This document shows, in pieces, positions 1 to 64,000 of a stretch of 64,000 nt of DNA. Source of the DNA: a virus; IMG/VR virus record IMGVR_UViG_3300023243_000009, positions 1 through 64,000 of that record; one strand, 5' to 3'. The notes below the pieces were generated by a model. The model did no database searches. It saw nothing but the letters and a program-made list of their open reading frames with translations, and was not told the DNA's origin. How positions within the stretch are numbered: the first letter of the stretch is position 1; each line of letters begins with the position of its first letter. The translations under genes and the position numbers were made by a program.

Positions 1-490
1 CTTCTGACATATCTTCAAGGTCAATTTCATCATCTTCCATATCCATATCTTCTTCCGAATCCATATCCATATCTTCTTCCGAATCCATATCCATATCTTC
101 ATCAGATTCTTCTTCTTTGAGGGTTTCTTTTTTAGAGGTTGATTCTTCTAATTCATTTTCGAGTTCTGCTAAGATTTCATCTAAATCCATGTCTTCATCC
201 ATTTCACGTTCGTATTCTGTTTCTCTTTCGGCTTTATTATCACCTCTAAAACCACTACGCATTACAGGGTTTGACATTTTTTCCTCGACCTTAACATCGT
301 CTTTAGCTTCTTCCATCTCGTTGTAATCTTCTTCCATTTCTTCTCTTTCCATTGCTTCTATTTTACTAGAGAACATTTCTTGGACTTTTGGGGAGAATGC
401 TTCTTCGAGAGCGAATTTAGCATTTGCTATCGCAGATTCTTTGATTGATTTAGCATCAGCGATTGCTTCTTTTAAAAAGTTTTTATTCAT
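1..490 (-). CDS. Prohead scaffolding/core protein, N-terminal part (runs off the left edge; not in the ORF track)
   Basis: ATG at 490, manual translation MNKNFLKEAIADAKSIKESAIANAKFALEEAFSPKVQEMFSSKIE..., then a very acidic D/E/M-rich linker; lies directly downstream of the prohead protease, as scaffold genes do in T4-like head modules. Confidence 0.75.
   Translation of the reverse strand, partial: MNKNFLKEAIADAKSIKESAIANAKFALEEAFSPKVQEMFSSKIEAMEREEMEEDYNEMEEAKDDVKVEEKMSNPVMRSGFRGDNKAERETEYEREMDEDMDLDEILAELENELEESTSKKETLKEEESDEDMDMDSEEDMDMDSEEDMDMEDDEIDLEDMSE
36..100. repeat. 24-bp tandem repeat (about 2.7 copies) encoding SEEDMDMD in the scaffold linker
   Basis: TCCATATCCATATCTTCTTCCGAA at 36-59 and 60-83, partial copy at 84-100. 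Confidence 0.9.
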
Positions 491-516
491 TTTTCCTAAA
501 TTTTTTGTTGGGAAAC

Positions 517-584
517 TACGTTTATTGAGAAACGTAATAGGGATTATTTAATAATAATTTATCATGTCATATAAGAGATGACAT
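517..584 (-). promoter_or_regulatory. Two stem-loops in the 5' leader of the scaffold gene
   Basis: TACGTTT(517-523)/AAACGTA(530-536) and ATGTCAT(564-570)/ATGACAT(578-584) are perfect 7-bp inverted repeats. Confidence 0.5.
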
Positions 585-620
585 ATTGTGATAATACGTA
601 TGTGGAGGGGGGTAAAACAC

Positions 621-642
621 AAAAAGCACTCAAAAAGAGCGC
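621..642 (-). terminator. Putative intrinsic terminator after the prohead protease gene
   Basis: Minus strand GCGCTC-TTTTT-GAGTGC followed by TTTTT. Confidence 0.5.
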
Positions 643-690
643 TCAATGTTTAAAATCCACAGGTGGAGATGTTTTTTCGTATTATTTATT

Positions 691-1293
691 TTATATAATA
701 GGACATACCCCATAGGAACATAATATTTCACCTAATATGGTACTTACTTCTTGGTATCTATCTTGTGCTTTAAATTCTTGACTTTCTTTTACTAAATTCA
801 TAAATGAATCGGGATTTGATGGGGTTGAAACAAAATCCCAACACAGCAATTCAAAATCATCTTGCACTTCCATTAACCCACCTACATCTTTAAGTGAACC
901 CATTCCTCTAGATGATACACCCACAGTAATACCACTTTCAACTAATGCTTTAAGTATGTTTCCATTTGGGGTGGGTAATATTTCTATCTTACCCATCACA
1001 TTATCCCCATCCCACCACATATCTGCAATGTTATGGGATACGTTTTTGAGATTGATTACTGATGATTCTGGGTGATCTAATTCCCCCATAGCTCTGTGTT
1101 CTTTAACTAATGGGAGATATTTAGCTATTTCTCTTTCCCATAATTCTCTTGAGTAATATCTACCATTTCCATTTTTAACCTCGGCTGTGGCTAAAATACC
1201 CTCAACTAAAGGAAGTCCTCTATTGGATTTATTTTCAGACAGTCTTGATCTAACTGGTTTGAAAATGTGGGTTTCTACAAGGATTTTTTTCAT
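691..1293 (-). CDS. gp21: Prohead core protein protease (T4 gp21-like)
   Basis: Motifs GILATAEVKNGNGRYY, GELDHP, GVSSRGMGSL, DFVSTPS; located in the head module. Confidence 0.92.
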   Translation of the reverse strand: MKKILVETHIFKPVRSRLSENKSNRGLPLVEGILATAEVKNGNGRYYSRELWEREIAKYLPLVKEHRAMGELDHPESSVINLKNVSHNIADMWWDGDNVMGKIEILPTPNGNILKALVESGITVGVSSRGMGSLKDVGGLMEVQDDFELLCWDFVSTPSNPDSFMNLVKESQEFKAQDRYQEVSTILGEILCSYGVCPII

Positions 1294-1307
1294 GTTAGGT
1301 TTTAAAT

Positions 1308-2387
1308 TTATGTTCTATCATTTGTTCGTAATTTATCTAAAACTGCTTCGTATTCACCATCCGACTCATCATCTTCACTTACCATTTCTTTTTTGGTATA
1401 AGATTTACCACACATTTTTTCATACAATTTTTCCATCACTGTTTTTCTTTTTTCTAAAAGATTGATTTCTTTTTGCATTTCTTTAATTTTCTTTTTATCC
1501 ATTAACTCAGATAAGCTGTCATCTTCAGATACCATTGAGATTCTTTCATTTTTACTTGAAATGATGTCATCCAGAGCTTCTATTTGTATTTCTAAGGTGG
1601 CAATCCTACCATTTTTATCTATTTCGGCTAATTTAGAATCTGTTGTTTCTTTTTTAGCCTTTTTTGGTGATTTCTTTTTGGGATTTTTTTCTCCTAATGG
1701 CATATTCTCCATTAAATCTACTAATGATATCCTTTTATTTTCTTTAATTGTTAAATAACCCGTACCTGTTTCTCCTTTTGGAAATTCTTTTTTAGTTGCT
1801 TCACCATAACCCCCACCCACACCTGGGTTTTTTATTTGAGTTGGTTTAAGCCCGGGTTGGTCTTTACTATATCCAATTCCTTTAATGCCGAATTGAGCTT
1901 CCTCAACATAATATTGTGGGTTATTATCAATGTTTTTAATAACTAAAGCAATTAATTCTTGTTTTGTTTTACCAACATTAGCTTCATCTATAAGTTCCGT
2001 GTAATATCCTTGACGGAATTGTTCACCTGATACATTATTGAGAAGTTTATCATCTTTATAATCATATCCTTTATCAGGAGCCTGGAGGTTTGTTACTTGT
2101 TTAGATGTTTGTTTCTCAACAGCTTTAACCTTTGCTTCTTCTTCAGAAATTATATTCATATTTTTATCAAATATAGAGAACCAATCTGGTTTTTTATTTG
2201 AGGTGGTTGCTACACCCCATAGATTTTCTGATATAATAGAACGTTTTGTAAGGATTGAAGTGGCTTCATCAAAATCAGCTGAGTTGCGAACTAAATTTGG
2301 GTAGTTTTTTTTAACTTCCTTAAGGAAAATTTCCTTACTTCCTTTACCTTTTTTAATTAGGTTGTATTGGTTTTGTAGTGTTTTCAT
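1308..2387 (-). CDS. Hypothetical head-associated protein (Lys/Glu-rich, several [IL]xE sites)
   Basis: 359-aa ORF in the head operon; no function recognised. Confidence 0.7.
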   Translation of the reverse strand: MKTLQNQYNLIKKGKGSKEIFLKEVKKNYPNLVRNSADFDEATSILTKRSIISENLWGVATTSNKKPDWFSIFDKNMNIISEEEAKVKAVEKQTSKQVTNLQAPDKGYDYKDDKLLNNVSGEQFRQGYYTELIDEANVGKTKQELIALVIKNIDNNPQYYVEEAQFGIKGIGYSKDQPGLKPTQIKNPGVGGGYGEATKKEFPKGETGTGYLTIKENKRISLVDLMENMPLGEKNPKKKSPKKAKKETTDSKLAEIDKNGRIATLEIQIEALDDIISSKNERISMVSEDDSLSELMDKKKIKEMQKEINLLEKRKTVMEKLYEKMCGKSYTKKEMVSEDDESDGEYEAVLDKLRTNDRT

Positions 2388-2390
2388 TTA

Positions 2391-3278
2391 TTATTCTTTT
2401 AATAGGTCTTTAATATCTTTTATATAATCCAAAACTAAATCTGTTGGTTTAATAACTGTATATGATGAAGGGTTATTATTATAGTAATTAATAGCTTCAT
2501 TTTTAGCGTTACTTAACATCTTATAAATATCATTCATTTCATGTTCGATTAAATCAAACGCATTAATTCTTTCACTTTGAAAATCCTTAGAGGTTTGACT
2601 AACTTCAAATAAATCTACAACTTCTAACCCTGATCCTTTAATTTTTTTTGGAACTAGCCTATATTTAAACTGTTTAATATAAGCATTATCTTTAACACCA
2701 TCCTTAGATGATTTAGGACCTGGTCCTAAACTAGAACCTGCATTTTCTTTAACTTCTTTATATCCTACTTTGGTATAAGCTTTATCATTTGTTTTTTGAC
2801 CCTTTAACCTAAAAGCGTAAGGGGTTGAATATTGTCCCCCCACACCACCCGAAAAGTTGGATGAGCCTACTCCCCCACCAGTACCAGATATTTCTCTTAA
2901 TTGATCTTTTATCTGTCTATATTGGTCGGGGTAGCTTGTTCTAAGGTGTGTTCTATATTTATTGAATATATCTCTGAAATCGATTAGGATATTTTGAATT
3001 ATTTCATCATTACGGGCGTCATCTGTACTTAGAAGTTGTTTTAATGATTTTAAAGCAGTATACATTTTCTCTAATGAATCACCAAAACTAGCTAATTTAA
3101 TAACTTTATGGGTAACACCATTAGTTACTTTATCTACATTTGTAGTTTTATAGTAAGTATCTAAATTACTAGTAAAGAAATCATGTTCAACATCAATAGG
3201 CCCATACTTATCCTCAAGTCGTTTGAGTAAAGCTTGGTCTACGTCTTTAGGTTTAAGTTGTTCATTTATATTATCCAT
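2391..3278 (-). CDS. Hypothetical head-associated protein
   Basis: 295-aa ORF with a Gly-rich LRE-ISGTGGG...YSTPYAF segment; in the head operon. Confidence 0.7.
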   Translation of the reverse strand: MDNINEQLKPKDVDQALLKRLEDKYGPIDVEHDFFTSNLDTYYKTTNVDKVTNGVTHKVIKLASFGDSLEKMYTALKSLKQLLSTDDARNDEIIQNILIDFRDIFNKYRTHLRTSYPDQYRQIKDQLREISGTGGGVGSSNFSGGVGGQYSTPYAFRLKGQKTNDKAYTKVGYKEVKENAGSSLGPGPKSSKDGVKDNAYIKQFKYRLVPKKIKGSGLEVVDLFEVSQTSKDFQSERINAFDLIEHEMNDIYKMLSNAKNEAINYYNNNPSSYTVIKPTDLVLDYIKDIKDLLKE

Positions 3279-4131
3279 GTACCTTTTTTAATTCCCCCAA
3301 CAATGAGTGATATTGTAACAAATTTACTAAACTATCGCTTTTAATGTTTGAATTTTTATCTAGTTCTTTGATTAATTTAGAAACTTCTATTAATTTAATT
3401 TTTACAACTTCACTTTTAGTGACCTTAATCTCTTTTTGAATTGTTTCAATTATAAAAGCTACCTCTTTATTATAAAAGGCTTTAAGTGAAGGTGTATTGT
3501 CTACGGATTCAATAAATTCTTTAAGGACCCCTTTTTGTCGTGGGTTTAGTGAAGAATATTTTTCATTGAACTTTTCTAGTAAAACATAATATGTTAGAGT
3601 ACGTAAATCTTTATCATAAGATTTAAATTCTTCAATTATGTCGCCTTTAACATCATCTCTTTCAACTGGTGCTTTTGTTAAAAATTCTAATAATGTAACT
3701 TTATTATCTATGATTTGGTTAGGGTTGATTAGTCTATCAGTGTTGTATGTCTCGAATAATGTATAAAGAGAGGCTTGTGCCTTATAATCATTTAATTTAG
3801 TTTTAAATAAATCTTCTACATTATAATGTTCCTTTAATTCACTAATTAGATTATATTTTTCCTTTCTAATTCTAGTCCTATTAAGTTTTTTAGATGTTTC
3901 TAATATTGTAGAAAGTATAACATTAGCTCGGTTTTCATTTAGGTTTTTAGACTTAAATATAGTTTCATACAATTTATACTCCTTTCCTAATTCTGTATTA
4001 ACGAAATATTTTTTCAATATTCCTATAGAGGGTGAATCTTTCCCAGATAAAGTCTCTGAGGTGATTTTCCTCACTAAGACTTCAAATAGAATCCCAGTGT
4101 TTTTGTATTTCGAGTGTTTTATATACATCAA
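3271..4131 (-). CDS. Hypothetical helical protein next to the portal gene
   Basis: 286-aa ORF starting MYIKHSKYKNTGILFE; tightly packed in the head operon. Confidence 0.75.
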   Translation of the reverse strand: MMYIKHSKYKNTGILFEVLVRKITSETLSGKDSPSIGILKKYFVNTELGKEYKLYETIFKSKNLNENRANVILSTILETSKKLNRTRIRKEKYNLISELKEHYNVEDLFKTKLNDYKAQASLYTLFETYNTDRLINPNQIIDNKVTLLEFLTKAPVERDDVKGDIIEEFKSYDKDLRTLTYYVLLEKFNEKYSSLNPRQKGVLKEFIESVDNTPSLKAFYNKEVAFIIETIQKEIKVTKSEVVKIKLIEVSKLIKELDKNSNIKSDSLVNLLQYHSLLGELKKVHG

Positions 4132-4134
4132 TCC

Positions 4135-4350
4135 TTATTTTTTCTTTATTTCCCTGTATACTGATAATAGACCTTCGATTTCGTCCAAATATCGAGTCGC
4201 ACTATCTATTTTTGAGCTCAACACATTTACTAAATGTAATTCTGATGTGAACTGTCTCGGGTTATTAGCCAAAGGGATTTGTTTTTTACTAGGCTCATTC
4301 TTAAGAAGTTGTTTCTTAATATCTAAAAGCGTTTTAATCGTTTCCTTCAT
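4135..4350 (-). CDS. Small hypothetical protein with its own late-type promoter
   Basis: 71-aa ORF; coding-strand TATTTATA at 4368-4375. Confidence 0.55.
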   Translation of the reverse strand: MKETIKTLLDIKKQLLKNEPSKKQIPLANNPRQFTSELHLVNVLSSKIDSATRYLDEIEGLLSVYREIKKK

Positions 4351-4383
4351 ATCAATCCTTATTTATTTATAAATATATTAGAA

Positions 4384-6273
4384 TTACTGTCCCTTAATAT
4401 TTTTTTCATCAAGTAACGATTCATGGGATTTGTCTTGTTCGAATACTAACTTTTTACTATTTACTGGTATTTGATTCAACATACCTTTATGTTGGATAAC
4501 TCGTAAATTATTCTCCATTGTTAGTGGGGTATTTTTAGTGTCATTATAATCTTTCTTCATCCCACCAACACCTAGTCTATCCTTACCAAAATTATCATCT
4601 TGAGTATTACGTTTTGACACCTTTTCTTTTGGGCGACCTAGTGGGTTTTTCTCATCATATACTTCTGGTTTTGGGATATTTCCTGGATCTGATTCCATTC
4701 TACCCTTACCATATAGAGAAGCTAAATCATGAGGTGTACCGTATGATTTACCAGTTTCAACAGGGTCATTACCTTCAGCTTCAATTTGATTTATACGGAA
4801 CTTACGTTTAGCATCTTCTCTAATTAAATCCCTGAAATCATCATATTGATCTTCACTCAAATGGAATAGATGATCATAAATAAAATCAGTTGGGAAGAGA
4901 TTAGTTTCTGTCATTTGAGCCGCTAAGTCCATTTTTTCTTTCATCAATGCAACTCTTTCTTGGTCATATATAATCGAAGGGGTTGTTAATGATAATTCAA
5001 AATTAGCTAATTGTTCTTCTCTATAACCCTGTGTATACAGGTGAACTAATGCTATTTTGTATAATTCGGATACTACAATTCTTTGAATACGTTCGATTGT
5101 GCGAGCGAATCTAATATCTTGCGCCGCGAGTGTGGCTTTGCCATCTGTATTTTCATCATAACCCATAAAGGCTTTAGGTACTTTAAGAGCGGCAAATAGT
5201 TTATCTCTTAAGTAGTTAACATCCTCAATACCATCCCACTGTAGGCCATTTGCACTTTCAATTTTAGTACTTGAATCATTTCCTCTAACAGGGATGTAAT
5301 AATCTTCAAGTAGATTTTGCATGTTATATCTTAAATTATACTCCCCGGTTTTCTCATCAACGTGGGGTGTACGTTTTAATTTACTTAATGTTTTTTCCAT
5401 AAATGCATCTACTTCATTTGGAGGTATTGCCCCAACATTCATGTAGAAAATACGTTTTTCAGGGGCACGAACAATTCTATGAATTAACATTGCATCCTCC
5501 ATTAAAACATACTGTTTAAACAACTTACGTGCGGGTTCAATATAACTCCTACCATAAGGTAAGAAGTTCATATCCGTTAATAAACGAAAGTGAGACATTT
5601 CATAATTGTCAAATATAATTGAGTTTGCTCTGTCTTGTGTCTGTCCTGGTACGTTGTAATATCCTGTATCGGATGCTGATATTCCTTCGGGGTCAAATCG
5701 GAATCTAATTTCATTTGGGTTATCTTTATTTACACCCTCTAGTCTTTCAATATGAAATGCTGTGTAAGGTATAACATTATAAATACCAAATTTCTCAGCG
5801 ATTTCTAATTTTAAGAAAAAGTCACCATATTTGCAAAGATTGCGAACCCAAGGCCAGAGGTTGAATTCAATATTTAATACATCATAAAATAAATTATAAA
5901 GTATTTTTTGAATATCTTCATCAGGGGATTTAATTTGTAATACTTCACCCATATCATTTTTAAGGGTGGATTCATCAGCAATTATGTCTAGAGCAGATGC
6001 TATAATTGCATCTGTATCCATTGCATCATACTCCGAATAAAGCATAGGTCTTAAGTACTGGTAATTGAATCCAGATTGCTGACCATATAGGGAGGTGGAT
6101 GAATTAGTGTAGATTTTATTAAACCTATCAACTAGTGAATTTGTTTCAATTTCACCCGATTGTTGAATTTTATTTATATCAAAAACATTTAATTGGTTGT
6201 CTCCAGTATTGCGAATAATTACATCTGTAGAAAATAATCTTTTTAATCTCGGGAATAATCCTTTATCTGCCAT
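4384..6273 (-). CDS. gp20: Portal protein (T4 gp20-like)
   Basis: Motifs LRPMLYSEYDAMD, IIASALDIIADEST, EDAMLIHRIVRAPEKRIFYMNVG, MQNLLEDYYIPVRG, YLRDKLFAALKVPK, DIRFARTIERIQ. Confidence 0.95.
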   Translation of the reverse strand: MADKGLFPRLKRLFSTDVIIRNTGDNQLNVFDINKIQQSGEIETNSLVDRFNKIYTNSSTSLYGQQSGFNYQYLRPMLYSEYDAMDTDAIIASALDIIADESTLKNDMGEVLQIKSPDEDIQKILYNLFYDVLNIEFNLWPWVRNLCKYGDFFLKLEIAEKFGIYNVIPYTAFHIERLEGVNKDNPNEIRFRFDPEGISASDTGYYNVPGQTQDRANSIIFDNYEMSHFRLLTDMNFLPYGRSYIEPARKLFKQYVLMEDAMLIHRIVRAPEKRIFYMNVGAIPPNEVDAFMEKTLSKLKRTPHVDEKTGEYNLRYNMQNLLEDYYIPVRGNDSSTKIESANGLQWDGIEDVNYLRDKLFAALKVPKAFMGYDENTDGKATLAAQDIRFARTIERIQRIVVSELYKIALVHLYTQGYREEQLANFELSLTTPSIIYDQERVALMKEKMDLAAQMTETNLFPTDFIYDHLFHLSEDQYDDFRDLIREDAKRKFRINQIEAEGNDPVETGKSYGTPHDLASLYGKGRMESDPGNIPKPEVYDEKNPLGRPKEKVSKRNTQDDNFGKDRLGVGGMKKDYNDTKNTPLTMENNLRVIQHKGMLNQIPVNSKKLVFEQDKSHESLLDEKNIKGQ

Positions 6274-6293
6274 TTTTTATTTTTTTATAAATA

Positions 6294-9038
6294 TTATAAA
6301 AGCCATTGAATGCTTTCATTTTTACCCCCAATTTCTTGTGTGTAGGGGTTGGTTATACTATTATGTGAATATACCCCACTATAGTTTGATTTATTGGATT
6401 TTATCCCACCTAATGTTGCTCTAGCCATATCTAAACTCTGTTGTTGGAATTTTAATGAAGTATCTCTCAGAAACATACCGACTGAGAATGGCATAACCAA
6501 GTCATCATTGTAGCCACTTTGGGCTTCTGGTCTTCCATTCTTCCAAACGAACACTTTCATCTCTTCTACTAAACGTTTTGAGCGAATTGTTACTGATCTA
6601 TCACCAACAAATTCTCTGAATTTATTAATGCAAAGGGGTCTAGTTCTCATTGACATTGTAAATCCTGGGATCATTTCACTATTACCTTCATAAACACGAA
6701 GATATGATTCTGCCGTAATTTGGTCTCCTTTTGGTGAGTGGTATAAATTATTATACTCTCTCTCTTGTATTGCATCTAGAGTTGCCCATCCAATATTAGC
6801 ATTTTCTACTACCAACATCCCATTATTATATTCTGTAGCTAAACCTGTGAGGAAATAACCGAATTCTTTTGGGGGTAATTGGCCTTTATATTCTGCAACT
6901 TGTGTATTTGTTTGTATATCTATCACATGACATGCCGAGAAATCTTTACCATCTCCCCGGGCAACATCTGCTATAATCATATATTCTCTAGAGTAGTCAG
7001 CTGGTTCCCAAATCCATAAGTTTTGGTCTACACCTCTTCTCTCTAATGGTTCTTTTACAGTTGTTGAACTTATAAATTCTAACCATTCACTATAAAATAC
7101 AGTATCACCTGATGTGTTAAAATCACAGTCACAATTATGTACTATTCCATATTCTGTTACATATGTATGAGTATTTTCTATTTCTAGGTTAAATACTTCT
7201 AATGTTCTAGGAGAGGGGGTAAGTTTTAAACTTGTAAGAGGTTCAGATATAAATTCAAAATTACTATTTGAATTAGATTTCCCTATAGTATTAATTCTAC
7301 TCCAATCCTTTATCCTTTTACTAAATATCTTTTCATCCGAATTTATAATACTGTTAGTCCAAGTTAATGTAAAGTTATCTCTCCAACTATCCTTATCAGG
7401 GTTATTTGGGTTTTGTGATTTACCTTTTTTTAAGGTGACATTATGGATTCCTAAGATATTAGAAATATATAACATATCATATATTAATTTTTCGGATGTA
7501 AGGAGGAGTTGGACATTATATTCAGATTTTAACATCCCATCTCCAACTAACACCCCATCAAGTATACCTTTTAAGGTTTCTTCATTAGATGTAGAATATA
7601 AAAATTTACTTATATGTTTATTATAACTATATTTTCCCCCTTGAATACATAATTTTATAAAATTGTGGAAAATTTGATCTTTTATATATAATTTACTACT
7701 ACCCTCCCAAATTTTAGAAGTATAATATGAAAAATTTGTTATATTAAATTTCTCAGTTAATATTCTTTCAATTTCTAAAGGAAAACCTTCTCTTTCTGTC
7801 TTCCCATTAAATGAAAACTCAACTTTATTTTTAGCTAAAGATCCTTCTGATAAAAAACAGCCTATTAAAAATCCTAAATCATAATCAATTTTAATAAATC
7901 TGTTAATTTTACTAGTTTTTGTAAGCCATATAAATTTATCATCAATTTTTAAAGGGAATGATTTTGGAGAATTAGAAATAATATAATTTGAAAGATCAAT
8001 AGTTTTACATTCAACTTTGTATTCATCTACTTTAGGGAAATACTTAACCTTATTATTAGAATCTATAATTGAACCTACGTCTTCCCATTCTCCTAACATA
8101 TTGAGGAATGGGTGGTTTAAGGTGGTATATTTTTGAATGTTATTTAATCCCCCCTTTATTTCTATGGATTTGTCTGTAATATGGGAATGTTTTTTTATTA
8201 CTTTATTATAAGACCCATCATGGCTTAATACTAAATCTCCCAATTTAATATTTTTTATATATTGAGGGCCAAATTTTGTATATATTATTGTATCTTTACT
8301 AAAACATTCTTGTGCTGCTAGTCTAGGATCACCTAATAAGGTATCTTGAGCATCTCTCCATGTTTGGTCTCGTTCAGGGTGAACGTACCATGGAAGTTTA
8401 ATTGGTAAGAAATCGTTTTCTCCGGATTCTGCTTTAACCCATGTTTGATGAAACCAATTACCAGTACCATATGGGGTAGATAGTACAATAGCTCCACCCC
8501 CCGTAGCTAGAGTTTGCTGTGCAGAAGCCCACGTTTCACCAATGTTATCAATGAAGGCTGCTTCGTCAATTATTAGTAAAGATACTGCTTCTGAACGTGC
8601 TGCATCGGCATTTGAGGATTTTGCTTGTATTTTCGACCCATTAGAAAGTCTAAGGGATAATTTGTTATTTTCTACAGAGTCTACTTTTAACCATGAGGGT
8701 AAGTTTTCCCACATAAATTGTACCTTGGTTACTAAGTTTTTAGCTGTTGCTTGTGTTGTTGCTAGTGCTAATATATTTTTATCCTTATGGAAGGTCATTA
8801 ACCAAAGACCATAACCTGATACTAGAGTTGATATACCTAATTGTCTAGATTTTAATATAGTACTATAATCGTTGTTTTGAAATAACGCTAATACTTTTTC
8901 TTGAAAGGGGTACAGGTTAAACTGTATACGACCCCGTTGTGGGTGTTGTATATAACAGTATTTACGCATAAAATGTATGGGGTCTTTACAACATTTTAAA
9001 TACTCATGTCTAATTATTTTTTTAAAATCTTCAGCCAT
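6294..9038 (-). CDS. terL: Terminase large subunit (T4 gp17-like) containing an intein; probable start at 9038 (MAEDF)
   Basis: LYPFQ Q-motif, KSRQLGIST Walker A, LLIIDEAAF Walker B, STPYG motif, nuclease IIADVARGDGKDFS and GYNDDLVM; ATG overlaps the upstream stop (TAATG). Confidence 0.95.
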   Translation of the reverse strand: MAEDFKKIIRHEYLKCCKDPIHFMRKYCYIQHPQRGRIQFNLYPFQEKVLALFQNNDYSTILKSRQLGISTLVSGYGLWLMTFHKDKNILALATTQATAKNLVTKVQFMWENLPSWLKVDSVENNKLSLRLSNGSKIQAKSSNADAARSEAVSLLIIDEAAFIDNIGETWASAQQTLATGGGAIVLSTPYGTGNWFHQTWVKAESGENDFLPIKLPWYVHPERDQTWRDAQDTLLGDPRLAAQECFSKDTIIYTKFGPQYIKNIKLGDLVLSHDGSYNKVIKKHSHITDKSIEIKGGLNNIQKYTTLNHPFLNMLGEWEDVGSIIDSNNKVKYFPKVDEYKVECKTIDLSNYIISNSPKSFPLKIDDKFIWLTKTSKINRFIKIDYDLGFLIGCFLSEGSLAKNKVEFSFNGKTEREGFPLEIERILTEKFNITNFSYYTSKIWEGSSKLYIKDQIFHNFIKLCIQGGKYSYNKHISKFLYSTSNEETLKGILDGVLVGDGMLKSEYNVQLLLTSEKLIYDMLYISNILGIHNVTLKKGKSQNPNNPDKDSWRDNFTLTWTNSIINSDEKIFSKRIKDWSRINTIGKSNSNSNFEFISEPLTSLKLTPSPRTLEVFNLEIENTHTYVTEYGIVHNCDCDFNTSGDTVFYSEWLEFISSTTVKEPLERRGVDQNLWIWEPADYSREYMIIADVARGDGKDFSACHVIDIQTNTQVAEYKGQLPPKEFGYFLTGLATEYNNGMLVVENANIGWATLDAIQEREYNNLYHSPKGDQITAESYLRVYEGNSEMIPGFTMSMRTRPLCINKFREFVGDRSVTIRSKRLVEEMKVFVWKNGRPEAQSGYNDDLVMPFSVGMFLRDTSLKFQQQSLDMARATLGGIKSNKSNYSGVYSHNSITNPYTQEIGGKNESIQWLL
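7134..8306 (-). mobile_element. Intein (391 aa) with LAGLIDADG homing endonuclease in TerL
   Basis: Begins CFSKDTIIYT after ...LAAQE; ends ...TEYGIVHN followed by Cys; internal GFLIGCFLSEGS and GILDGVLVGDG LAGLIDADG-type blocks. Confidence 0.93.
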
Positions 9039-9634
9039 TATTTTCCAATTTTCCAATACATACTACCCGATAAAACAGGTTGGAAATTAGGGTTAATTCC
9101 TATCCCCAAACCATATATTTGTTTTTTCTTTGTTCTTAACAGCAACTTACCACCTAAATAATTAATTTGATTTGCTCTACCCATTAAACCTAAACCCCAA
9201 TAAAATTCTCGTTGGTTGGTATACACTGTATTTGTAACCGTTGTAATCGGTATTAAAAAATTAGTCGCCACACTGCGTGAGAATATTGTATTGCGCGTTA
9301 TAGTATCATTAATTACGGCATAACCCATGGTATCTATGTGTATAGTGTCATTATAAACATACTTGGTATAGTAATCTTTTAAAATTGCTAAGGTGTCTAC
9401 TAATGATGGTACTGTGTCTGTTCTAGTTATTATTTTTTCTTTCCATTTAGGAATATATTTAGGGGTATATTTAATAATTGTGTCATATTTAACTTCAACT
9501 TTTGTTATTGTTATAGGTTCAGATATGTTTACCCCACTACCACCACTACCCCCACTACAACTACGCATTATGAAGATAATACCAATTAATATTACTATCA
9601 GTAAAGTTTGAATATTTTTAAAGAAGTCCTTCAA
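9038..9634 (-). CDS. Membrane-anchored protein (N-terminal TM helix; possible spanin or lysis accessory)
   Basis: Hydrophobic LLIVILIGIIFIM, then a Thr/Asp-rich DT-repeat region and a beta-rich C-terminus; function inferred. Confidence 0.5.
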   Translation of the reverse strand: MKDFFKNIQTLLIVILIGIIFIMRSCSGGSGGSGVNISEPITITKVEVKYDTIIKYTPKYIPKWKEKIITRTDTVPSLVDTLAILKDYYTKYVYNDTIHIDTMGYAVINDTITRNTIFSRSVATNFLIPITTVTNTVYTNQREFYWGLGLMGRANQINYLGGKLLLRTKKKQIYGLGIGINPNFQPVLSGSMYWKIGK

Positions 9635-10121
9635 GTTCTTTTTTGATTTTAGTAAGTTCTTTTAAACGGTTAATTAATTTTTCCTTTTCCTCACCTAAAT
9701 CAGCATTTTTCCACCTATTAAGTACAGTTTTCATTTCTTGTGAATTTTGTTGGAGTTTATTTGCTATTTTAGATATGGAGTCACCTTTTTTAGCTGATTT
9801 GGATGCTTTTTTATCCATAGTATCCTCATCCTCTTCTTCATTTAAACCATCGTATTTTCTTTGTTTTAAAGCTGATTGAATGGCATATACAGCATCTTGT
9901 TCACTATAACCATACCTTTTAGACATGGCAGTGATAAAACGGGATAATGCTTTGGTTATTTCGGGGTTGATTGATTCTTTCATAAGGTCTTTAGTTATTT
10001 CTAATTCCTTATTTAATTTAGATTGTGCTGATGTTTTGTCTTTAATGTCTTCTGCGGTTTCTTCTGAGAGTATTGATTTTATTTCTGTTTGAATTTGGTG
10101 TCGTAATTCTGATTTTTTCAT
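9618..10121 (-). CDS. Putative internal head protein (MKKSEL...ILSEE leader)
   Basis: Charged modular protein with ILSE, INPE and LNEE sites; TATTTATA promoter at 10138-10145. Confidence 0.55.
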   Translation of the reverse strand: MKKSELRHQIQTEIKSILSEETAEDIKDKTSAQSKLNKELEITKDLMKESINPEITKALSRFITAMSKRYGYSEQDAVYAIQSALKQRKYDGLNEEEDEDTMDKKASKSAKKGDSISKIANKLQQNSQEMKTVLNRWKNADLGEEKEKLINRLKELTKIKKELEGLL

Positions 10122-10145
10122 TATGGTATATTTTTGTTATAAATA

Positions 10146-10676
10146 TCATGAAAAAATTGTTAGTTTAATTTGCTCTATACGTTCTTCAGTAGTTCCATAT
10201 AGTGTGTTAAGGTTTTTAATACGATGGTTGTAACAATTTAGTAAATTATTAATTTCTAAATCAATTTTATTCCTATAATCTGGGTTTGTCTCCCGAACAC
10301 CATTATCTTCAATTTCAACCCCTTTAGGTGAAATGTAAAAGATATAATCATATTCTCCTATTAATAGGGAAGCTAAGGCCTCAAAATCGTCTTTTTGATA
10401 TATACTCATGGATGAGGATGATTTGGAGAAAGCCATAACATCAATTATAGTTCTATCTGTAATGATATCATCACACATCAATTCACAGGCTCGTTCAGCT
10501 AAAAAAACACATTGCCCTTTTAAAGTTGAATCTGTGTTTAATGGTATTCCCCTTCCCATTAAATATTTAGAACGTTCTGTTGTAAATGTGTAATCCTTAA
10601 ATTCTGGTAGCTCCTTAAGAGCATTTACTAAAGTAGTTTTGCCAATACTTTGAGTCCCGGTAAATCCTATCTTCAT
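10146..10676 (-). CDS. P-loop ATPase/kinase, AAA_28 (NadR/Ttd14-like)
   Basis: KIGFTGTQSIGKTTL Walker A, IITDRTIIDV, YDYIFYI, IEDNGVR. Confidence 0.75.
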   Translation of the reverse strand: MKIGFTGTQSIGKTTLVNALKELPEFKDYTFTTERSKYLMGRGIPLNTDSTLKGQCVFLAERACELMCDDIITDRTIIDVMAFSKSSSSMSIYQKDDFEALASLLIGEYDYIFYISPKGVEIEDNGVRETNPDYRNKIDLEINNLLNCYNHRIKNLNTLYGTTEERIEQIKLTIFS

Positions 10677-10708
10677 ATTATATTTTTTAAAATGTTCATA
10701 ATTTTAAT

Positions 10709-11395
10709 TTATTTCCAAAAATACATAAAACTTTGGGCATATCCAAGGTGAATGTGATGGTTTTTATATCCTTTATAAGTTATACCTTTTATAAATTCTA
10801 ACCTTATACTATTTCTTTCATTGTCCCCAATTTCAACATCTTCATGATATTCTATAAAGATTTTGCTTATTTTATCCCATGTTTCTTGTTTTACATTTTC
10901 AAATGAAGTTTTTTCGTGACCCTCAATATCAACCTTCATATAGTCGATGTGGGTGATGTTATTATTTTCAAAAAAACTATCCAGTGTAAAACAGGGTCGG
11001 GGTACATCTTCCCACCAATTAGGCCATTTTGGGATATCTATCTCACCGTTGAAGTTTGCAATGGCTATATTAAACACTTCCCAATTTTCACCTTTATTCA
11101 TTTCAAGTGCTGCAAATACCCCAGGATCTGGTTCAACACAATATAATTTAGAAGCACCTTTTAATTCAGCATTAATAGAAGACATACCAATATTTGCTCC
11201 TAAATCAAGGTAAACATCTCCGGGTTTGATTCCAGGACCTCTGGCATTTAACTCGTCATGTATTAAATTACCCCAAGCCATAGCTCCCTCCCAACCATAA
11301 CGATTTGTTAAATCTGAAATATTACCTGATGTATCCCATTTAGTAATGTCGATTTGTTTTTTATCTTTAGTGTAGAATTGTTTACCCCTTACCAT
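10709..11395 (-). CDS. FkbM-family SAM-dependent methyltransferase
   Basis: VYLDLGANIG, LYCVEPDP, IDYMKVDIEGHE, IFIEYH. Confidence 0.85.
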   Translation of the reverse strand: MVRGKQFYTKDKKQIDITKWDTSGNISDLTNRYGWEGAMAWGNLIHDELNARGPGIKPGDVYLDLGANIGMSSINAELKGASKLYCVEPDPGVFAALEMNKGENWEVFNIAIANFNGEIDIPKWPNWWEDVPRPCFTLDSFFENNNITHIDYMKVDIEGHEKTSFENVKQETWDKISKIFIEYHEDVEIGDNERNSIRLEFIKGITYKGYKNHHIHLGYAQSFMYFWK

Positions 11396-11397
11396 AG

Positions 11398-11667
11398 TTA
11401 ATTTCTATATGTTATTCCCTTAGGTGGTGCTTGTTTGTAAAAAGGTAATCCTTCTCTCTCGGACATTATTTCAGTATATTCTTCAGCTCCATATTCAATG
11501 CCGTTTAAGTAAAATGATTTTTTCCACTTTGAATCTTTATTTATAGGAACAATTGCGGGACCATCGTACCTATGATGTTTAAAATGTTTACTGTCTTTTG
11601 CCTTAATTAAATAGTGCCTAGCACCTTGATACTTAATTACTTTTTCTTCATATAACTTTTCGCTCAT
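11398..11667 (-). CDS. Hypothetical protein with an HRxDGPA motif
   Basis: HHRYDGPAIVP...SFYLNGIEY. Confidence 0.65.
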   Translation of the reverse strand: MSEKLYEEKVIKYQGARHYLIKAKDSKHFKHHRYDGPAIVPINKDSKWKKSFYLNGIEYGAEEYTEIMSEREGLPFYKQAPPKGITYRN

Positions 11668-11737
11668 AATATTTTAAAATAAGTTTTGATTTAATTCTTT
11701 TTATCTAGTATTCTTAGTATAGGTAACCCTGGAACTA

Positions 11738-12526
11738 TTATACCTCGTTCAAAAATGATTCGGCCACATAAACACCCTGCGAACCCGCAACAGTGATCCC
11801 TCTAGCAGATAATGCGTCTCCTACAAAATGAACGTTAGGATATTTAGTTAAAGACAAATCCTTATAATTAACTAGGGGTTCTGCTGACAGATATTTTACT
11901 TCTGGTACATATACACCCCAATCATCTTTTAATGTAGGAAATACTTTTTTCATATCCTCTATAAAATCTTCAATATACGAGTAATAACCCCCCATTGTTT
12001 CTCTTACATATTCCATACCTGCTTCATCTATTTGGGTAGCTGATACATTTTCACCTTCTGATGTTGTTGTAGGTTTACGTGTAGGACTATAATATAAACC
12101 TGTGCCTCCTATTTGTAATTTTTTAACTACATCTCTTGACCACTCAAATGGGTTTTCTATTCCTTGAACCTCCATTAAAATTCCAAAATTTGTCATGTTG
12201 TTTCTAAAAGATTCATCCTTTTTAGCATGACCATTATAGCTATGATTACCATATGTTTCCTCAACAGCAACATAGGCTGCGTTGTTGTTTGTACAGAATG
12301 AACGAAGTGATACTCCTTTATCCTCGTACTTACGATATAATTTGAAGTCATAGGATACATCAATCAATTTTTGAAAGTGTTTTTGTGGTGCTTCAAATCG
12401 AACACCTATTTGTACTGGTTTTGGTTCTGTAGGTAAGTCATATTTTTCAGCTAATTCTTTACCAAAGTCAATACCTGATTTGCCTACACCAAATATAAGT
12501 TTATCATATTTTATTGTTTCTTTCAT
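11738..12526 (-). CDS. FAD-dependent oxidoreductase (COG2509-like), C-terminal half of a split gene
   Basis: YDKLIFGVGKSG, QIGVRFEAP, RSFCTN, SYNGHA, YVPEVKY, VHFVGDALSARGITVAGSQG; lacks the N-terminal Rossmann motif. Confidence 0.8.
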   Translation of the reverse strand: MKETIKYDKLIFGVGKSGIDFGKELAEKYDLPTEPKPVQIGVRFEAPQKHFQKLIDVSYDFKLYRKYEDKGVSLRSFCTNNNAAYVAVEETYGNHSYNGHAKKDESFRNNMTNFGILMEVQGIENPFEWSRDVVKKLQIGGTGLYYSPTRKPTTTSEGENVSATQIDEAGMEYVRETMGGYYSYIEDFIEDMKKVFPTLKDDWGVYVPEVKYLSAEPLVNYKDLSLTKYPNVHFVGDALSARGITVAGSQGVYVAESFLNEV

Positions 12527-12538
12527 ATCTATTTGTTT

Positions 12539-12973
12539 TTATATATCTCTAACCATGAAAATTTCATCTCCCCCAAATGAAGATAAATCTGGTTTTGTTT
12601 TAAATCCAAATTTAGAATAAAACTTTATTAGTTCTTCTTGAGTAAAATTTGTTTTAGTATCATAATGCCCACCTACGGATGCTCTAAGAGCAATAGGTAT
12701 ATCATTTTCTTCAGAGTATTTAATAGCACTTTTCAGTATATCAGTTCCATATCCTTTTCCTTGAGATTGAGGGGAAATTGAAATATCATCTATGAATAAA
12801 GCTTCTTCACCATCAGATAATTGTTCTAAACCAAACTCTATAGTTCCATAAGGTTTAGAAATTTTTACATAATTTCCAGTTTCATGAAATTCATAAGATC
12901 TACCCCAATCAATATTTTCTATTAAAAATTTTATAACTTCTTCTTTTATTAGTTTTTTTATTTTATTTTCCAT
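12539..12973 (-). CDS. GNAT-family acetyltransferase with a helical leader peptide
   Basis: FIDDISISPQSQGKGYGTDIL (acetyl-CoA motif A QxxGxG), LIKFYSKFGF (motif B). Confidence 0.8.
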   Translation of the reverse strand: MENKIKKLIKEEVIKFLIENIDWGRSYEFHETGNYVKISKPYGTIEFGLEQLSDGEEALFIDDISISPQSQGKGYGTDILKSAIKYSEENDIPIALRASVGGHYDTKTNFTQEELIKFYSKFGFKTKPDLSSFGGDEIFMVRDI

Positions 12974-13593
12974 TTTTTATATGTTTTAGCTTTCCCTTTG
13001 ATTAAATTATATATTCCTTTATATTTAAAATTATATCTATTTTGGAAATCATATCTTATCCCTTCAAATATCTCTTGAGTTTCTATATTATAAAATTTAT
13101 ATATAGTTGGATCAGCAAATTTAATTTTTGTTTCTATAGTATGTTTAGGTTTTCCAATTTGTTTTTGATTTTTAGTTTTTCTTACTTTTTCACTCATTTT
13201 CCAACCCTTAGGTGAACCTATTTTTATTCCAAGTTTTTTAATTCTTATAGTTCCCTTATCTTTCCTAACTTTGGTTCTATTTTGTTTTTTACCTATTTTT
13301 TGTTTTCTAATTAACTCTATAACTTCATCAGAATGTTTTTCTAAACCTCCACCTCCTCTATTTTTATTTATTAACTCAAAATTCCACCCCTTAAATTGTT
13401 CAATCCAATAACATTCCCAAAATTTCCAATTTTTAGTATTTACTTCATCTAATATTTTAAAAGTTATATTACTACCATATTCTCTCAACCAGTCAGCTTG
13501 TCGGTTTTTTGGATTTACAGTTTTTCCTATATAAAAAGGAAGTTTATTTCTTTCTAAATAATATATAAATGTTTTATTTTTTATACGGCTCAT
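12958..13593 (-). mobile_element. Free-standing GIY-YIG homing endonuclease gene with NUMOD3-like repeats
   Basis: FIYYLE...FYIGKT, ECYWIEQF, INKNRGGGG, HSDEVIELIR / HTIETKIK / KGWKMSEKVR basic repeats. Confidence 0.8.
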
Positions 13594-14098
13594 ATTTTAC
13601 TTCATTCGTATCAAAATCAATATCCGTTACTTTATGTTCCCAGATAAAATTAACACCCTTCGATAATAAATATGTATACCAGTTCTTTCCTATACAAGAA
13701 AGGTAATCTGTACCTACATGCCATACGGGGAATAAACGTAAACCAAAATATGGTTTAATAAAATCGGGTTCAGCGATGGGATTAGAACATTGTACTTCTT
13801 CGGGTTTAGGGTGGAAACGTTTAAAGTTATTTATAACTTGATCCATTAACTCCATTGCTTTTTCTTCACCACAATACTTAGATAATTGACCACCAATTGA
13901 AGTATGATAAGTTAATTTTCCATCAGACCAACCACCTGCTCCTAAAAATCCTTCCATTACCTCACTATATTGTCTAGCATATGGGTCTTTACCCATATCA
14001 ATGATAGTAATTTTACCTTTATACCCGTTGTCAATTAGTTTGGTAGCGGCGTTTACATTTGCTACTCCCGCTCCTACCATTACTATATTCTTGCTCAT
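13574..14098 (-). CDS. FAD-dependent oxidoreductase (COG2509-like), N-terminal half of a split gene
   Basis: IVMVGAGVAN Rossmann motif, IIDMGKD, GFLGAGGWSDGKL, WHVGTD; ends just after KVTDIDF. Confidence 0.82.
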   Translation of the reverse strand: MSKNIVMVGAGVANVNAATKLIDNGYKGKITIIDMGKDPYARQYSEVMEGFLGAGGWSDGKLTYHTSIGGQLSKYCGEEKAMELMDQVINNFKRFHPKPEEVQCSNPIAEPDFIKPYFGLRLFPVWHVGTDYLSCIGKNWYTYLLSKGVNFIWEHKVTDIDFDTNEVKYEPYKK

Positions 14099-14117
14099 AT
14101 TGATACTTTATTTATGT

Positions 14118-14150
14118 GTTAATATACGAAAAAAAATGACGCAATCCAAA
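14118..14150 (-). promoter_or_regulatory. Bacteroidota-type early/middle promoter for the oxidoreductase, embedded in a hairpin
   Basis: Minus strand TTTGG...TTCGTATATTA; GCGCAATC/GATTGCGT inverted repeat around the -33 element. Confidence 0.55.
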
Positions 14151-14234
14151 TGATTGCGCCACAGATGCTAATTTTATTTTAATATTTCAACGGGCTATGA
14201 ATCCGTCTGTATGTTTTATTTTATTTTATTTTTA

Positions 14235-14822
14235 CTATATTCTATCCCCCATAACATCAGCAAAATCTGAAGCATATTCTTCATAACTTACTTCTCTACT
14301 TCTTCCGTCTTTTGCTTCATCACTATATCTATCTTGGATAGCATTATGAACTTCTATTGCATTACCTCCTGTTCTATCATTTTTCATAAAATCAATAACA
14401 TCTGGGTATTTGCTTCTTAGGATTTTATTAATTCTCATGTTATGAGTTCTATCTAAATGCACTTTGTCTGGTTGTCCTCTTTCAAATTCCATTCCAGTGG
14501 GGGTTTTAGAACCAAATGTTTTATCCATCGCACTATAAGGCATATAACTATAATTTTTATCTTTAAAATACCCAACTATTTCTTCACCTGGTTTGTCTTT
14601 AAGATCCCTTGCTAACTCATCGCCTACCATAATACCTGGGCCTATTTCTAAGTACATAAATATAGCTTTATCTCTATCACTATATGATTCTATATCTTCA
14701 ATATCTTTAAAATCCTCAGGTGTAACCATAGAAAGATATTTATTTATAAATCTTGAAGATACATCTTCTTTTACTATTTTACCTTCAGTAAGGAATTGTC
14801 TAAATCTGTATAATTCTTTCAT
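14235..14822 (-). CDS. Putative internal head protein, leader MKELYRFRQFLTE-G
   Basis: The leader resembles T4 internal-protein capsid-targeting sequences ending F/L-x-x-E. Confidence 0.6.
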   Translation of the reverse strand: MKELYRFRQFLTEGKIVKEDVSSRFINKYLSMVTPEDFKDIEDIESYSDRDKAIFMYLEIGPGIMVGDELARDLKDKPGEEIVGYFKDKNYSYMPYSAMDKTFGSKTPTGMEFERGQPDKVHLDRTHNMRINKILRSKYPDVIDFMKNDRTGGNAIEVHNAIQDRYSDEAKDGRSREVSYEEYASDFADVMGDRI

Positions 14823-14833
14823 ATTATTTTATT

Positions 14834-15586
14834 TTAAAAGTCTATATCGTCAGGAGTTGTTCCTTTAAATTTAGCATCAAATTCCTCTGATTTGTGGGGT
14901 TGTGAATCAAGTCCCCTTACAGAACTCATTAATTCCCCATTAGGTATTTTTATTATGTATATTTCATTACTACCCGGAGAAATGTTTACTGTATCCATAA
15001 AGATATGTTCGTCTTCGTTTCTATCGAAACCAATATATTCAAGATCGTGCCATTCGTCCATTCCTGGTTCGTGTACTTCGTAATCTTGTCCACGTTCAAG
15101 TTGGCTATCGTATTCGTTTATGGTACCTTCTGTAAGGTATTGTCTAAATGCGTTTAATTCTTTCATATTTATTCTTTCTTTTAAGTCATAGTAACCACTT
15201 TCTTCTCTTTCTTTTTCCGCCTCTAATTGAGATTTGTAATATTCATCTATTAAAGGAAAAATTTCAGTTTCAGATTTAATATCTTTACCCCATAAGTCAT
15301 CACCAAACGTCTGACCATTTTTTGTTATGAGTAATAAACCTGCTGAGAAGTTATCATCGCCAACGCCTATTTCTATATCGCTTATACCAGTTAATTTATT
15401 ACCCTTAGTTATTCTAGGGTTATAATTAGCATCTTTAAGCATCTTAAATATTTTTCTCATTGGAAGATTAACACCTGTATCCCCTCCTACCATCGTAGCT
15501 ATGTAAGGGTTTTCTTCAGTATATTTAAAATCTTCCTCAAATATCTTACCTTCAGCTAAATATTTTTTTAAATTAAAATTATCCAT
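14834..15586 (-). CDS. Putative internal head protein; two-module fusion (leaders MDNFNLKKYLAE-G and internal MKELNAFRQYLTE-G)
   Basis: The internal leader is nearly identical to that of 14235..14822. Confidence 0.6.
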   Translation of the reverse strand: MDNFNLKKYLAEGKIFEEDFKYTEENPYIATMVGGDTGVNLPMRKIFKMLKDANYNPRITKGNKLTGISDIEIGVGDDNFSAGLLLITKNGQTFGDDLWGKDIKSETEIFPLIDEYYKSQLEAEKEREESGYYDLKERINMKELNAFRQYLTEGTINEYDSQLERGQDYEVHEPGMDEWHDLEYIGFDRNEDEHIFMDTVNISPGSNEIYIIKIPNGELMSSVRGLDSQPHKSEEFDAKFKGTTPDDIDF

Positions 15587-15592
15587 TTATTT

Positions 15593-15805
15593 TTACATTC
15601 TTCCAAATTCGAAAGCAATTCCAAATTCTTGGCCTATTTCTTCCATTACATCCTGAGGGTCAAGTTCGTGGTATTTGATTATATCTTTTATTTTTTCCAT
15701 AATCATCTCATCAGTGTAATCTTCTTCACTGTTAGCATAATCATTTTTATAGTCTTCATTTAACTTACCTTCAGCTAAATATTTTTTTAAATCAAATTTA
15801 TCCAT
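15593..15805 (-). CDS. Putative small internal head protein, leader MDKFDLKKYLAE-G
   Basis: The leader is near-identical at DNA level to that of 14834..15586. Confidence 0.6.
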   Translation of the reverse strand: MDKFDLKKYLAEGKLNEDYKNDYANSEEDYTDEMIMEKIKDIIKYHELDPQDVMEEIGQEFGIAFEFGRM

Positions 15806-16046
15806 TTATTTTTATTTTTAAATCGGTTGTTCCTTTTAATACTCTGTGTACTTGACCCTCTGTTATAAATATACGATCCCCCTTACTAATACCCAAAGGT
15901 AACTGATCGTCCATCTGTATTGACCATCCTTTACCATCGAGAACTTCTATATGTCTATCTTCTTTATCTTGATGCCAAACCAACTCCATAGGGTTTATAT
16001 CTTTAGAAAAAGTTCTTATGTTACCTTTATTTTCGTATGGGTTCAT
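15798..16046 (-). CDS. Small cupin-like protein
   Basis: WHQDKEDRHIEVLDGKGW...IFITEGQVHRV resembles the two cupin metal motifs. Confidence 0.55.
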   Translation of the reverse strand: MNPYENKGNIRTFSKDINPMELVWHQDKEDRHIEVLDGKGWSIQMDDQLPLGISKGDRIFITEGQVHRVLKGTTDLKIKING

Positions 16047-16363
16047 TATTGTGTTAATGAATCTAAACTAGCTCTAAAGAAATTTACTGATGGGATTTTT
16101 CGTATAATATTAACTAGACGTTTTAAATCTTCTGTTCTGTCAAATCTTTCAAATGGGAAATTATCTACTTTGATATTAAATTCTCCTTTATAATTTAAAT
16201 TATTGTATGAGGCATTTCTATCTTCGATATCTTGGGGTGTAAACCCCACAGTTGTTACTCCCTCTATGGAACGAATGTCAGACAATATTTCAGCTTGTGA
16301 CTTATCTGTGGTGTTTAAGGAGGCTGGTCCTACTATTTTATATGTTTTGCTTTCTTTTTTCAT
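16046..16363 (-). CDS. Hypothetical protein
   Basis: 105-aa ORF translationally coupled to its neighbours. Confidence 0.65.
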   Translation of the reverse strand: MKKESKTYKIVGPASLNTTDKSQAEILSDIRSIEGVTTVGFTPQDIEDRNASYNNLNYKGEFNIKVDNFPFERFDRTEDLKRLVNIIRKIPSVNFFRASLDSLTQ

Positions 16364-16364
16364 A

Positions 16365-18224
16365 CTACCAGAATGTGTTTTGGTTTGCTCCTAATCCTAA
16401 AGCCTGAGCATAGCGAGGGGTATTACACGACCAGTATCCGGCTTTAGTTCTATCTTTTTTATCTTTACAATTATGACGTGCTGCAAAAGCATTACGTGCC
16501 TCTTTGTTTTTAATTTTAGCTCTTAAACCACCGGATCCAAAAGTTACTTTTTTAATTTTATCTCCGTCTTTAACGTAAACATAATATGCCTTAGGCCCAC
16601 CTCGTTTTGGTTTATTTAATGCTACTTCTTTACCTTTAAATTCTGCTTCGCTTACTGCTGAAAAATCTGGTCCTCCTGATTGTGAAGATATTTTAATATC
16701 GTTTTTAGTAATATATTTTAATATGTACTTTTCTTCAGGTTTTAGGTTGTTTTTACTAGCGAATCTATCTACAGCCATTGATGAAGCATCATCTCCATAT
16801 TCTTTTGTAAATTTTAATATCAATGATTTTGCTCTACCCTTTGGTGAAGATGGGTTATCTAAAAATTTATCGTATATGTCTTGTTTAGCTTCTTGTAAAG
16901 CTTCCTTAACACCAACTTTAATTTTATCTTTTAAGACTTCAGCTTTTTGTTCGTCAGTGCAGTTTTTGTAATCGCAATCAAATTTACGACGTGCAATTAA
17001 ATCTAATCTAAGTAATTCTTCTTGATTATATTTTCTATCTTCTTTTAAGTCTTCTTTATGGTATAGTTTTTCACTTTTACCATTAGGACCACTTCCATTT
17101 TTATCGTGAGGGTTACCTGACATTAGTGAACCATCAGGCATTTTGTGTAGTTTACCTTTCCATTCTTTACCATCTTTAGTATAATGTGGAACACCTTCTT
17201 TTTCATTTAATGATTCTAAAAAGTCAAAATGACTACTAAGATTGTTTCTAAATATGTCAAAATCACTTCTATCAAATCCTAATATTTGACCATTATTTAA
17301 ATTTCTATAAACACCTTTTCCACCTTGTTCTTTACCTGTGTATCTCCACATCCCGCTTGAAATAGATGTATCTTGGTATCTTATGTTTTTATTTAAATCA
17401 AAATCTGGGTAGTTAGAATCTGATTCATTTAATCTAGATAATTGTTTTTCTAGTTTTTTTATCAATGCCTCTTTTTTCTTAGGATCTGATGGATTGGATA
17501 ATTTATTAGAATTTTTTAAATTCCATAATATACCTTCTATCTTTTCTCTATCAATTTTATCCTCATTCATAGACATATTGTCTATTTCATCACGAACCCA
17601 TTCTTTTTCACCTGATCCTAATTGATCATAATCCATACCAAATTCTGATTGGGATGCTTCATCATAACGGAATAAAAGGGAATGGCCAATTTCATAATCC
17701 ATAGATTCATTAATATAGGGTTTAGATGTTTTTTCCCATTTATCTCCTGCCCAACTATATTTAATAGTTTGTTTTTTATCTTTACCAAACTTAGTAACGT
17801 CAACAGAAATAGCATTTCGTTTAACCATTTTATCCATAAAATCTTGGACTTCTTCAAATGAATCTAAATTTTCTTTAGTTTTTTTATCTCCTAGATTTGC
17901 TACTACCTCATAGTAAGCTTCATTTAACATAGGTAAATCTAACGGTACCGATTCTCCTTCATATAAACCAAATTCACCTAAATGTGTTTTAATTAATGCC
18001 TCGTCTTCTTCACATAAATTAATTACATTACGTGAATACATTTTTCTAGCTTCTCTAATTAAAGATAAGTGTTTATCTGAACCAATGCGATATACTGTTT
18101 CAAATAATGGTACTTTTTTATCTATATGATATTGAAGTCCTTCCGATAGTAAAGATTTTACTTTACTTTCTGTTAATAGTGGTCCATTATTAGTTCCACA
18201 AGTATTACATCCGCATTTACACAT
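16365..18224 (-). CDS. Multi-module putative virion polyprotein
   Basis: Short unrelated modules separated by MLNE/YINE/SMNE/RLNE/SLNE/DLKE/ALQE/AVSE; C-terminal AEFKGKEVALNKP...ARHNC...GYWSC domain of a type I associate with T4-like phages. Confidence 0.7.
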   Translation of the reverse strand: MCKCGCNTCGTNNGPLLTESKVKSLLSEGLQYHIDKKVPLFETVYRIGSDKHLSLIREARKMYSRNVINLCEEDEALIKTHLGEFGLYEGESVPLDLPMLNEAYYEVVANLGDKKTKENLDSFEEVQDFMDKMVKRNAISVDVTKFGKDKKQTIKYSWAGDKWEKTSKPYINESMDYEIGHSLLFRYDEASQSEFGMDYDQLGSGEKEWVRDEIDNMSMNEDKIDREKIEGILWNLKNSNKLSNPSDPKKKEALIKKLEKQLSRLNESDSNYPDFDLNKNIRYQDTSISSGMWRYTGKEQGGKGVYRNLNNGQILGFDRSDFDIFRNNLSSHFDFLESLNEKEGVPHYTKDGKEWKGKLHKMPDGSLMSGNPHDKNGSGPNGKSEKLYHKEDLKEDRKYNQEELLRLDLIARRKFDCDYKNCTDEQKAEVLKDKIKVGVKEALQEAKQDIYDKFLDNPSSPKGRAKSLILKFTKEYGDDASSMAVDRFASKNNLKPEEKYILKYITKNDIKISSQSGGPDFSAVSEAEFKGKEVALNKPKRGGPKAYYVYVKDGDKIKKVTFGSGGLRAKIKNKEARNAFAARHNCKDKKDRTKAGYWSCNTPRYAQALGLGANQNTFW

Positions 18225-18227
18225 AAT

Positions 18228-19322
18228 TTATATTTTTAAACGTGGTATTAAATCTGCGGGGAAAGAAACTTTAATTTCACTTCCTATTTTCCCCACAAAA
18301 TCTCCCCCATTATAATATTTAAAATTTCCATCTAAATCTGAAAATAAGACACCATCAAATTTTTCGATGTCATAATAAGCTTGGGCTAATTGTTTAGCTA
18401 ATTCTATTACAAATTCTCCGGATTTAAATTCGCTGTCAGTTAAAAAATCATTAGAGTTTAAATCTAAAGTACGATACATTTTTTTAAGTGTATCATTAAA
18501 ATTTTTGGAAAATAAAACTTTATCCCCCCCAAATTCATTATATTTTTTATAAAAGGCATCGATCTTTTTAGCCCAAGAACCGGCCACACCAGGTTCATTT
18601 AAAGATAATATTTCTTTTTCTTGTTCAGGTTCCAAATCTAGGGATTTAATAAAATTTAAAAGATAAGGTTTAATTGAAGTTGAAAAATCTCCTCTATTAT
18701 AAATTCGTGGAGATACAACAGCACCAGTATTACCTGTACGTGATTTTAATTCTACTTCTTTACCATCAATATCTAAATCCCCCTTAGATTTTGCTTTTTT
18801 GACATTACCAAAAAATATAGATAAGAAACTCTCTCCAGGTCCTAAAGAAACAGTACCTTTAATAGAATCTTTCATATCAAAAAACAATTTTTTTAATTCT
18901 TCAGGAGTAAAACCTGGGATTTGGGTGTAATAGTTATTGCTTGTTAAATCAATTTTAGGTGGGTTAATGGCTAGGGCAGCAAACTCCCCTAATTTATCCA
19001 TATTTTGAAGTAAAGTAATAAAGTAATTTATATCTTTTTCCGTTAAGTTCTTTGTACTTAAATACCCATCTAAGTTTTTTGAAAAACCTGCGGATTTAGC
19101 TAATTTAAAAATTTTTTTTAGGGTGTCTTCATCTTCAACCCCTTGAATAAAATCAATGAGTTCTTGTTTATTAAATTGAGGTTTTTCCTCTTCTTTTATC
19201 CTATACATATAACTTTCAACTATAGAAAATAACATTTCTGTATCTTTAGGGTCATCCATATCGGGGTAACCTTTTGGAAATTTCCAACTATGTTCTTTTA
19301 ATATTTTATCAAATACGTCCAT
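18228..19322 (-). CDS. Putative PD-(D/E)xK nuclease with an FPKGYPD leader
   Basis: GPGE...GDLDIDGKEVELKS fits the restriction-like catalytic pattern E...D...ExK. Confidence 0.5.
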   Translation of the reverse strand: MDVFDKILKEHSWKFPKGYPDMDDPKDTEMLFSIVESYMYRIKEEEKPQFNKQELIDFIQGVEDEDTLKKIFKLAKSAGFSKNLDGYLSTKNLTEKDINYFITLLQNMDKLGEFAALAINPPKIDLTSNNYYTQIPGFTPEELKKLFFDMKDSIKGTVSLGPGESFLSIFFGNVKKAKSKGDLDIDGKEVELKSRTGNTGAVVSPRIYNRGDFSTSIKPYLLNFIKSLDLEPEQEKEILSLNEPGVAGSWAKKIDAFYKKYNEFGGDKVLFSKNFNDTLKKMYRTLDLNSNDFLTDSEFKSGEFVIELAKQLAQAYYDIEKFDGVLFSDLDGNFKYYNGGDFVGKIGSEIKVSFPADLIPRLKI

Positions 19323-19769
19323 TTATATTTCTTCTAGTTCGGGTTTTGCTTCAGGTTCTTTGGAGGTTGATTCTGTATCGTCCCCTAAATCTCCAGCATC
19401 TTTTGATGAAGCGCCATAAGATAAAATTCGAGATACGGATTGTGCCGCTCTTTCTTCTTCATCTAAATTAAGTAAATAATATTTTTTACCCTCAATTTGC
19501 GCTATCCATGTTCTGTCAGTGAATATAAGTAGAAAATTTTGCCCATTCAACAGATTTACACGAAAAGTTGTAGGACGTGGTGCTACCCAATCTAAGGATT
19601 CTAAAAATTTATCAAAATCTGTTGAAAGTAGATCTACGATTACTGATTTAAGTTCAGGGAACTTTGAAAGTTCATCATATGCTAATGCCTTATCATCAGA
19701 TTTTAATTTATCTTGATATAAGGGCTTAGCTAGATTTTTTATTTTATCTCTTAGTTCTGACTTTGTCAT
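19323..19769 (-). CDS. Hypothetical protein
   Basis: 148 aa; [11 protein letters not shown] leader and acidic tail. Confidence 0.65.
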   Translation of the reverse strand: MTKSELRDKIKNLAKPLYQDKLKSDDKALAYDELSKFPELKSVIVDLLSTDFDKFLESLDWVAPRPTTFRVNLLNGQNFLLIFTDRTWIAQIEGKKYYLLNLDEEERAAQSVSRILSYGASSKDAGDLGDDTESTSKEPEAKPELEEI

Positions 19770-20920
19770 TATTTAAATGTATTATTGGCATTTTTTAACA
19801 TAGCAATCATTTTCTTAATTTTAAGCTGTTGGTCTATGGGAAGTTTTTCTAATCTATCTTCCTCTTTTGCTTTAGCCCATTCTTCCTCAGACATTCCTTC
19901 ATTAGTAGATTTAAGATTTAATTCTTTTGCTTTAGATTCAGCTTCTTCCCTAGATTTAAATCTATAAGTTCCAGTTATACTTTTATTAGTAGTTTTTGAA
20001 CCTGATTTAACTTCGGTTTTACCTGTATCTTTATTTGTAACTAAATAATAAATTTGAGAAGATTCATTTATATCTCTGTTGATTGCGGGTTCAGATATCA
20101 TAGCATCAATTTGATCTACTTTTTCTTCACCGTCTAAATAATGTTTAGCCGATACCATTAAATCGCGTGCCTTAATCACTTTACCTTGCCACCAATGTGG
20201 GAAGTCTACTTCACCACCTTGATCGTATTTATCTAACATTTTATACAGTTCACCTGCGTATTTTGCAATGCGGTATAAATCTTTTTTTAGCATTCGTGGT
20301 TCATTGTCTTGATGTCCTACATCTAGATCTTCATTCATTTTTCTTATTAAATGAAGTTCTTGTTCTTTATCCCATTTGTAGTTTTTAGAATCGAAGTCTT
20401 TTAATTTTTTAGCTTTTTGGTATTCTGCAGGTGATAACGCGTCTTGTTTAAGTAAATTATTAGCTTCATTAATATCTTTTTCATCGCTACTAGCACCAAA
20501 TGTTTTATGAACTAAATTGTCTAGTTTAGTGTGGGATTTGTTTTCTTCTTTTGCACTTAGATCTTCTCCAATTTCACCTTTAGACATTTGAGCTACATAA
20601 GCGGCTTTAGGGTCTTTGGGTAATGTGTCTATTTCTCCACTTCTAACCTTCTGCATGAAGTATATTTTAGCTTTATCGTCTAATAATTGCTCATTAGTGG
20701 TTTTAGGTTTTGATAAAGTGGATTTAATTAATTCTTTAATATTTTCTTTGTTCATGTCTTCTACTTTTTTCTTAGCTTGTTTAGTTGCTATACCATACAT
20801 AACTTTCTCCGCATCCTTACCATACTTTTTAACTAAGGATTTCTTATTTTGTTTTAGCCCTTGAAGAGCACTTTCGCGCTTTTCAAGTTCATTTTTAGTA
20901 AGTTTGCGTTCGTTAAGCAT
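19769..20920 (-). CDS. Multi-module putative virion polyprotein
   Basis: Modules delimited by MLNE, TTNE, DINE (x2), KMNE, MISE, STNE. Confidence 0.65.
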
Positions 20921-20923
20921 GTT

Positions 20924-21742
20924 TTATCTATTTACAACGTGTGTTCTAGTGAACATTGTAATAGTGTTACCAATTTGATCTGCTAATTTTTCATCCCCAA
21001 TAGCATTAGCATTATCAAATGCAACTTTAAGAGCATTTTGTATGTCTTGTTCATCTTGAGTTAAACCAGCTTCTGGGTCAATAGCATCTACATCTCCTCC
21101 ACCTACATCTTCTCCTTCTTCTTCATCCCCAACTTCTACTTCAACATCCTCTTCTTCATCATCTTTAGCTTCAGCTAAGTTTCCAGAACCCATATTAATG
21201 TCTTGTGAAAATTCTTGCATTTGGTATGATAAGTATTCAATTACATCACCCACATCAAATGCATCCCCATTATCAACCATATCTTCATAAATTTCACTAA
21301 ATTTATTTAGAAATTGACTTTTTAATCTTTCATTAGTTAAACCATCAATACGAGAAAATACTTCGCCCGTTATTTCATTTAATTGAGACATTAATTCATC
21401 TTCTAATGTAGTATCTTCTTCATTTAAAGTTGAAAGAATATCTTCTTTAATTTTTGCCTTTAATTCAGATACCTTCATCTTAGTTGGAGATGAGGTTTCT
21501 TCTAAACCCTTATCCGCTATATAGTTTTTAAAATCTTCAACATAATCCTCTACGTCCTCAAATTCATCATTTGAGTTTTTTAAAGAGACCATGTATTGAT
21601 TAATTTCTGAGTCTGAGCCTACAGATGTTAATGCTGCTTTTATATCCCCATCTATGCCTTCAGTTAGTGTAGATTTAGATTGGTTTTTTAAATTAGTTAA
21701 GGGATTATTCCTTAGGTATTCTATGTAATTAAATTCAGTCAT
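20924..21742 (-). CDS. Acidic putative internal head protein
   Basis: LTE/LEE/LNE/LAE sites; late promoter TATTTATA at 21755-21762. Confidence 0.6.
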   Translation of the reverse strand: MTEFNYIEYLRNNPLTNLKNQSKSTLTEGIDGDIKAALTSVGSDSEINQYMVSLKNSNDEFEDVEDYVEDFKNYIADKGLEETSSPTKMKVSELKAKIKEDILSTLNEEDTTLEDELMSQLNEITGEVFSRIDGLTNERLKSQFLNKFSEIYEDMVDNGDAFDVGDVIEYLSYQMQEFSQDINMGSGNLAEAKDDEEEDVEVEVGDEEEGEDVGGGDVDAIDPEAGLTQDEQDIQNALKVAFDNANAIGDEKLADQIGNTITMFTRTHVVNR

Positions 21743-21781
21743 TTTAATTTTGTTTATAAATATTATTATATTGGTTGTGCA

Positions 21782-22483
21782 TTATCCTTTAAAATCTGTT
21801 TGTTTTTTACCTTTAAATTTAATATTCCCTTTACATACTTTTACAGCACGTCCAGATAAATACGCTGAGGATTTTTCACCAGCAGATTTTCTAGATTTAA
21901 TGTAATCTTGTCCTCTTTTACAAAGTGTAGATTCGTTTAGCCCCATCCCTTCTTCTTCAGTGTCCTTAATAATTTGCATTAAGATAGTAGATAAAGTATC
22001 TTTATCTAAGCCTTTAGTTTTTCCACCTGGGAAGTATTTAGAATACCCTTCAGGGTTTTCCATTATAAATTTAAGGGTCTCTTTAATGGGGTTTTTAGAG
22101 GTTTCATTTAAATCACCTACAATTTTAAAGTTTTTACCCTTATATGCTTTTAGCTTAGCTATTTTTAGAGCTTCCTCTTCAGACGAAGCTTCAACTTCTA
22201 TTTCTTCATCGTCATAGTCATCATTTTTATATATCCAATATTGCACTACATACTTTTTATTAGCTACCCCATCTTCATTTAAAGCTAAATCCGTAAATGC
22301 ACTAGCAATTATATATTTTAATTGGGATTTTTCTATAGAACTCTCGAATTTATCAGGGAATTCTTTAGTAATTTGGTTACATAAAGTATCAACTCTTTGT
22401 TTTGCTTTTAAATCTGCATCCTCTAGGTTATTTTCCAGTAAGTTATTTCGATTCCAAGCGTATATGTCAAAATTATCTTTCAT
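21782..22483 (-). CDS. Modular putative internal head protein
   Basis: LLE/LNE sites; late promoter at 22499-22506; C-terminal LCKRG...SSAYLSGRAVKVCKG module. Confidence 0.6.
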   Translation of the reverse strand: MKDNFDIYAWNRNNLLENNLEDADLKAKQRVDTLCNQITKEFPDKFESSIEKSQLKYIIASAFTDLALNEDGVANKKYVVQYWIYKNDDYDDEEIEVEASSEEEALKIAKLKAYKGKNFKIVGDLNETSKNPIKETLKFIMENPEGYSKYFPGGKTKGLDKDTLSTILMQIIKDTEEEGMGLNESTLCKRGQDYIKSRKSAGEKSSAYLSGRAVKVCKGNIKFKGKKQTDFKG

Positions 22484-22513
22484 TATTATGGTATATGTTA
22501 TAAATATGTAAAG

Positions 22514-23089
22514 TTAGGATTTAAGCGATCCTAGGTATTCTATTACGGATGTTTGGTATTCTTCTACTTTGGATTTATCTAGTTTACCAACCCATTTTTC
22601 TACATCTCCTTGTTCAGATATAAAGGAATCATTAGAGGTATTTAGTTGTTCTTGAACCCATATTTTAAATTCCGCTATGCGATTATCAATTTCGTTATTT
22701 TTGATTTTACGTTCGTATTTTTCCCATCCACCATCTTTTCTAATTTCATGTTCCATGTCTATAACACAATTGAAACATTTTTTATGTAAATTGTAAAAGG
22801 GTTTATCGTTACGGTTTTTCATTACTTTTTTACAATTAGGACAAAGTAAGGGCATAACGTGTGCCTTCTTTGCTTTATCTAATTTTGTAACGTTTTGTTT
22901 TATACCATTTTTTATAGTCCAAGTTCTCCCATCAACTTCCCAAATATCTCCTTCTTTATGAAATTCCTCAGCTTTAGAGAACCCAACACTAGAGTTGGAT
23001 TTTTCTCCCTGTTTACCAGTCATTAAATTACGTAAACGTTGAACATCACGTTCTTGGAATTGTTTTTTTAAAACATTTTCTTTACTCAT
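22514..23089 (-). CDS. Hypothetical Zn-binding protein
   Basis: CPNC...CFNC. Confidence 0.65.
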   Translation of the reverse strand: MSKENVLKKQFQERDVQRLRNLMTGKQGEKSNSSVGFSKAEEFHKEGDIWEVDGRTWTIKNGIKQNVTKLDKAKKAHVMPLLCPNCKKVMKNRNDKPFYNLHKKCFNCVIDMEHEIRKDGGWEKYERKIKNNEIDNRIAEFKIWVQEQLNTSNDSFISEQGDVEKWVGKLDKSKVEEYQTSVIEYLGSLKS

Positions 23090-25719
23090 TATAGTTTTAA
23101 TTTTTGTAACTGTTTAATTGTATCAAAGGTGTTGATGTGTAAAATTCCAACGCCACCTGCCTCTTCCCACTCTTCTATATTTTTTGCCCTATCATCAATT
23201 AATATTGAGGTAGGTGTTGCCAATTCCTTTTTCTGGGTTGCGTATTTTAAGATTAGTTGAGTACCTGGGATTTTGTGTTTTACCCATACTGCTTTACCTA
23301 TTCTTGAGGATTGATCTCTAGAGGGTGCTGATAGAAGTTTAGGTTTATATTGGTTAATGTAGTCCCATAATTGTTTTCCATCAGACATCCATTTTAAACC
23401 AGCCCAAAACCCAACACCTGCTTTTTTAATTGGATCCCAAAATTCTTCCCCTTCGGGTTTAAATTCACCTTGTAAATCTATACCTGTTAATTCTTCATAC
23501 CCACGTTCAAAATCAGCTAGTACACCATCTAGGTCGCAGTATATTTGGTATTCATTTTTCTCTTCTCTCAATCTTCCTAATTCCATAGCATATGTATTTA
23601 TACCAAAGGGGTCTTTATTATTATTTTCATTTTGAGGTAATGATATTATAATGGTTTCTCCATCCTCTTTTATATTAAAATTTTTAGATGTATGATTTTT
23701 TACTAATCTTTTAGAAAATATATGTCGAGAATGGGATATGGGTTTAATATATAATTTATTAGATAAACCTTTATTTTTTGTGAAAAAAGGTAATATTTCA
23801 TCCCTATAGATTTTAGCTATAGTATTTCTACGTTTTAAATTATCCATCCCTGTTGTATTAGGAGGAAGATGTGGATCATATGTTGGATCTGATAAATTGT
23901 TGTCTTTAAACCATCCTGTTTTAAATTCAAAATAGGGATTACTACTTAAAGGAGTAAAAAATATTCTAGCAAAATATAAATTGTTGTATGAATCTTTATA
24001 AGTAAAAAAACCTTTTACATTAGATTCAACATATTCAAATCTTTCACCATCAGGATTAACAACTTCAGACATTAATTGATCTTCTTCTTCAAATAAAATT
24101 TCTTCATTTAAACTGTCAGTCCAATTCCTGAATGTCATTGTACCTTTTAAATTGGCTTCAGCTTCAATATTGTTTAGGTTATCGTCTTCTTGTGTATTAG
24201 TTGTAGTGATTGCACCCAATCTACCCTCTAAATTTTGTATATGGTGGACCATTTCATGTGCAAATGAACGTACAATATCCTTGGGATGTCTGCCCTCGGT
24301 GTATAATGTGATTGTTTGGTTGTTCGGGTTATAATACGCGGTTTTACCTAGAAATTCACGTGCATTATCACGGTTACCGTTTACGAATTTAACTTTAGGT
24401 AAAGGTTTGATGTTCATACCCTTAGTTAACATATGTTTAGTTAATTCTAATATTTTTTCCTTAACATCTATATCTTTAGAATATGAAGCATTTTCGTTAA
24501 GATTTTTTTTACGTTTTAAAACTATAAATCTCCCTTTGCCTTGTGGGGTATCAAATCCCAGACTAACATCCTTTCTAAAATATCCGGGTATATTATTGGT
24601 TTTTGTATTTGTTAAATTAGCATATATTTTATGGTAGTTTTTACTCCCGTCATTATCTAATGATGCTATCCCAACGTATTCCGGTTTTTGTTTTTCTATA
24701 AAATCTACTATAACCTTATACATAGTAGATAATATTTTTATGTAATTTTCTTTACCACCTTGAGGAATAGATGTAGTGTTTTCTTCAGGGGTAAATTGGA
24801 TATTATAAAATAATCCTAGATCTTTATAAGGGTTAGGAATATTTTTAATACTATAAGTATAGGTAATATTTCCTACTTTAAAACTACCCCCTGTTAAATC
24901 TCCACTTATTTCTACAGCATTATCTTTGGATAATGAGATTTCGTTTAGAGTGTACCATAAATTTTCGGTTAGAGTTTTTTGATAGTTAAATTTAGAGATA
25001 TTTAATTCAAGGGTGGAATTTTCATTTAGAAATGGGGTATTATCATGCCCACATTTGTGACATATAAATAAATCGTCTCCTCCATCTTTTATATCCCAAC
25101 TCCAATCACAATTATCACATTCGATTTTTCCGCCTACTATAGCTTCAGTTACAATGTTATTTAACATGACAAATATATCTGTTTTTTCTTTATCGTTTAA
25201 AAAATCAGGTAAAAAATTATTTAATTTTTCTGGGGAAATTTTGGCGGCATTTCGTGCGGATGTTCCAGATATACCTCCGGTTGTGATTATAGTACGAAGT
25301 TCTAGATTTGGATATTTAGACATACCACTGGTACGTGAAGCTATATCTTTAAAATCATCTTCGTTTTCTTCTCTTGCCCCTATAATCCAAAGAACTTCAG
25401 TATTTGGGTTTTCTTTAGCATAGTTGTAAACTAGTTGGATTGGAGGTTTAGTGGCTTCTATGTATTTTACTTTAAAAGGTAAATATTTCCCATATATTTC
25501 CCATATCTTTAAAGATATTTCTTGGGATATACCATCTCTTTCACCTTTACCTATGTATACTATTACTTCATCCATTTCTGGGTTTTGGTCTATAGCTTCT
25601 TGTAGAACTTGAAAATGGCCCTTAGTGGGTGGTTTAAACCCCCCAGCATACACCCCAACACTCTTTTGTTTTTCTTCTTCAGGTAAGAGATTTTTAATTA
25701 ATTCATTAACTAAATTCAT
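23089..25719 (-). CDS. Polyvalent protein: HIGH-family nucleotidyltransferase + Zn ribbon + zincin metallopeptidase + HAD 5'(3')-nucleotidase-like domain
   Basis: GVYAGGFKPPTKGH; CDNC...CHKC; RSFAHEMVHHIQ; IYCDLDGVLADF...LLSAP...LIDDR; linkers end in VTE/FLNE/TLNE/NLNE/SLNE. Confidence 0.8.
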   Translation of the reverse strand: MNLVNELIKNLLPEEEKQKSVGVYAGGFKPPTKGHFQVLQEAIDQNPEMDEVIVYIGKGERDGISQEISLKIWEIYGKYLPFKVKYIEATKPPIQLVYNYAKENPNTEVLWIIGAREENEDDFKDIASRTSGMSKYPNLELRTIITTGGISGTSARNAAKISPEKLNNFLPDFLNDKEKTDIFVMLNNIVTEAIVGGKIECDNCDWSWDIKDGGDDLFICHKCGHDNTPFLNENSTLELNISKFNYQKTLTENLWYTLNEISLSKDNAVEISGDLTGGSFKVGNITYTYSIKNIPNPYKDLGLFYNIQFTPEENTTSIPQGGKENYIKILSTMYKVIVDFIEKQKPEYVGIASLDNDGSKNYHKIYANLTNTKTNNIPGYFRKDVSLGFDTPQGKGRFIVLKRKKNLNENASYSKDIDVKEKILELTKHMLTKGMNIKPLPKVKFVNGNRDNAREFLGKTAYYNPNNQTITLYTEGRHPKDIVRSFAHEMVHHIQNLEGRLGAITTTNTQEDDNLNNIEAEANLKGTMTFRNWTDSLNEEILFEEEDQLMSEVVNPDGERFEYVESNVKGFFTYKDSYNNLYFARIFFTPLSSNPYFEFKTGWFKDNNLSDPTYDPHLPPNTTGMDNLKRRNTIAKIYRDEILPFFTKNKGLSNKLYIKPISHSRHIFSKRLVKNHTSKNFNIKEDGETIIISLPQNENNNKDPFGINTYAMELGRLREEKNEYQIYCDLDGVLADFERGYEELTGIDLQGEFKPEGEEFWDPIKKAGVGFWAGLKWMSDGKQLWDYINQYKPKLLSAPSRDQSSRIGKAVWVKHKIPGTQLILKYATQKKELATPTSILIDDRAKNIEEWEEAGGVGILHINTFDTIKQLQKLKL

Positions 25720-26519
25720 TAAGATAAAAATTGTTTTATTTTGGATTGTGCCTCCTCTTTAGATACAGAGCTGTTGATAATATTAGCTACAGATTCATCT
25801 TTAAGTAAATTTGTAGTTTCTTGATTTAATTCTTCTTTAGCTTTATCTGAACGAATTTGTGATTTAGCATCTTTAGGTTTAGTATTTTCAGGAGCAAATG
25901 GTGTTAGATATTTTTTAATAATTGATTCTACATCTCCTAATTTTTCATCCTCTAAAGTATTTGCTACAGATACAAAATTAATACCAAATAACTTTTTATA
26001 AGATTCATAATTTTTTGTTACATTAACCCACGTACGCAACACTATAGCGGGGGCTAAACTTCTATCTTCACCCCCGGATTTTTCAAATCTATCTTGATTT
26101 TGTTTAAGTGAGCGTTCTAAATCTGTGTAAACATATAACATAAATACATCATAACCTGCTTCTTCTAATTTGTTTTTTAGTTCTGAGGTTTGGTTAAATG
26201 AAGAGGCTGTCCCGTCTAATATAAAAGATTCTTTATTTTCTATAGCATTAGGGATTTGTTCTTTTTTGAGTTTAGATGTTGCCTGTGCCATTGCTTGGGC
26301 TGCTTTACTTCTAGATTCGGCATCATGAGATTTTAAATCTAAAGATACATTTGATTGTTTAAGTAAATCTATAAAAGTATTATCTAAATTAAACGTAGTT
26401 AAATTACCTAAATTTAAACCTTTCAAAATAAACCCTTTACCAGCACCCGGGGCGCCAGCTAATATGATAGTTTTTGGGCTACCTTGTATTTCTTTTAAAA
26501 GTTCCATTAAACTTACCAT
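25719..26519 (-). CDS. P-loop kinase, zeta-toxin/AAA_33-like
   Basis: ILAGAPGAGKG Walker A, FILDGT, GYDVFMLYVYTDLERSLKQNQDR; late promoter at 26534-26541. Confidence 0.75.
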   Translation of the reverse strand: MVSLMELLKEIQGSPKTIILAGAPGAGKGFILKGLNLGNLTTFNLDNTFIDLLKQSNVSLDLKSHDAESRSKAAQAMAQATSKLKKEQIPNAIENKESFILDGTASSFNQTSELKNKLEEAGYDVFMLYVYTDLERSLKQNQDRFEKSGGEDRSLAPAIVLRTWVNVTKNYESYKKLFGINFVSVANTLEDEKLGDVESIIKKYLTPFAPENTKPKDAKSQIRSDKAKEELNQETTNLLKDESVANIINSSVSKEEAQSKIKQFLS

Positions 26520-26565
26520 AATATGTATTTTATTATAAATATATAGTTAAATAGGTAAAAACATT

Positions 26566-27351
26566 TTAAACATAACTATAAGCTAATTCTGAAAGTTCAG
26601 AGTTAATCTTGATATCTTGAGATATAGAATTTATACCTAATAGTTTGTTGCCTTTTAAATCTAATAATCTAAAGGGTTGTGTTAAGTTTTCTTGTATACG
26701 ATTAAACACATTCCATAAATTGTTACCTTCATCTTCAGATCTTACAGCTTTTAACAATTGAGAGGATTCTATAACTTTTTTATTACCAAATCTTTTTTTA
26801 GCTGATTTTAAAGCAAAATTAAATATTTCTTCAGGTGTTAAATCTTTCTTTTTTAAAAATGAAAATTCTTTTATAACTTCACTGGTTTGGATGTTTAAAT
26901 CACTTAATATTTTGTTTAAATTATAATAATTAGATTCATTATGATTTATGTTTTGTGCTTGAAGTGTATCTCTGCGTATCATACCATTTGAACAAACAAG
27001 CCTAAATACACCTAAATTTAAATCTAGGGGAGATGAACCATCACATGAATTACCTATTGTTAAATTAGCAATAGCTTCAGTTTTACCCTTAGAATTTAAC
27101 ATGCTAAAATCAGGATGTTCCATTTTTATAGTATGATCTTTAATTTGTTTTGTTTTTGGGTTTAGATTTTGGTATGAACCTTTAATTTTCCAACCTTTAT
27201 CTTGTAAGTTTTCAATTACATCTAAAGTTTCAATTTGAAAAGGTTTTGAACTTACCATTTGATTTGTACGATAATGTTTATCCAATGATGGGGTAAATGC
27301 TATTAACTTATCAATATTATTATTTAGTGTAATAAATTGTTTTTTAGTCAT
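26566..27351 (-). CDS. DUF932/DUF945-family protein (copy 1)
   Basis: NSCDGSSPLDLNLGVFRLVCSNGMI; NNLWNVFNRIQENL. Confidence 0.75.
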   Translation of the reverse strand: MTKKQFITLNNNIDKLIAFTPSLDKHYRTNQMVSSKPFQIETLDVIENLQDKGWKIKGSYQNLNPKTKQIKDHTIKMEHPDFSMLNSKGKTEAIANLTIGNSCDGSSPLDLNLGVFRLVCSNGMIRRDTLQAQNINHNESNYYNLNKILSDLNIQTSEVIKEFSFLKKKDLTPEEIFNFALKSAKKRFGNKKVIESSQLLKAVRSEDEGNNLWNVFNRIQENLTQPFRLLDLKGNKLLGINSISQDIKINSELSELAYSYV

Positions 27352-27363
27352 TTTTATATTTTT

Positions 27364-27498
27364 TTAGTTTTTAGAATATGTAGGTTTAACATTACCTTTT
27401 TTATCTACAATATAACCTGTTGGTTTTTGTAAATTTTGTTTTTTATTATAGCTACCTTTTAAAGTTTTACCACTACTACCTCCTGAACAATTTCCCAT
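27364..27498 (-). CDS. Small basic ORF (44 aa; not in the ORF track)
   Basis: Manual translation MGNCSGGSSGKTLKGSYNKKQNLQKPTGYIVDKKGNVKPTYSKN; a TTCGTATATT promoter element lies upstream. Confidence 0.4.
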   Translation of the reverse strand: MGNCSGGSSGKTLKGSYNKKQNLQKPTGYIVDKKGNVKPTYSKN

Positions 27499-27555
27499 AT
27501 TTTATATTTTATATTAAGTGATTAAATATACGAATAATTTTTAAAGTAACCAAAT

Positions 27556-28392
27556 CTATTCGCCATCGTTTATTAAAGGATAAGAATAATGTACTGAATC
27601 TTTATATATTGAAAAGTTTAATCTAAAATCTTTATCACAATCTCTATTTTTAGAGAAATGCATACTTCTTTCTAAACCGTCTTTTGAACGTTCTACATGA
27701 CACATAGCATCCGTCATATGCTTTAATCTATTAGAACCAGCAAAATCCCCCGCTTTAGTTTCTTGTTGAATATTTACAAAAGAAGTATAATACTCTCCTT
27801 TATTTTGACCTTTTTTATTCTTATCCTGTAAACTTAATAACCATATTTCAGCTGCCCCCATTGTTGACTTTTGAGAATCACGATACATATCTAATACTTC
27901 GGCTAAAGAATCGATTGCTATAACATCGTAACCTTGATTAAAAATGTATTCTAAAACATCTTTAACTTCATGGGAATGGTTTTTTAAAAATAAAGTTTGA
28001 ACACAATCAAATTTAGGTAAACGTTTACAATATTTGTAGTAAGCGATTTCATCCATTTCACCACTTACAAACAAACATTTGTAACCCTGCATTGTTAAGG
28101 AGGACATCATATCTAACACTATGGTAGATTTACCGGAACCGGGACCACCAGCAAATATCATATTGGTACCAGGCATTAAACCCCCACCAGTAGATAAAAT
28201 AATATCTAATTCACTATTAGTTTTTAAAGGACGAAATAATTCTTTTTTAAATTCTAATTGATTACCTCTTATTAATTTAATAGTTGAAGGGTCAAATATG
28301 GGATTTGAAGATATTATTTTTTTTCTTCCCCTAGTTTCAATACGTGATTTAGGACCATGTTTAACTACTTTACTACCCGTTTGTAAATTCAT
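27556..28392 (-). CDS. RecA-fold ATPase, RadA/Sms- or KaiC-like
   Basis: AGGPGSGKST Walker A, LFVSGEM, VIAIDSL Walker B, GDFAGSNRLKHMTDA, KNR. Confidence 0.75.
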   Translation of the reverse strand: MNLQTGSKVVKHGPKSRIETRGRKKIISSNPIFDPSTIKLIRGNQLEFKKELFRPLKTNSELDIILSTGGGLMPGTNMIFAGGPGSGKSTIVLDMMSSLTMQGYKCLFVSGEMDEIAYYKYCKRLPKFDCVQTLFLKNHSHEVKDVLEYIFNQGYDVIAIDSLAEVLDMYRDSQKSTMGAAEIWLLSLQDKNKKGQNKGEYYTSFVNIQQETKAGDFAGSNRLKHMTDAMCHVERSKDGLERSMHFSKNRDCDKDFRLNFSIYKDSVHYSYPLINDGE

Positions 28393-28454
28393 AACCTTTA
28401 TTGTTTTAATTGTTATTATACCTGAATATACAAAATTTCTATGGGGTAAACAAG
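28390..28454 (-). promoter_or_regulatory. Early promoter+leader+ATG repeat unit (displaced copy)
   Basis: Plus strand CATAACCTTTATTGTTTTAATT...GAATATAC, matching the copies at 54-62 kb. Confidence 0.85.
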
Positions 28455-28470
28455 TTTTTATATGGGTGTT

Positions 28471-28815
28471 TTAAGCCCCTATTGTTCTTGTAATCGATGT
28501 AGGAGTAACCTGGGAATCTATTTGTGATTGGATAGAAGTTTCTATTGAAGTTACTTGCTCTTCACCCATAACGGATTTTGTCCAACCAACAACTACGTCG
28601 TTTGTTAAATCCTCAAAAGGTACAAATTCTCCTTCAGGGTTAACCGTTAGCATTTGTGTGCCTATGTTACTTGCGCTATAAGCATTACCATCCGAATCTA
28701 ATTGGTCTGATGTTCCTGTTACTATCCAATGGATGTTATATACTACGTTGCTTTCATCACCTTCTAGAGGGTGTACGTCTACTGTTCTGCAATTCCATGT
28801 ATAAGTTGTTGTCAT
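28471..28815 (-). CDS. Hypothetical protein
   Basis: 114 aa, MTTTYTW...VVYNIHW...FVPFEDLT...VVGW. Confidence 0.7.
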   Translation of the reverse strand: MTTTYTWNCRTVDVHPLEGDESNVVYNIHWIVTGTSDQLDSDGNAYSASNIGTQMLTVNPEGEFVPFEDLTNDVVVGWTKSVMGEEQVTSIETSIQSQIDSQVTPTSITRTIGA

Positions 28816-28846
28816 AATTTTATAGGTTGTTTATATGTTATAAGTA

Positions 28847-29626
28847 TTAAATTTTTCTTTGGGATGACGTTTTAAATGTAGAAGTGTAAGGGGTTAATTT
28901 AGGGTTTTCTAAATCAAATAATGCCTTAACGTGTCTAAATATTTCTATATTTTTTTCTTGTGTGCGGGGTGACTCATATATCTCCCAATTTTTACCCTTT
29001 AGGCGTTTTCCTGTTTTATCTTCACCTCGGGATTTAGATTTTAACCATAAAACCCCTACTCTGTCTACTTTTAAACCATAACACTCTTCATAACATTGGG
29101 CATAAAGTGCCCCCTGTAAATCATAGGTTGTTTGTAGCTGGTTAGATGTTTTGAAATCTATGATCCATCGTTCTGTTTTTCCTTCAAATTCCAATTCACA
29201 CACTAAATCACAAGTTCCTGCAACTTGGAGTATATCTGAAAATAAATGTACTTCAGCTTCTATTAATACGGGGTTATATGTTTCCCAAAAATCTACAAAT
29301 CTAAGGAACATTTGCCAAATCAATGCGGACATTTTGGGGTTACCATCGGGGTATAGAAATGTGATTTCTTCTCCGTTTAACCAATCCTCAATCATTTCGT
29401 GAACTTGTGTACCTTCGGCTGCTGCTTTTTTAACAATATGTTCAGAAGCGTATCCTACCTTTTTAAGCCAATCTTCAAAATATTTACCTTTAGGATAAGA
29501 ACCTAAAACATGAGTTATAGAGGGGTAATAATTACCATTTCGTCTATAATACCTTGAATCCGGCATCGTAACTTGTTGGTAATCCTTTGAAATTTCTAAT
29601 AATCTTTTATATGATTTTTTTAACAT
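28847..29626 (-). CDS. PD-(D/E)xK exonuclease (lambda-exo/Cas4/RecB-like)
   Basis: YPSITHVL, GTQVHEMIE, EVHL...AGTCDL...IIDFKTS, QGALYA. Confidence 0.85.
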   Translation of the reverse strand: MLKKSYKRLLEISKDYQQVTMPDSRYYRRNGNYYPSITHVLGSYPKGKYFEDWLKKVGYASEHIVKKAAAEGTQVHEMIEDWLNGEEITFLYPDGNPKMSALIWQMFLRFVDFWETYNPVLIEAEVHLFSDILQVAGTCDLVCELEFEGKTERWIIDFKTSNQLQTTYDLQGALYAQCYEECYGLKVDRVGVLWLKSKSRGEDKTGKRLKGKNWEIYESPRTQEKNIEIFRHVKALFDLENPKLTPYTSTFKTSSQRKI

Positions 29627-30549
29627 AATTGTAATTTTTTTTCAAGTAAAATTGAATAATTTAAAGGATATGTATTTTGGATTAAATTAATAAAACTATT
29701 AAACCCCATTTCTGAAGGGTCTTTATCTTGTAGATCTACAAGGTATACTTCTTTCCCCTCAGCCATTAATTTTTCACAAAATTTTAAAGATTGTTTTATA
29801 GCATCTTTATCTAGGGCAATGTAAATTTTATCTACTTTTGATGTAGCTAATTTTTTCATAACGGCTTGTGGTATATTTTTACCTAAAAGAGGAATTACAT
29901 TTCGTTTTATAGTCATAGCATCAAATAAACCTTCACATAATATAATAGGGATATCCCAATTAATTAAATGTTCATTAGATATTATATTCCTAGATGTTTC
30001 GGGGTTCATATATTTATATGAAGAATTATCATAAGATCGGGCTGTGAAATAGTTTAAAATTCCATCTTTATCATATGTTGGGATTATAATACGATTTTTA
30101 TATTTACCTGTAGAACAATACCCTATATTATATTTGATAATATCAGATTGCGTTATATTGCGTTTTTTTAAGAATGCTAAAGCATGCCTCGCCATAATAT
30201 CTGTTTTTGTTGGGGGATTAATTAAGCTAACGTATTCTGGGGGTAATTTTAATATATCTATGTTGTGATAGGTTCGTGTTGTTATAGATGATTTAACAAG
30301 TGAGTTAAGTTCTTGGATTTTAGGGGAATCTACCTTAATTTGTTTGAATAAATTATATATTGTAGTACCTCTCATATCACAGGACCAACAATGCCAAGGA
30401 TTTTTTCCCTCTTTATTTTCAGTTAAATTTGCTTCAAGTTTCTTTGATTTATTACAAAAAGGACAATCGTAAGCATAATTATTTCTTGCTGTGGGTTTAC
30501 CCGTGCCTAAAATAGAATTTACTAATGTGACTAATAGTTGGTTTACCAT
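29620..30549 (-). CDS. dnaG: DNA primase (Zn-binding + TOPRIM)
   Basis: CPFC...WHCWSC, RIIIPTYD, ILCEGLFDAM, IALDKDA. Confidence 0.9.
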   Translation of the reverse strand: MVNQLLVTLVNSILGTGKPTARNNYAYDCPFCNKSKKLEANLTENKEGKNPWHCWSCDMRGTTIYNLFKQIKVDSPKIQELNSLVKSSITTRTYHNIDILKLPPEYVSLINPPTKTDIMARHALAFLKKRNITQSDIIKYNIGYCSTGKYKNRIIIPTYDKDGILNYFTARSYDNSSYKYMNPETSRNIISNEHLINWDIPIILCEGLFDAMTIKRNVIPLLGKNIPQAVMKKLATSKVDKIYIALDKDAIKQSLKFCEKLMAEGKEVYLVDLQDKDPSEMGFNSFINLIQNTYPLNYSILLEKKLQLC

Positions 30550-30567
30550 GAAGGGTAATATATGAAA

Positions 30568-31044
30568 CTATTTTTTAGTATCCAAGAAATCCTTCCTAAA
30601 AAATTTTCCTAAAATGTTGTCGTTAATGTAACTATTATTACTCTCTAATACTCCTTTATTAAACAAGTATTTACATTCATAATACGTAAGTTGTTTTTTG
30701 TCTCCTACCAATTGTAATATTTCTCTTTTGAATTCACTCTGGTTGCCTTCTTTAACTAGTTGTAAAATTTCTTTTTGAGAGCCATGATACGTTTTCCAAT
30801 CGGATTCGGTTATGGTTTTCTTTTTAGATGGTACTCTACCTCTTAAACCTTTTTCTTTTCTTTCCTCCTGTAATAATATTAATTCTTTTTTTCCTAATTT
30901 TACATTACGTTCAAAGTATAATACTTTTTTACCTAGGTATTTTTTATCTGTTGGGGTGTGAGTTACCTCATATATGAAACCGTAAGTTCCTTCGGGAAAA
31001 TTTAATATATTAAGTATTTCTTTATTTTGATATAACCAGTTCAT
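30568..31044 (-). CDS. GIY-YIG endonuclease-like protein
   Basis: YGFIYEVT...KKYLGKK, ESDWKTYHGS, REIL...TYYE, YINDNI. Confidence 0.7.
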   Translation of the reverse strand: MNWLYQNKEILNILNFPEGTYGFIYEVTHTPTDKKYLGKKVLYFERNVKLGKKELILLQEERKEKGLRGRVPSKKKTITESDWKTYHGSQKEILQLVKEGNQSEFKREILQLVGDKKQLTYYECKYLFNKGVLESNNSYINDNILGKFFRKDFLDTKK

Positions 31045-31053
31045 AAGCTATTT

Positions 31054-31836
31054 TTATATTACAACTTTTAATACCCCCGCGGTATGGTAAAAAGCACCTA
31101 AAGTTAACCCCCCCGATAAGGCCGCAGCATTGTCAGCATACCCCGGAAGACCAACAACTTGTAACTTTGATGTAATTGTGGATGAGGTTGTATTTACCCC
31201 AACATTACCTAGATGATCAATACGCATTTTTTCAGAATCGTTAATCCTAAATTGTAAGTTTATGGTTGAACCATTGCTAGAAGCGGGGTTTGCACTTATT
31301 ATGGAACCAGTAGTGTGATTAGATAATTCTAGAGTACCATAACCCGATGGAGAAGAATGGTCTATATTAAGTGAGGTTACGAACCTCCCATCCCCATTTA
31401 CATCTAGTTTTGTAGAAGGAGAAGGGATACCTATACCTACACTGCCATTTTCCTGTATTGTAATAACTTCCCCTATACCACCCCCAGCATAAAATTTAAA
31501 TTTTGCACTGTCAAATCTTATAGTATTTGAAGCTAGTCCATCATTTTCTAGTATCCATCCTTGGTTTCCTTCTATAAAATTATTACTACCAAGGGTAGAA
31601 TTAATTTTTACATGATTAAAATAAGAAGTACTTCCCGAAAGATAAAGATTTAAAATTGGATGGTTTATATTATACCGCGGAGAGGATATAACCCCATCTA
31701 CCATGTCCAGAGATCCGGAGATGCTTAAAGCATAAGCATCAGCAGCTGTGAAAGCATCAACGGTTTGTTTTATATGTTCTGGTTTTATTACTAAACCATT
31801 AAGTATTTCAGATTCAAAATTAAGTATTTTTGCCAT
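31054..31836 (-). CDS. Short tail fibre/virion structural protein
   Basis: GSVGIGIPSPSTKLDVNG and RIDHLGNVGVNT fibre-type repeats. Confidence 0.65.
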   Translation of the reverse strand: MAKILNFESEILNGLVIKPEHIKQTVDAFTAADAYALSISGSLDMVDGVISSPRYNINHPILNLYLSGSTSYFNHVKINSTLGSNNFIEGNQGWILENDGLASNTIRFDSAKFKFYAGGGIGEVITIQENGSVGIGIPSPSTKLDVNGDGRFVTSLNIDHSSPSGYGTLELSNHTTGSIISANPASSNGSTINLQFRINDSEKMRIDHLGNVGVNTTSSTITSKLQVVGLPGYADNAAALSGGLTLGAFYHTAGVLKVVI

Positions 31837-31866
31837 CGCTAATATCGTATTTTATTATATGTTTTT

Positions 31867-32817
31867 TTACCTATCTATATTTATAAGAATTGTTGTATCC
31901 GTTGTTCGGGATGTAGGTAGTGGTTTTGCTAATTTACCTACTGCTAATAATTCGTAATCCGAGTTATATAGACCTATGGTTGTTATATAAGGATCGAAAT
32001 ATGATCCTGTGAGATAAGGATACAAATTCCCTTGGCTTCCTGAAATTGTTGTTGGGTTAAGGGAATAATTAAATTCATTTTCTGTTAAAGTACATTTATA
32101 TTGGGTCTCAAATAATTCATATGAACTTGAGAATGAACAAGTTACTTCACTAGATGAGATAAAGGAATTTATAAGTGTTTCATTTTGATAAATTCCTAAA
32201 TTATATAATGCTTCGCCATATGTAACATCGGGTTTGTTAGATATTGTTATGATACCATGTTGGTATACAATATTACCTAATATATAATTGTAATTTGAAC
32301 TACCATTGGGGGCCCAAAGTAATCTACCCTCACCATCGTCTTTAATAGAACCAGAAGTATTATGTTTTAATAAAAAGGATTGAGGTTGGATATAATCCCC
32401 ATAAAGTTTAGAGGGTATTGAAATAATACCTATTGAATGTGTTGGTAATACCTTATTAGACCAAACAGTGTTTTGCTCGTAATTATAGTAGTTTGTTTGT
32501 TGGATTGGGCCTGTAATAGTACCATCAGTATTAAAACTGGCAGTTACCGCATCTTGGATAAACCCCCTACTACCAGAAATATAGTTTCCGTAGTAGAGGT
32601 GTTTTACAGAATTATACAATAAAACTTCATACTGCTCAGACCCAGATATTTTCCCAGTTATTGTTTTGGTTGATAAAAAATTACCATTTTGACCAATAAA
32701 TCTGTCAATACCAACATCTGAGCCTGTTAAATTATCTCCAGAAAATGAAAATCCTTTATTAACTTCAAATGGAGTTATAATTATGTCCTGTGAATTGAAT
32801 TGTTTGTAAGCGCCCAT
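31867..32817 (-). CDS. Virion structural (baseplate/collar) protein
   Basis: C-terminal PYITTIGLYN..ELLAVGKLAKPL, shared with the neighbouring gene. Confidence 0.65.
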   Translation of the reverse strand: MGAYKQFNSQDIIITPFEVNKGFSFSGDNLTGSDVGIDRFIGQNGNFLSTKTITGKISGSEQYEVLLYNSVKHLYYGNYISGSRGFIQDAVTASFNTDGTITGPIQQTNYYNYEQNTVWSNKVLPTHSIGIISIPSKLYGDYIQPQSFLLKHNTSGSIKDDGEGRLLWAPNGSSNYNYILGNIVYQHGIITISNKPDVTYGEALYNLGIYQNETLINSFISSSEVTCSFSSSYELFETQYKCTLTENEFNYSLNPTTISGSQGNLYPYLTGSYFDPYITTIGLYNSDYELLAVGKLAKPLPTSRTTDTTILINIDR

Positions 32818-32822
32818 TCATT

Positions 32823-33896
32823 TTAGAAATCTAATTTAACTCTTATAAGTGCTTCTTTTGTAAAATCCTTAGTAAGAGGTTTGGATAATTTAGCTACAGC
32901 TAATAATTCATTTGAATCGTTATACATCCCAACAGTAGTAGGGAACGTTTGAGGGTTATCTATAAAATAATCATAAATAATTTCTCCAGTTGAACCCGAT
33001 ATAAAAGATGGATTTTCTGAATAGTTAAATTCTGAGTTTCTTGTTCTTACAAATATAAAGTCTGAAGTGATTGTTTCTTGAGAATTTAATTGAAATATGC
33101 TACCACTAGCATCCCCAACTGACCCTGAAATGTGTAGAAAAAGTTTAGAAGGATTATCAGCTGCGGTATTTGAACCTGTATTAGTTAACAAGTTAATCCC
33201 ACACCCATTATCAGTACCAGATAATCCTGGAGGTGAATTATCGTCTAAAGCTGAGGCATTTAATAGAATTGTTGAGATATCGGGGAGGAATAAACCGTAG
33301 GACCCACTATGTGAGTACCCATTTCCTTTATAAGGAAGTCCATCTGATCCACTAATAATTTGATATGCTCTTTGAGTACCATAATATGTGGGTAAATTTA
33401 CATATCTTGAATCATCAGTTAAATGTAAAGGTGATGTTAAATTACTATTACTACTTGATAGTACTAAATTTAAAGAACCAGGAAATAATTTTTCTTTATA
33501 TCTTGCTCTTTCTATACTTATAACATAAAAATCATTGTTTGGGGCTCCAGTAAATGTAGGACCAAATGTAAAATCGGAGTTTTCGTCTTCTAATACTAAG
33601 GTACGATATTGACCATAGATTGTTGTGGTTGGAGAAACATTTGTAACTGAGGTGTCAAAATTTAAACCACCACCCCCTAAAGAATTGGCATAAGCTATGG
33701 AAAATTGAACCGCGGATGATTCTTCAGTTGAAGAAGTTTGATAAACATTCAAATAATAGGGTCCAGAGGATCCTTCTTTTTGTACAGATGAAGTATGATA
33801 AGTGTCTAGTGATACTGAGTTGTTAGACCATACTGTAGAGGTAATGGTATTGGCACTTATTACAAAATCCTCAGGGTCAAATCTTTTAAAGCTCAT
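32823..33896 (-). CDS. Virion structural (baseplate/collar) protein
   Basis: C-terminal PTTVGMYND..ELLAVAKLSKPL, paralogous to 31867..32817. Confidence 0.65.
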   Translation of the reverse strand: MSFKRFDPEDFVISANTITSTVWSNNSVSLDTYHTSSVQKEGSSGPYYLNVYQTSSTEESSAVQFSIAYANSLGGGGLNFDTSVTNVSPTTTIYGQYRTLVLEDENSDFTFGPTFTGAPNNDFYVISIERARYKEKLFPGSLNLVLSSSNSNLTSPLHLTDDSRYVNLPTYYGTQRAYQIISGSDGLPYKGNGYSHSGSYGLFLPDISTILLNASALDDNSPPGLSGTDNGCGINLLTNTGSNTAADNPSKLFLHISGSVGDASGSIFQLNSQETITSDFIFVRTRNSEFNYSENPSFISGSTGEIIYDYFIDNPQTFPTTVGMYNDSNELLAVAKLSKPLTKDFTKEALIRVKLDF

Positions 33897-33897
33897 A

Positions 33898-34575
33898 TTA
33901 TGTTAATTGATTTTGTGTTATTATTACGGGGATTGTTACTCTTGCTCCACTATCTAAACCAATTACGGTTAATGTAGTTTTTAATTGGTTTTTATCTGGG
34001 TTAGAACTAAACAAGGTATTAATAGTTGTAGCTGTTATATTAAATTGGGTTCCAATTATAGTTTTAGATACATTTGTACCTAAAGTAGTAGTAGAAGTTT
34101 GGTTTTGAGTAGTTGCTGCTGTTGTATTAATACCTACACCATTATATTGAGATAATAATCTTATATCTCCTATAGTAGCGGCATAACCTCTAGTTTCAAA
34201 TGCTTGAGTATTACCTAAATAATTTAAGGTTTGAGGGGTTATAGATAATTGAGCACCTTGTTTTAAATTAATGGTAGCATACCCTAAATTAAGTACAGGT
34301 AATTTAGCTGTACCCCTAGGTAAAGTAACTAATTTATATTTCATGATTTGTTGCTCATCAGGAAATGCTTCTAGAAGAGGCATATTATCAATTGCTTCTC
34401 CATAGTAGGCAGAACCTGAAGGGTGAGTTGGATTATAAAGAGTATAATCTATCTCATCATCCGATAGTGCGAATTGTGTGATTCTAAAAGAACCATCATT
34501 TTTTGCTAGTAATTCTCTACCTTTTTTGGTAAGTATAGCGTCTACTGTTAGCACGCTGTTATTTAAATATCCCAT
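33898..34575 (-). CDS. Virion structural protein (tail-collar-fibre-like N-terminus)
   Basis: ILTKKGRELLA...ITQFALSDD; late promoter at 34596-34603. Confidence 0.6.
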   Translation of the reverse strand: MGYLNNSVLTVDAILTKKGRELLAKNDGSFRITQFALSDDEIDYTLYNPTHPSGSAYYGEAIDNMPLLEAFPDEQQIMKYKLVTLPRGTAKLPVLNLGYATINLKQGAQLSITPQTLNYLGNTQAFETRGYAATIGDIRLLSQYNGVGINTTAATTQNQTSTTTLGTNVSKTIIGTQFNITATTINTLFSSNPDKNQLKTTLTVIGLDSGARVTIPVIITQNQLT

Positions 34576-34605
34576 TTTGTTATATAATTATATGTTATAA
34601 ATATG

Positions 34606-37600
34606 TTATTTTATTACTCCTTTATCAATTAAATCCGTTACTATTGAAGATCCACTATTTTTAATATAATCCGTTGGAAAAGTTGGATAAATTATACCAT
34701 TAGCTTCAGACCCAGATGATTCTGCTGAATATGGGAATTGGGTATCTAAGATGAAACTGCTAGCTTTTGGAGTAAATCTTCGTATTAAAAAGAAATCTTT
34801 ATTTATACTTTCAGGTACTTCACTATCTAGTACTATTTTTATTTTACCTATTCCATCCACTATATTATTTTCAGGTGGTACTACTGATTTGATAATGTAA
34901 GTATAATTTTCGTTATTTCCAAATCGTATTTCATCTCCTGGGAAAAATTCTATAGGTGATGTAATTTTTGGGAATTGTGTTCCAGATGGTTCTACTCCAC
35001 TATCAAAATATTCACTAGGGCCGGGGACATATTTAAGTGGGCCCTGGTAGAATTTGCCACCATATGCTTCATTTATATTTGAAGAAGACATTATTAGTAT
35101 ATTTTTATCTGTAGAGTTTGGATATACCCAAAATGGAGAAGTTCCTTTATTGTCTCCTGCTAATAAAGATGTTCTTTCTCCAATTGTAGAAAGTTTAGAT
35201 GGAAATTTAAGACCTTCATAATCCGCGGGATATAATATATTGGGTCCAAATTTCTCTTTTTTAGGTTTTTGTATTTCTATTTTTACTTTAAAGTGTATAG
35301 AATCATTAGTTTTAAATAAAAATTCACCACTATTTGCTTTTATAACAAATTCTAAACCATTAATATCCCCTTTGAAAAAAGCACCACCTTTACCTTGAGT
35401 ATATACTCCTTTTTGTGTTAAAAATGAATTTAGAGGTACATTTTCAATTAATGCATAGTAACTTCCTCTTTGGGGGTTGTAAGCATTTATTGTGTCTGTT
35501 TTATATAAATTTCTTTTGCGTGTAAATGTGGTAGAGATTGGGCTAACAAATCTTATTAAATTATTAATTCCTGAACCTATTATGCTACCAGCATTAAATG
35601 GTTCTTTACCTGTTCTATGTACTATTAAACTTATATCTTCTAAATTAAATTCTACAGGAGTACTACCACTTACCATTTGAACATCAAAGGCTAATTCAAC
35701 TCCACCTGATTCATTTAAGAAACTAGTAGCAAATGAAGTTTGCATTGAAATACGTTGTGGGTTTTTATCAACACTTTCGCTGCCGTTGTCTCCAAATATT
35801 ATACTACCATTTACTGTAGTATAAGGATCTATATAGTTTGAACCAGCATTAAAAGGATCAATAACAACTTCTTCCGTAGGGTTTATTATTTGTGTATAAT
35901 TTGATGTTTTGCTGGTATATATTATGTTATTATTATCATAAGAGGATGTACCTTGAGCCGTGAAAGAATAATCTACGATTGTATTTATATCATTGTTATC
36001 ATACATACTAATACGTCCTGACCCTGTTAATGGGATTTCAAGAGCATAACCTGCACTTGAAGTTTGAGAATATAATATAGGGGTGGGTTTTGAAGCTAAT
36101 TTATAAATAGGATAACTATCATCTAGTTCCTGAGCATATTGGCTTGAAGATATAAAACCGATTGATATAGGGTTAGATATAGGGAATGTTTTTTCTAATA
36201 TATTGACACCATATCCCTCTAAACTTGGAGGTACGGCGTTGCTTTGTTGGTCTAATAAGTATGTTAATTCTAAAGATATTTTATCGTTTACTAAAGGATA
36301 TAAATCTTTTATGTTTTTAAAATAACCAAAATAAGCATCTTTTAATTCAATTACAGGGTTTTTACCATAAGTATCTACATCTTTAATACTCCATATATTG
36401 TATTGATTCCCGGTTGTTTTAGTACCATTATACCTAGGTCTAATAGATCGGGTGCTAGTATAATTTGAATCTGGGGTTTGAGCCTTATCTGCTGTGTTGT
36501 TTAATATTTGATCAAAATTAACAGGTGAAATTGAACCACTGATGTTATTATAACTGACATCCATTATAAATGAGTTATCTCTAATATCATTATAGTTATT
36601 TAATGTTGGTTGACAATCTAAAGCTAAATTAAATGGTAAAATACCTTCACCAAAATATGAAGGAATTATAAATCCACTTGAAGTTGGGATTTTATAAATA
36701 TTATTTGTTGGTGGTGATGATAAAGGAGCATATATAGATGAACTAGGTGATATGCTCATAGTATAACTTGTAATAGCTAAACCGGAATTAAATGTTGGTT
36801 TTATGACTTCTACAGCCATTCTAAATACATCATCATATTCAAAGGGGAATTCAAATGAACCTGTTAAAGTCACGTTCCCAGAAGATGATGAGTTTGGTAC
36901 TATAAATTGTTGGGATAATATTACATCCCCCATTTGGGTTGGGTTATCATAATTTCCTTTTTCTATTAATAATGAACCAGTTAAATTGTAAGCCCCGTCC
37001 TCTGAAGATGTTAATGCTTGTGTGATTAAAATTTTAGATTCTAAATCACCTGTTTCTAAAAAAGCAACATTAAAAGATTCATTATTTGTATCAGAATTGT
37101 AATCATAGTTACTCATTGAATATTCAATAAAGTACATATCATCTATACTATTTATATCAACTATATTAATAGTTGGAGAGTCAGGAAATATAAACTCTTT
37201 ACCTCCAAAAATAGGTTCTAAAATTGGGGTATCAGATGATGCGATAGTACTTACTGTACCAGTAGAATTAATCTTTTTTAAATGAGCCTGGATTTTGATT
37301 TCTGGGTGTCTACCCCCAGGTGATGAGAAGGAAGAGGTGAATCGTTGTGGATTAGATGGTGTTCCTTGGAAAGTAGTAGAATTAAAGGTATTTGGGATTG
37401 ATAAATATGAATTATTACCACTAAACCTTGCGTAAACTGACCCGTTAAAGGTAGATATGCGGTATTCAAAACTAGGTTCGGGGGATTTTAGTACTATTCT
37501 AAAAGCCATATGATTATAAGTAATACCAGAAAAAGTAGGTGGTTCTGGGATTTCGCCATTACTAATAACTATTTGTTTATTAGCATTGGATTGATAAATT

Positions 37601-40600
37601 TGGGGTAGTGTATACCAATTCTGGGTATTATTTGTGCTTCCGTATGCACGAGTTTGGATAGAAGCAGTATAATTAGATATACTAGCAGATATATTAAGAT
37701 TATATTTTATATAAATGTCATTTAAACTATCATTGTCTCTTAAAAAATATTCTTCAACACCATCATAAGATACTTCAATAGCTCCATCTTGATATACACC
37801 TTGTTTATTATTGGGGGAAACGGAACTTGACCAATTTACAATCGTGTCTTCAGGAAAAGATGAGGTAAAATTAGCATTTGGAGTAGATGACATTGTAGTT
37901 AAATCACTCCCAGATAATGGAGTCCAACCCGGAATAGCGGGAGATAAAATTCTAGGGGTTCCACCAATTTTTAATCTTGGAAAATGGAAATCTATAGATG
38001 CTGTTCCTGCTATTTTAATTTTGGGGTGACCTCCAATTTGATTAACAGATGAACCAGAATCCCCAGGGATTTGATTATTGTACTCTGATTTGAAAAAAGT
38101 ATTACTTACATCTACAGTTAAGGGTGAGGGTTTAAATACACCACTTTCAACCCCAAAATTAGAAAATGTAAAATTTTGATCCGTTAATGTAGCTCCGGTA
38201 TATTTGGATGATGAGTGGTAAATATTATTTTCGGAAATTATAACCCCCCCAGTTCCTAGAGAGGATGCGCTATATGATATGGATGCAGAAAAAAACCAAG
38301 GAATATTTGAAGTTCTTTTTGGATTATATGAACCAAAATTAAACTTTGATATGTCTGAAGTTATATTATTTTGGGGTGTTAAATCAGATCCGGAGTTAAA
38401 GAAAGATTGGGAATCATTCCCTGGATTATCCCAACTCCAAAAATATTGTTTTTGATAGTTATCACTTCTAATAAAATTACCCTGTTGGAGATTGTCATTG
38501 CCTACACCTATAGAGTCAGAGGTTCTATAATCCCCACTGACATTTAAACTCCAATTTTCTGAACCGGCACTAGTTGATGAAGTTATAGGGTAAAATTCAG
38601 TTACAATATCAGTAGTTAGGTCGGTAGTAGATGTTTTTATGTTATCTCCTTGAGTTTGTGAAATTCTTAATAAAGTACTATTTGCAAATTCAGTTACACC
38701 CTCAATTACATATTCTGCTACATTATTGTTGCTTCTAACAACAGCATCGGGAGTGATCCATTTAATTGAATTAGAATTAATTAAAAAATCTCCAATAGAT
38801 TTATTATTAATATCTTTATTAGATAACTTTATATATTTTACTTTAGCAATAGGAGGAGAAATAGAAATTTGTTCGGAAATGATCCACGCATCCCCGGATT
38901 TTGGGGAATTTTTGTTAAGTAAAATTTCAGTTTCGGTAGTAGTACCTTGAAAATAAGTACCATCTCCACTTGTTAAACTAAAAACAATAGGATTAAAAGA
39001 AATGGAATTATCTGTTACTTTTAAGTAAGGACCACATCCAGGGTTTAGGATTTGATCTGTTACTATTAAACTAGACCCACTAAATTCCCCATTATATAAT
39101 TCTCTTTGATCATGTATTTCTATATTTCCATATCCTACAAATTCTCCACTATTATTAATAGTATTAGATATTGAACCCTCAATAGTTTCACTATAGCTTT
39201 GAGTTAAGTTAAATTGATTATTTAAACCATATGCAGAGGCTGAGGGTGAGGTTTGTAAACCATTATAACGTTCTAAAGATCCCCCAGTTCCACCTGTGAA
39301 TTTATATATCGAAGAACCACCATTAGCTTCATATTGACCCACATCACCGGAACCTGTACTATAGTTTCGGGATTGGGGTTTTATTGAGCCACTATAAGTT
39401 TCATTAGACCAAGATACTTGAGCAGGTCTTTGTTTATTTCTTTCTAAAATATGTTGTTTTACTACTACACCCGAGCTTAAACTTGTACGTGCGGGAGTGA
39501 AATCTTTAATCATCTTAAATAAAGAATTATCAAAGAATTTTATTAATCTAATGAAATCAACAACGTTATAACTGTTAATATATTTTTCAAAATAAGCGTT
39601 TCTTAATGTATCTAAAGCAGGATAACTACGTTCATTCGAAGATATATGTCTAGGGTCTCCAATATAATCACCTATGTTAAAATACCCGAGTTGTGCATTA
39701 ATGTCATCATTAATTTGATCTTGAGGTGAGAATGCTACCTCTAAATAATTTACATCAGGTGTGTAGCTTGAACTTACAAAAGATTCTTGTTGTACTGATT
39801 GGAATGGGGATAATACTTTAATATCTCCATTTGACCCCGATGGAGATTCTGCAATGTCGTTACCTATAAGAGCAATTTTATCTGTTACTCTACTTTTTAT
39901 ACCTGATGGAACTTGGTCTTGGTATGTGTTTTCTATATTAGATACCCATTCAGCATTATTAATATAGAATGAACTATTGCTAGAAAAAGATTGGGTAATT
40001 TGAGATAAAGATCCTGTTACTTTTGGATGTATAGATGTTCTACTTTCTGTATTCAATTCCGTTCCTAAATCTGCTCTAAAAAATAATTCATTAGGGGTAC
40101 TATTAGTTGTAGTACCTTCAATAGAATAGGGGTTTAATACAAAATCATGAAAAGTATTTTGTGGTATAGCAGCATTAAAATATCTTAACTCTTGGAATGA
40201 ACCAGAGAAGGGTTGATATACATTAGAACCCAGAATAACATTTGTATCTTTATTTAAGAAACCTACCGTAGATTGTGAATAATGTGAAGAATCATATCCT
40301 GAAATATAATCTGACATATTAAATCCTACCCTACCATTAATTTCATTGGCTACATATAAAGTAGAGTTTGTGTTGGTATCCCCCATCGTAACTTGTACTG
40401 ACCACCAATCTTGGTTAAAGGCAGGGAAGTATATGCTAGAGGATATTGTAGGGTCGCTCGCATAAGCAGGTATCCATTTTAAAGTACCCCAAGTGTCATA
40501 TTGGTCAATAGATGAACCCGAATATGAACTACTAACTAAGCCTGAGCCTGTGTATTCTAATATTAGATTTCCCCCATCATCTGTTGACCATAACGATTGT

Positions 40601-42582
40601 GAATATCTAATATCGGTACTAGCTACGTTATTAATAGCTGGAGGGATACCTGGGGTTTTGAATCTAAGTTGAATAGTTTGTGGGGTTCCACCTCCGAAAT
40701 TGACATTTGAAAGTAAGGAAGATGATAAAAAGTTGTCTGATGTTTCTCCTGTATTAAATGCGTAGTTAAATACATTTTGTTTTAGATCCCAGTCTTGAGA
40801 CTCATTTCTATCTTTACCCCCAAATTCGTTTACTCTTAAAATAGTATCAGGAATACCATATGAAGTAATTAATGCTCTTAAACCAGCTACTGTACCTTTA
40901 GTTTTAAGTAAATATGGTAAATTATGATAAATACGTTTATAAATGCGTTTGTTTACATCACTTAATGGCACTATATCATTTGAAGCAGAAATTTGAGTAT
41001 CAACGTATTCATACCCAGAAGGAGTAGGTAAACTACTTGTAATTTCAGGGAAGGGAAATAAACTACCTGAAGGAGTTATTCCTAAAAATGCGGAGTATAA
41101 ATCATCATTATTAAAGTTATTAGAATATAGTTTAACTCCAAAATCTTTAATGGCATCAGCTATTAAATCTTTAGATATACCATAATCTAAACGGTTATCA
41201 GCATTAAATTTATTTGTAATGTCTTTAGTATACAACCAAATATTATCATAATGTTGAGCCACCATATCAATAAAAAGTTCATACTTTATATTTTCAGAAT
41301 CTTCTTTTAAATACTCAGGAATGGAATTATATAGTCTATCTGGGTTTTCTTCATCAAATAAAGAAGCGGATAGAGCTAACCCACCATAATTGACATTACT
41401 TTCATCTGCACTACCTAACCAAGTTAAAACTTCTAGGTTTTCTGTTGGATATAAAATAAAGGGAGGGGTAGAGTTAGATTTTGGGTAGGAATAACTTGAA
41501 CCACTATTAAAATACATAAAATATTCAAAACCATCAAAGTTCTGGATTAGTGTGTCTATGTTTGAATTTAATAGACCAACACTTGAAATATAAGATACAG
41601 AAGAAGTTGTAGCACTTGTTATATTTGAAGATATAGTATTTAATTGGTTACTATAATTTTCAATTAGTCCTACTTTATAATAGAAATTTTCTAATCTAGT
41701 TAATACTGATGAGAAATGAGTGAAATCATTGAAATCTTCATAATTAACGTTTATGTTAATTTCCTTAGTATTTAGTAAATTTTTAATTTGGTTAACTGAA
41801 CTAGTTACGTTTGAGTTTAATAATTCACTATATGAAAAAAGTTGACTAGAGTTCCCAGTTTCTTGTTTTACGTTTAAATTGAAATTAGGACCTGCTATAA
41901 ATTCAAAATCATCTTCAATAGTAGGAGTAAAGGGGAAATCAACTTGATATGCCTGGGGTGTAGATAATATTTCAACAACCCATAATTGTGATTTTAAATC
42001 AAATTCCTCAGGTAAGGGTTCGTATAATTTTATTAGAACCGTAGGGTCTTCAGTATTATTATTATCTAAGGATATATTATTAGCTATTACAATTTTATTA
42101 TCTCCAAAATTAAGATAAAAATCAGCAAAATAGGGAGTATTATCTCTATACCCTATAAATTCATTAGTAGAAGATACAATAGAAGTATTAGTAATAGTAT
42201 TACTATCTAACCTAATTTCAGTTCTATCAGAGGAAACTTCAGATATAAAATATGTTTCATTTATGTTAGAACTTAATCTTTTTCTATAAAAATTATAAAC
42301 GATAGAATAAATACCTATATCATATCCTAAATTTTCAAGATCTAATTGAGGGTTTAATAATACATCTCCTTGTTTAACATTAAAAGATGTTAAAGGGATA
42401 GTACTTGAAGGGTATATTTTAGTTTGATTTTCATCATATATATAAAACTCTATATAATCCGTTGATGATGAAAATTCTGTGTCTAAATCAGACACGGCTA
42501 TTAACTCGACATCAGAAGTTTTATAATCTTGAACTTCAAATGTAGTTGGGTCTAATTGTAATATTGTAATTTCCTCGTTCAT
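34606..42582 (-). CDS. Very large virion structural protein (probable baseplate wedge), 2658 aa
   Basis: Uninterrupted S/T/N-rich beta-type ORF in the baseplate cluster; RIYKRIYHNLPYLLKTKGT segment. Confidence 0.75.
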   Translation of the reverse strand: MNEEITILQLDPTTFEVQDYKTSDVELIAVSDLDTEFSSSTDYIEFYIYDENQTKIYPSSTIPLTSFNVKQGDVLLNPQLDLENLGYDIGIYSIVYNFYRKRLSSNINETYFISEVSSDRTEIRLDSNTITNTSIVSSTNEFIGYRDNTPYFADFYLNFGDNKIVIANNISLDNNNTEDPTVLIKLYEPLPEEFDLKSQLWVVEILSTPQAYQVDFPFTPTIEDDFEFIAGPNFNLNVKQETGNSSQLFSYSELLNSNVTSSVNQIKNLLNTKEININVNYEDFNDFTHFSSVLTRLENFYYKVGLIENYSNQLNTISSNITSATTSSVSYISSVGLLNSNIDTLIQNFDGFEYFMYFNSGSSYSYPKSNSTPPFILYPTENLEVLTWLGSADESNVNYGGLALSASLFDEENPDRLYNSIPEYLKEDSENIKYELFIDMVAQHYDNIWLYTKDITNKFNADNRLDYGISKDLIADAIKDFGVKLYSNNFNNDDLYSAFLGITPSGSLFPFPEITSSLPTPSGYEYVDTQISASNDIVPLSDVNKRIYKRIYHNLPYLLKTKGTVAGLRALITSYGIPDTILRVNEFGGKDRNESQDWDLKQNVFNYAFNTGETSDNFLSSSLLSNVNFGGGTPQTIQLRFKTPGIPPAINNVASTDIRYSQSLWSTDDGGNLILEYTGSGLVSSSYSGSSIDQYDTWGTLKWIPAYASDPTISSSIYFPAFNQDWWSVQVTMGDTNTNSTLYVANEINGRVGFNMSDYISGYDSSHYSQSTVGFLNKDTNVILGSNVYQPFSGSFQELRYFNAAIPQNTFHDFVLNPYSIEGTTTNSTPNELFFRADLGTELNTESRTSIHPKVTGSLSQITQSFSSNSSFYINNAEWVSNIENTYQDQVPSGIKSRVTDKIALIGNDIAESPSGSNGDIKVLSPFQSVQQESFVSSSYTPDVNYLEVAFSPQDQINDDINAQLGYFNIGDYIGDPRHISSNERSYPALDTLRNAYFEKYINSYNVVDFIRLIKFFDNSLFKMIKDFTPARTSLSSGVVVKQHILERNKQRPAQVSWSNETYSGSIKPQSRNYSTGSGDVGQYEANGGSSIYKFTGGTGGSLERYNGLQTSPSASAYGLNNQFNLTQSYSETIEGSISNTINNSGEFVGYGNIEIHDQRELYNGEFSGSSLIVTDQILNPGCGPYLKVTDNSISFNPIVFSLTSGDGTYFQGTTTETEILLNKNSPKSGDAWIISEQISISPPIAKVKYIKLSNKDINNKSIGDFLINSNSIKWITPDAVVRSNNNVAEYVIEGVTEFANSTLLRISQTQGDNIKTSTTDLTTDIVTEFYPITSSTSAGSENWSLNVSGDYRTSDSIGVGNDNLQQGNFIRSDNYQKQYFWSWDNPGNDSQSFFNSGSDLTPQNNITSDISKFNFGSYNPKRTSNIPWFFSASISYSASSLGTGGVIISENNIYHSSSKYTGATLTDQNFTFSNFGVESGVFKPSPLTVDVSNTFFKSEYNNQIPGDSGSSVNQIGGHPKIKIAGTASIDFHFPRLKIGGTPRILSPAIPGWTPLSGSDLTTMSSTPNANFTSSFPEDTIVNWSSSVSPNNKQGVYQDGAIEVSYDGVEEYFLRDNDSLNDIYIKYNLNISASISNYTASIQTRAYGSTNNTQNWYTLPQIYQSNANKQIVISNGEIPEPPTFSGITYNHMAFRIVLKSPEPSFEYRISTFNGSVYARFSGNNSYLSIPNTFNSTTFQGTPSNPQRFTSSFSSPGGRHPEIKIQAHLKKINSTGTVSTIASSDTPILEPIFGGKEFIFPDSPTINIVDINSIDDMYFIEYSMSNYDYNSDTNNESFNVAFLETGDLESKILITQALTSSEDGAYNLTGSLLIEKGNYDNPTQMGDVILSQQFIVPNSSSSGNVTLTGSFEFPFEYDDVFRMAVEVIKPTFNSGLAITSYTMSISPSSSIYAPLSSPPTNNIYKIPTSSGFIIPSYFGEGILPFNLALDCQPTLNNYNDIRDNSFIMDVSYNNISGSISPVNFDQILNNTADKAQTPDSNYTSTRSIRPRYNGTKTTGNQYNIWSIKDVDTYGKNPVIELKDAYFGYFKNIKDLYPLVNDKISLELTYLLDQQSNAVPPSLEGYGVNILEKTFPISNPISIGFISSSQYAQELDDSYPIYKLASKPTPILYSQTSSAGYALEIPLTGSGRISMYDNNDINTIVDYSFTAQGTSSYDNNNIIYTSKTSNYTQIINPTEEVVIDPFNAGSNYIDPYTTVNGSIIFGDNGSESVDKNPQRISMQTSFATSFLNESGGVELAFDVQMVSGSTPVEFNLEDISLIVHRTGKEPFNAGSIIGSGINNLIRFVSPISTTFTRKRNLYKTDTINAYNPQRGSYYALIENVPLNSFLTQKGVYTQGKGGAFFKGDINGLEFVIKANSGEFLFKTNDSIHFKVKIEIQKPKKEKFGPNILYPADYEGLKFPSKLSTIGERTSLLAGDNKGTSPFWVYPNSTDKNILIMSSSNINEAYGGKFYQGPLKYVPGPSEYFDSGVEPSGTQFPKITSPIEFFPGDEIRFGNNENYTYIIKSVVPPENNIVDGIGKIKIVLDSEVPESINKDFFLIRRFTPKASSFILDTQFPYSAESSGSEANGIIYPTFPTDYIKNSGSSIVTDLIDKGVIK

Positions 42583-42601
42583 ATATTAAAATCTATTCTA
42601 T

Positions 42602-43036
42602 TTAAGAAGGAATGTTTGTTATTTGGTCTGTTATACTTTTTAATTCAGAATTTAATTTTTGAAATTCGTTAGTTTCTGAAGCTGATATGGTTTCGGAAAT
42701 TGAACCTGAGAGGGCCTGTATGTTTGCTTTTAATAAATCTTGGCGTAATAAAGTGATTTCGGCTTGTAATGCTTCTATTTCTTCATTGTTTTGATTGAAG
42801 TTAATATATTCCCCACTTTGTTCTACTAAGTATCTATGGGAATTGGTAGACCCTTCAGGTGAGATTTCATAGAATAATTCATTATATAAATTAAAAAATT
42901 CCGTAAGGGTAATTTGATTTTGAATATCTTCTTGGATAGTAGTTACCCCCAATTCTCTAAAGCTAGTGTTTATAGTTTTAGTGTATTGAGATTTACTAAA
43001 TACTTCTTTTTTTAAATCTATTTTAGATTCTACCAT
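42602..43036 (-). CDS. Hypothetical structural protein with a coiled coil
   Basis: EIEALQAEITLLRQDL; baseplate cluster. Confidence 0.65.
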   Translation of the reverse strand: MVESKIDLKKEVFSKSQYTKTINTSFRELGVTTIQEDIQNQITLTEFFNLYNELFYEISPEGSTNSHRYLVEQSGEYINFNQNNEEIEALQAEITLLRQDLLKANIQALSGSISETISASETNEFQKLNSELKSITDQITNIPS

Positions 43037-43038
43037 AA

Positions 43039-44187
43039 TTATCCATTAATAACTTTAAAGTAATATTTATCATCTTTTATAATAGTGCTACCTGAGATAG
43101 TAGTTTGTATTAAAATCTTATAATATCTTTCAGGTTCTAACCCATTCATATATATATCAAAGTAATTTCCTTCTTCATTGCATGATATTTTAGTAGAATT
43201 AGGATCGAAATCTATAATATATTCATTAGTATCCAAATCCTGCAGGGCGTATAAAGAGTCACTATTTAAAAACTTATTATTAGTATAAATAGAAGAGGTT
43301 TGATAGGCACGGGTAGGGTATTCTTCTCTAACATTTAATTTAAACCTATTAATGCTGTTAATATTAAAAGTTCCAGGATTGTTATTTACAGAAACGTGTA
43401 AATCGGGTGTTGTTATTTCTTTTAAACTCCCAGTTAAGAATGATTGGTCATCCCACTTAAGTTCTAATTGTGGTGGGTATATAGTATTGGTATCTACAGA
43501 ATAAAATTGCATAATAGGTTGAACACTATCGTTTTGATTAAATTCTATAACATCCTCCCATTTCACAATAAACCCATTGTTAGGAATAGAGGTATAACCT
43601 CCTATTGAATTCGAGCTTGAGTACCAAACCTTTACAATATCACTTACATCTACATCTAGATCTTTATTAGATCTTAAATCAAAGGTTTGAGATGGGTTTA
43701 ACAAAGTATTATTTGGGTCTGAGGATCCTGTGAACCAGGTTCCACCACCTAAATAACTTCCAGAGAAGGAAGAGGTTATATAACTACCAAATCCACTAGT
43801 AGGCCATAAATTACCATTTTCAAAATCCGAATACCTCCAACTTACACCATTAACCGTAAAGGGTGAGTCTAAATATGTTCCAGTACCATTATTCCATTCG
43901 CGTGCTACAGGATATACTTCTAGATTAGTGTTAGATATAATCCCTTGAGCTGTAGCTATATAAGTTTTTAATCTACTAGAGAAGTTAGTGTTTCCTATTT
44001 TATTATTAATAACGTCTTCAATTTCACTTTGACTAAATTTTATTAGGAATCTGAATACTTGGGGTAAAGATTTATAGTTTAAATTTAAATTTCCTATCTC
44101 TATAATAGGATCTATCCCAGCATTCATTGTAGGGTAAAATGAATATATAGATGCGTCTTGAATGGGGAATAATTTATATACTGCCAT
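43039..44187 (-). CDS. Virion structural protein (DNRLRE-like beta domain)
   Basis: DASIY...RFLIKFS...W.NGTG...VSW...DVSDIVK.W...NNGFIVK...PQLELKW. Confidence 0.55.
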   Translation of the reverse strand: MAVYKLFPIQDASIYSFYPTMNAGIDPIIEIGNLNLNYKSLPQVFRFLIKFSQSEIEDVINNKIGNTNFSSRLKTYIATAQGIISNTNLEVYPVAREWNNGTGTYLDSPFTVNGVSWRYSDFENGNLWPTSGFGSYITSSFSGSYLGGGTWFTGSSDPNNTLLNPSQTFDLRSNKDLDVDVSDIVKVWYSSSNSIGGYTSIPNNGFIVKWEDVIEFNQNDSVQPIMQFYSVDTNTIYPPQLELKWDDQSFLTGSLKEITTPDLHVSVNNNPGTFNINSINRFKLNVREEYPTRAYQTSSIYTNNKFLNSDSLYALQDLDTNEYIIDFDPNSTKISCNEEGNYFDIYMNGLEPERYYKILIQTTISGSTIIKDDKYYFKVING

Positions 44188-44200
44188 TTTTATTTTTTTA

Positions 44201-46036
44201 TTATAATGTTATTACTCTACCTTTAATATCCTCATTTGGGAATTTAACTTCAAATATACTAGGGTCTAATGAAGGGTAAATTACTCCGTTTTGGGTTGCT
44301 CCTTCTATACTATATGCATATTGGGAATATCCTGATAAAGCACCAGTTTTATTATGGATTTGGATGTTTTTAACTGTTTGTACTCCCATAATATTGTCTA
44401 GTAAATTATATAAATCTCTTAATACTATAGGTTGGTTTATCTGCCACCTGTTTATATTAAAGTAATCTTGTAGGGAACTTATACATTTAGCTAAAACCTC
44501 ATTGTTGTTATAATTAGGTAAAGTTAGGATTTCAAATTCACACCCTATATTAAGTATAAAAGCATCTTTAATACTCAAAGAATCCCCTATCATTCTATAT
44601 TGATTTATATAAGTTTTTAGGTTATTCTTTAAGGTAGAGGAAGCGGTAATTAATTTTTTAAGAGAATCATAAGTTAAAACATATAAATCTAGTGTTGAAT
44701 TTGCTTCATTTGCTTTTGGTTTTTGAATAAATGCCTTAGAAATAACCCCGTATCTACCTGACATGCTAAGTGCTCTAACTAAATAGTCATCAGCGGTTAC
44801 ATTACGTAACTGGCTATTGAAGTTGGATATTGTATTTTGTCTTAATTCTTCTATATTATCCCCATCTTGCCCCCCGCTTGCGGCTAATTCGTTATTAGCT
44901 GCTAGTGAACTAAAAATATAATCTGCAGTAGTTGGGTTTAAATTAGTATTTAAAAATGTAATATTATTTGTATTTAAATTAGTTAAAGTATTTGAAGAAA
45001 CATTAGAAGTTACACCACCACCCACTAAGTACCTTACTGTTAAGGTAGTATTAGAAGGGGCAATACCATAAGTATTTGTAAAAATAAAGTTAGTTGGGCT
45101 ATATGCTGTGGTTAATTTATTTTTTTCAAATGGTAAACCTAAACCCACATTATTAGGATTAGGTAAAATTTCCTCATCATTATCTCCAGGCTTCCCAGCA
45201 CCAAATTGAAGTTGGAGGGTAGTAGGGGATAAAAAACGAGTCGCAAATCTACGTTGTACTTGCTTTGTTTGTAATATGTAAGGAGTATCTAAATTAGAGG
45301 AGTTATTAGGATTATTTACGTTAGTATTTTTAATACCGTCAAATATTAATTCCTGTCCTAAATAATCTACCTCATACCATTTATTATTTTCAGAATCAAA
45401 TACATCTATTATTTCAGCAATATTAGAGTTATTTATTTCTACCGTTGGAAATTCTTGATAATTCCCGAAGCTAATGTTAGTACTACTTATGTTACCGGAT
45501 GTTGCTTTTCGTGTTTTCTTTAATAGAAAATATGTAGGTTCACCAGAAGAAATTTGGGCAATTGATACTGTAGTAAGATCTAAGGAATTGGATACTGAGA
45601 AATCAATTGTGTCTTCTATAATGAAGCTAACCCCAGTTGTTGAAGTTACAGTAGTATTTTCATTTACATATAAGGCATAAGTATAATCGGGAACCATCTC
45701 ACTATTAATATTAATAGAAGGCAATAATTGGTAAAAATCAATATTTACTATTGCTAGACCTGTAACTTTAGGTCTATAACCAAACATATATGCAAGTTCA
45801 TATAAATTATTATCTTGACGAGCGTATTGTAAAAATGTTTCTTGTACTTGGTTATCCAAATAAAAAGATAAAACATCCCCTACATACGCCGCTTGTTCCA
45901 TAAACATAATACCGGGGGATGCCGGGGAAAAATCTGTATATGTGTTAGGGAAATAAGTTTGGGAAAAATTAATAAGTTGTGACCTATAGTCATTAAAATC
46001 CTTATTAATATAATTTATGTCTCTATTTATTGCCAT
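44201..46036 (-). CDS. gp6: Baseplate wedge protein (T4 gp6 / baseplate-J-like)
   Basis: DFNDYRSQL...TYTDFSPASPG...VGDVLSFYLD; ASGGQDGDNIEELR...RNVTADDY. Confidence 0.85.
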   Translation of the reverse strand: MAINRDINYINKDFNDYRSQLINFSQTYFPNTYTDFSPASPGIMFMEQAAYVGDVLSFYLDNQVQETFLQYARQDNNLYELAYMFGYRPKVTGLAIVNIDFYQLLPSININSEMVPDYTYALYVNENTTVTSTTGVSFIIEDTIDFSVSNSLDLTTVSIAQISSGEPTYFLLKKTRKATSGNISSTNISFGNYQEFPTVEINNSNIAEIIDVFDSENNKWYEVDYLGQELIFDGIKNTNVNNPNNSSNLDTPYILQTKQVQRRFATRFLSPTTLQLQFGAGKPGDNDEEILPNPNNVGLGLPFEKNKLTTAYSPTNFIFTNTYGIAPSNTTLTVRYLVGGGVTSNVSSNTLTNLNTNNITFLNTNLNPTTADYIFSSLAANNELAASGGQDGDNIEELRQNTISNFNSQLRNVTADDYLVRALSMSGRYGVISKAFIQKPKANEANSTLDLYVLTYDSLKKLITASSTLKNNLKTYINQYRMIGDSLSIKDAFILNIGCEFEILTLPNYNNNEVLAKCISSLQDYFNINRWQINQPIVLRDLYNLLDNIMGVQTVKNIQIHNKTGALSGYSQYAYSIEGATQNGVIYPSLDPSIFEVKFPNEDIKGRVITL

Positions 46037-46443
46037 TATGAAAAGCTTAATTGTAATTCATCATTAATTGTAGTATTGGGTATACTATAGTTAATAATAA
46101 CGTTAATACTATTATATGTTAAATTTTCTAACACTTCTATAGAATCTACAAGAATATTAGGAAAATTTTGATTAATTTTATCTTGAATGTCTTCCTTAAT
46201 AAATTCAAGATTCCCTTCGGTTATTTGAGTAAAAATATATTGTCTTAATCCGGCACCAAATGTAGGATTCCCGGGACGTTCTCCAGGATTTGTTAGAAAA
46301 TAATTTATTAGATTATTTTTAATCGCATCTTTAGTTAAAAAGTTAGAAGAAAAAGCAACCTCACCATTAAATGGAATATCTACTCCTAAAGCTTTTCTAG
46401 GATTTAAATCTTCGGGAAATATTTGCTTTGAACCAAATGCCAT
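46036..46443 (-). CDS. gp25: Baseplate wedge/sheath initiator (gp25-like)
   Basis: AIKNNLINYFLTNPGERPGNPTFGAGLRQYIF. Confidence 0.88.
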   Translation of the reverse strand: MAFGSKQIFPEDLNPRKALGVDIPFNGEVAFSSNFLTKDAIKNNLINYFLTNPGERPGNPTFGAGLRQYIFTQITEGNLEFIKEDIQDKINQNFPNILVDSIEVLENLTYNSINVIINYSIPNTTINDELQLSFS

Positions 46444-46451
46444 TTTTTATT

Positions 46452-46844
46452 TTATTTTTTCATTAAATTCATTATTTGATCCATTGATACCTCTCCTTGT
46501 GGTAAACTACTATTTGGGTTTGAGGTATCCATGTTACTATTTATTTGTAATGGCATATTATTGGTTGTTGCTGATATAGTACCATTTGCTCCCGGAGTCA
46601 TTCCTCCTAATATATTTTGGATATTTTCTCTCATAGCCATTCTATTATCTTCGGACATAGAAGTTTGCATTATAGGGTTCATTTTACTTGGAGGGGCTAC
46701 ATCGGTTGTAGGAATTCCCATTCTGTTTTCATAAACAGTTTGTTTTGGAGAACGTATAGCTTCCATAAGAATATCTTTAATTTCTTCTTGGATTGCTTCT
46801 TTTACTGCCTCTTTTACGATAGTTTTCAATTGACTCAGTTTCAT
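46452..46844 (-). CDS. Hypothetical protein with leader MKLSQLKTIVKEAVKEAIQEE
   Basis: The leader resembles those of the 9.6-26 kb proteins; late promoter at 46860-46867. Confidence 0.6.
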   Translation of the reverse strand: MKLSQLKTIVKEAVKEAIQEEIKDILMEAIRSPKQTVYENRMGIPTTDVAPPSKMNPIMQTSMSEDNRMAMRENIQNILGGMTPGANGTISATTNNMPLQINSNMDTSNPNSSLPQGEVSMDQIMNLMKK

Positions 46845-46872
46845 ACGTATATGATTTATTATAAATATTAAA

Positions 46873-48261
46873 TTAGTTAGCTTTTAAATTATTACTTTGA
46901 ATGTAGAATATAAGTTCATCAATTAAAATTTGATCACTTGCACTAAAAGATGGTTCTCCTTTTAATAAAATAACTCCTTGTTTATCTTTAGCAATTGCAA
47001 ACCTACGCTTTAAAGTACCAACTTCATCTTTATCTTCTACAACACTAAAATAAAACCCGTTTAAATACGGTTTTGGGGTTTCTATATTATCTCTTTCATT
47101 TTCTTCTCTTAAGGCTATTAGTTCGGGGGAAAGTGATTCTAAATCTGCTTCTAGAGAACATTCCCCAATCATATTATCTATTTTTTTAAGATAAATTAAA
47201 ACTATTACTAAAGCCGCTACTAAAAATGCCAATGAAATTATAATCTGTTTATTTAATTTTTTATTATCTTCAGCAATTTTATCTAATTTATCCTTTATCC
47301 TATCAAAAGCCCCTATTATTGAATAAGGTAAACCAACTCCTGGGGGTACTGCTAAAGGGAAAGCTAGGGATTGAATTTGATTTATAATGCCTTTTAGTAT
47401 AAATGAAATATTTAATACTGCTACCGCTAACGCACTATTTACTACTATAGTAGAGTATATTTGATTTAATTGTCTTACAATTCTATTTCTTTTTCTAATG
47501 GCATCCTTTAAGGAATCAGGTGAAGGACAACTTATACCTTTAGTTATATCTTGGGTTTTTACTACCCCGAATATTATAAATATTTGAATTGCTAGGGGTA
47601 TTAATCTTAATTTAATAACATTTGTAAGTTTACTTATAGCTTGACGTCGTAATATAATAATATTATCAACAGCTCCTAAGGATATTTTAGTAAGTTCATT
47701 TATTCCAGCATCTAAAGCAATTTGAACCTTTTTATCTTCATCCTCTGAGAGTTTATTTATATTAATTAAGCCAAAGGTAGGTAAATCTGTTTTAATATTA
47801 TTACCTCTATTAATTAAAATTTGTTGTGAGGGGGCAAAATTTTCTTTAGTATAAAAAAATTGTGTTTTTAATACTGATTTTTCGCTATTTTGTTCTTGAT
47901 TTCCTACTATTGCAACTTCTATTATAGTTTTATATTTTCCTTGAAAATCTGTTATTGGTGGTGTACCAATAATATTACACAATATTGGAACTATTTTTAC
48001 ACCCTCTAGAGGTTCACCTATACTTTGATCAAATATTCTACCGGAGATTTCATACTGTTTAATTCTAGGAGTGTTTTCTTTTATAAATTGTTTTCTTCTT
48101 TCTTTATCTCGAAGAAATAATTCTAATTCTACATCACTAACATCTAATAGACGTAGTCCAGATTCAGTATTAAGATATGATGTAGCCAAATCAATTAAAC
48201 CTTTTTTTGAAGATTTTAATGCTTTACCAGCTTTGGTTTCTTTCTTTTCTTCTTCAGCCAT
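46873..48261 (-). CDS. Baseplate-associated protein with a CarboxypepD_reg-like segment and hydrophobic helices
   Basis: YEISGRIFDQSIGEPLEGVKIV; hydrophobic LAIQIFIIFGVV, LAVAVLNISFIL, IIISLAFLVAALVIVLIYL. Confidence 0.55.
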   Translation of the reverse strand: MAEEEKKETKAGKALKSSKKGLIDLATSYLNTESGLRLLDVSDVELELFLRDKERRKQFIKENTPRIKQYEISGRIFDQSIGEPLEGVKIVPILCNIIGTPPITDFQGKYKTIIEVAIVGNQEQNSEKSVLKTQFFYTKENFAPSQQILINRGNNIKTDLPTFGLININKLSEDEDKKVQIALDAGINELTKISLGAVDNIIILRRQAISKLTNVIKLRLIPLAIQIFIIFGVVKTQDITKGISCPSPDSLKDAIRKRNRIVRQLNQIYSTIVVNSALAVAVLNISFILKGIINQIQSLAFPLAVPPGVGLPYSIIGAFDRIKDKLDKIAEDNKKLNKQIIISLAFLVAALVIVLIYLKKIDNMIGECSLEADLESLSPELIALREENERDNIETPKPYLNGFYFSVVEDKDEVGTLKRRFAIAKDKQGVILLKGEPSFSASDQILIDELIFYIQSNNLKAN

Positions 48262-48264
48262 AAT

Positions 48265-49512
48265 TTATATAGTTTTAGTTGTTTTTGATAGAAAAGAATC
48301 TACATTTTTTAATATTTTTTCTATAGTAATTTGTGTAGAAGAAGCGGCTAAAGCCGCAGGACCTAGAGTTGGTTCTAATGTTAATGCTCTACACAATATA
48401 CTTAGGGAATTTAAGAGGAATTCAAATTCTTTTACAAAATTATCCCCCAATATTAGGGATTGATTAGCTTTCGTATCTCCTAATTTAACTAAATTTGCTT
48501 GGATATTAATATTTCCTTTTTTAGAATATAACCCAATATCCTCAATAGATGAAAGTGAAATCGACTTTTTAGAGTTTAATATAAGATGGTCACTATTAGT
48601 ATTAAACACTAACCTCCCAGAATTTAATATAACTTGATTTTTTTTATATTGTCCTATAATTTCAGGTGATGTTGATGAAATAGCAGGGAATGAATTAATA
48701 TCGGTGTTTAATGGTATATTTTGTGTAGAAGTTAAATATATAGACCCTAAATCTTTATTTATATTTTCTGTAAGTGGGATCCATCCTTCTTCGGATGAAT
48801 CAAGAGGTTGACCATTGCGAATTATAGTAATAGGATCTCCATCTTTACTACTACCTCCTGACCAGTTGTTTTTAATACTTCCTTGGGTTTTAGCGGTACT
48901 ACCTAAACGTATAGAAGTTCCAAATCTTCCTTCAAATATGTTATCACCCGCAAAGGGTAATAAAGGGTGAATATCAGATTTTTCTACAAAACTCCCCCCA
49001 ATTTTGGGTGAGTTAAGATTTATTTCAGTTGAATTGTCTGTTACTCTACGTACCGAGCCTTGTTCTATGGATTCGTAGTCTTTTTGTTGTGACTCAGGAG
49101 TTAGAGTTGCATGAATAACATTAGGGTATGCATTATGGTGGGGATGATTCCATAAATTTAAAGGGTTCAGATAATAATACGAAGTTGTGTTGCTTACTTG
49201 ATCTATATTTCTATCTGAGAGTTCGAATATTAAGACTATTTCGTTTATTAGGGGGTAATTTTTTAAATATGGGATTAAGGGGGTAGCAGAAGTAGTAGTA
49301 ATATCACCCCCCGCATTTATGTCAATGGATTCAAATTCAATTGTACCGATACCATTCCATTCTCCATACTTTTTAAAATTAGGGTGAGTATTATCTAATA
49401 TAATATCTTTAACTCTATAGGATTGAATTTTATTTTCAGTAGAGGAAAATATATTATTTGAAGAAGATTCGTTTTTTGTTGTAAAATTAGCAAGCCCAAA
49501 TTTAATCGCCAT
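48265..49512 (-). CDS. Baseplate hub/central spike protein (gp5/VgrG-like)
   Basis: OB-like N-terminus (YPLINEIVLI), GDNIFEGRFGTSIRLGST, beta-helix-like VILNSGRLVFN...LILNSKKSISL. Confidence 0.7.
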   Translation of the reverse strand: MAIKFGLANFTTKNESSSNNIFSSTENKIQSYRVKDIILDNTHPNFKKYGEWNGIGTIEFESIDINAGGDITTTSATPLIPYLKNYPLINEIVLIFELSDRNIDQVSNTTSYYYLNPLNLWNHPHHNAYPNVIHATLTPESQQKDYESIEQGSVRRVTDNSTEINLNSPKIGGSFVEKSDIHPLLPFAGDNIFEGRFGTSIRLGSTAKTQGSIKNNWSGGSSKDGDPITIIRNGQPLDSSEEGWIPLTENINKDLGSIYLTSTQNIPLNTDINSFPAISSTSPEIIGQYKKNQVILNSGRLVFNTNSDHLILNSKKSISLSSIEDIGLYSKKGNINIQANLVKLGDTKANQSLILGDNFVKEFEFLLNSLSILCRALTLEPTLGPAALAASSTQITIEKILKNVDSFLSKTTKTI

Positions 49513-49852
49513 CTTTTTCTTTAAAATTTTTATTTAAATTTTCTAATTCTGCCATTAATTCCGCCTTTTCATCCTCCGTAATACCATCGCTACTATCGCT
49601 TGTAGTATTATTTAATACACGCTGTATTATAGTTGCCATTTTAATTAATTGTTCATCGTTTTTTATGCCAATTTCCATATATTCTTTAATGAGTGGAACA
49701 AGTAACATAGCATCACCTATATCTTTAATAAGAGGCTTCAATTCCGAAATTAATCCCGATATTTGTTTTTCTTTGGATTTTTGATTATCATATATTTCCC
49801 CCAAAATGTCGGAGAATTTCTTTTTTTTAAATACAACTTTATCTAATGACAT
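49502..49852 (-). CDS. Hypothetical helical protein (possible terminase small subunit)
   Basis: 116 aa, all-helical; late promoter at 49866-49873; TerS is a guess. Confidence 0.5.
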   Translation of the reverse strand: MSLDKVVFKKKKFSDILGEIYDNQKSKEKQISGLISELKPLIKDIGDAMLLVPLIKEYMEIGIKNDEQLIKMATIIQRVLNNTTSDSSDGITEDEKAELMAELENLNKNFKEKDGD

Positions 49853-49883
49853 AATGTAATTTTATTATAAATATAAAGGATAA

Positions 49884-50597
49884 TTAAAATTTAGTATAAC
49901 CGTTATCTAAATAAAAAGCATATTGAGATTTAAATATGGTATGGAGTTGATTTGATATTTTTGTAATTTTTGGTGTTTTGACATCTATTATTTCTCTTAT
50001 ATAGATATAAAGTGCTTTTTTATTAAATATTTTAATTTCTTCTCTTCTTCTAAATAACTCTAATATTGCATCTGCTACCTGGGCATCATTCTTTTTGGGG
50101 AAGAATTTAAATAAATTTTCTTCAACATGGGTTACATATAAATCCATATATTTGTCTAAATCACTTTTAGCTTCTTCATCTCCTATATTGTATATATAAT
50201 TTGAATCTTCATTAGTTAAAACAGTAAGATCTACTTTGTTTATTTTTTTAGTATAATTCTTAGTATTATACAATATAAGCCATCTTTTTACTATAGTACC
50301 AAAATAAGAATATGCTTTTGAACCTCGAGAGACATCAAACATGTGAATTTTAGATAAGAGAAAAGTAATTATCTCATGTTGTAAATGTTCTAAATTCTCA
50401 ACTTCAGTATGGTAGAATTTAAAGGTATGGATTATATTTTGAGTAAGTTTAAAAAATGCGTAGTGAATATATTCTCCATATATTTTACTTCGATATTCGA
50501 AGTCAGTTGACAGGTTATATAGTACAATATAATCTTCTGTTTCTTGTGTAAAATAATTTTTACTTTTTGGTTTTCTTTTTTTTGGAACAGTTTCCAT
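49884..50597 (-). CDS. gp55: Late-transcription sigma factor (T4 gp55-like)
   Basis: NYFTQETEDYI, LTQNIIHTFKF, FD..RGSKAYSYFGTIVKR match the gp55/sigma region-2 pattern. Confidence 0.7.
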   Translation of the reverse strand: METVPKKRKPKSKNYFTQETEDYIVLYNLSTDFEYRSKIYGEYIHYAFFKLTQNIIHTFKFYHTEVENLEHLQHEIITFLLSKIHMFDVSRGSKAYSYFGTIVKRWLILYNTKNYTKKINKVDLTVLTNEDSNYIYNIGDEEAKSDLDKYMDLYVTHVEENLFKFFPKKNDAQVADAILELFRRREEIKIFNKKALYIYIREIIDVKTPKITKISNQLHTIFKSQYAFYLDNGYTKF

Positions 50598-50603
50598 AAT
50601 TTT

Positions 50604-50876
50604 TTATTTGATTATAAGTTGAGAAAGTTGATTGTGGAGTATTTTAATCTCATTAAAAAACCACCCAATTTCATCATCACCTCTAAATGTTTCCTTAGCA
50701 TCAATCTCTAATAATCTTGCTTCCGTATATTCTAATTGGGTTTTGAGGTTTTCCAAAAAATTAGATTGGGATATCATTATGTCTTCTGCTTTTTCTAGTT
50801 TACGTAAAAGGTTAAAGGTCGTATATCCTAAGATTACGACCAATATTCCTAATGTACTTAATATTATGTATATCAT
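50604..50876 (-). CDS. Small membrane protein (N-terminal TM + coiled coil)
   Basis: MIYIILSTLGILVVILGY. Confidence 0.65.
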   Translation of the reverse strand: MIYIILSTLGILVVILGYTTFNLLRKLEKAEDIMISQSNFLENLKTQLEYTEARLLEIDAKETFRGDDEIGWFFNEIKILHNQLSQLIIK

Positions 50877-51652
50877 AAACTGTCTAACATGCTTTTTAAC
50901 CCCGAACTTGATTTAGTGCTAAGAGCTTTTGATTTGATATTGGGTTTTGTATCCAATATAAAATTCTTCTTTGGCGACCCCACACTATCTTTAACATCTC
51001 CCCGTAACTTTGGCAACCACTCGATTTCAAATTCAATTCTTGCGGCCATTAAATCGGCTTGATGCAAAATAAAGGGTAGAGATGTACGAGGTTTTTGCTC
51101 TACCATATAACCCATTAAATATTTCTTATTAGCATCATCGTATAAACCATCATGGGTCTGGATTGCTACCATCTCATTGAATGAATATGGAATCCCGTGG
51201 GATTGAAGTAAAAATAACCCTCTATCAGGAACTGAGGCAAAATCTATTTTGGTATTAAACATGTAATCTTCACCCAATTTATCTCTTCTCCACTGATCTG
51301 TCTGAGGTATATATGAATCATGTTTTTCATCACCCATTTTACCTAAATCATGATTCAGGGCGGAAAATACCAATTCTTCAACGGTGAAAGTAGACATATC
51401 AGCACCCTCACTGTCCCATAATCTTGCTTGCTTTAAAGCACAACGTATAACACGATTAACATGATCTACATACCCACCAGGAAATGCATTATGGTATTCC
51501 TTCTTATGGGCTGCGGGCATTAATATGATGCGATCCTGAAATTTATTGTAAAATTCATGTAATTTTTCTTTACGTGGGGAACTAACATAGGTATCAATAT
51601 ATTTTTTTAAAGTATCCCAGTTTAATTGTATTTGCTCTGCTGTTAAGGTCAT
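50873..51652 (-). CDS. HD-domain phosphohydrolase
   Basis: YHNAFPGGYVDHV, ALNHDLGKMG, IQTHDG, LHQAD. Confidence 0.85.
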   Translation of the reverse strand: MTLTAEQIQLNWDTLKKYIDTYVSSPRKEKLHEFYNKFQDRIILMPAAHKKEYHNAFPGGYVDHVNRVIRCALKQARLWDSEGADMSTFTVEELVFSALNHDLGKMGDEKHDSYIPQTDQWRRDKLGEDYMFNTKIDFASVPDRGLFLLQSHGIPYSFNEMVAIQTHDGLYDDANKKYLMGYMVEQKPRTSLPFILHQADLMAARIEFEIEWLPKLRGDVKDSVGSPKKNFILDTKPNIKSKALSTKSSSGLKSMLDSL

Positions 51653-51773
51653 AACCTATTTTTTCGTTTATTTTTTATTATAATTAACTTAATTAGTCGT
51701 ACTAAAATTCTAACCAATTCCCCTGTAGGGTTGTGGGCTATATATCTAGTTCTAGATTTTTCGGGGAAAATCA

Positions 51774-51971
51774 TTAAAACCTATTTATTTCATTTGGGGA
51801 TATAGGTTCGTTTTCCACTTTGTCTCTTAATTCTTCTACTATATCCAAAGCCTTATTAATACTTAACTTATATACTTCTATTGGCTCTTGGGTGTTTACT
51901 ATTCTTTGTAGATTTATTAAAGTTGATTCCAAATTATCCAACTTCTTATTTATTAAATTTCTATTTCTCAT
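51774..51971 (-). CDS. Small hypothetical protein
   Basis: 65-aa helical ORF on the coding strand. Confidence 0.6.
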   Translation of the reverse strand: MRNRNLINKKLDNLESTLINLQRIVNTQEPIEVYKLSINKALDIVEELRDKVENEPISPNEINRF

Positions 51972-52015
51972 TTTTTCTTCTTTTTTTATTTCTCATTATT
52001 ACCTTTTTAAAACAT

Positions 52016-52465
52016 TTATGTTTCTAAGTTACAAAGAGAGTTTTGAGTAGGCACGTTATTTTTTATAACTTGTTGAATTTTGAAAAGATGTGAACATTTT
52101 TCATATTCTTCATATTCTTGAAAATAAAAAATAGAGTCATTTAGTGATTTATTAAGATAATTTGAATTAAATTCTAAAATACAAGATATATCTACTTTAT
52201 CCTCTGGGTCTATGTCTTTGATAAAACCCCATGCCCTATTAAAAATAATATATTCAGAAGCCTCTTTAGTAGATACCATATCATACTCAGGTTGTTCCTT
52301 TTGAAGAAATTTTTCTAACTTACTGTGGAATATATAGTGATTTAAAATTAACTTGGTAAACATTCCTATTTTTTTATATTTGGGGTTTATATCTACCATT
52401 TTAATAGTATTTTCTATGTTTTTATCTTCAAATAATCTAAATATTTTTTCTTTATCTATTTTCAT
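52016..52465 (-). CDS. Hypothetical protein
   Basis: 149 aa; C-terminal FQEYEEYEKC UVR-like helix. Confidence 0.6.
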   Translation of the reverse strand: MKIDKEKIFRLFEDKNIENTIKMVDINPKYKKIGMFTKLILNHYIFHSKLEKFLQKEQPEYDMVSTKEASEYIIFNRAWGFIKDIDPEDKVDISCILEFNSNYLNKSLNDSIFYFQEYEEYEKCSHLFKIQQVIKNNVPTQNSLCNLET

Positions 52466-52644
52466 TATTTTTTAATTTATAATAAACAACCCCTTTTATT
52501 TTACCCCAAGATGGTTTATTTTTAACCAAATAAATAAAACCCAATAACAAACCCCACCCCGTATAACAACTTTCGTTATTTATAAATTCTGAGTTGGGGT
52601 TGTTGTGGGGGGGGGTAAAATATTTCATATATTATAAATATGTG

Positions 52645-52812
52645 TTAATCAAACCCATCTATGTTGGAGATTATTTCACTTTTACATTTATTTAAAACAT
52701 CGTATTCACACACAACATCCCCTTTATTAGGGTTAAGGGGGTGATATCCCCATAATTTCTCCATTTCTAACTCAATATCTATTAATTCTTGTATTAATTC
52801 TAGTTTATTCAT
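52645..52812 (-). CDS. Small hypothetical protein (55 aa; not in the ORF track)
   Basis: Manual translation MNKLELIQELIDIELEMEKLWGYHPLNP... Confidence 0.55.
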   Translation of the reverse strand: MNKLELIQELIDIELEMEKLWGYHPLNPNKGDVVCEYDVLNKCKSEIISNIDGFD

Positions 52813-52973
52813 ATTTTATTATTAAAAAGTGATTTTAAAAATATTATTAGGGTTAAAGGCCATATCATTATATTTAATATTTTTTCTAAAGGGGTGATTT
52901 CACCCTCCATTTTACAAATTATATATTCAAACCAAATCCCCCACATTAAAGCAAAAGTAAAATAATATATCAT
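52809..52973 (-). CDS. Small membrane protein (54 aa; not in the ORF track)
   Basis: Manual translation MIYYFTFALMWGIWFEY...NIMIWPLTLIIFLKSLFNNKI; stop overlaps the next ATG. Confidence 0.55.
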   Translation of the reverse strand: MIYYFTFALMWGIWFEYIICKMEGEITPLEKILNIMIWPLTLIIFLKSLFNNKI

Positions 52974-52975
52974 AT

Positions 52976-53449
52976 TTATTTAAATTTATTACCAATTTCT
53001 TCTATTGATCTTATAGCTTCTTCTAACTCAATATGGAAAAATTCCCTTTTATTATTTATCCTATAAGATTCTAATTTTTTATGGGTTGTTCTTTCTACCA
53101 TCTCCCCATTAAAACATTTATATGCCCATTCCACTATAAAGGGTCTAATAACACCTGTTGATGAAGAAATCTGTTTTGCTCTTTCCTCAGGTAACAATTT
53201 TGTATATCCTATTTTTAAATGGGTTTTGGGCAAGTCTGGGTTAGATAAAATATAAACCCATTGATCTCCTTCACTTTTATCAGCATACAATCCATATTTT
53301 TTATTGGTAAAATACGTTACTTTTTCCCACCCCTCACCCCTGTTACTAGGGGTGATAGTATAAAAAGAGGCATTGGTAATTTCCTCATTCCCATAATTCT
53401 CTTTTAAAGGTATAAAACCTTTTGCTTCTTGTTCTGTAATTTTTTTCAT
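52976..53449 (-). CDS. GIY-YIG / T5orf172-domain protein
   Basis: WVYILSNP...LKIGYT...ERAKQISSSTGV..PF.VEWAY...ERTTHKKL...REFF. Confidence 0.8.
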   Translation of the reverse strand: MKKITEQEAKGFIPLKENYGNEEITNASFYTITPSNRGEGWEKVTYFTNKKYGLYADKSEGDQWVYILSNPDLPKTHLKIGYTKLLPEERAKQISSSTGVIRPFIVEWAYKCFNGEMVERTTHKKLESYRINNKREFFHIELEEAIRSIEEIGNKFK

Positions 53450-54252
53450 TATACAGCGAATTCTAAAGCTTTAGAAAACATTTTCATATTCAAATCTTGA
53501 TCTTGTTTGAAGTTTTTAATACCTCTAGCTTGACGAGATTTACCTTTAATTGTAAGATATGAAAAATTACCTTCTATAATATTTTCCTGTACACGATTAA
53601 AAACAGTCCATAAATCAGATCCTTTATCTTCTGAACGTTGATATTCCAAAACCTCATCAACTGCTGATTCTGAATAAGTATTGCTTGTACCCTTGATTCT
53701 TAGGTCAAGAAAAGATTTTGCAAGATTAAACATTTGTTCCTCTTGAAGTTGAATTCCTTTCATAGTATTCATAGCTTCAACAGTTAATGGTAATCTTTCA
53801 ACCATCTCACGAATTGTAACTTGTAATTTTTCAAATGTATAACCCATATGACGAATCTTATAATTCTCAAACTCCTCAGTAGATATAACTAAACCATTCT
53901 CACAAATCATCCTAAACAATCCCGCTGTAAATTGAAATGAATTTTTACCATCATGTGAATTAGTAAGTAAAATTTGAGGAAACACTTCATCCCCATCTTT
54001 ACCATTAATAACAACCTCAGGATTTCTAAACACAACCAAATGTTTTTGAAAACCTATATTCTTACGTGCTTTAACTTCCTTAACATCGACTACTCCCCAC
54101 CCTAATAATTCCATATCTTTAATAACATGGTCTGTTGGAATATGAGTATACTTTTCAGATGTAGATGCAGAACCTATCTTAGTAAAAATACTAGGTGCAA
54201 TTACTTTTAACTCCTCTAAACTCTTAAACTCTAAATTTCTTAAATCTAACAT
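53449..54252 (-). CDS. DUF932/DUF945-family protein (copy 2)
   Basis: SEKYTHIPT, FQKHLVVFR, NSHDGKNSFQFTAGLFRMICENGLV, DLWTVFNRVQENII. Confidence 0.85.
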   Translation of the reverse strand: MLDLRNLEFKSLEELKVIAPSIFTKIGSASTSEKYTHIPTDHVIKDMELLGWGVVDVKEVKARKNIGFQKHLVVFRNPEVVINGKDGDEVFPQILLTNSHDGKNSFQFTAGLFRMICENGLVISTEEFENYKIRHMGYTFEKLQVTIREMVERLPLTVEAMNTMKGIQLQEEQMFNLAKSFLDLRIKGTSNTYSESAVDEVLEYQRSEDKGSDLWTVFNRVQENIIEGNFSYLTIKGKSRQARGIKNFKQDQDLNMKMFSKALEFAV

Positions 54253-54315
54253 ATACCTTTATTGTTTTAATTGATTAACATACCGGAATATACGAATTAC
54301 CTCCGGTGTATCCAA
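54250..54315 (-). promoter_or_regulatory. Early promoter+leader+ATG repeat unit
   Basis: Plus strand CATATACCTTTATTGTTTTAATT...GAATATACGAA...CCAA. Confidence 0.85.
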
Positions 54316-54480
54316 GCCTAGTGTGCATTACTTTTAAAAACAACCGTAAACTCTGTCTTTACATTCTCCCACACCCCAATCAAAATATCCGTATATACTA
54401 ACCTCATGTTATATTTCTTATAAAATTATGTGGAAACCCACATTTTCTTATTTATATTACCGCAAAAACATAACACAAAC

Positions 54481-54873
54481 ATGGAAATATTATTTTTTAT
54501 TAACGGTATATTATTTTTAGGAATGATTGGTGGAATACTATTATTACGCCAAATGAACATTTCTAATAAGGATTTGGAAAAACAAATCCAAGATCAAATC
54601 AATTCCTCATACATTAATAATGGTAATTTGTGGGATGAATTAACATATATAAAAAATTTAGTACTGGATATACAATTTAATATGGAAAAAGACCAATACG
54701 AAAATTTAAGCAATTTGAAAAAGGGTATGGAAATATTACAAAGTGATACTAAAAAGGATAGGGAAAGGATTAATTTCCTATATACTAATAGTGATAAAAT
54801 AAATGGGTCGGTCTTTAGTGAAATCCAACAATTAAAACAAAACATTAAATCCATAAGCCAAAATTATAACTAA
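54481..54873 (+). CDS. Membrane-anchored coiled-coil protein; the only convincing plus-strand gene (probable start 54481)
   Basis: MEILFFINGILFLGMIGGILLL, then a coiled coil; TATTTATA at 54449-54456 on the same strand. Confidence 0.7.
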   Translation: MEILFFINGILFLGMIGGILLLRQMNISNKDLEKQIQDQINSSYINNGNLWDELTYIKNLVLDIQFNMEKDQYENLSNLKKGMEILQSDTKKDRERINFLYTNSDKINGSVFSEIQQLKQNIKSISQNYN

Positions 54874-55425
54874 ATTTAATGGGGGTGTAAACTCTACGTT
54901 ATTTTGGGTTTTATTCGTTTTATATGGTTATGTAGATAGAAGCATGTGTAATTGTATTGAGACAACCATTTATATTTTAAATAACGTGTTAAACGTAAAT
55001 GAATTTTATGTTCACTTTGTTTAACTGAGTATATATGAGTGGGGAAACGGGTTTATAGGTTGTAGGTAGTATATATTTTCCTCGACGCCAAAAAGGTTTT
55101 AGAAAAAAAAGGTTGCAATTTTTATGTTTTTTAAATATTTGGCGTTAAATGGAAAAAAGGCCCCCTTTATGGGGGCTTTTAATATTGTGTGGTATATGCG
55201 TATATATTAATCGGTGGTGAGAGGTTGTAAAAGAGTTGTATGTGTGCATACACCCCTCCTTTTACATATACCCCATATATGGACGCCAACGCGCATGGGA
55301 TAATATATATAATATTGCGCAACGCATATATGCGCCCGTACGGGGTACCGTATAATGGATTTATAAGTAATTCAACCATACCCCCCAGGGGCTTTAACTA
55401 CAGCCCCCCTCCTTTATACATGGCC

Positions 55426-55719
55426 TTAATATTCATTTACACCCATATACAATTTTAAATCCTCATATCTATATTTTACAGTAACCTGCTTCCCCATCAC
55501 ATACACAAACCCAAGAAATGCCTTGGGACCAATTACCTCTATATTTAGGTGATAATCGTTTATCACAATATCCCCACTGATAGATGATCTGAGTTGCTTA
55601 TATATACTACCTGGCATTTTAACATTCTCCCCCGACACGTAGTTGTATGTTGATTCACCCCTATAGGTATTAGGTGATATTGTAAATTCTTTTCCAATGA
55701 TAAATTCCTCTCTAGTCAT
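55426..55719 (-). CDS. Early hypothetical protein
   Basis: Starts at the ATG of a promoter repeat. Confidence 0.75.
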   Translation of the reverse strand: MTREEFIIGKEFTISPNTYRGESTYNYVSGENVKMPGSIYKQLRSSISGDIVINDYHLNIEVIGPKAFLGFVYVMGKQVTVKYRYEDLKLYMGVNEY

Positions 55720-55781
55720 AACCTTTATTGTTTTAATTAATTTCTATACCCGAATATATGACTCCCCTATTGGGGAGCCAA
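55717..55781 (-). promoter_or_regulatory. Early promoter+leader+ATG repeat unit
   Basis: CATAACCTTTATTGTTTTAATTAATTTCTATACCCGAATATATGA...CCAA. Confidence 0.9.
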
Positions 55782-55793
55782 TTTTAATATTAG

Positions 55794-56348
55794 TTATTTT
55801 AATGAACTTCTGTATCTGTAGTGTAAACATTGAACATCCCCACCACATAATGTTCCGAATGTGATGAATGCTTTGTTGTCCACTGTAGCATTTACTTCTG
55901 CTCCTACGCTTCTAACTCTAACATTAATGTTACTTGCAGTCATATCATTAGTTAAGTGTTTAGCCAAGGCACGTTCCAATTTAACCATATTTCCACTAAC
56001 GAATTCCTCTGTGTAACGTACTTCCCATCCATCACGAGATTGTGTTATAATGTTTTGTAACATGTAACCTAATGATTTGATGTTGTTTAATAGGGTATTA
56101 GCTTCCTTAGCATCATATGTAGTTGGGGTAACGTATTTTTCACCATCCCATTTTTTACACTGGGTCATATAAATGTATTTAACCGTACTAGCATATGGGT
56201 TGAAATTATCATAACTTACAACCCCCCCATCAACTTCCAACCATGATTTGTATTTATCATATTTGGATTTCATTGATACTACCTGTGTAGCCGCTAATTC
56301 ACTTACTATAACACCTGCCTGTAATTTAATATCATTTAATGCATTCAT
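55794..56348 (-). CDS. Early hypothetical protein
   Basis: Starts at a repeat ATG; C-terminal TFGTLCGGDVQCLHYRY. Confidence 0.75.
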   Translation of the reverse strand: MNALNDIKLQAGVIVSELAATQVVSMKSKYDKYKSWLEVDGGVVSYDNFNPYASTVKYIYMTQCKKWDGEKYVTPTTYDAKEANTLLNNIKSLGYMLQNIITQSRDGWEVRYTEEFVSGNMVKLERALAKHLTNDMTASNINVRVRSVGAEVNATVDNKAFITFGTLCGGDVQCLHYRYRSSLK

Positions 56349-56411
56349 AACCTTTATTGTTTTAATTAATTTCTATACCCGAATATACGAAAAGTAAATG
56401 CGGCAACCAAA
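56346..56411 (-). promoter_or_regulatory. Early promoter+leader+ATG repeat unit with overlapping terminator hairpin
   Basis: Minus strand TTTG-20 nt-TATATTCG; AAATGCGGC/GCCGCATTT inverted repeat. Confidence 0.9.
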
Positions 56412-56442
56412 TTAATGGCGCCGCATTTTCTAATAATTAAAA

Positions 56443-56682
56443 CTACAGTTGGTTATGAAACATCTGTATTTTTTCGTTGTCATGTTCACTATATACTCTT
56501 AAATTTAAGTAAGCACCATACCTACTATAATCCCCAATATATGAGGTATCCATTCTAATATCCTTATTGTAACCAAAACAGAAATCATACTCCTCTTGAG
56601 TAAGATATTCCTGTGTGTTCATTATTTTTTCAAATCTAAAATATTCTTCTGCTGCTAAAAATAAACTTTCTTCACTTATCAT
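56443..56682 (-). CDS. Early hypothetical protein
   Basis: Starts at a repeat ATG. Confidence 0.75.
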   Translation of the reverse strand: MISEESLFLAAEEYFRFEKIMNTQEYLTQEEYDFCFGYNKDIRMDTSYIGDYSRYGAYLNLRVYSEHDNEKIQMFHNQL

Positions 56683-56745
56683 AACCTTTATTGTTTTAAT
56701 GGATTAATATACCCGAATATACGAATCATTCATCGGGGAGCCTAA
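56680..56745 (-). promoter_or_regulatory. Early promoter+leader+ATG repeat unit
   Basis: CATAACCTTTATTGTTTTAAT...ACCCGAATATACGAATCA...GGGGAGCCTAA. Confidence 0.9.
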
Positions 56746-56880
56746 TTTATTTCATTATTCGTTTCATACGATCGTTAAATTTCTTCATTTCCTCCCCCAA
56801 CAACGTTTTATTACTTTTATTTAATTTTTTACTTGACCTGCCTGAATATTCGTTTTGGGCTGATGTGTGGGAGGGGTGTT

Positions 56881-57648
56881 TCATATGTTACGGGTTAAAA
56901 ACGATTTTACGTTTGTCATTCTTACTTTGCAAAGTGTTAAAAAATATTCTTTTTCAATGTCGTACTTTTCTGTTTCTTTATTCCATTCTGACTTTATAGT
57001 TTTTAATTCTATAGTTGCGGATTTGCCTGATGGTGTTTTGCTTATAATCTTTATGCCCTTTATATTATTGACACATTGATTAAATCTAACATACATATCC
57101 CTTAAAGGAAACCCAAATTCAAACTCATTATTTTCATTTATAGTGGTTTCAGTAATTAGTTGTTCCAATGTTTCAACTTCTCTTATTAGAAGAAACTTTT
57201 CTTTATTACTGTTTCTAATATTATCTTGGAATTTTTCTATAATTTTATTGTAATCAAACAATATACTGCTCTTAAAATGCAACAATATGCTGCCTACCTT
57301 ACCAATCGTTATCATTCTTCTTAATTCAAATTCTGAATTAGTGAATGTTGAATAAAATGATGTCTCTATTTCATTTATAATTTCATCTTTAAAATTCTTT
57401 GTCTTAAAGTACAAGGTAATTATTTCTCTCCTACAATTAGAATCCTCTTGACATCTAATAAGCTCCGCCCTATCACGTGATACGCTAAGTATATCTCCTT
57501 TTTTTAATGTGCCCTCAAAATATTTATGTAAGCTTTTAGATAATTCCTCTTCCCTTAGGGATTTAAAAAATGATGAATTTATATTTGCTTCTTTTAATTT
57601 CCCATTTAATTGAACTAATTCCTTTTTTAAATTTTCAATATTTGACAT
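56881..57648 (-). CDS. Early hypothetical coiled-coil protein
   Basis: 255 aa; starts at a repeat ATG. Confidence 0.75.
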   Translation of the reverse strand: MSNIENLKKELVQLNGKLKEANINSSFFKSLREEELSKSLHKYFEGTLKKGDILSVSRDRAELIRCQEDSNCRREIITLYFKTKNFKDEIINEIETSFYSTFTNSEFELRRMITIGKVGSILLHFKSSILFDYNKIIEKFQDNIRNSNKEKFLLIREVETLEQLITETTINENNEFEFGFPLRDMYVRFNQCVNNIKGIKIISKTPSGKSATIELKTIKSEWNKETEKYDIEKEYFLTLCKVRMTNVKSFLTRNI

Positions 57649-57711
57649 AACCTTTATTGTTTTAATTAATTTCTATACCCGAATATACGAATCACCCATC
57701 GGGGAGCCTAA
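57646..57711 (-). promoter_or_regulatory. Early promoter+leader+ATG repeat unit
   Basis: Near-identical to the 56680 copy, including the adjacent GGGGAGCCTAATTTATTTCATTATT. Confidence 0.9.
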
Positions 57712-57771
57712 TTTATTTCATTATTGTTTTATTCTCGTAAAAACGCTTACACAAATAAGTTAGCAACAAGG

Positions 57772-57948
57772 CTACATTTCGTCTTCGATATGATTATACA
57801 TTAACTGCATCACCCAAGCGTTCTCAAACTCATACATACCACAAGTAGAGCAAGCCTCATCCATTGTGTCATAGTAGTTTATTTTACCTTCTTCATTTTT
57901 CATAAAGTCCATATTTCTAAGGTCTACTATTACATATTGTCCTTTCAT
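57772..57948 (-). CDS. Small hypothetical protein (58 aa; not in the ORF track)
   Basis: Manual translation MKGQYVIVDLRNMDFMKNEEGKINYYDTMDEACSTCGMYEFENAWVMQLMYNHIEDEM. Confidence 0.6.
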   Translation of the reverse strand: MKGQYVIVDLRNMDFMKNEEGKINYYDTMDEACSTCGMYEFENAWVMQLMYNHIEDEM

Positions 57949-57953
57949 TCTAT

Positions 57954-58166
57954 TTATTTTTTATAATCTAATATTTCTTTTTCGGTTGCTTCTAACATAC
58001 GAATTAACTCATCTCTTAATTCCTCTAATGTATGCCCACCGGCTGTTATTCCGTTTTTAGTATAACCGTTAACCTCTCTTTTAGAGTCATAATGTACTTC
58101 GTGGATCTGATACCAATCGTCATCCCCATCAGCTTTTTCTTGTCTCATTACTCTATGATCCCACAT
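57954..58166 (-). CDS. Small hypothetical protein
   Basis: MWDHRVMR...YQIHEVHYD. Confidence 0.7.
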   Translation of the reverse strand: MWDHRVMRQEKADGDDDWYQIHEVHYDSKREVNGYTKNGITAGGHTLEELRDELIRMLEATEKEILDYKK

Positions 58167-58167
58167 A

Positions 58168-58320
58168 TTATTCTACTAATTCATTAATTTCTGTATCAAA
58201 ACAGGTATTTAGACTATCCCCATACTCGTAAGCAGCGGTTAATTTTTTAAAAGACTTTATGCCACCACGGTTTATATCTACTCCGTTACTTAAATATGGA
58301 ATTATTGTGTATATAATCAT
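58168..58320 (-). CDS. Small early protein (50 aa; not in the ORF track)
   Basis: Starts at a repeat ATG: MIIYTIIPYLSNGVDINRGGIKSF... Confidence 0.65.
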   Translation of the reverse strand: MIIYTIIPYLSNGVDINRGGIKSFKKLTAAYEYGDSLNTCFDTEINELVE

Positions 58321-58383
58321 AACCTTTATTGTTTTAATTAATTTCTATACCCGAATATACGAAAGGTTTATTGGGGAGCCTAA
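58318..58383 (-). promoter_or_regulatory. Early promoter+leader+ATG repeat unit
   Basis: CATAACCTTTATTGTTTTAATTAATTTCTATACCCGAATATACGAA...GGGGAGCCTAA. Confidence 0.9.
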
Positions 58384-58544
58384 TTTAATCTATAATATTT
58401 TACTTTATCAAACCCACCATTACTTAAAGTCCTAGTATAATGGGTTGGCTGGTACTTATCCGTTGATTGGTGATGTTTGGAGAGTACATTCATGTAAACT
58501 CTTTCAAACACCCCATCAACCTCTTCTTCAGTGATTTTTTCCAT
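58380..58544 (-). CDS. Small hypothetical protein (54 aa; not in the ORF track)
   Basis: Manual translation MEKITEEEVDGVFERVYMNVLSKHH...YYRLN. Confidence 0.5.
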   Translation of the reverse strand: MEKITEEEVDGVFERVYMNVLSKHHQSTDKYQPTHYTRTLSNGGFDKVKYYRLN

Positions 58545-58545
58545 A

Positions 58546-58830
58546 CTAGATACTAACTAATGATAAACGGGTGCGCATTGAATTGCTTTTAATCCCCTCA
58601 TAAAATCGTTTACCCCCTATTACAACATTTGAATTACGTGTTGCTAATTCACTATTAAACTCCACACTTGAAAAGTGATAATAGGGTTGTTTATTAACTA
58701 ATACTTTTAATATACTTGTTCTACCCTTGATAACGGGCTGATCTACTGTTTTAATCTTCATTCCCTCTTTTACGATTGAAGATGTGTTTTCTACTGTTGG
58801 TGATTCCGAAATTTCAAAAATGTTTATCAT
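58546..58830 (-). CDS. Early hypothetical protein
   Basis: Starts at a repeat ATG. Confidence 0.7.
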   Translation of the reverse strand: MINIFEISESPTVENTSSIVKEGMKIKTVDQPVIKGRTSILKVLVNKQPYYHFSSVEFNSELATRNSNVVIGGKRFYEGIKSNSMRTRLSLVSI

Positions 58831-58892
58831 AACCTTTATTGTTTTAATTAATTATTATACTTGAATATACGAACAATATGCTGCTAATCCAA
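58828..58892 (-). promoter_or_regulatory. Early promoter+leader+ATG repeat unit with overlapping hairpin
   Basis: CATAACCTTTATTGTTTTAATTAATTATTATACTTGAATATACGAA; TATGCTG/CAGCATA inverted repeat around the -33 element. Confidence 0.9.
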
Positions 58893-58935
58893 TATTTGTT
58901 GCAATAACAGCATACAAAATCTTTAATTTAATGTT

Positions 58936-59292
58936 TTAACTAAATGTAACCCATTCACCTTCTAAAGTGAATACTCTTCCATATTCTTCAAAATCGGAGC
59001 TTTCTAAACCACTTATCGAAGCCACAACCTCTGCTTTACTTAATACTTCACCTCTATCTCTATGATAAGCTACTGTTATACCCCTTCTAGGACTATTAAA
59101 TGAATGTCCACCTTCAATTGATACTTGTTCCCCTAAAATACTGATATCACCTAGGTTAATTAATGATTGAACTTTTTCTCTATTAGTATAGTGTTCTTTT
59201 AAAGTAACACCTACACCATCTTCACTACCATCATTGTGACAGTAAATTGAACTTACCGTTTTATCTTGATTTTCAATTGCAATTCTTGACCT
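58936..59292 (-). pseudogene. Start-less 118-codon frame (RSRIAIENQDKTVSSIYCHNDG...AYHRDRGE) joined out of frame to the upstream ORF
   Basis: Open frame without ATG; an in-frame TAG lies just upstream; reached from 59253..59486 by a -1 shift at an A7 run. Confidence 0.65.
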
Positions 59293-59486
59293 TTTTTTAT
59301 AACCCTAAAATTTTTCTTAGGATCAATTTGGGCGTGCTTAATACCCACTATATCACCTAATCTAATAGATTCTTTAGTCCTCTGTGCTAATTGATTTTTT
59401 TTAATTTCAACCTTATTTTTAATCTGATTAAACTCATCTGGGTTTGAATTTATAATGAATTCTAACACTTCGTTTAAATTTAACAT
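59253..59486 (-). CDS. Early hypothetical protein (C-terminus probably frameshifted)
   Basis: Starts at a repeat ATG; its last ~13 codons overlap the start-less frame. Confidence 0.6.
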   Translation of the reverse strand: MLNLNEVLEFIINSNPDEFNQIKNKVEIKKNQLAQRTKESIRLGDIVGIKHAQIDPKKNFRVIKKGQELQLKIKIKR

Positions 59487-59548
59487 AACCTTTGTTGTTT
59501 TAATTGATTCCTATACCCCAATATACGAAAGGTTTCCGAGATAACCAA
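59484..59548 (-). promoter_or_regulatory. Early promoter+leader+ATG repeat unit
   Basis: CATAACCTTTGTTGTTTTAATTGATTCCTATACCCCAATATACGAA...CCAA. Confidence 0.85.
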
Positions 59549-59617
59549 ATGGGTATTAAGGGGATGACGCATGTGGGGATCATTACTATTCCAGTCACAA
59601 CCCTATTTAACATTTAT

Positions 59618-59726
59618 CTACATTTCTTTGCAATCTATAACACATTTACACCTATAATATGTGGCTGTCTATAACTCATGGTCATCTACAATATAAGGCC
59701 ATCTATAATATGTGGCTGTCTACAAC
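59618..59726. repeat. Phased 17-bp degenerate tandem array
   Basis: CTAyA starts at 59618, 59635, 59652, 59669, 59686, 59703, 59720; the 20-mers at 59652 and 59703 are identical (CTATAATATGTGGCTGTCTA). Confidence 0.75.
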
Positions 59727-60055
59727 TTTATTGTATTATGTTCCAACTTCCATATATTTTTTTGTGAATAATAAAAATGCTCACGTGTGGGGGAGGGGGA
59801 TAATGCAAGGGTGTGTATATACTTTTAGAGGTTTTAGAAATTGGTTGGAATCGATGTGGGAGGGTTAGCGTCTCCACCAACCCACCCCACATATTATTCC
59901 CACTTTGGTCACATACCCCATATGCTTTAAATATAGAATAACATATATTCATCTATCAACCCACACTTTAACAGTGTTGGTCACATTTACACATAAAAAT
60001 AAACATCCATTAATCTCAACACCCAATCATCTACATAATACGGGGCCATATACAA

Positions 60056-60193
60056 CTAATAATCGAGGTTTGATATATCTCTTATAGGTACCACATTATC
60101 ATCAATTGGTTTGGGTTTAACACGTTGTATTTTTAATGTTTTCCTCCACTCCATAATTTGGTTAATACGTTGTTTTGCACTTGATTTACTCAT
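60056..60193 (-). CDS. Small basic protein (45 aa; not in the ORF track)
   Basis: Manual translation MSKSSAKQRINQIMEWRKTLKIQRVKPKPIDDNVVPIRDISNLDY. Confidence 0.45.
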   Translation of the reverse strand: MSKSSAKQRINQIMEWRKTLKIQRVKPKPIDDNVVPIRDISNLDY

Positions 60194-60418
60194 GATTTAT
60201 TTATTTGATTTATTTGATTTATTTTTCTTCCCACACATATATTTCTCATCCCCGTCACTGGAATTTTATTTATATATCTCCTCTATGTTTGTTTTTGTTT
60301 TCCTCGTTTTGGTTTATATTCAGATACACCAGTATCCAATATTTTTTGACTATTATTTTCTGCTAGTATTTTTCTATACATTAATGACTCCATTTCGCAT
60401 CCCCAATAACTTTGCTTT

Positions 60419-60631
60419 TTATACATCTTCTATTATTTTAGCATCCTCTATTACCTCACATATAAGAAATTTACTACCCATTTGCAACACATGGTTACAA
60501 TTTTTCTCATGCACATACAAACCTAACACTTGTTGGTTTACACTTCCATCTTTATTTGCAAAATTATGAGTTGATATTTCCTCAATTATTTTGTATGCTT
60601 TACCCTCCTTGTACATTATGTTATAGTTCAT
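60419..60631 (-). CDS. Small hypothetical protein
   Basis: 70-aa ORF on the coding strand. Confidence 0.65.
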   Translation of the reverse strand: MNYNIMYKEGKAYKIIEEISTHNFANKDGSVNQQVLGLYVHEKNCNHVLQMGSKFLICEVIEDAKIIEDV

Positions 60632-60637
60632 GTTTGT

Positions 60638-60979
60638 CTAAAAATTTTCATTTAAATCATTATCAATTTCTAAACCATCCTCCCCATAATATTCATCTAA
60701 TAATTCTTCATCACTACATAAACATGCATCACATATGGGTCTCATAACCTGAGTGTTTAATAATTCATCATACACCAATAATTCTGCCTCTATCGCGGGA
60801 TCTAAATCAATAAAAGCCCAATTCGACTCCATTCCCCACACTTTGCTTCTCCCCAATTTATTTATCTTATCCTCCATAAATTCAAGGATAGGTATATACG
60901 GATTAGATGATGGTGGGTTGTTAGTTAAGCATCCACACCACCCACAATTGTTGGTATTTTTTGATTTATTTTCCTCCAT
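60638..60979 (-). CDS. Hypothetical Zn-binding protein
   Basis: CGWC...CDAC. Confidence 0.65.
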   Translation of the reverse strand: MEENKSKNTNNCGWCGCLTNNPPSSNPYIPILEFMEDKINKLGRSKVWGMESNWAFIDLDPAIEAELLVYDELLNTQVMRPICDACLCSDEELLDEYYGEDGLEIDNDLNENF

Positions 60980-60982
60980 ATT

Positions 60983-61213
60983 TTATAATAATAAATGTTT
61001 ATTTTCCAAATACATCCAAAATCTTTCAAGCCATAGGTTGATTTTTACTCCTTCTACTTCATCTTCTCCTAACATGCCATTGAGTTTTCTGCTAGCAGTA
61101 TATGCTATACCCATATCGATGCAGTCTCGAGCTTTATCCTTATCACCTAATTTAAAAAAATGTTTTGCTTGGGACAAACAGTGATGTAATATTTGTTTTT
61201 CTATTTTTGCCAT
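60983..61213 (-). CDS. Small hypothetical protein
   Basis: 76-aa helical ORF. Confidence 0.65.
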   Translation of the reverse strand: MAKIEKQILHHCLSQAKHFFKLGDKDKARDCIDMGIAYTASRKLNGMLGEDEVEGVKINLWLERFWMYLENKHLLL

Positions 61214-61343
61214 AATTTTATTTTGTCTGTATTTATTTGAACTAAGTTATTATTCATTTTTACTAAAATATTACCGTTGAAATGAATGCCAAAGCATTTC
61301 TTTTTAATTCCCTCGAAGTTAACCCAATCTCCTTTCTTTACCA

Positions 61344-61751
61344 TTACAATTTATATTTTTGCTTGTAAACGTTGATTAAAGAATTCCCAACTCCTAATTC
61401 TAACACTTCAGCTGTATCCGGTATCCCTACTAACTTTAGGGAGGTTATGATATAGTCTATATTTTCATTAAAAATTTTCATTTTTATTTTAGAGTTAACA
61501 CGATTGGAATTTTTATATACTAAAACTACTACTTGGTTATTGTATGGTTTCTTTTTTTCAACCAATACCTTAGGATGTTTGTACCCCTTAGGTGGTGTAT
61601 ATTCTGTTTTATATGGACCATTAGGTACTTTATGTTTATTATAATACCATTTTGATACTCCCCCTATTTCAGGTTTTGAAGGAACTTCACACATAATCTG
61701 GGTGTACTTTATTAATGGTGATTTCTCTTCTATTGGTCTGCCTTTATTCAT
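61344..61751 (-). CDS. Early hypothetical protein
   Basis: Starts at a repeat ATG; no tyrosine-recombinase R-H-R-Y pattern seen. Confidence 0.7.
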   Translation of the reverse strand: MNKGRPIEEKSPLIKYTQIMCEVPSKPEIGGVSKWYYNKHKVPNGPYKTEYTPPKGYKHPKVLVEKKKPYNNQVVVLVYKNSNRVNSKIKMKIFNENIDYIITSLKLVGIPDTAEVLELGVGNSLINVYKQKYKL

Positions 61752-61814
61752 AACCTTTATTGTTTTAATTAATTATTATACTTGAATATATGAAAAGTAA
61801 ATGTGGTAGCCCAA
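61749..61814 (-). promoter_or_regulatory. Early promoter+leader+ATG repeat unit
   Basis: CATAACCTTTATTGTTTTAATTAATTATTATACTTGAATATATGAA...CCAA. Confidence 0.9.
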
Positions 61815-61873
61815 TTTGTTAGCGGATGTATTGTTTTTTAAGGTTGTGTGGGGTACCCATCGTTGTAAAAAAT

Positions 61874-62191
61874 TTAAATATTAAGTTCTTGATAGCTTAC
61901 CTTTTTCCCAAGCAATTTAACCTCTATAAACCAGTCAACATTATTACTTTTTAAAAATTTATTCCATTCTTTTTCTTTTTGCTTATAAACCGCTTTTGTT
62001 AAGTGTTTATGCCAATTTTCAAAATTCATTATATTAAACCGGTGTTCATTAATAACTATATTTTTACTATTTGCCTCACTTAACAAAAACTTCATATACA
62101 AGTCTTTTATATTAGCTTTATCGCATTCCCAAACATTGCTAACTTCTACCATATCCCATTGTTTATCGTGTATTTGTGTAATGTATATCAT
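61874..62191 (-). CDS. Cassette 1 hypothetical protein
   Basis: Stop abuts the GTT box at 61862-61873. Confidence 0.7.
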   Translation of the reverse strand: MIYITQIHDKQWDMVEVSNVWECDKANIKDLYMKFLLSEANSKNIVINEHRFNIMNFENWHKHLTKAVYKQKEKEWNKFLKSNNVDWFIEVKLLGKKVSYQELNI

Positions 62192-62199
62192 AATTTAAA

Positions 62200-62342
62200 C
62201 TTTTAACAACAACGTACAAAGAAAATAAACTACTATTCGCTTTCCGTTGTTCATTGTTTATTTGTGGGTTGTCGGTATTTCCGACATACCTCTATTTTTT
62301 TTAATCGTTTACTTTACTTGTACAAATCCGTTGGCAGTAATA
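62200..62342 (+). repeat. attC-like site B
   Basis: AAC(62208-10)-aac-GTACAAAGAAAATAAAC ... GTTTACTTTACTTGTAC-aaatcc-GTT(62330). Confidence 0.8.
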
Positions 62343-62346
62343 ACTA

Positions 62347-62535
62347 CTAAGAGTACCATTTACCAATTTTCTCAAATTCTTCTACTACATCTTTACAATC
62401 TAATTGTTCTAATAAATCACAAAGCAATCCGTCAGCTATACAATGGCTTTTTGCATAATCCCTCTGTCCTTGTCTTTCTTTTAGTTCACTAATTACTGCT
62501 TTTTTAAAATCTAATTGTTTTTTGGTAAGTGCCAT
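62347..62535 (-). CDS. Cassette 2 hypothetical protein (probable start 62535, MALTKKQ)
   Basis: HCIADGLLCDLL...EFEKIGKWYS; stop 5 nt past the GTT box. Confidence 0.7.
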   Translation of the reverse strand: MALTKKQLDFKKAVISELKERQGQRDYAKSHCIADGLLCDLLEQLDCKDVVEEFEKIGKWYS

Positions 62536-62565
62536 TTTATTAATATTTGTTTTTAATTTATCCGT

Positions 62566-62780
62566 TACTACTGCCAACATCTTTTAAAGAAAAAAACTAA
62601 TTTATCCTTTTTAATAAACCAATTCTAACAAGTGGGTTATTGTTTTGGCTTTCAACTAATCTTTTACGATAATCTTGTAAACTTTCGTTTTTCTTTGGCA
62701 CTTTTATTAATTTTCCCATTTTTTACTTATTGTTTTAATTTATTCGTTTCTTTCCTTAAAAGGGTACGTTGTATTTAATG
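62566..62780 (+). repeat. attC-like site C (long loop containing an ORF)
   Basis: AAC(62576-78)-at-CTTTTAAAGAAAAAAACTAATTT ... AATTTATTCGTTTCTTTCCTTAAAAG-ggtac-GTT(62768). Confidence 0.75.
62597..62719 (-). CDS. 40-aa ORF inside the site C loop
   Basis: MGKLIKVPKKNESLQDYRKRLVESQNNNPLVRIGLLKRIN. Confidence 0.45.
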   Translation of the reverse strand: MGKLIKVPKKNESLQDYRKRLVESQNNNPLVRIGLLKRIN

Positions 62781-63038
62781 CTAATCTTTAGGCACATTAG
62801 CACAAACAGTTCCTTCTTCTTGGTGTGTTTGGTTAACAAGTGGATTGCCTCTTACGCTTAAATTAAATGGCTCAACATAACCTTCTTTAGCAAAATACCA
62901 TTTACCTTCATACTTAAATTCAAAACCGCTATCACGCATACAGATAGCCATTTCTTCACCATCACTTGTCTTTAATACAACAGATTTAAATACTTCTTCA
63001 AGTTGCATTATGTTTTTTTCGTTTACTGTAATTTTCAT
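62781..63038 (-). CDS. Cassette 3 hypothetical protein
   Basis: Stop abuts the GTTGTATTTAATG box. Confidence 0.7.
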   Translation of the reverse strand: MKITVNEKNIMQLEEVFKSVVLKTSDGEEMAICMRDSGFEFKYEGKWYFAKEGYVEPFNLSVRGNPLVNQTHQEEGTVCANVPKD

Positions 63039-63066
63039 TTCATTTATAATTTATAGTTAATAACCC

Positions 63067-63213
63067 GCACTAAAATACAACACCGTACAAAATTAATTGC
63101 TTGGTTTTGGTTTACTTGCGAACGTCCTCGCATCCTTTAACTTTATTTTTTATTTATTGGTTTTAGTGTTTTTTTTATCGCAACAAATCTTGTACGCGCA
63201 CGTTGTAACAAAT
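63067..63213 (+). repeat. attC-like site D
   Basis: AAC(63079-81)-acc-GTACAAAATTAATTGC ... GCAACAAATCTTGTAC-gcgcac-GTT(63202). Confidence 0.8.
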
Positions 63214-63257
63214 TATTTTTTATTAGGTTACTTTTCTGTTTGCAAATTATCGTAATT

Positions 63258-63377
63258 TCATTCCTCTTTTTCTTGGTCTGTTTGCAAAAAATCACTTGTA
63301 ACAACAACGTATAAATCATTATTACTGCTTAATGGGTTTCTAGAATAAAATTCATCTTTAAAATCTACTGGTCTCAT
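63258..63377 (-). CDS. 39-aa ORF starting in the site E loop and reading through its arm into cassette 4
   Basis: MRPVDFKDEFYSRNPLSSNNDLYVVVTSDFLQTDQEKEE. Confidence 0.45.
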   Translation of the reverse strand: MRPVDFKDEFYSRNPLSSNNDLYVVVTSDFLQTDQEKEE

Positions 63378-63433
63378 AATTAAGTTTTAGTTTATTTATC
63401 CGTAACAATGTTTATACGCATAAGTTGTAGTGC
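63294..63433 (+). repeat. attC-like site E
   Basis: AAC(63303-05)-aac-GTATAAATCATTATTAC ... GTAACAATGTTTATAC-gcataa-GTT(63424); one extra base in the left arm. Confidence 0.8.
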
Positions 63434-63442
63434 ATTAAAACG

Positions 63443-63710
63443 ACACCACAACAACGTGTATAGGTAATTATTGCCCTTGCTTCACTATCTTATAACCAAG
63501 TTCGTGCAAATCTTCAAGCAAACGAATAGTCATAGTTGTTTTAGGTGTTTTCTCAAAAAACTCATAACCTCGCTCTTTTATTATGTGCAGTAATATGTTT
63601 TGCTCTTCAGCATTTGCACCTCCAAATAATTGTTCTATCTCTTTCATAATTTATTTTATTTTAATTAAATCGGGCAAAAACTACCCATACATAAACCGTT
63701 AGCAGTAATA
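63443..63710 (+). repeat. attC-like site F (long loop containing an ORF)
   Basis: AAC(63450-52)-aac-GTGTATAGGTAATTATTGCCC ... GGGCAAAAACTACCCATACAT-aaacc-GTT(63698). Confidence 0.8.
63468..63647 (-). CDS. 59-aa ORF inside the site F loop
   Basis: MKEIEQLFGGANAEEQNILLHIIKERGYEFFEKTPKTTMTIRLLEDLHELGYKIVKQGQ. Confidence 0.6.
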   Translation of the reverse strand: MKEIEQLFGGANAEEQNILLHIIKERGYEFFEKTPKTTMTIRLLEDLHELGYKIVKQGQ

Positions 63711-63911
63711 TTAAATATCAATTGATTTAATTAATCCTTCCAGTTTTTCACGTGCGCCATCCCTAATGCTATGATAACCCCCAAGTTTGTTTTTACATAT
63801 ATCCATTGTGTTAATTAATGCATTTATCATTTGTGCTTTATCAGCCATACTAATGCTAACAACGTGTATATCACATTGCTGTTCTGTTTCTAGGTCTTTA
63901 CTTTTATCCAT
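63711..63911 (-). CDS. Cassette 6 ORF starting in the site G loop and reading through its arm
   Basis: QCDIHVVSIS is encoded by the arm and core; stop abuts the GTTAGCAGTAATA box. Confidence 0.65.
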   Translation of the reverse strand: MDKSKDLETEQQCDIHVVSISMADKAQMINALINTMDICKNKLGGYHSIRDGAREKLEGLIKSIDI

Positions 63912-63990
63912 TTTATTTAGTTTATTACTTATTAAAAATTATTGTTTATCTACTCGCAACGCTACATACACAAATACGTTATATGCAATG
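63849..63990 (+). repeat. attC-like site G
   Basis: AAC(63858-60)-aac-GTGTATATCACATTGC ... GCAACGCTACATACAC-aaatac-GTT(63978). Confidence 0.8.
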
Positions 63991-64000
63991 CTAAATGTTT

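Follow-up and report, generated by a model that had tools for sequence, protein, structure and literature searches.

The window considered here, meaning the whole 64-kb stretch of DNA that was analyzed, is the first part of a 138,667-bp IMG/VR virus record with a G+C content of about 30%. The minus strand carries every long ORF of the record. Terminase, portal, and baseplate proteins are encoded, and the record is therefore assigned to a tailed phage; it is about 85% complete. The phage, or part of it, is contained in 24 salt-lake metagenome runs, 16 of which hold at least half of the sampled words. All sequencing runs used were DNA and entered the analysis as contigs, and the related phage contigs chosen for comparison are designated L007, L018, L019, L021, L022, L155, L158, and L169. 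A 139-aa flanking gene was also used as a query for related loci; the phages recovered have only that gene in common. Searching PHROGs with ten small ORFs of the phage gave no match.

Positions 62197-64000 form the beginning of a 4.4-kb array that extends to genome position 66550 and comprises about 13 co-oriented hairpin sites, including site F, which was called by eye. In the region of 60.5-64 kb, AACAACGT motifs recur as inverted pairs, and 62.2-65.0 kb holds 6 of the 9 plus-strand copies of this motif in the genome. The sites were located with R1, a covariance model built on the phage sites, whose alignments are biased toward its own structure. Its matches within the window are confined to 62197-63991, and within the genome none lies past 66550. 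The sites far exceed chance expectation. A loose hairpin scan, by comparison, was overwhelmed by chance matches. The features of the array are listed below in window coordinates.

61874-62191, minus strand: 105-aa cassette ORF, forming one core-to-core unit with the site at 62197-62343
62197-62343, minus strand: hairpin site (R1 114 bits), cores CAAC 62207-62210 and GTTG 62330-62333, entirely intergenic, with a small inner hairpin at 62199-62255
62347-62580, minus strand: 77-aa ORF, likely start at 62535 (MALTKK..) after an A-rich leader
62565-62781, minus strand: large-loop site C (R1 E 0.0018), cores 62575 and 62771, loop of 168 nt
62597-62719, minus strand: 40-aa gene, entirely in the loop of site C, conserved small-protein family
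62781-63038, minus strand: 85-aa cassette ORF, with 9 nt between its stop and the long-spacer core of site C
63044-63133, minus strand: 29-aa ORF, start in the loop of site D, end 5 nt before the 85-aa gene, without support
63068-63215, minus strand: site D (R1 86.7 bits), cores 63078 and 63205
63258-63377, minus strand: 39-aa ORF, start in the loop of site E, arm read as LYVVVTS (..DLYVVVTS..), no support as a gene
63292-63437, minus strand: site E (R1 84.9 bits), cores 63302 and 63427
63424-63451, minus strand: bare R hairpin, that is, an empty cassette (GTTGTAGTG, 10 nt, CACCACAAC), complementary at 8 of 9 positions
63443-63701, minus strand: large-loop site F (by eye), arms 63453-63463 and 63681-63691, stem of 11 bp that includes two G.T pairs (sense strand)
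63468-63647, minus strand: 59-aa gene, entirely in the loop of site F, conserved small-protein family
63711-63911, minus strand: 66-aa ORF, start in the loop of site G, arm read as DIHVVSIS, conserved 45-aa body from Met22 (codon 63846-63848)
63847-63991, minus strand: site G (R1 95.5 bits), cores 63857 and 63981

Site structure and related host arrays

On the folding (minus) strand, a site consists of yAAC, 5 nt, a stem of 11-17 bp, an A-rich loop, the second half of the stem, 2 nt, and GTTr. The distance from core to core is 119-127 nt for most sites. Most sites thus fall within the attC range of about 55-141 nt, while site C (197 nt) and site F (about 255 nt) exceed it because genes are housed inside them. 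Site F was missed by R1 owing to its loop of about 230 nt; a site in contig L158, in which the same arms enclose another loop ORF, gave a weak R1 match (E 0.056).

The alignment of 26 distinct sites from the phage and related contigs has an R stem of 4 bp and an L stem of 11 bp, separated by an internal loop of 5/2 nt. Of the 15 stem pairs, 10 have compensatory changes, and many pairs on the sense strand are G.U. Covarying stems together with this frequency of sense-strand G.U pairs identify the sense strand as the folding strand. The core triplets AAC and GTT are invariant in the 26 phage sites and are kept in 75-76 of 76 host sites. No conserved bulged bases were apparent in the L stem, and the signs of polarity are the 5/2 spacer and the G.T pairs on one strand. 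Thermodynamic DNA folds of single sites were no better than those of shuffled sequences (z -1.6 to +1.1). The minimum-energy fold of site E contains the expected R and L stems, and in that of site G the expected hairpin is absent. The argument for a conserved structure is built on covariation.

The two-arm DNA pattern was found at no fewer than 120 loci, nearly all in chromosomes of marine Flavobacteriaceae, against a chance expectation that the authors themselves estimate at about 4 matches. R1 detected 131 co-oriented sites in 160 kb of these host loci, arranged in dense arrays. The set of 76 host sites folds as in the phage, with compensatory changes in 10 of 18 pairs and, here too, a bias of G.U pairs toward one strand. 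In each of five host genomes there is one tyrosine recombinase (open frame 373-408 aa), for which the best-scoring models are those of integron integrases and XerA. In all four cases examined, the host array starts 0.5-4.6 kb downstream of this Xer/IntI-like tyrosine recombinase, whose orientation is that of the host cassette ORFs. Compared with TIGR02249, the host recombinase aligns in two pieces and leaves model positions 181-239 unmatched, where the IntI-specific extra domain is expected. The T. piscium copy (395 aa), the sole copy scanned against NCBIfam, reached 202.8 bits with TIGR02249 (cut-off 265) and 220.8 bits with NF040815 (XerA/integron integrase; cut-off 220). Integrons are recognized by an adjacent IntI with the extra domain and a score above the curated cut-off, and the recombinase beside the host arrays, judged by the copy scanned, is not of this kind. 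A full-text literature search returned no description of flavobacterial recombinase-headed arrays.

Judged by sequence and predicted fold, the phage sites belong to the same family that bounds cassettes in these recombinase-headed Flavobacteriaceae arrays. The 138.7-kb phage record (about 85% complete) contains no match to PF00589, and a tblastn search with the host recombinase found no match in the phage or the related contigs. Likewise, 36 phage array ORFs gave no tblastn match in 840 kb of host arrays, so that exchange between host and phage would be conjectural.

Gene orientation and coding within the sites

An earlier note on this DNA held that the phage genes appear to be inverted relative to the polarity of their sites. 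Comparing ORF-to-site polarity between host and phage arrays upholds this. Of 88 stretches between host sites, 66 have their long open frame on the strand opposite the model strand and 8 have it on the model strand itself, whereas in the phage and its close relative L007 seven long frames lie on the model strand and one opposite. In hosts, the median distance from the stop codon of an ORF to the short-spacer AAC box that follows is 12 nt. Of 53 ORFs in phage arrays, 34% have their start within a site, compared with 3% of 132 in hosts (p 5e-8). Given the opposite polarity counts and the within-site starts, the inversion is considered real. Host arrays follow the attC arrangement, with the ORF of a cassette on the top strand and its attC downstream of it; in the phage, the ORFs are on the folding strand and come after their site.

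Several other identities for the repeats were considered and rejected: MITE-like elements, as the loop sequences are unrelated; RNase III-type processing as the main role, as host arrays fold antisense to their genes; and host sigma-A promoters in the arms, as TTTG/TAnnTTTG boxes are lacking.

The 40-aa and 59-aa ORFs lie wholly within the loops of sites C and F, and two others start in the loops of sites E and G and read through the arm; these four had already been noticed, and the coordinates listed above confirm them. The 59-aa loop ORF has 39 homologs with 68-98% identity. The family of the 40-aa loop ORF comprises seven cluster representatives with 48-92% identity, all of 39-43 aa save one read-through variant of 63 aa. 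Near-identical copies of the 40-aa ORF show 6 non-synonymous versus 0 synonymous changes, which counts against a coding reading. In all sites of about 215 nt that were examined, the loop contains a different ORF of 40-49 aa after an A-rich leader. It had also been claimed that stops abut the long-spacer GTT box. This is correct for the 85-, 66-, and 77-aa ORFs (gaps of 9, 9, and 13 nt), but the two loop ORFs end 5-8 nt short of the short-spacer arm, and the 39-aa ORF leaves a gap of 52 nt. The 39-aa ORF has only 13 codons past the arm, followed by an empty stretch of about 97 nt.

Frames that open at a loop ATG and continue through the arm are present in 16 of 23 phage sites versus 31 of 127 host sites (p 5e-5). 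Within the arm, GTT is read as Val in 17 instances, xxG-TTr as Leu in 16, and the third frame is used in 5. The arm-encoded motif [IL]xxVVxx proposed earlier does exist, but it is just one of two such patterns, the arm having two main frames. In an alignment of the 66-aa ORF with its relatives, all sequences share Met22, conservation is partial in the arm-encoded stretch, and the N-termini have varied lengths and no relation to one another. The conserved protein begins at Met22, just past the arm, and the loop start of this ORF is not necessarily used. The same 45-aa body is found behind unrelated loop-encoded N-termini in other metagenomes. One N-terminus on this body matches a loop ORF of L018, and another, in L158, is encoded in a site whose arms are those of site F. 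A search for viral contigs carrying the 45-aa body family found none. The possibility that shuffling could create chimeric proteins, raised earlier for a crossover at the minus-strand GTT, is borne out to the extent that chimeric frames exist as predicted ORFs, namely those sharing the 45-aa body, although block boundaries point to crossover at the long-spacer core.

The clearest reading of an arm as protein comes from a lipoprotein cassette just outside the window (genome 64775-65074), whose 99-aa ORF has its start codon in the loop. The codons for the signal peptide (..FLYTLLVVVLFTGC) extend over the arm and core, and the arm itself is read as FLYTLL. In the L169 lipoprotein (60% aa identity), the layout is unchanged and both arms are altered jointly, the two arm pairs being GTGTATAAAA/TTTTTATACAC against CGTGTATGGGAG/CTCTTATACACG. 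The proposal of the earlier note that the recombination site doubles as coding space is therefore sustained by the conservation of the loop ORFs, the enrichment of loop starts, and a lipoprotein-coding arm that co-varies with its partner arm. By the same features, the site probably serves as translation-initiation space.

Cassette boundaries and competing explanations

The units of the array can be recognized from the 8-nt extensions of the R boxes, which pair across an ORF and not within a site. The host score is 4.91 versus 2.48 for non-adjacent pairs (p 3e-21). The corresponding phage values are 3.59 versus 2.65 (p 1e-3), a weaker signal than in hosts. Mismatches in the R extensions, read on the model strand, are G.T rather than A.C in a ratio of 106:32 in hosts and 47:14 in phages. 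Across the 85-aa ORF, the extensions are complementary at 10 of 12 positions. The 77-aa ORF is flanked by a 15-nt inverted repeat (62330-62344 with 62564-62578).

Comparison of related contigs places the breakpoints at the cores. The site at 62197-62343 is common to L007, L018, L019, L021, and L022 at 96-99% identity with differing flanks, and site C has 96-99% identity to L007 and L018. The block 61859-62336, which comprises this first site and the 105-aa gene, is 99.4% identical in L007, and its limits are exactly GTTG at 61859 and GTTGGCA at 62330-62336. The neighboring 77-aa gene is replaced in L007, and its stretch is exchanged for 625 unrelated nt in relatives. Blocks shared among phage contigs have a long-spacer core at their start and a core at their end, to within 3 nt. 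In hosts, the left ends of blocks fall on the long-spacer core 47 times and on the short-spacer core 0 times, a distribution that fits the classical crossover point. Metagenome contigs diverge exactly at cores. In one contig, positions 62335 and 64539, at two long-spacer cores separated by 2.2 kb, are joined, although only 30 nt lie on the shorter side of the junction.

The locus is likely a phage-borne, recombinase-less, integron-like array of inverted cassettes, in which each site would be both a recombination element and a coding or initiation sequence. Host cassette genes occupy the strand that does not fold and terminate at the site, as in classical arrays. Phage genes all occupy the folding strand, so that each phage cassette begins with its own site. 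The leader, and often the start codon as well, would come from the A-rich loop. From there, the frame would cross the 3' arm and the core, enter the cassette body, and stop 9-16 nt before the next long-spacer core. Some enlarged loops contain an entire small-protein gene. With the loop supplying the start and the arm read in frame, the site would be a structural recombination element and a coding and initiation sequence at once. This mechanism supposes translation initiation in the loops, early transcription of the array, and action of a host Xer/IntI-like recombinase on the long-spacer core of phage sites, by which site and gene would move together.

The coding part of this explanation has to be weighed against the possibility that loop-start ORFs are by-products, extensions that arise from stop-poor A-rich loops, with the true genes starting at an ATG just past the arm and the loop acting as a 5' leader. 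The 66-aa ORF, with its invariant Met22 and its unrelated pre-arm parts of widely different lengths, is what such by-products would look like. The starts of the 105-, 85-, and 77-aa genes, 13-40 nt past the arm, and the lack of support for the 39- and 29-aa read-through ORFs point the same way. However, the lipoprotein needs its loop start, since the n- and h-regions of the signal peptide span loop and arm and are conserved in 16 aligned of 2302 homologs, and a 79-aa ORF (genome 63998-64237) has no ATG past the arm. As loop starts are also enriched 7- to 12-fold over hosts and both loop ORFs are conserved families, this explanation is considered unlikely. A role of the hairpins chiefly as RNA, controlling processing or translation in a long early transcript with recombination breakpoints as a secondary matter, is less likely still. 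It would account for a phage folding strand that is the mRNA-sense strand, for the frequent G.U pairs, and for start codons within loops, but the host family folds antisense to its genes and is tied to a recombinase, and Rfam has no match in the window at 57-64 kb.

The recombination part faces another alternative, namely that the phage sites are relics or portable homology, shuffled by homologous recombination of the phage without a site-specific recombinase acting on phage DNA, in the manner proposed for promoter-stem-loop motifs in T4-type phages. No recombinase is present in the phage record, identical 126-nt sites occur between differing flanks, and phages show a fainter cassette signature than hosts do. 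Moreover, one body is found behind different loops, which crossover at the long-spacer core alone cannot yield. Against this, block ends lie within 3 nt of a 4-nt core and are not spread over the conserved arms. The phage R extensions also still pair across the ORF, with a compensatory change between GTTA..TAAC in this phage and GTTG..CAAC in L155, and the full covarying structure is kept in phage sites. This alternative is therefore regarded as somewhat doubtful.

The inverted integron-like array thus remains the preferred explanation, and it invites an extension that is offered only tentatively. Flavobacteriaceae phages might hold a mirror-image cassette pool in which the 5' hairpin is a portable leader and N-terminal exon, and enlarged loops shelter or spawn micro-protein genes. 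Exchange at the arms might join different loop-encoded N-termini to one body through an arm-encoded linker, a form of prokaryotic exon shuffling. The inverted polarity might also silence phage genes in host arrays and vice versa.

Comparison with known systems

In the textbook view, an integron cassette is a promoterless gene followed by a non-coding attC site. Here, a site of the attC kind leads the gene and carries its start or a whole small gene, and constraints of structure and of coding act on it together. If translation from the loops is true, a recombination site can provide both expression signals and protein sequence, which would explain how a phage without a recombinase could trade ready-to-express accessory genes. 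It would also point to a cassette system of Flavobacteriaceae and their phages with a recombinase that scores under the curated cut-off for integron integrases. Because of that score, these arrays would probably not be recognized as integrons by surveys built on the presence of a classical IntI.

The closest likeness is to integron attC arrays and to clusters of attC sites lacking an integrase (CALINs). The likeness extends to co-oriented imperfect hairpins, AAC/GTT cores, an unpaired spacer, a variable loop, and core halves that match across each cassette. The host arrays resemble integrons in adjoining a tyrosine recombinase, and the phage array resembles CALINs in having none. A CALIN is defined by two or more co-oriented sites close together without an integrase, and the phage has about 13 in 4.4 kb, with no PF00589 match in its record. 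There are three differences. The host enzyme lacks the IntI extra domain and scores below the integron-integrase cut-off; the asymmetry of the sites appears to lie in the 5/2-nt spacer and not, as in attC, in extrahelical bases of the L stem that mark the recombining strand; and the phage genes lie on the folding strand, start within the site, and are read through the arm. Integrase-less attC clusters of phages are already published, as CALINs in virulent phages (Qi et al. 2023, PMC9892861), and the inverted layout is not; the sections of that paper considered here mention neither an inversion of genes with respect to the site nor gene starts inside it.

Two other systems share single aspects with the array. 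The first, like the phage array, has small early genes in a plastic region, where a repeated leading stem-loop marks the mosaic boundaries. It consists of the PeSL (promoter-early stem-loop) mobile regulatory cassettes that Arbiol et al. in 2010 reportedly described in T4-type phages. In PeSLs, a consensus early promoter is coupled to the stem-loop ahead of each ORF. PeSLs differ in that they reportedly act by homologous recombination and are not known to have a recombinase-tied host counterpart. In addition, no promoter was identified in the sites of the present array, and inspection by eye found no host-type TTTG/TAnnTTTG boxes in the loops. In class 1 integrons, short ORFs of attI1 (ORF-11) and translation through attC hairpins have reportedly been described (Hanau-Bercot 2002, Jacquier 2009). 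There, as here, the recombination site also aids translation of the neighboring cassette. However, the class 1 site stands 3' of the preceding cassette, and its ORFs are incidental and short, whereas the phage site appears to carry the leader and N-terminal codons of its own gene, or the whole gene.

Fusion and alternative pairing at hairpin sites

The 45-aa body, the conserved protein starting at Met22 of the 66-aa ORF at 63711-63911(-), also occurs as part of a longer reading frame. In two of the loci compared, L156 and L157, a longer upstream ORF is joined to it in frame across a bare R hairpin, that is, the core-box stem of a site, and the stem-loop portion of the site is absent at the fusion. 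This hairpin reads CACTGCTAAC-AAGT-GTTAGCAGT and precedes the ATGGCTGATAAA start by approximately 35 nt.

A second pairing is offered by a short hairpin with two copies, which share 90% identity:

Short hairpin copies (loop 18 nt)
window 62199-62255
genome 66400-66455

The short hairpin reuses the AACAACG arm of a full site and pairs it with the nearer CGTTGTT. This pairing, inside the loop of the site at window 62197-62343, is an alternative to the full site, and its spacer polarity is the opposite one.

Other repeats and genes of the phage

Further features of the window include two other types of repeats and a large terminase subunit.

Features in the window
58301-58386, 58811-58896, 59467-59552 and 61732-61817: second repeat family, four copies, each directly 5' of a minus-strand gene's ATG
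59617-59718: overlapping direct repeats, period 17/34 nt, TCTATAAC..ATATGTGGCTG
6294-9056: large terminase subunit, 920 aa

Repeats of the second family are approximately 50-86 nt long, and on the sense strand they read ..TATATTC..GTATAATAATTAATTAAAACAATAAAGGTT followed by ATG; they look like promoters or leaders. AACCTTT...AAAGGTT arms flank one copy. In the first (58301-58386) lies a short stretch that matches Flavobacterium phage vB_FspM_immuto. The overlapping direct repeats, located in a stretch with no convincing ORF, resemble iterons.

In the large subunit, matches to terminase profiles are confined to residues 11-251 and 673-876; this points to an inserted element, for example an intein, in the unmatched middle. 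No PHROG match was found for the 2658-aa ORF (34606-42582).

Array edge and related arrays

Two genes associated with arrays, one phage and one host, are listed below.

Array-associated genes
genome 66550-66969 (L008:9550-9969): 139-aa gene, upstream end of the array
L152:11916-12638: Tenacibaculum piscium, 240-aa protein encoded by the first cassette downstream of the recombinase

The 139-aa gene recurs at 68-87% amino acid identity in phages that have nothing else in common with the present one, and in the compared locus L010 it is directly preceded by a site matching R1, the covariance model built from the phage hairpins. The Tenacibaculum protein carries a Fic-type motif (HPFQDGNGRVGR). 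R1 scores are identical between IMG/VR contig 2897660185_000001 and Polaribacter sp. IC073 NODE_15 (L006 and L076). The former is a prophage, or phage DNA within a bacterial assembly, and its array has the phage polarity: the strand that folds carries small ORFs.
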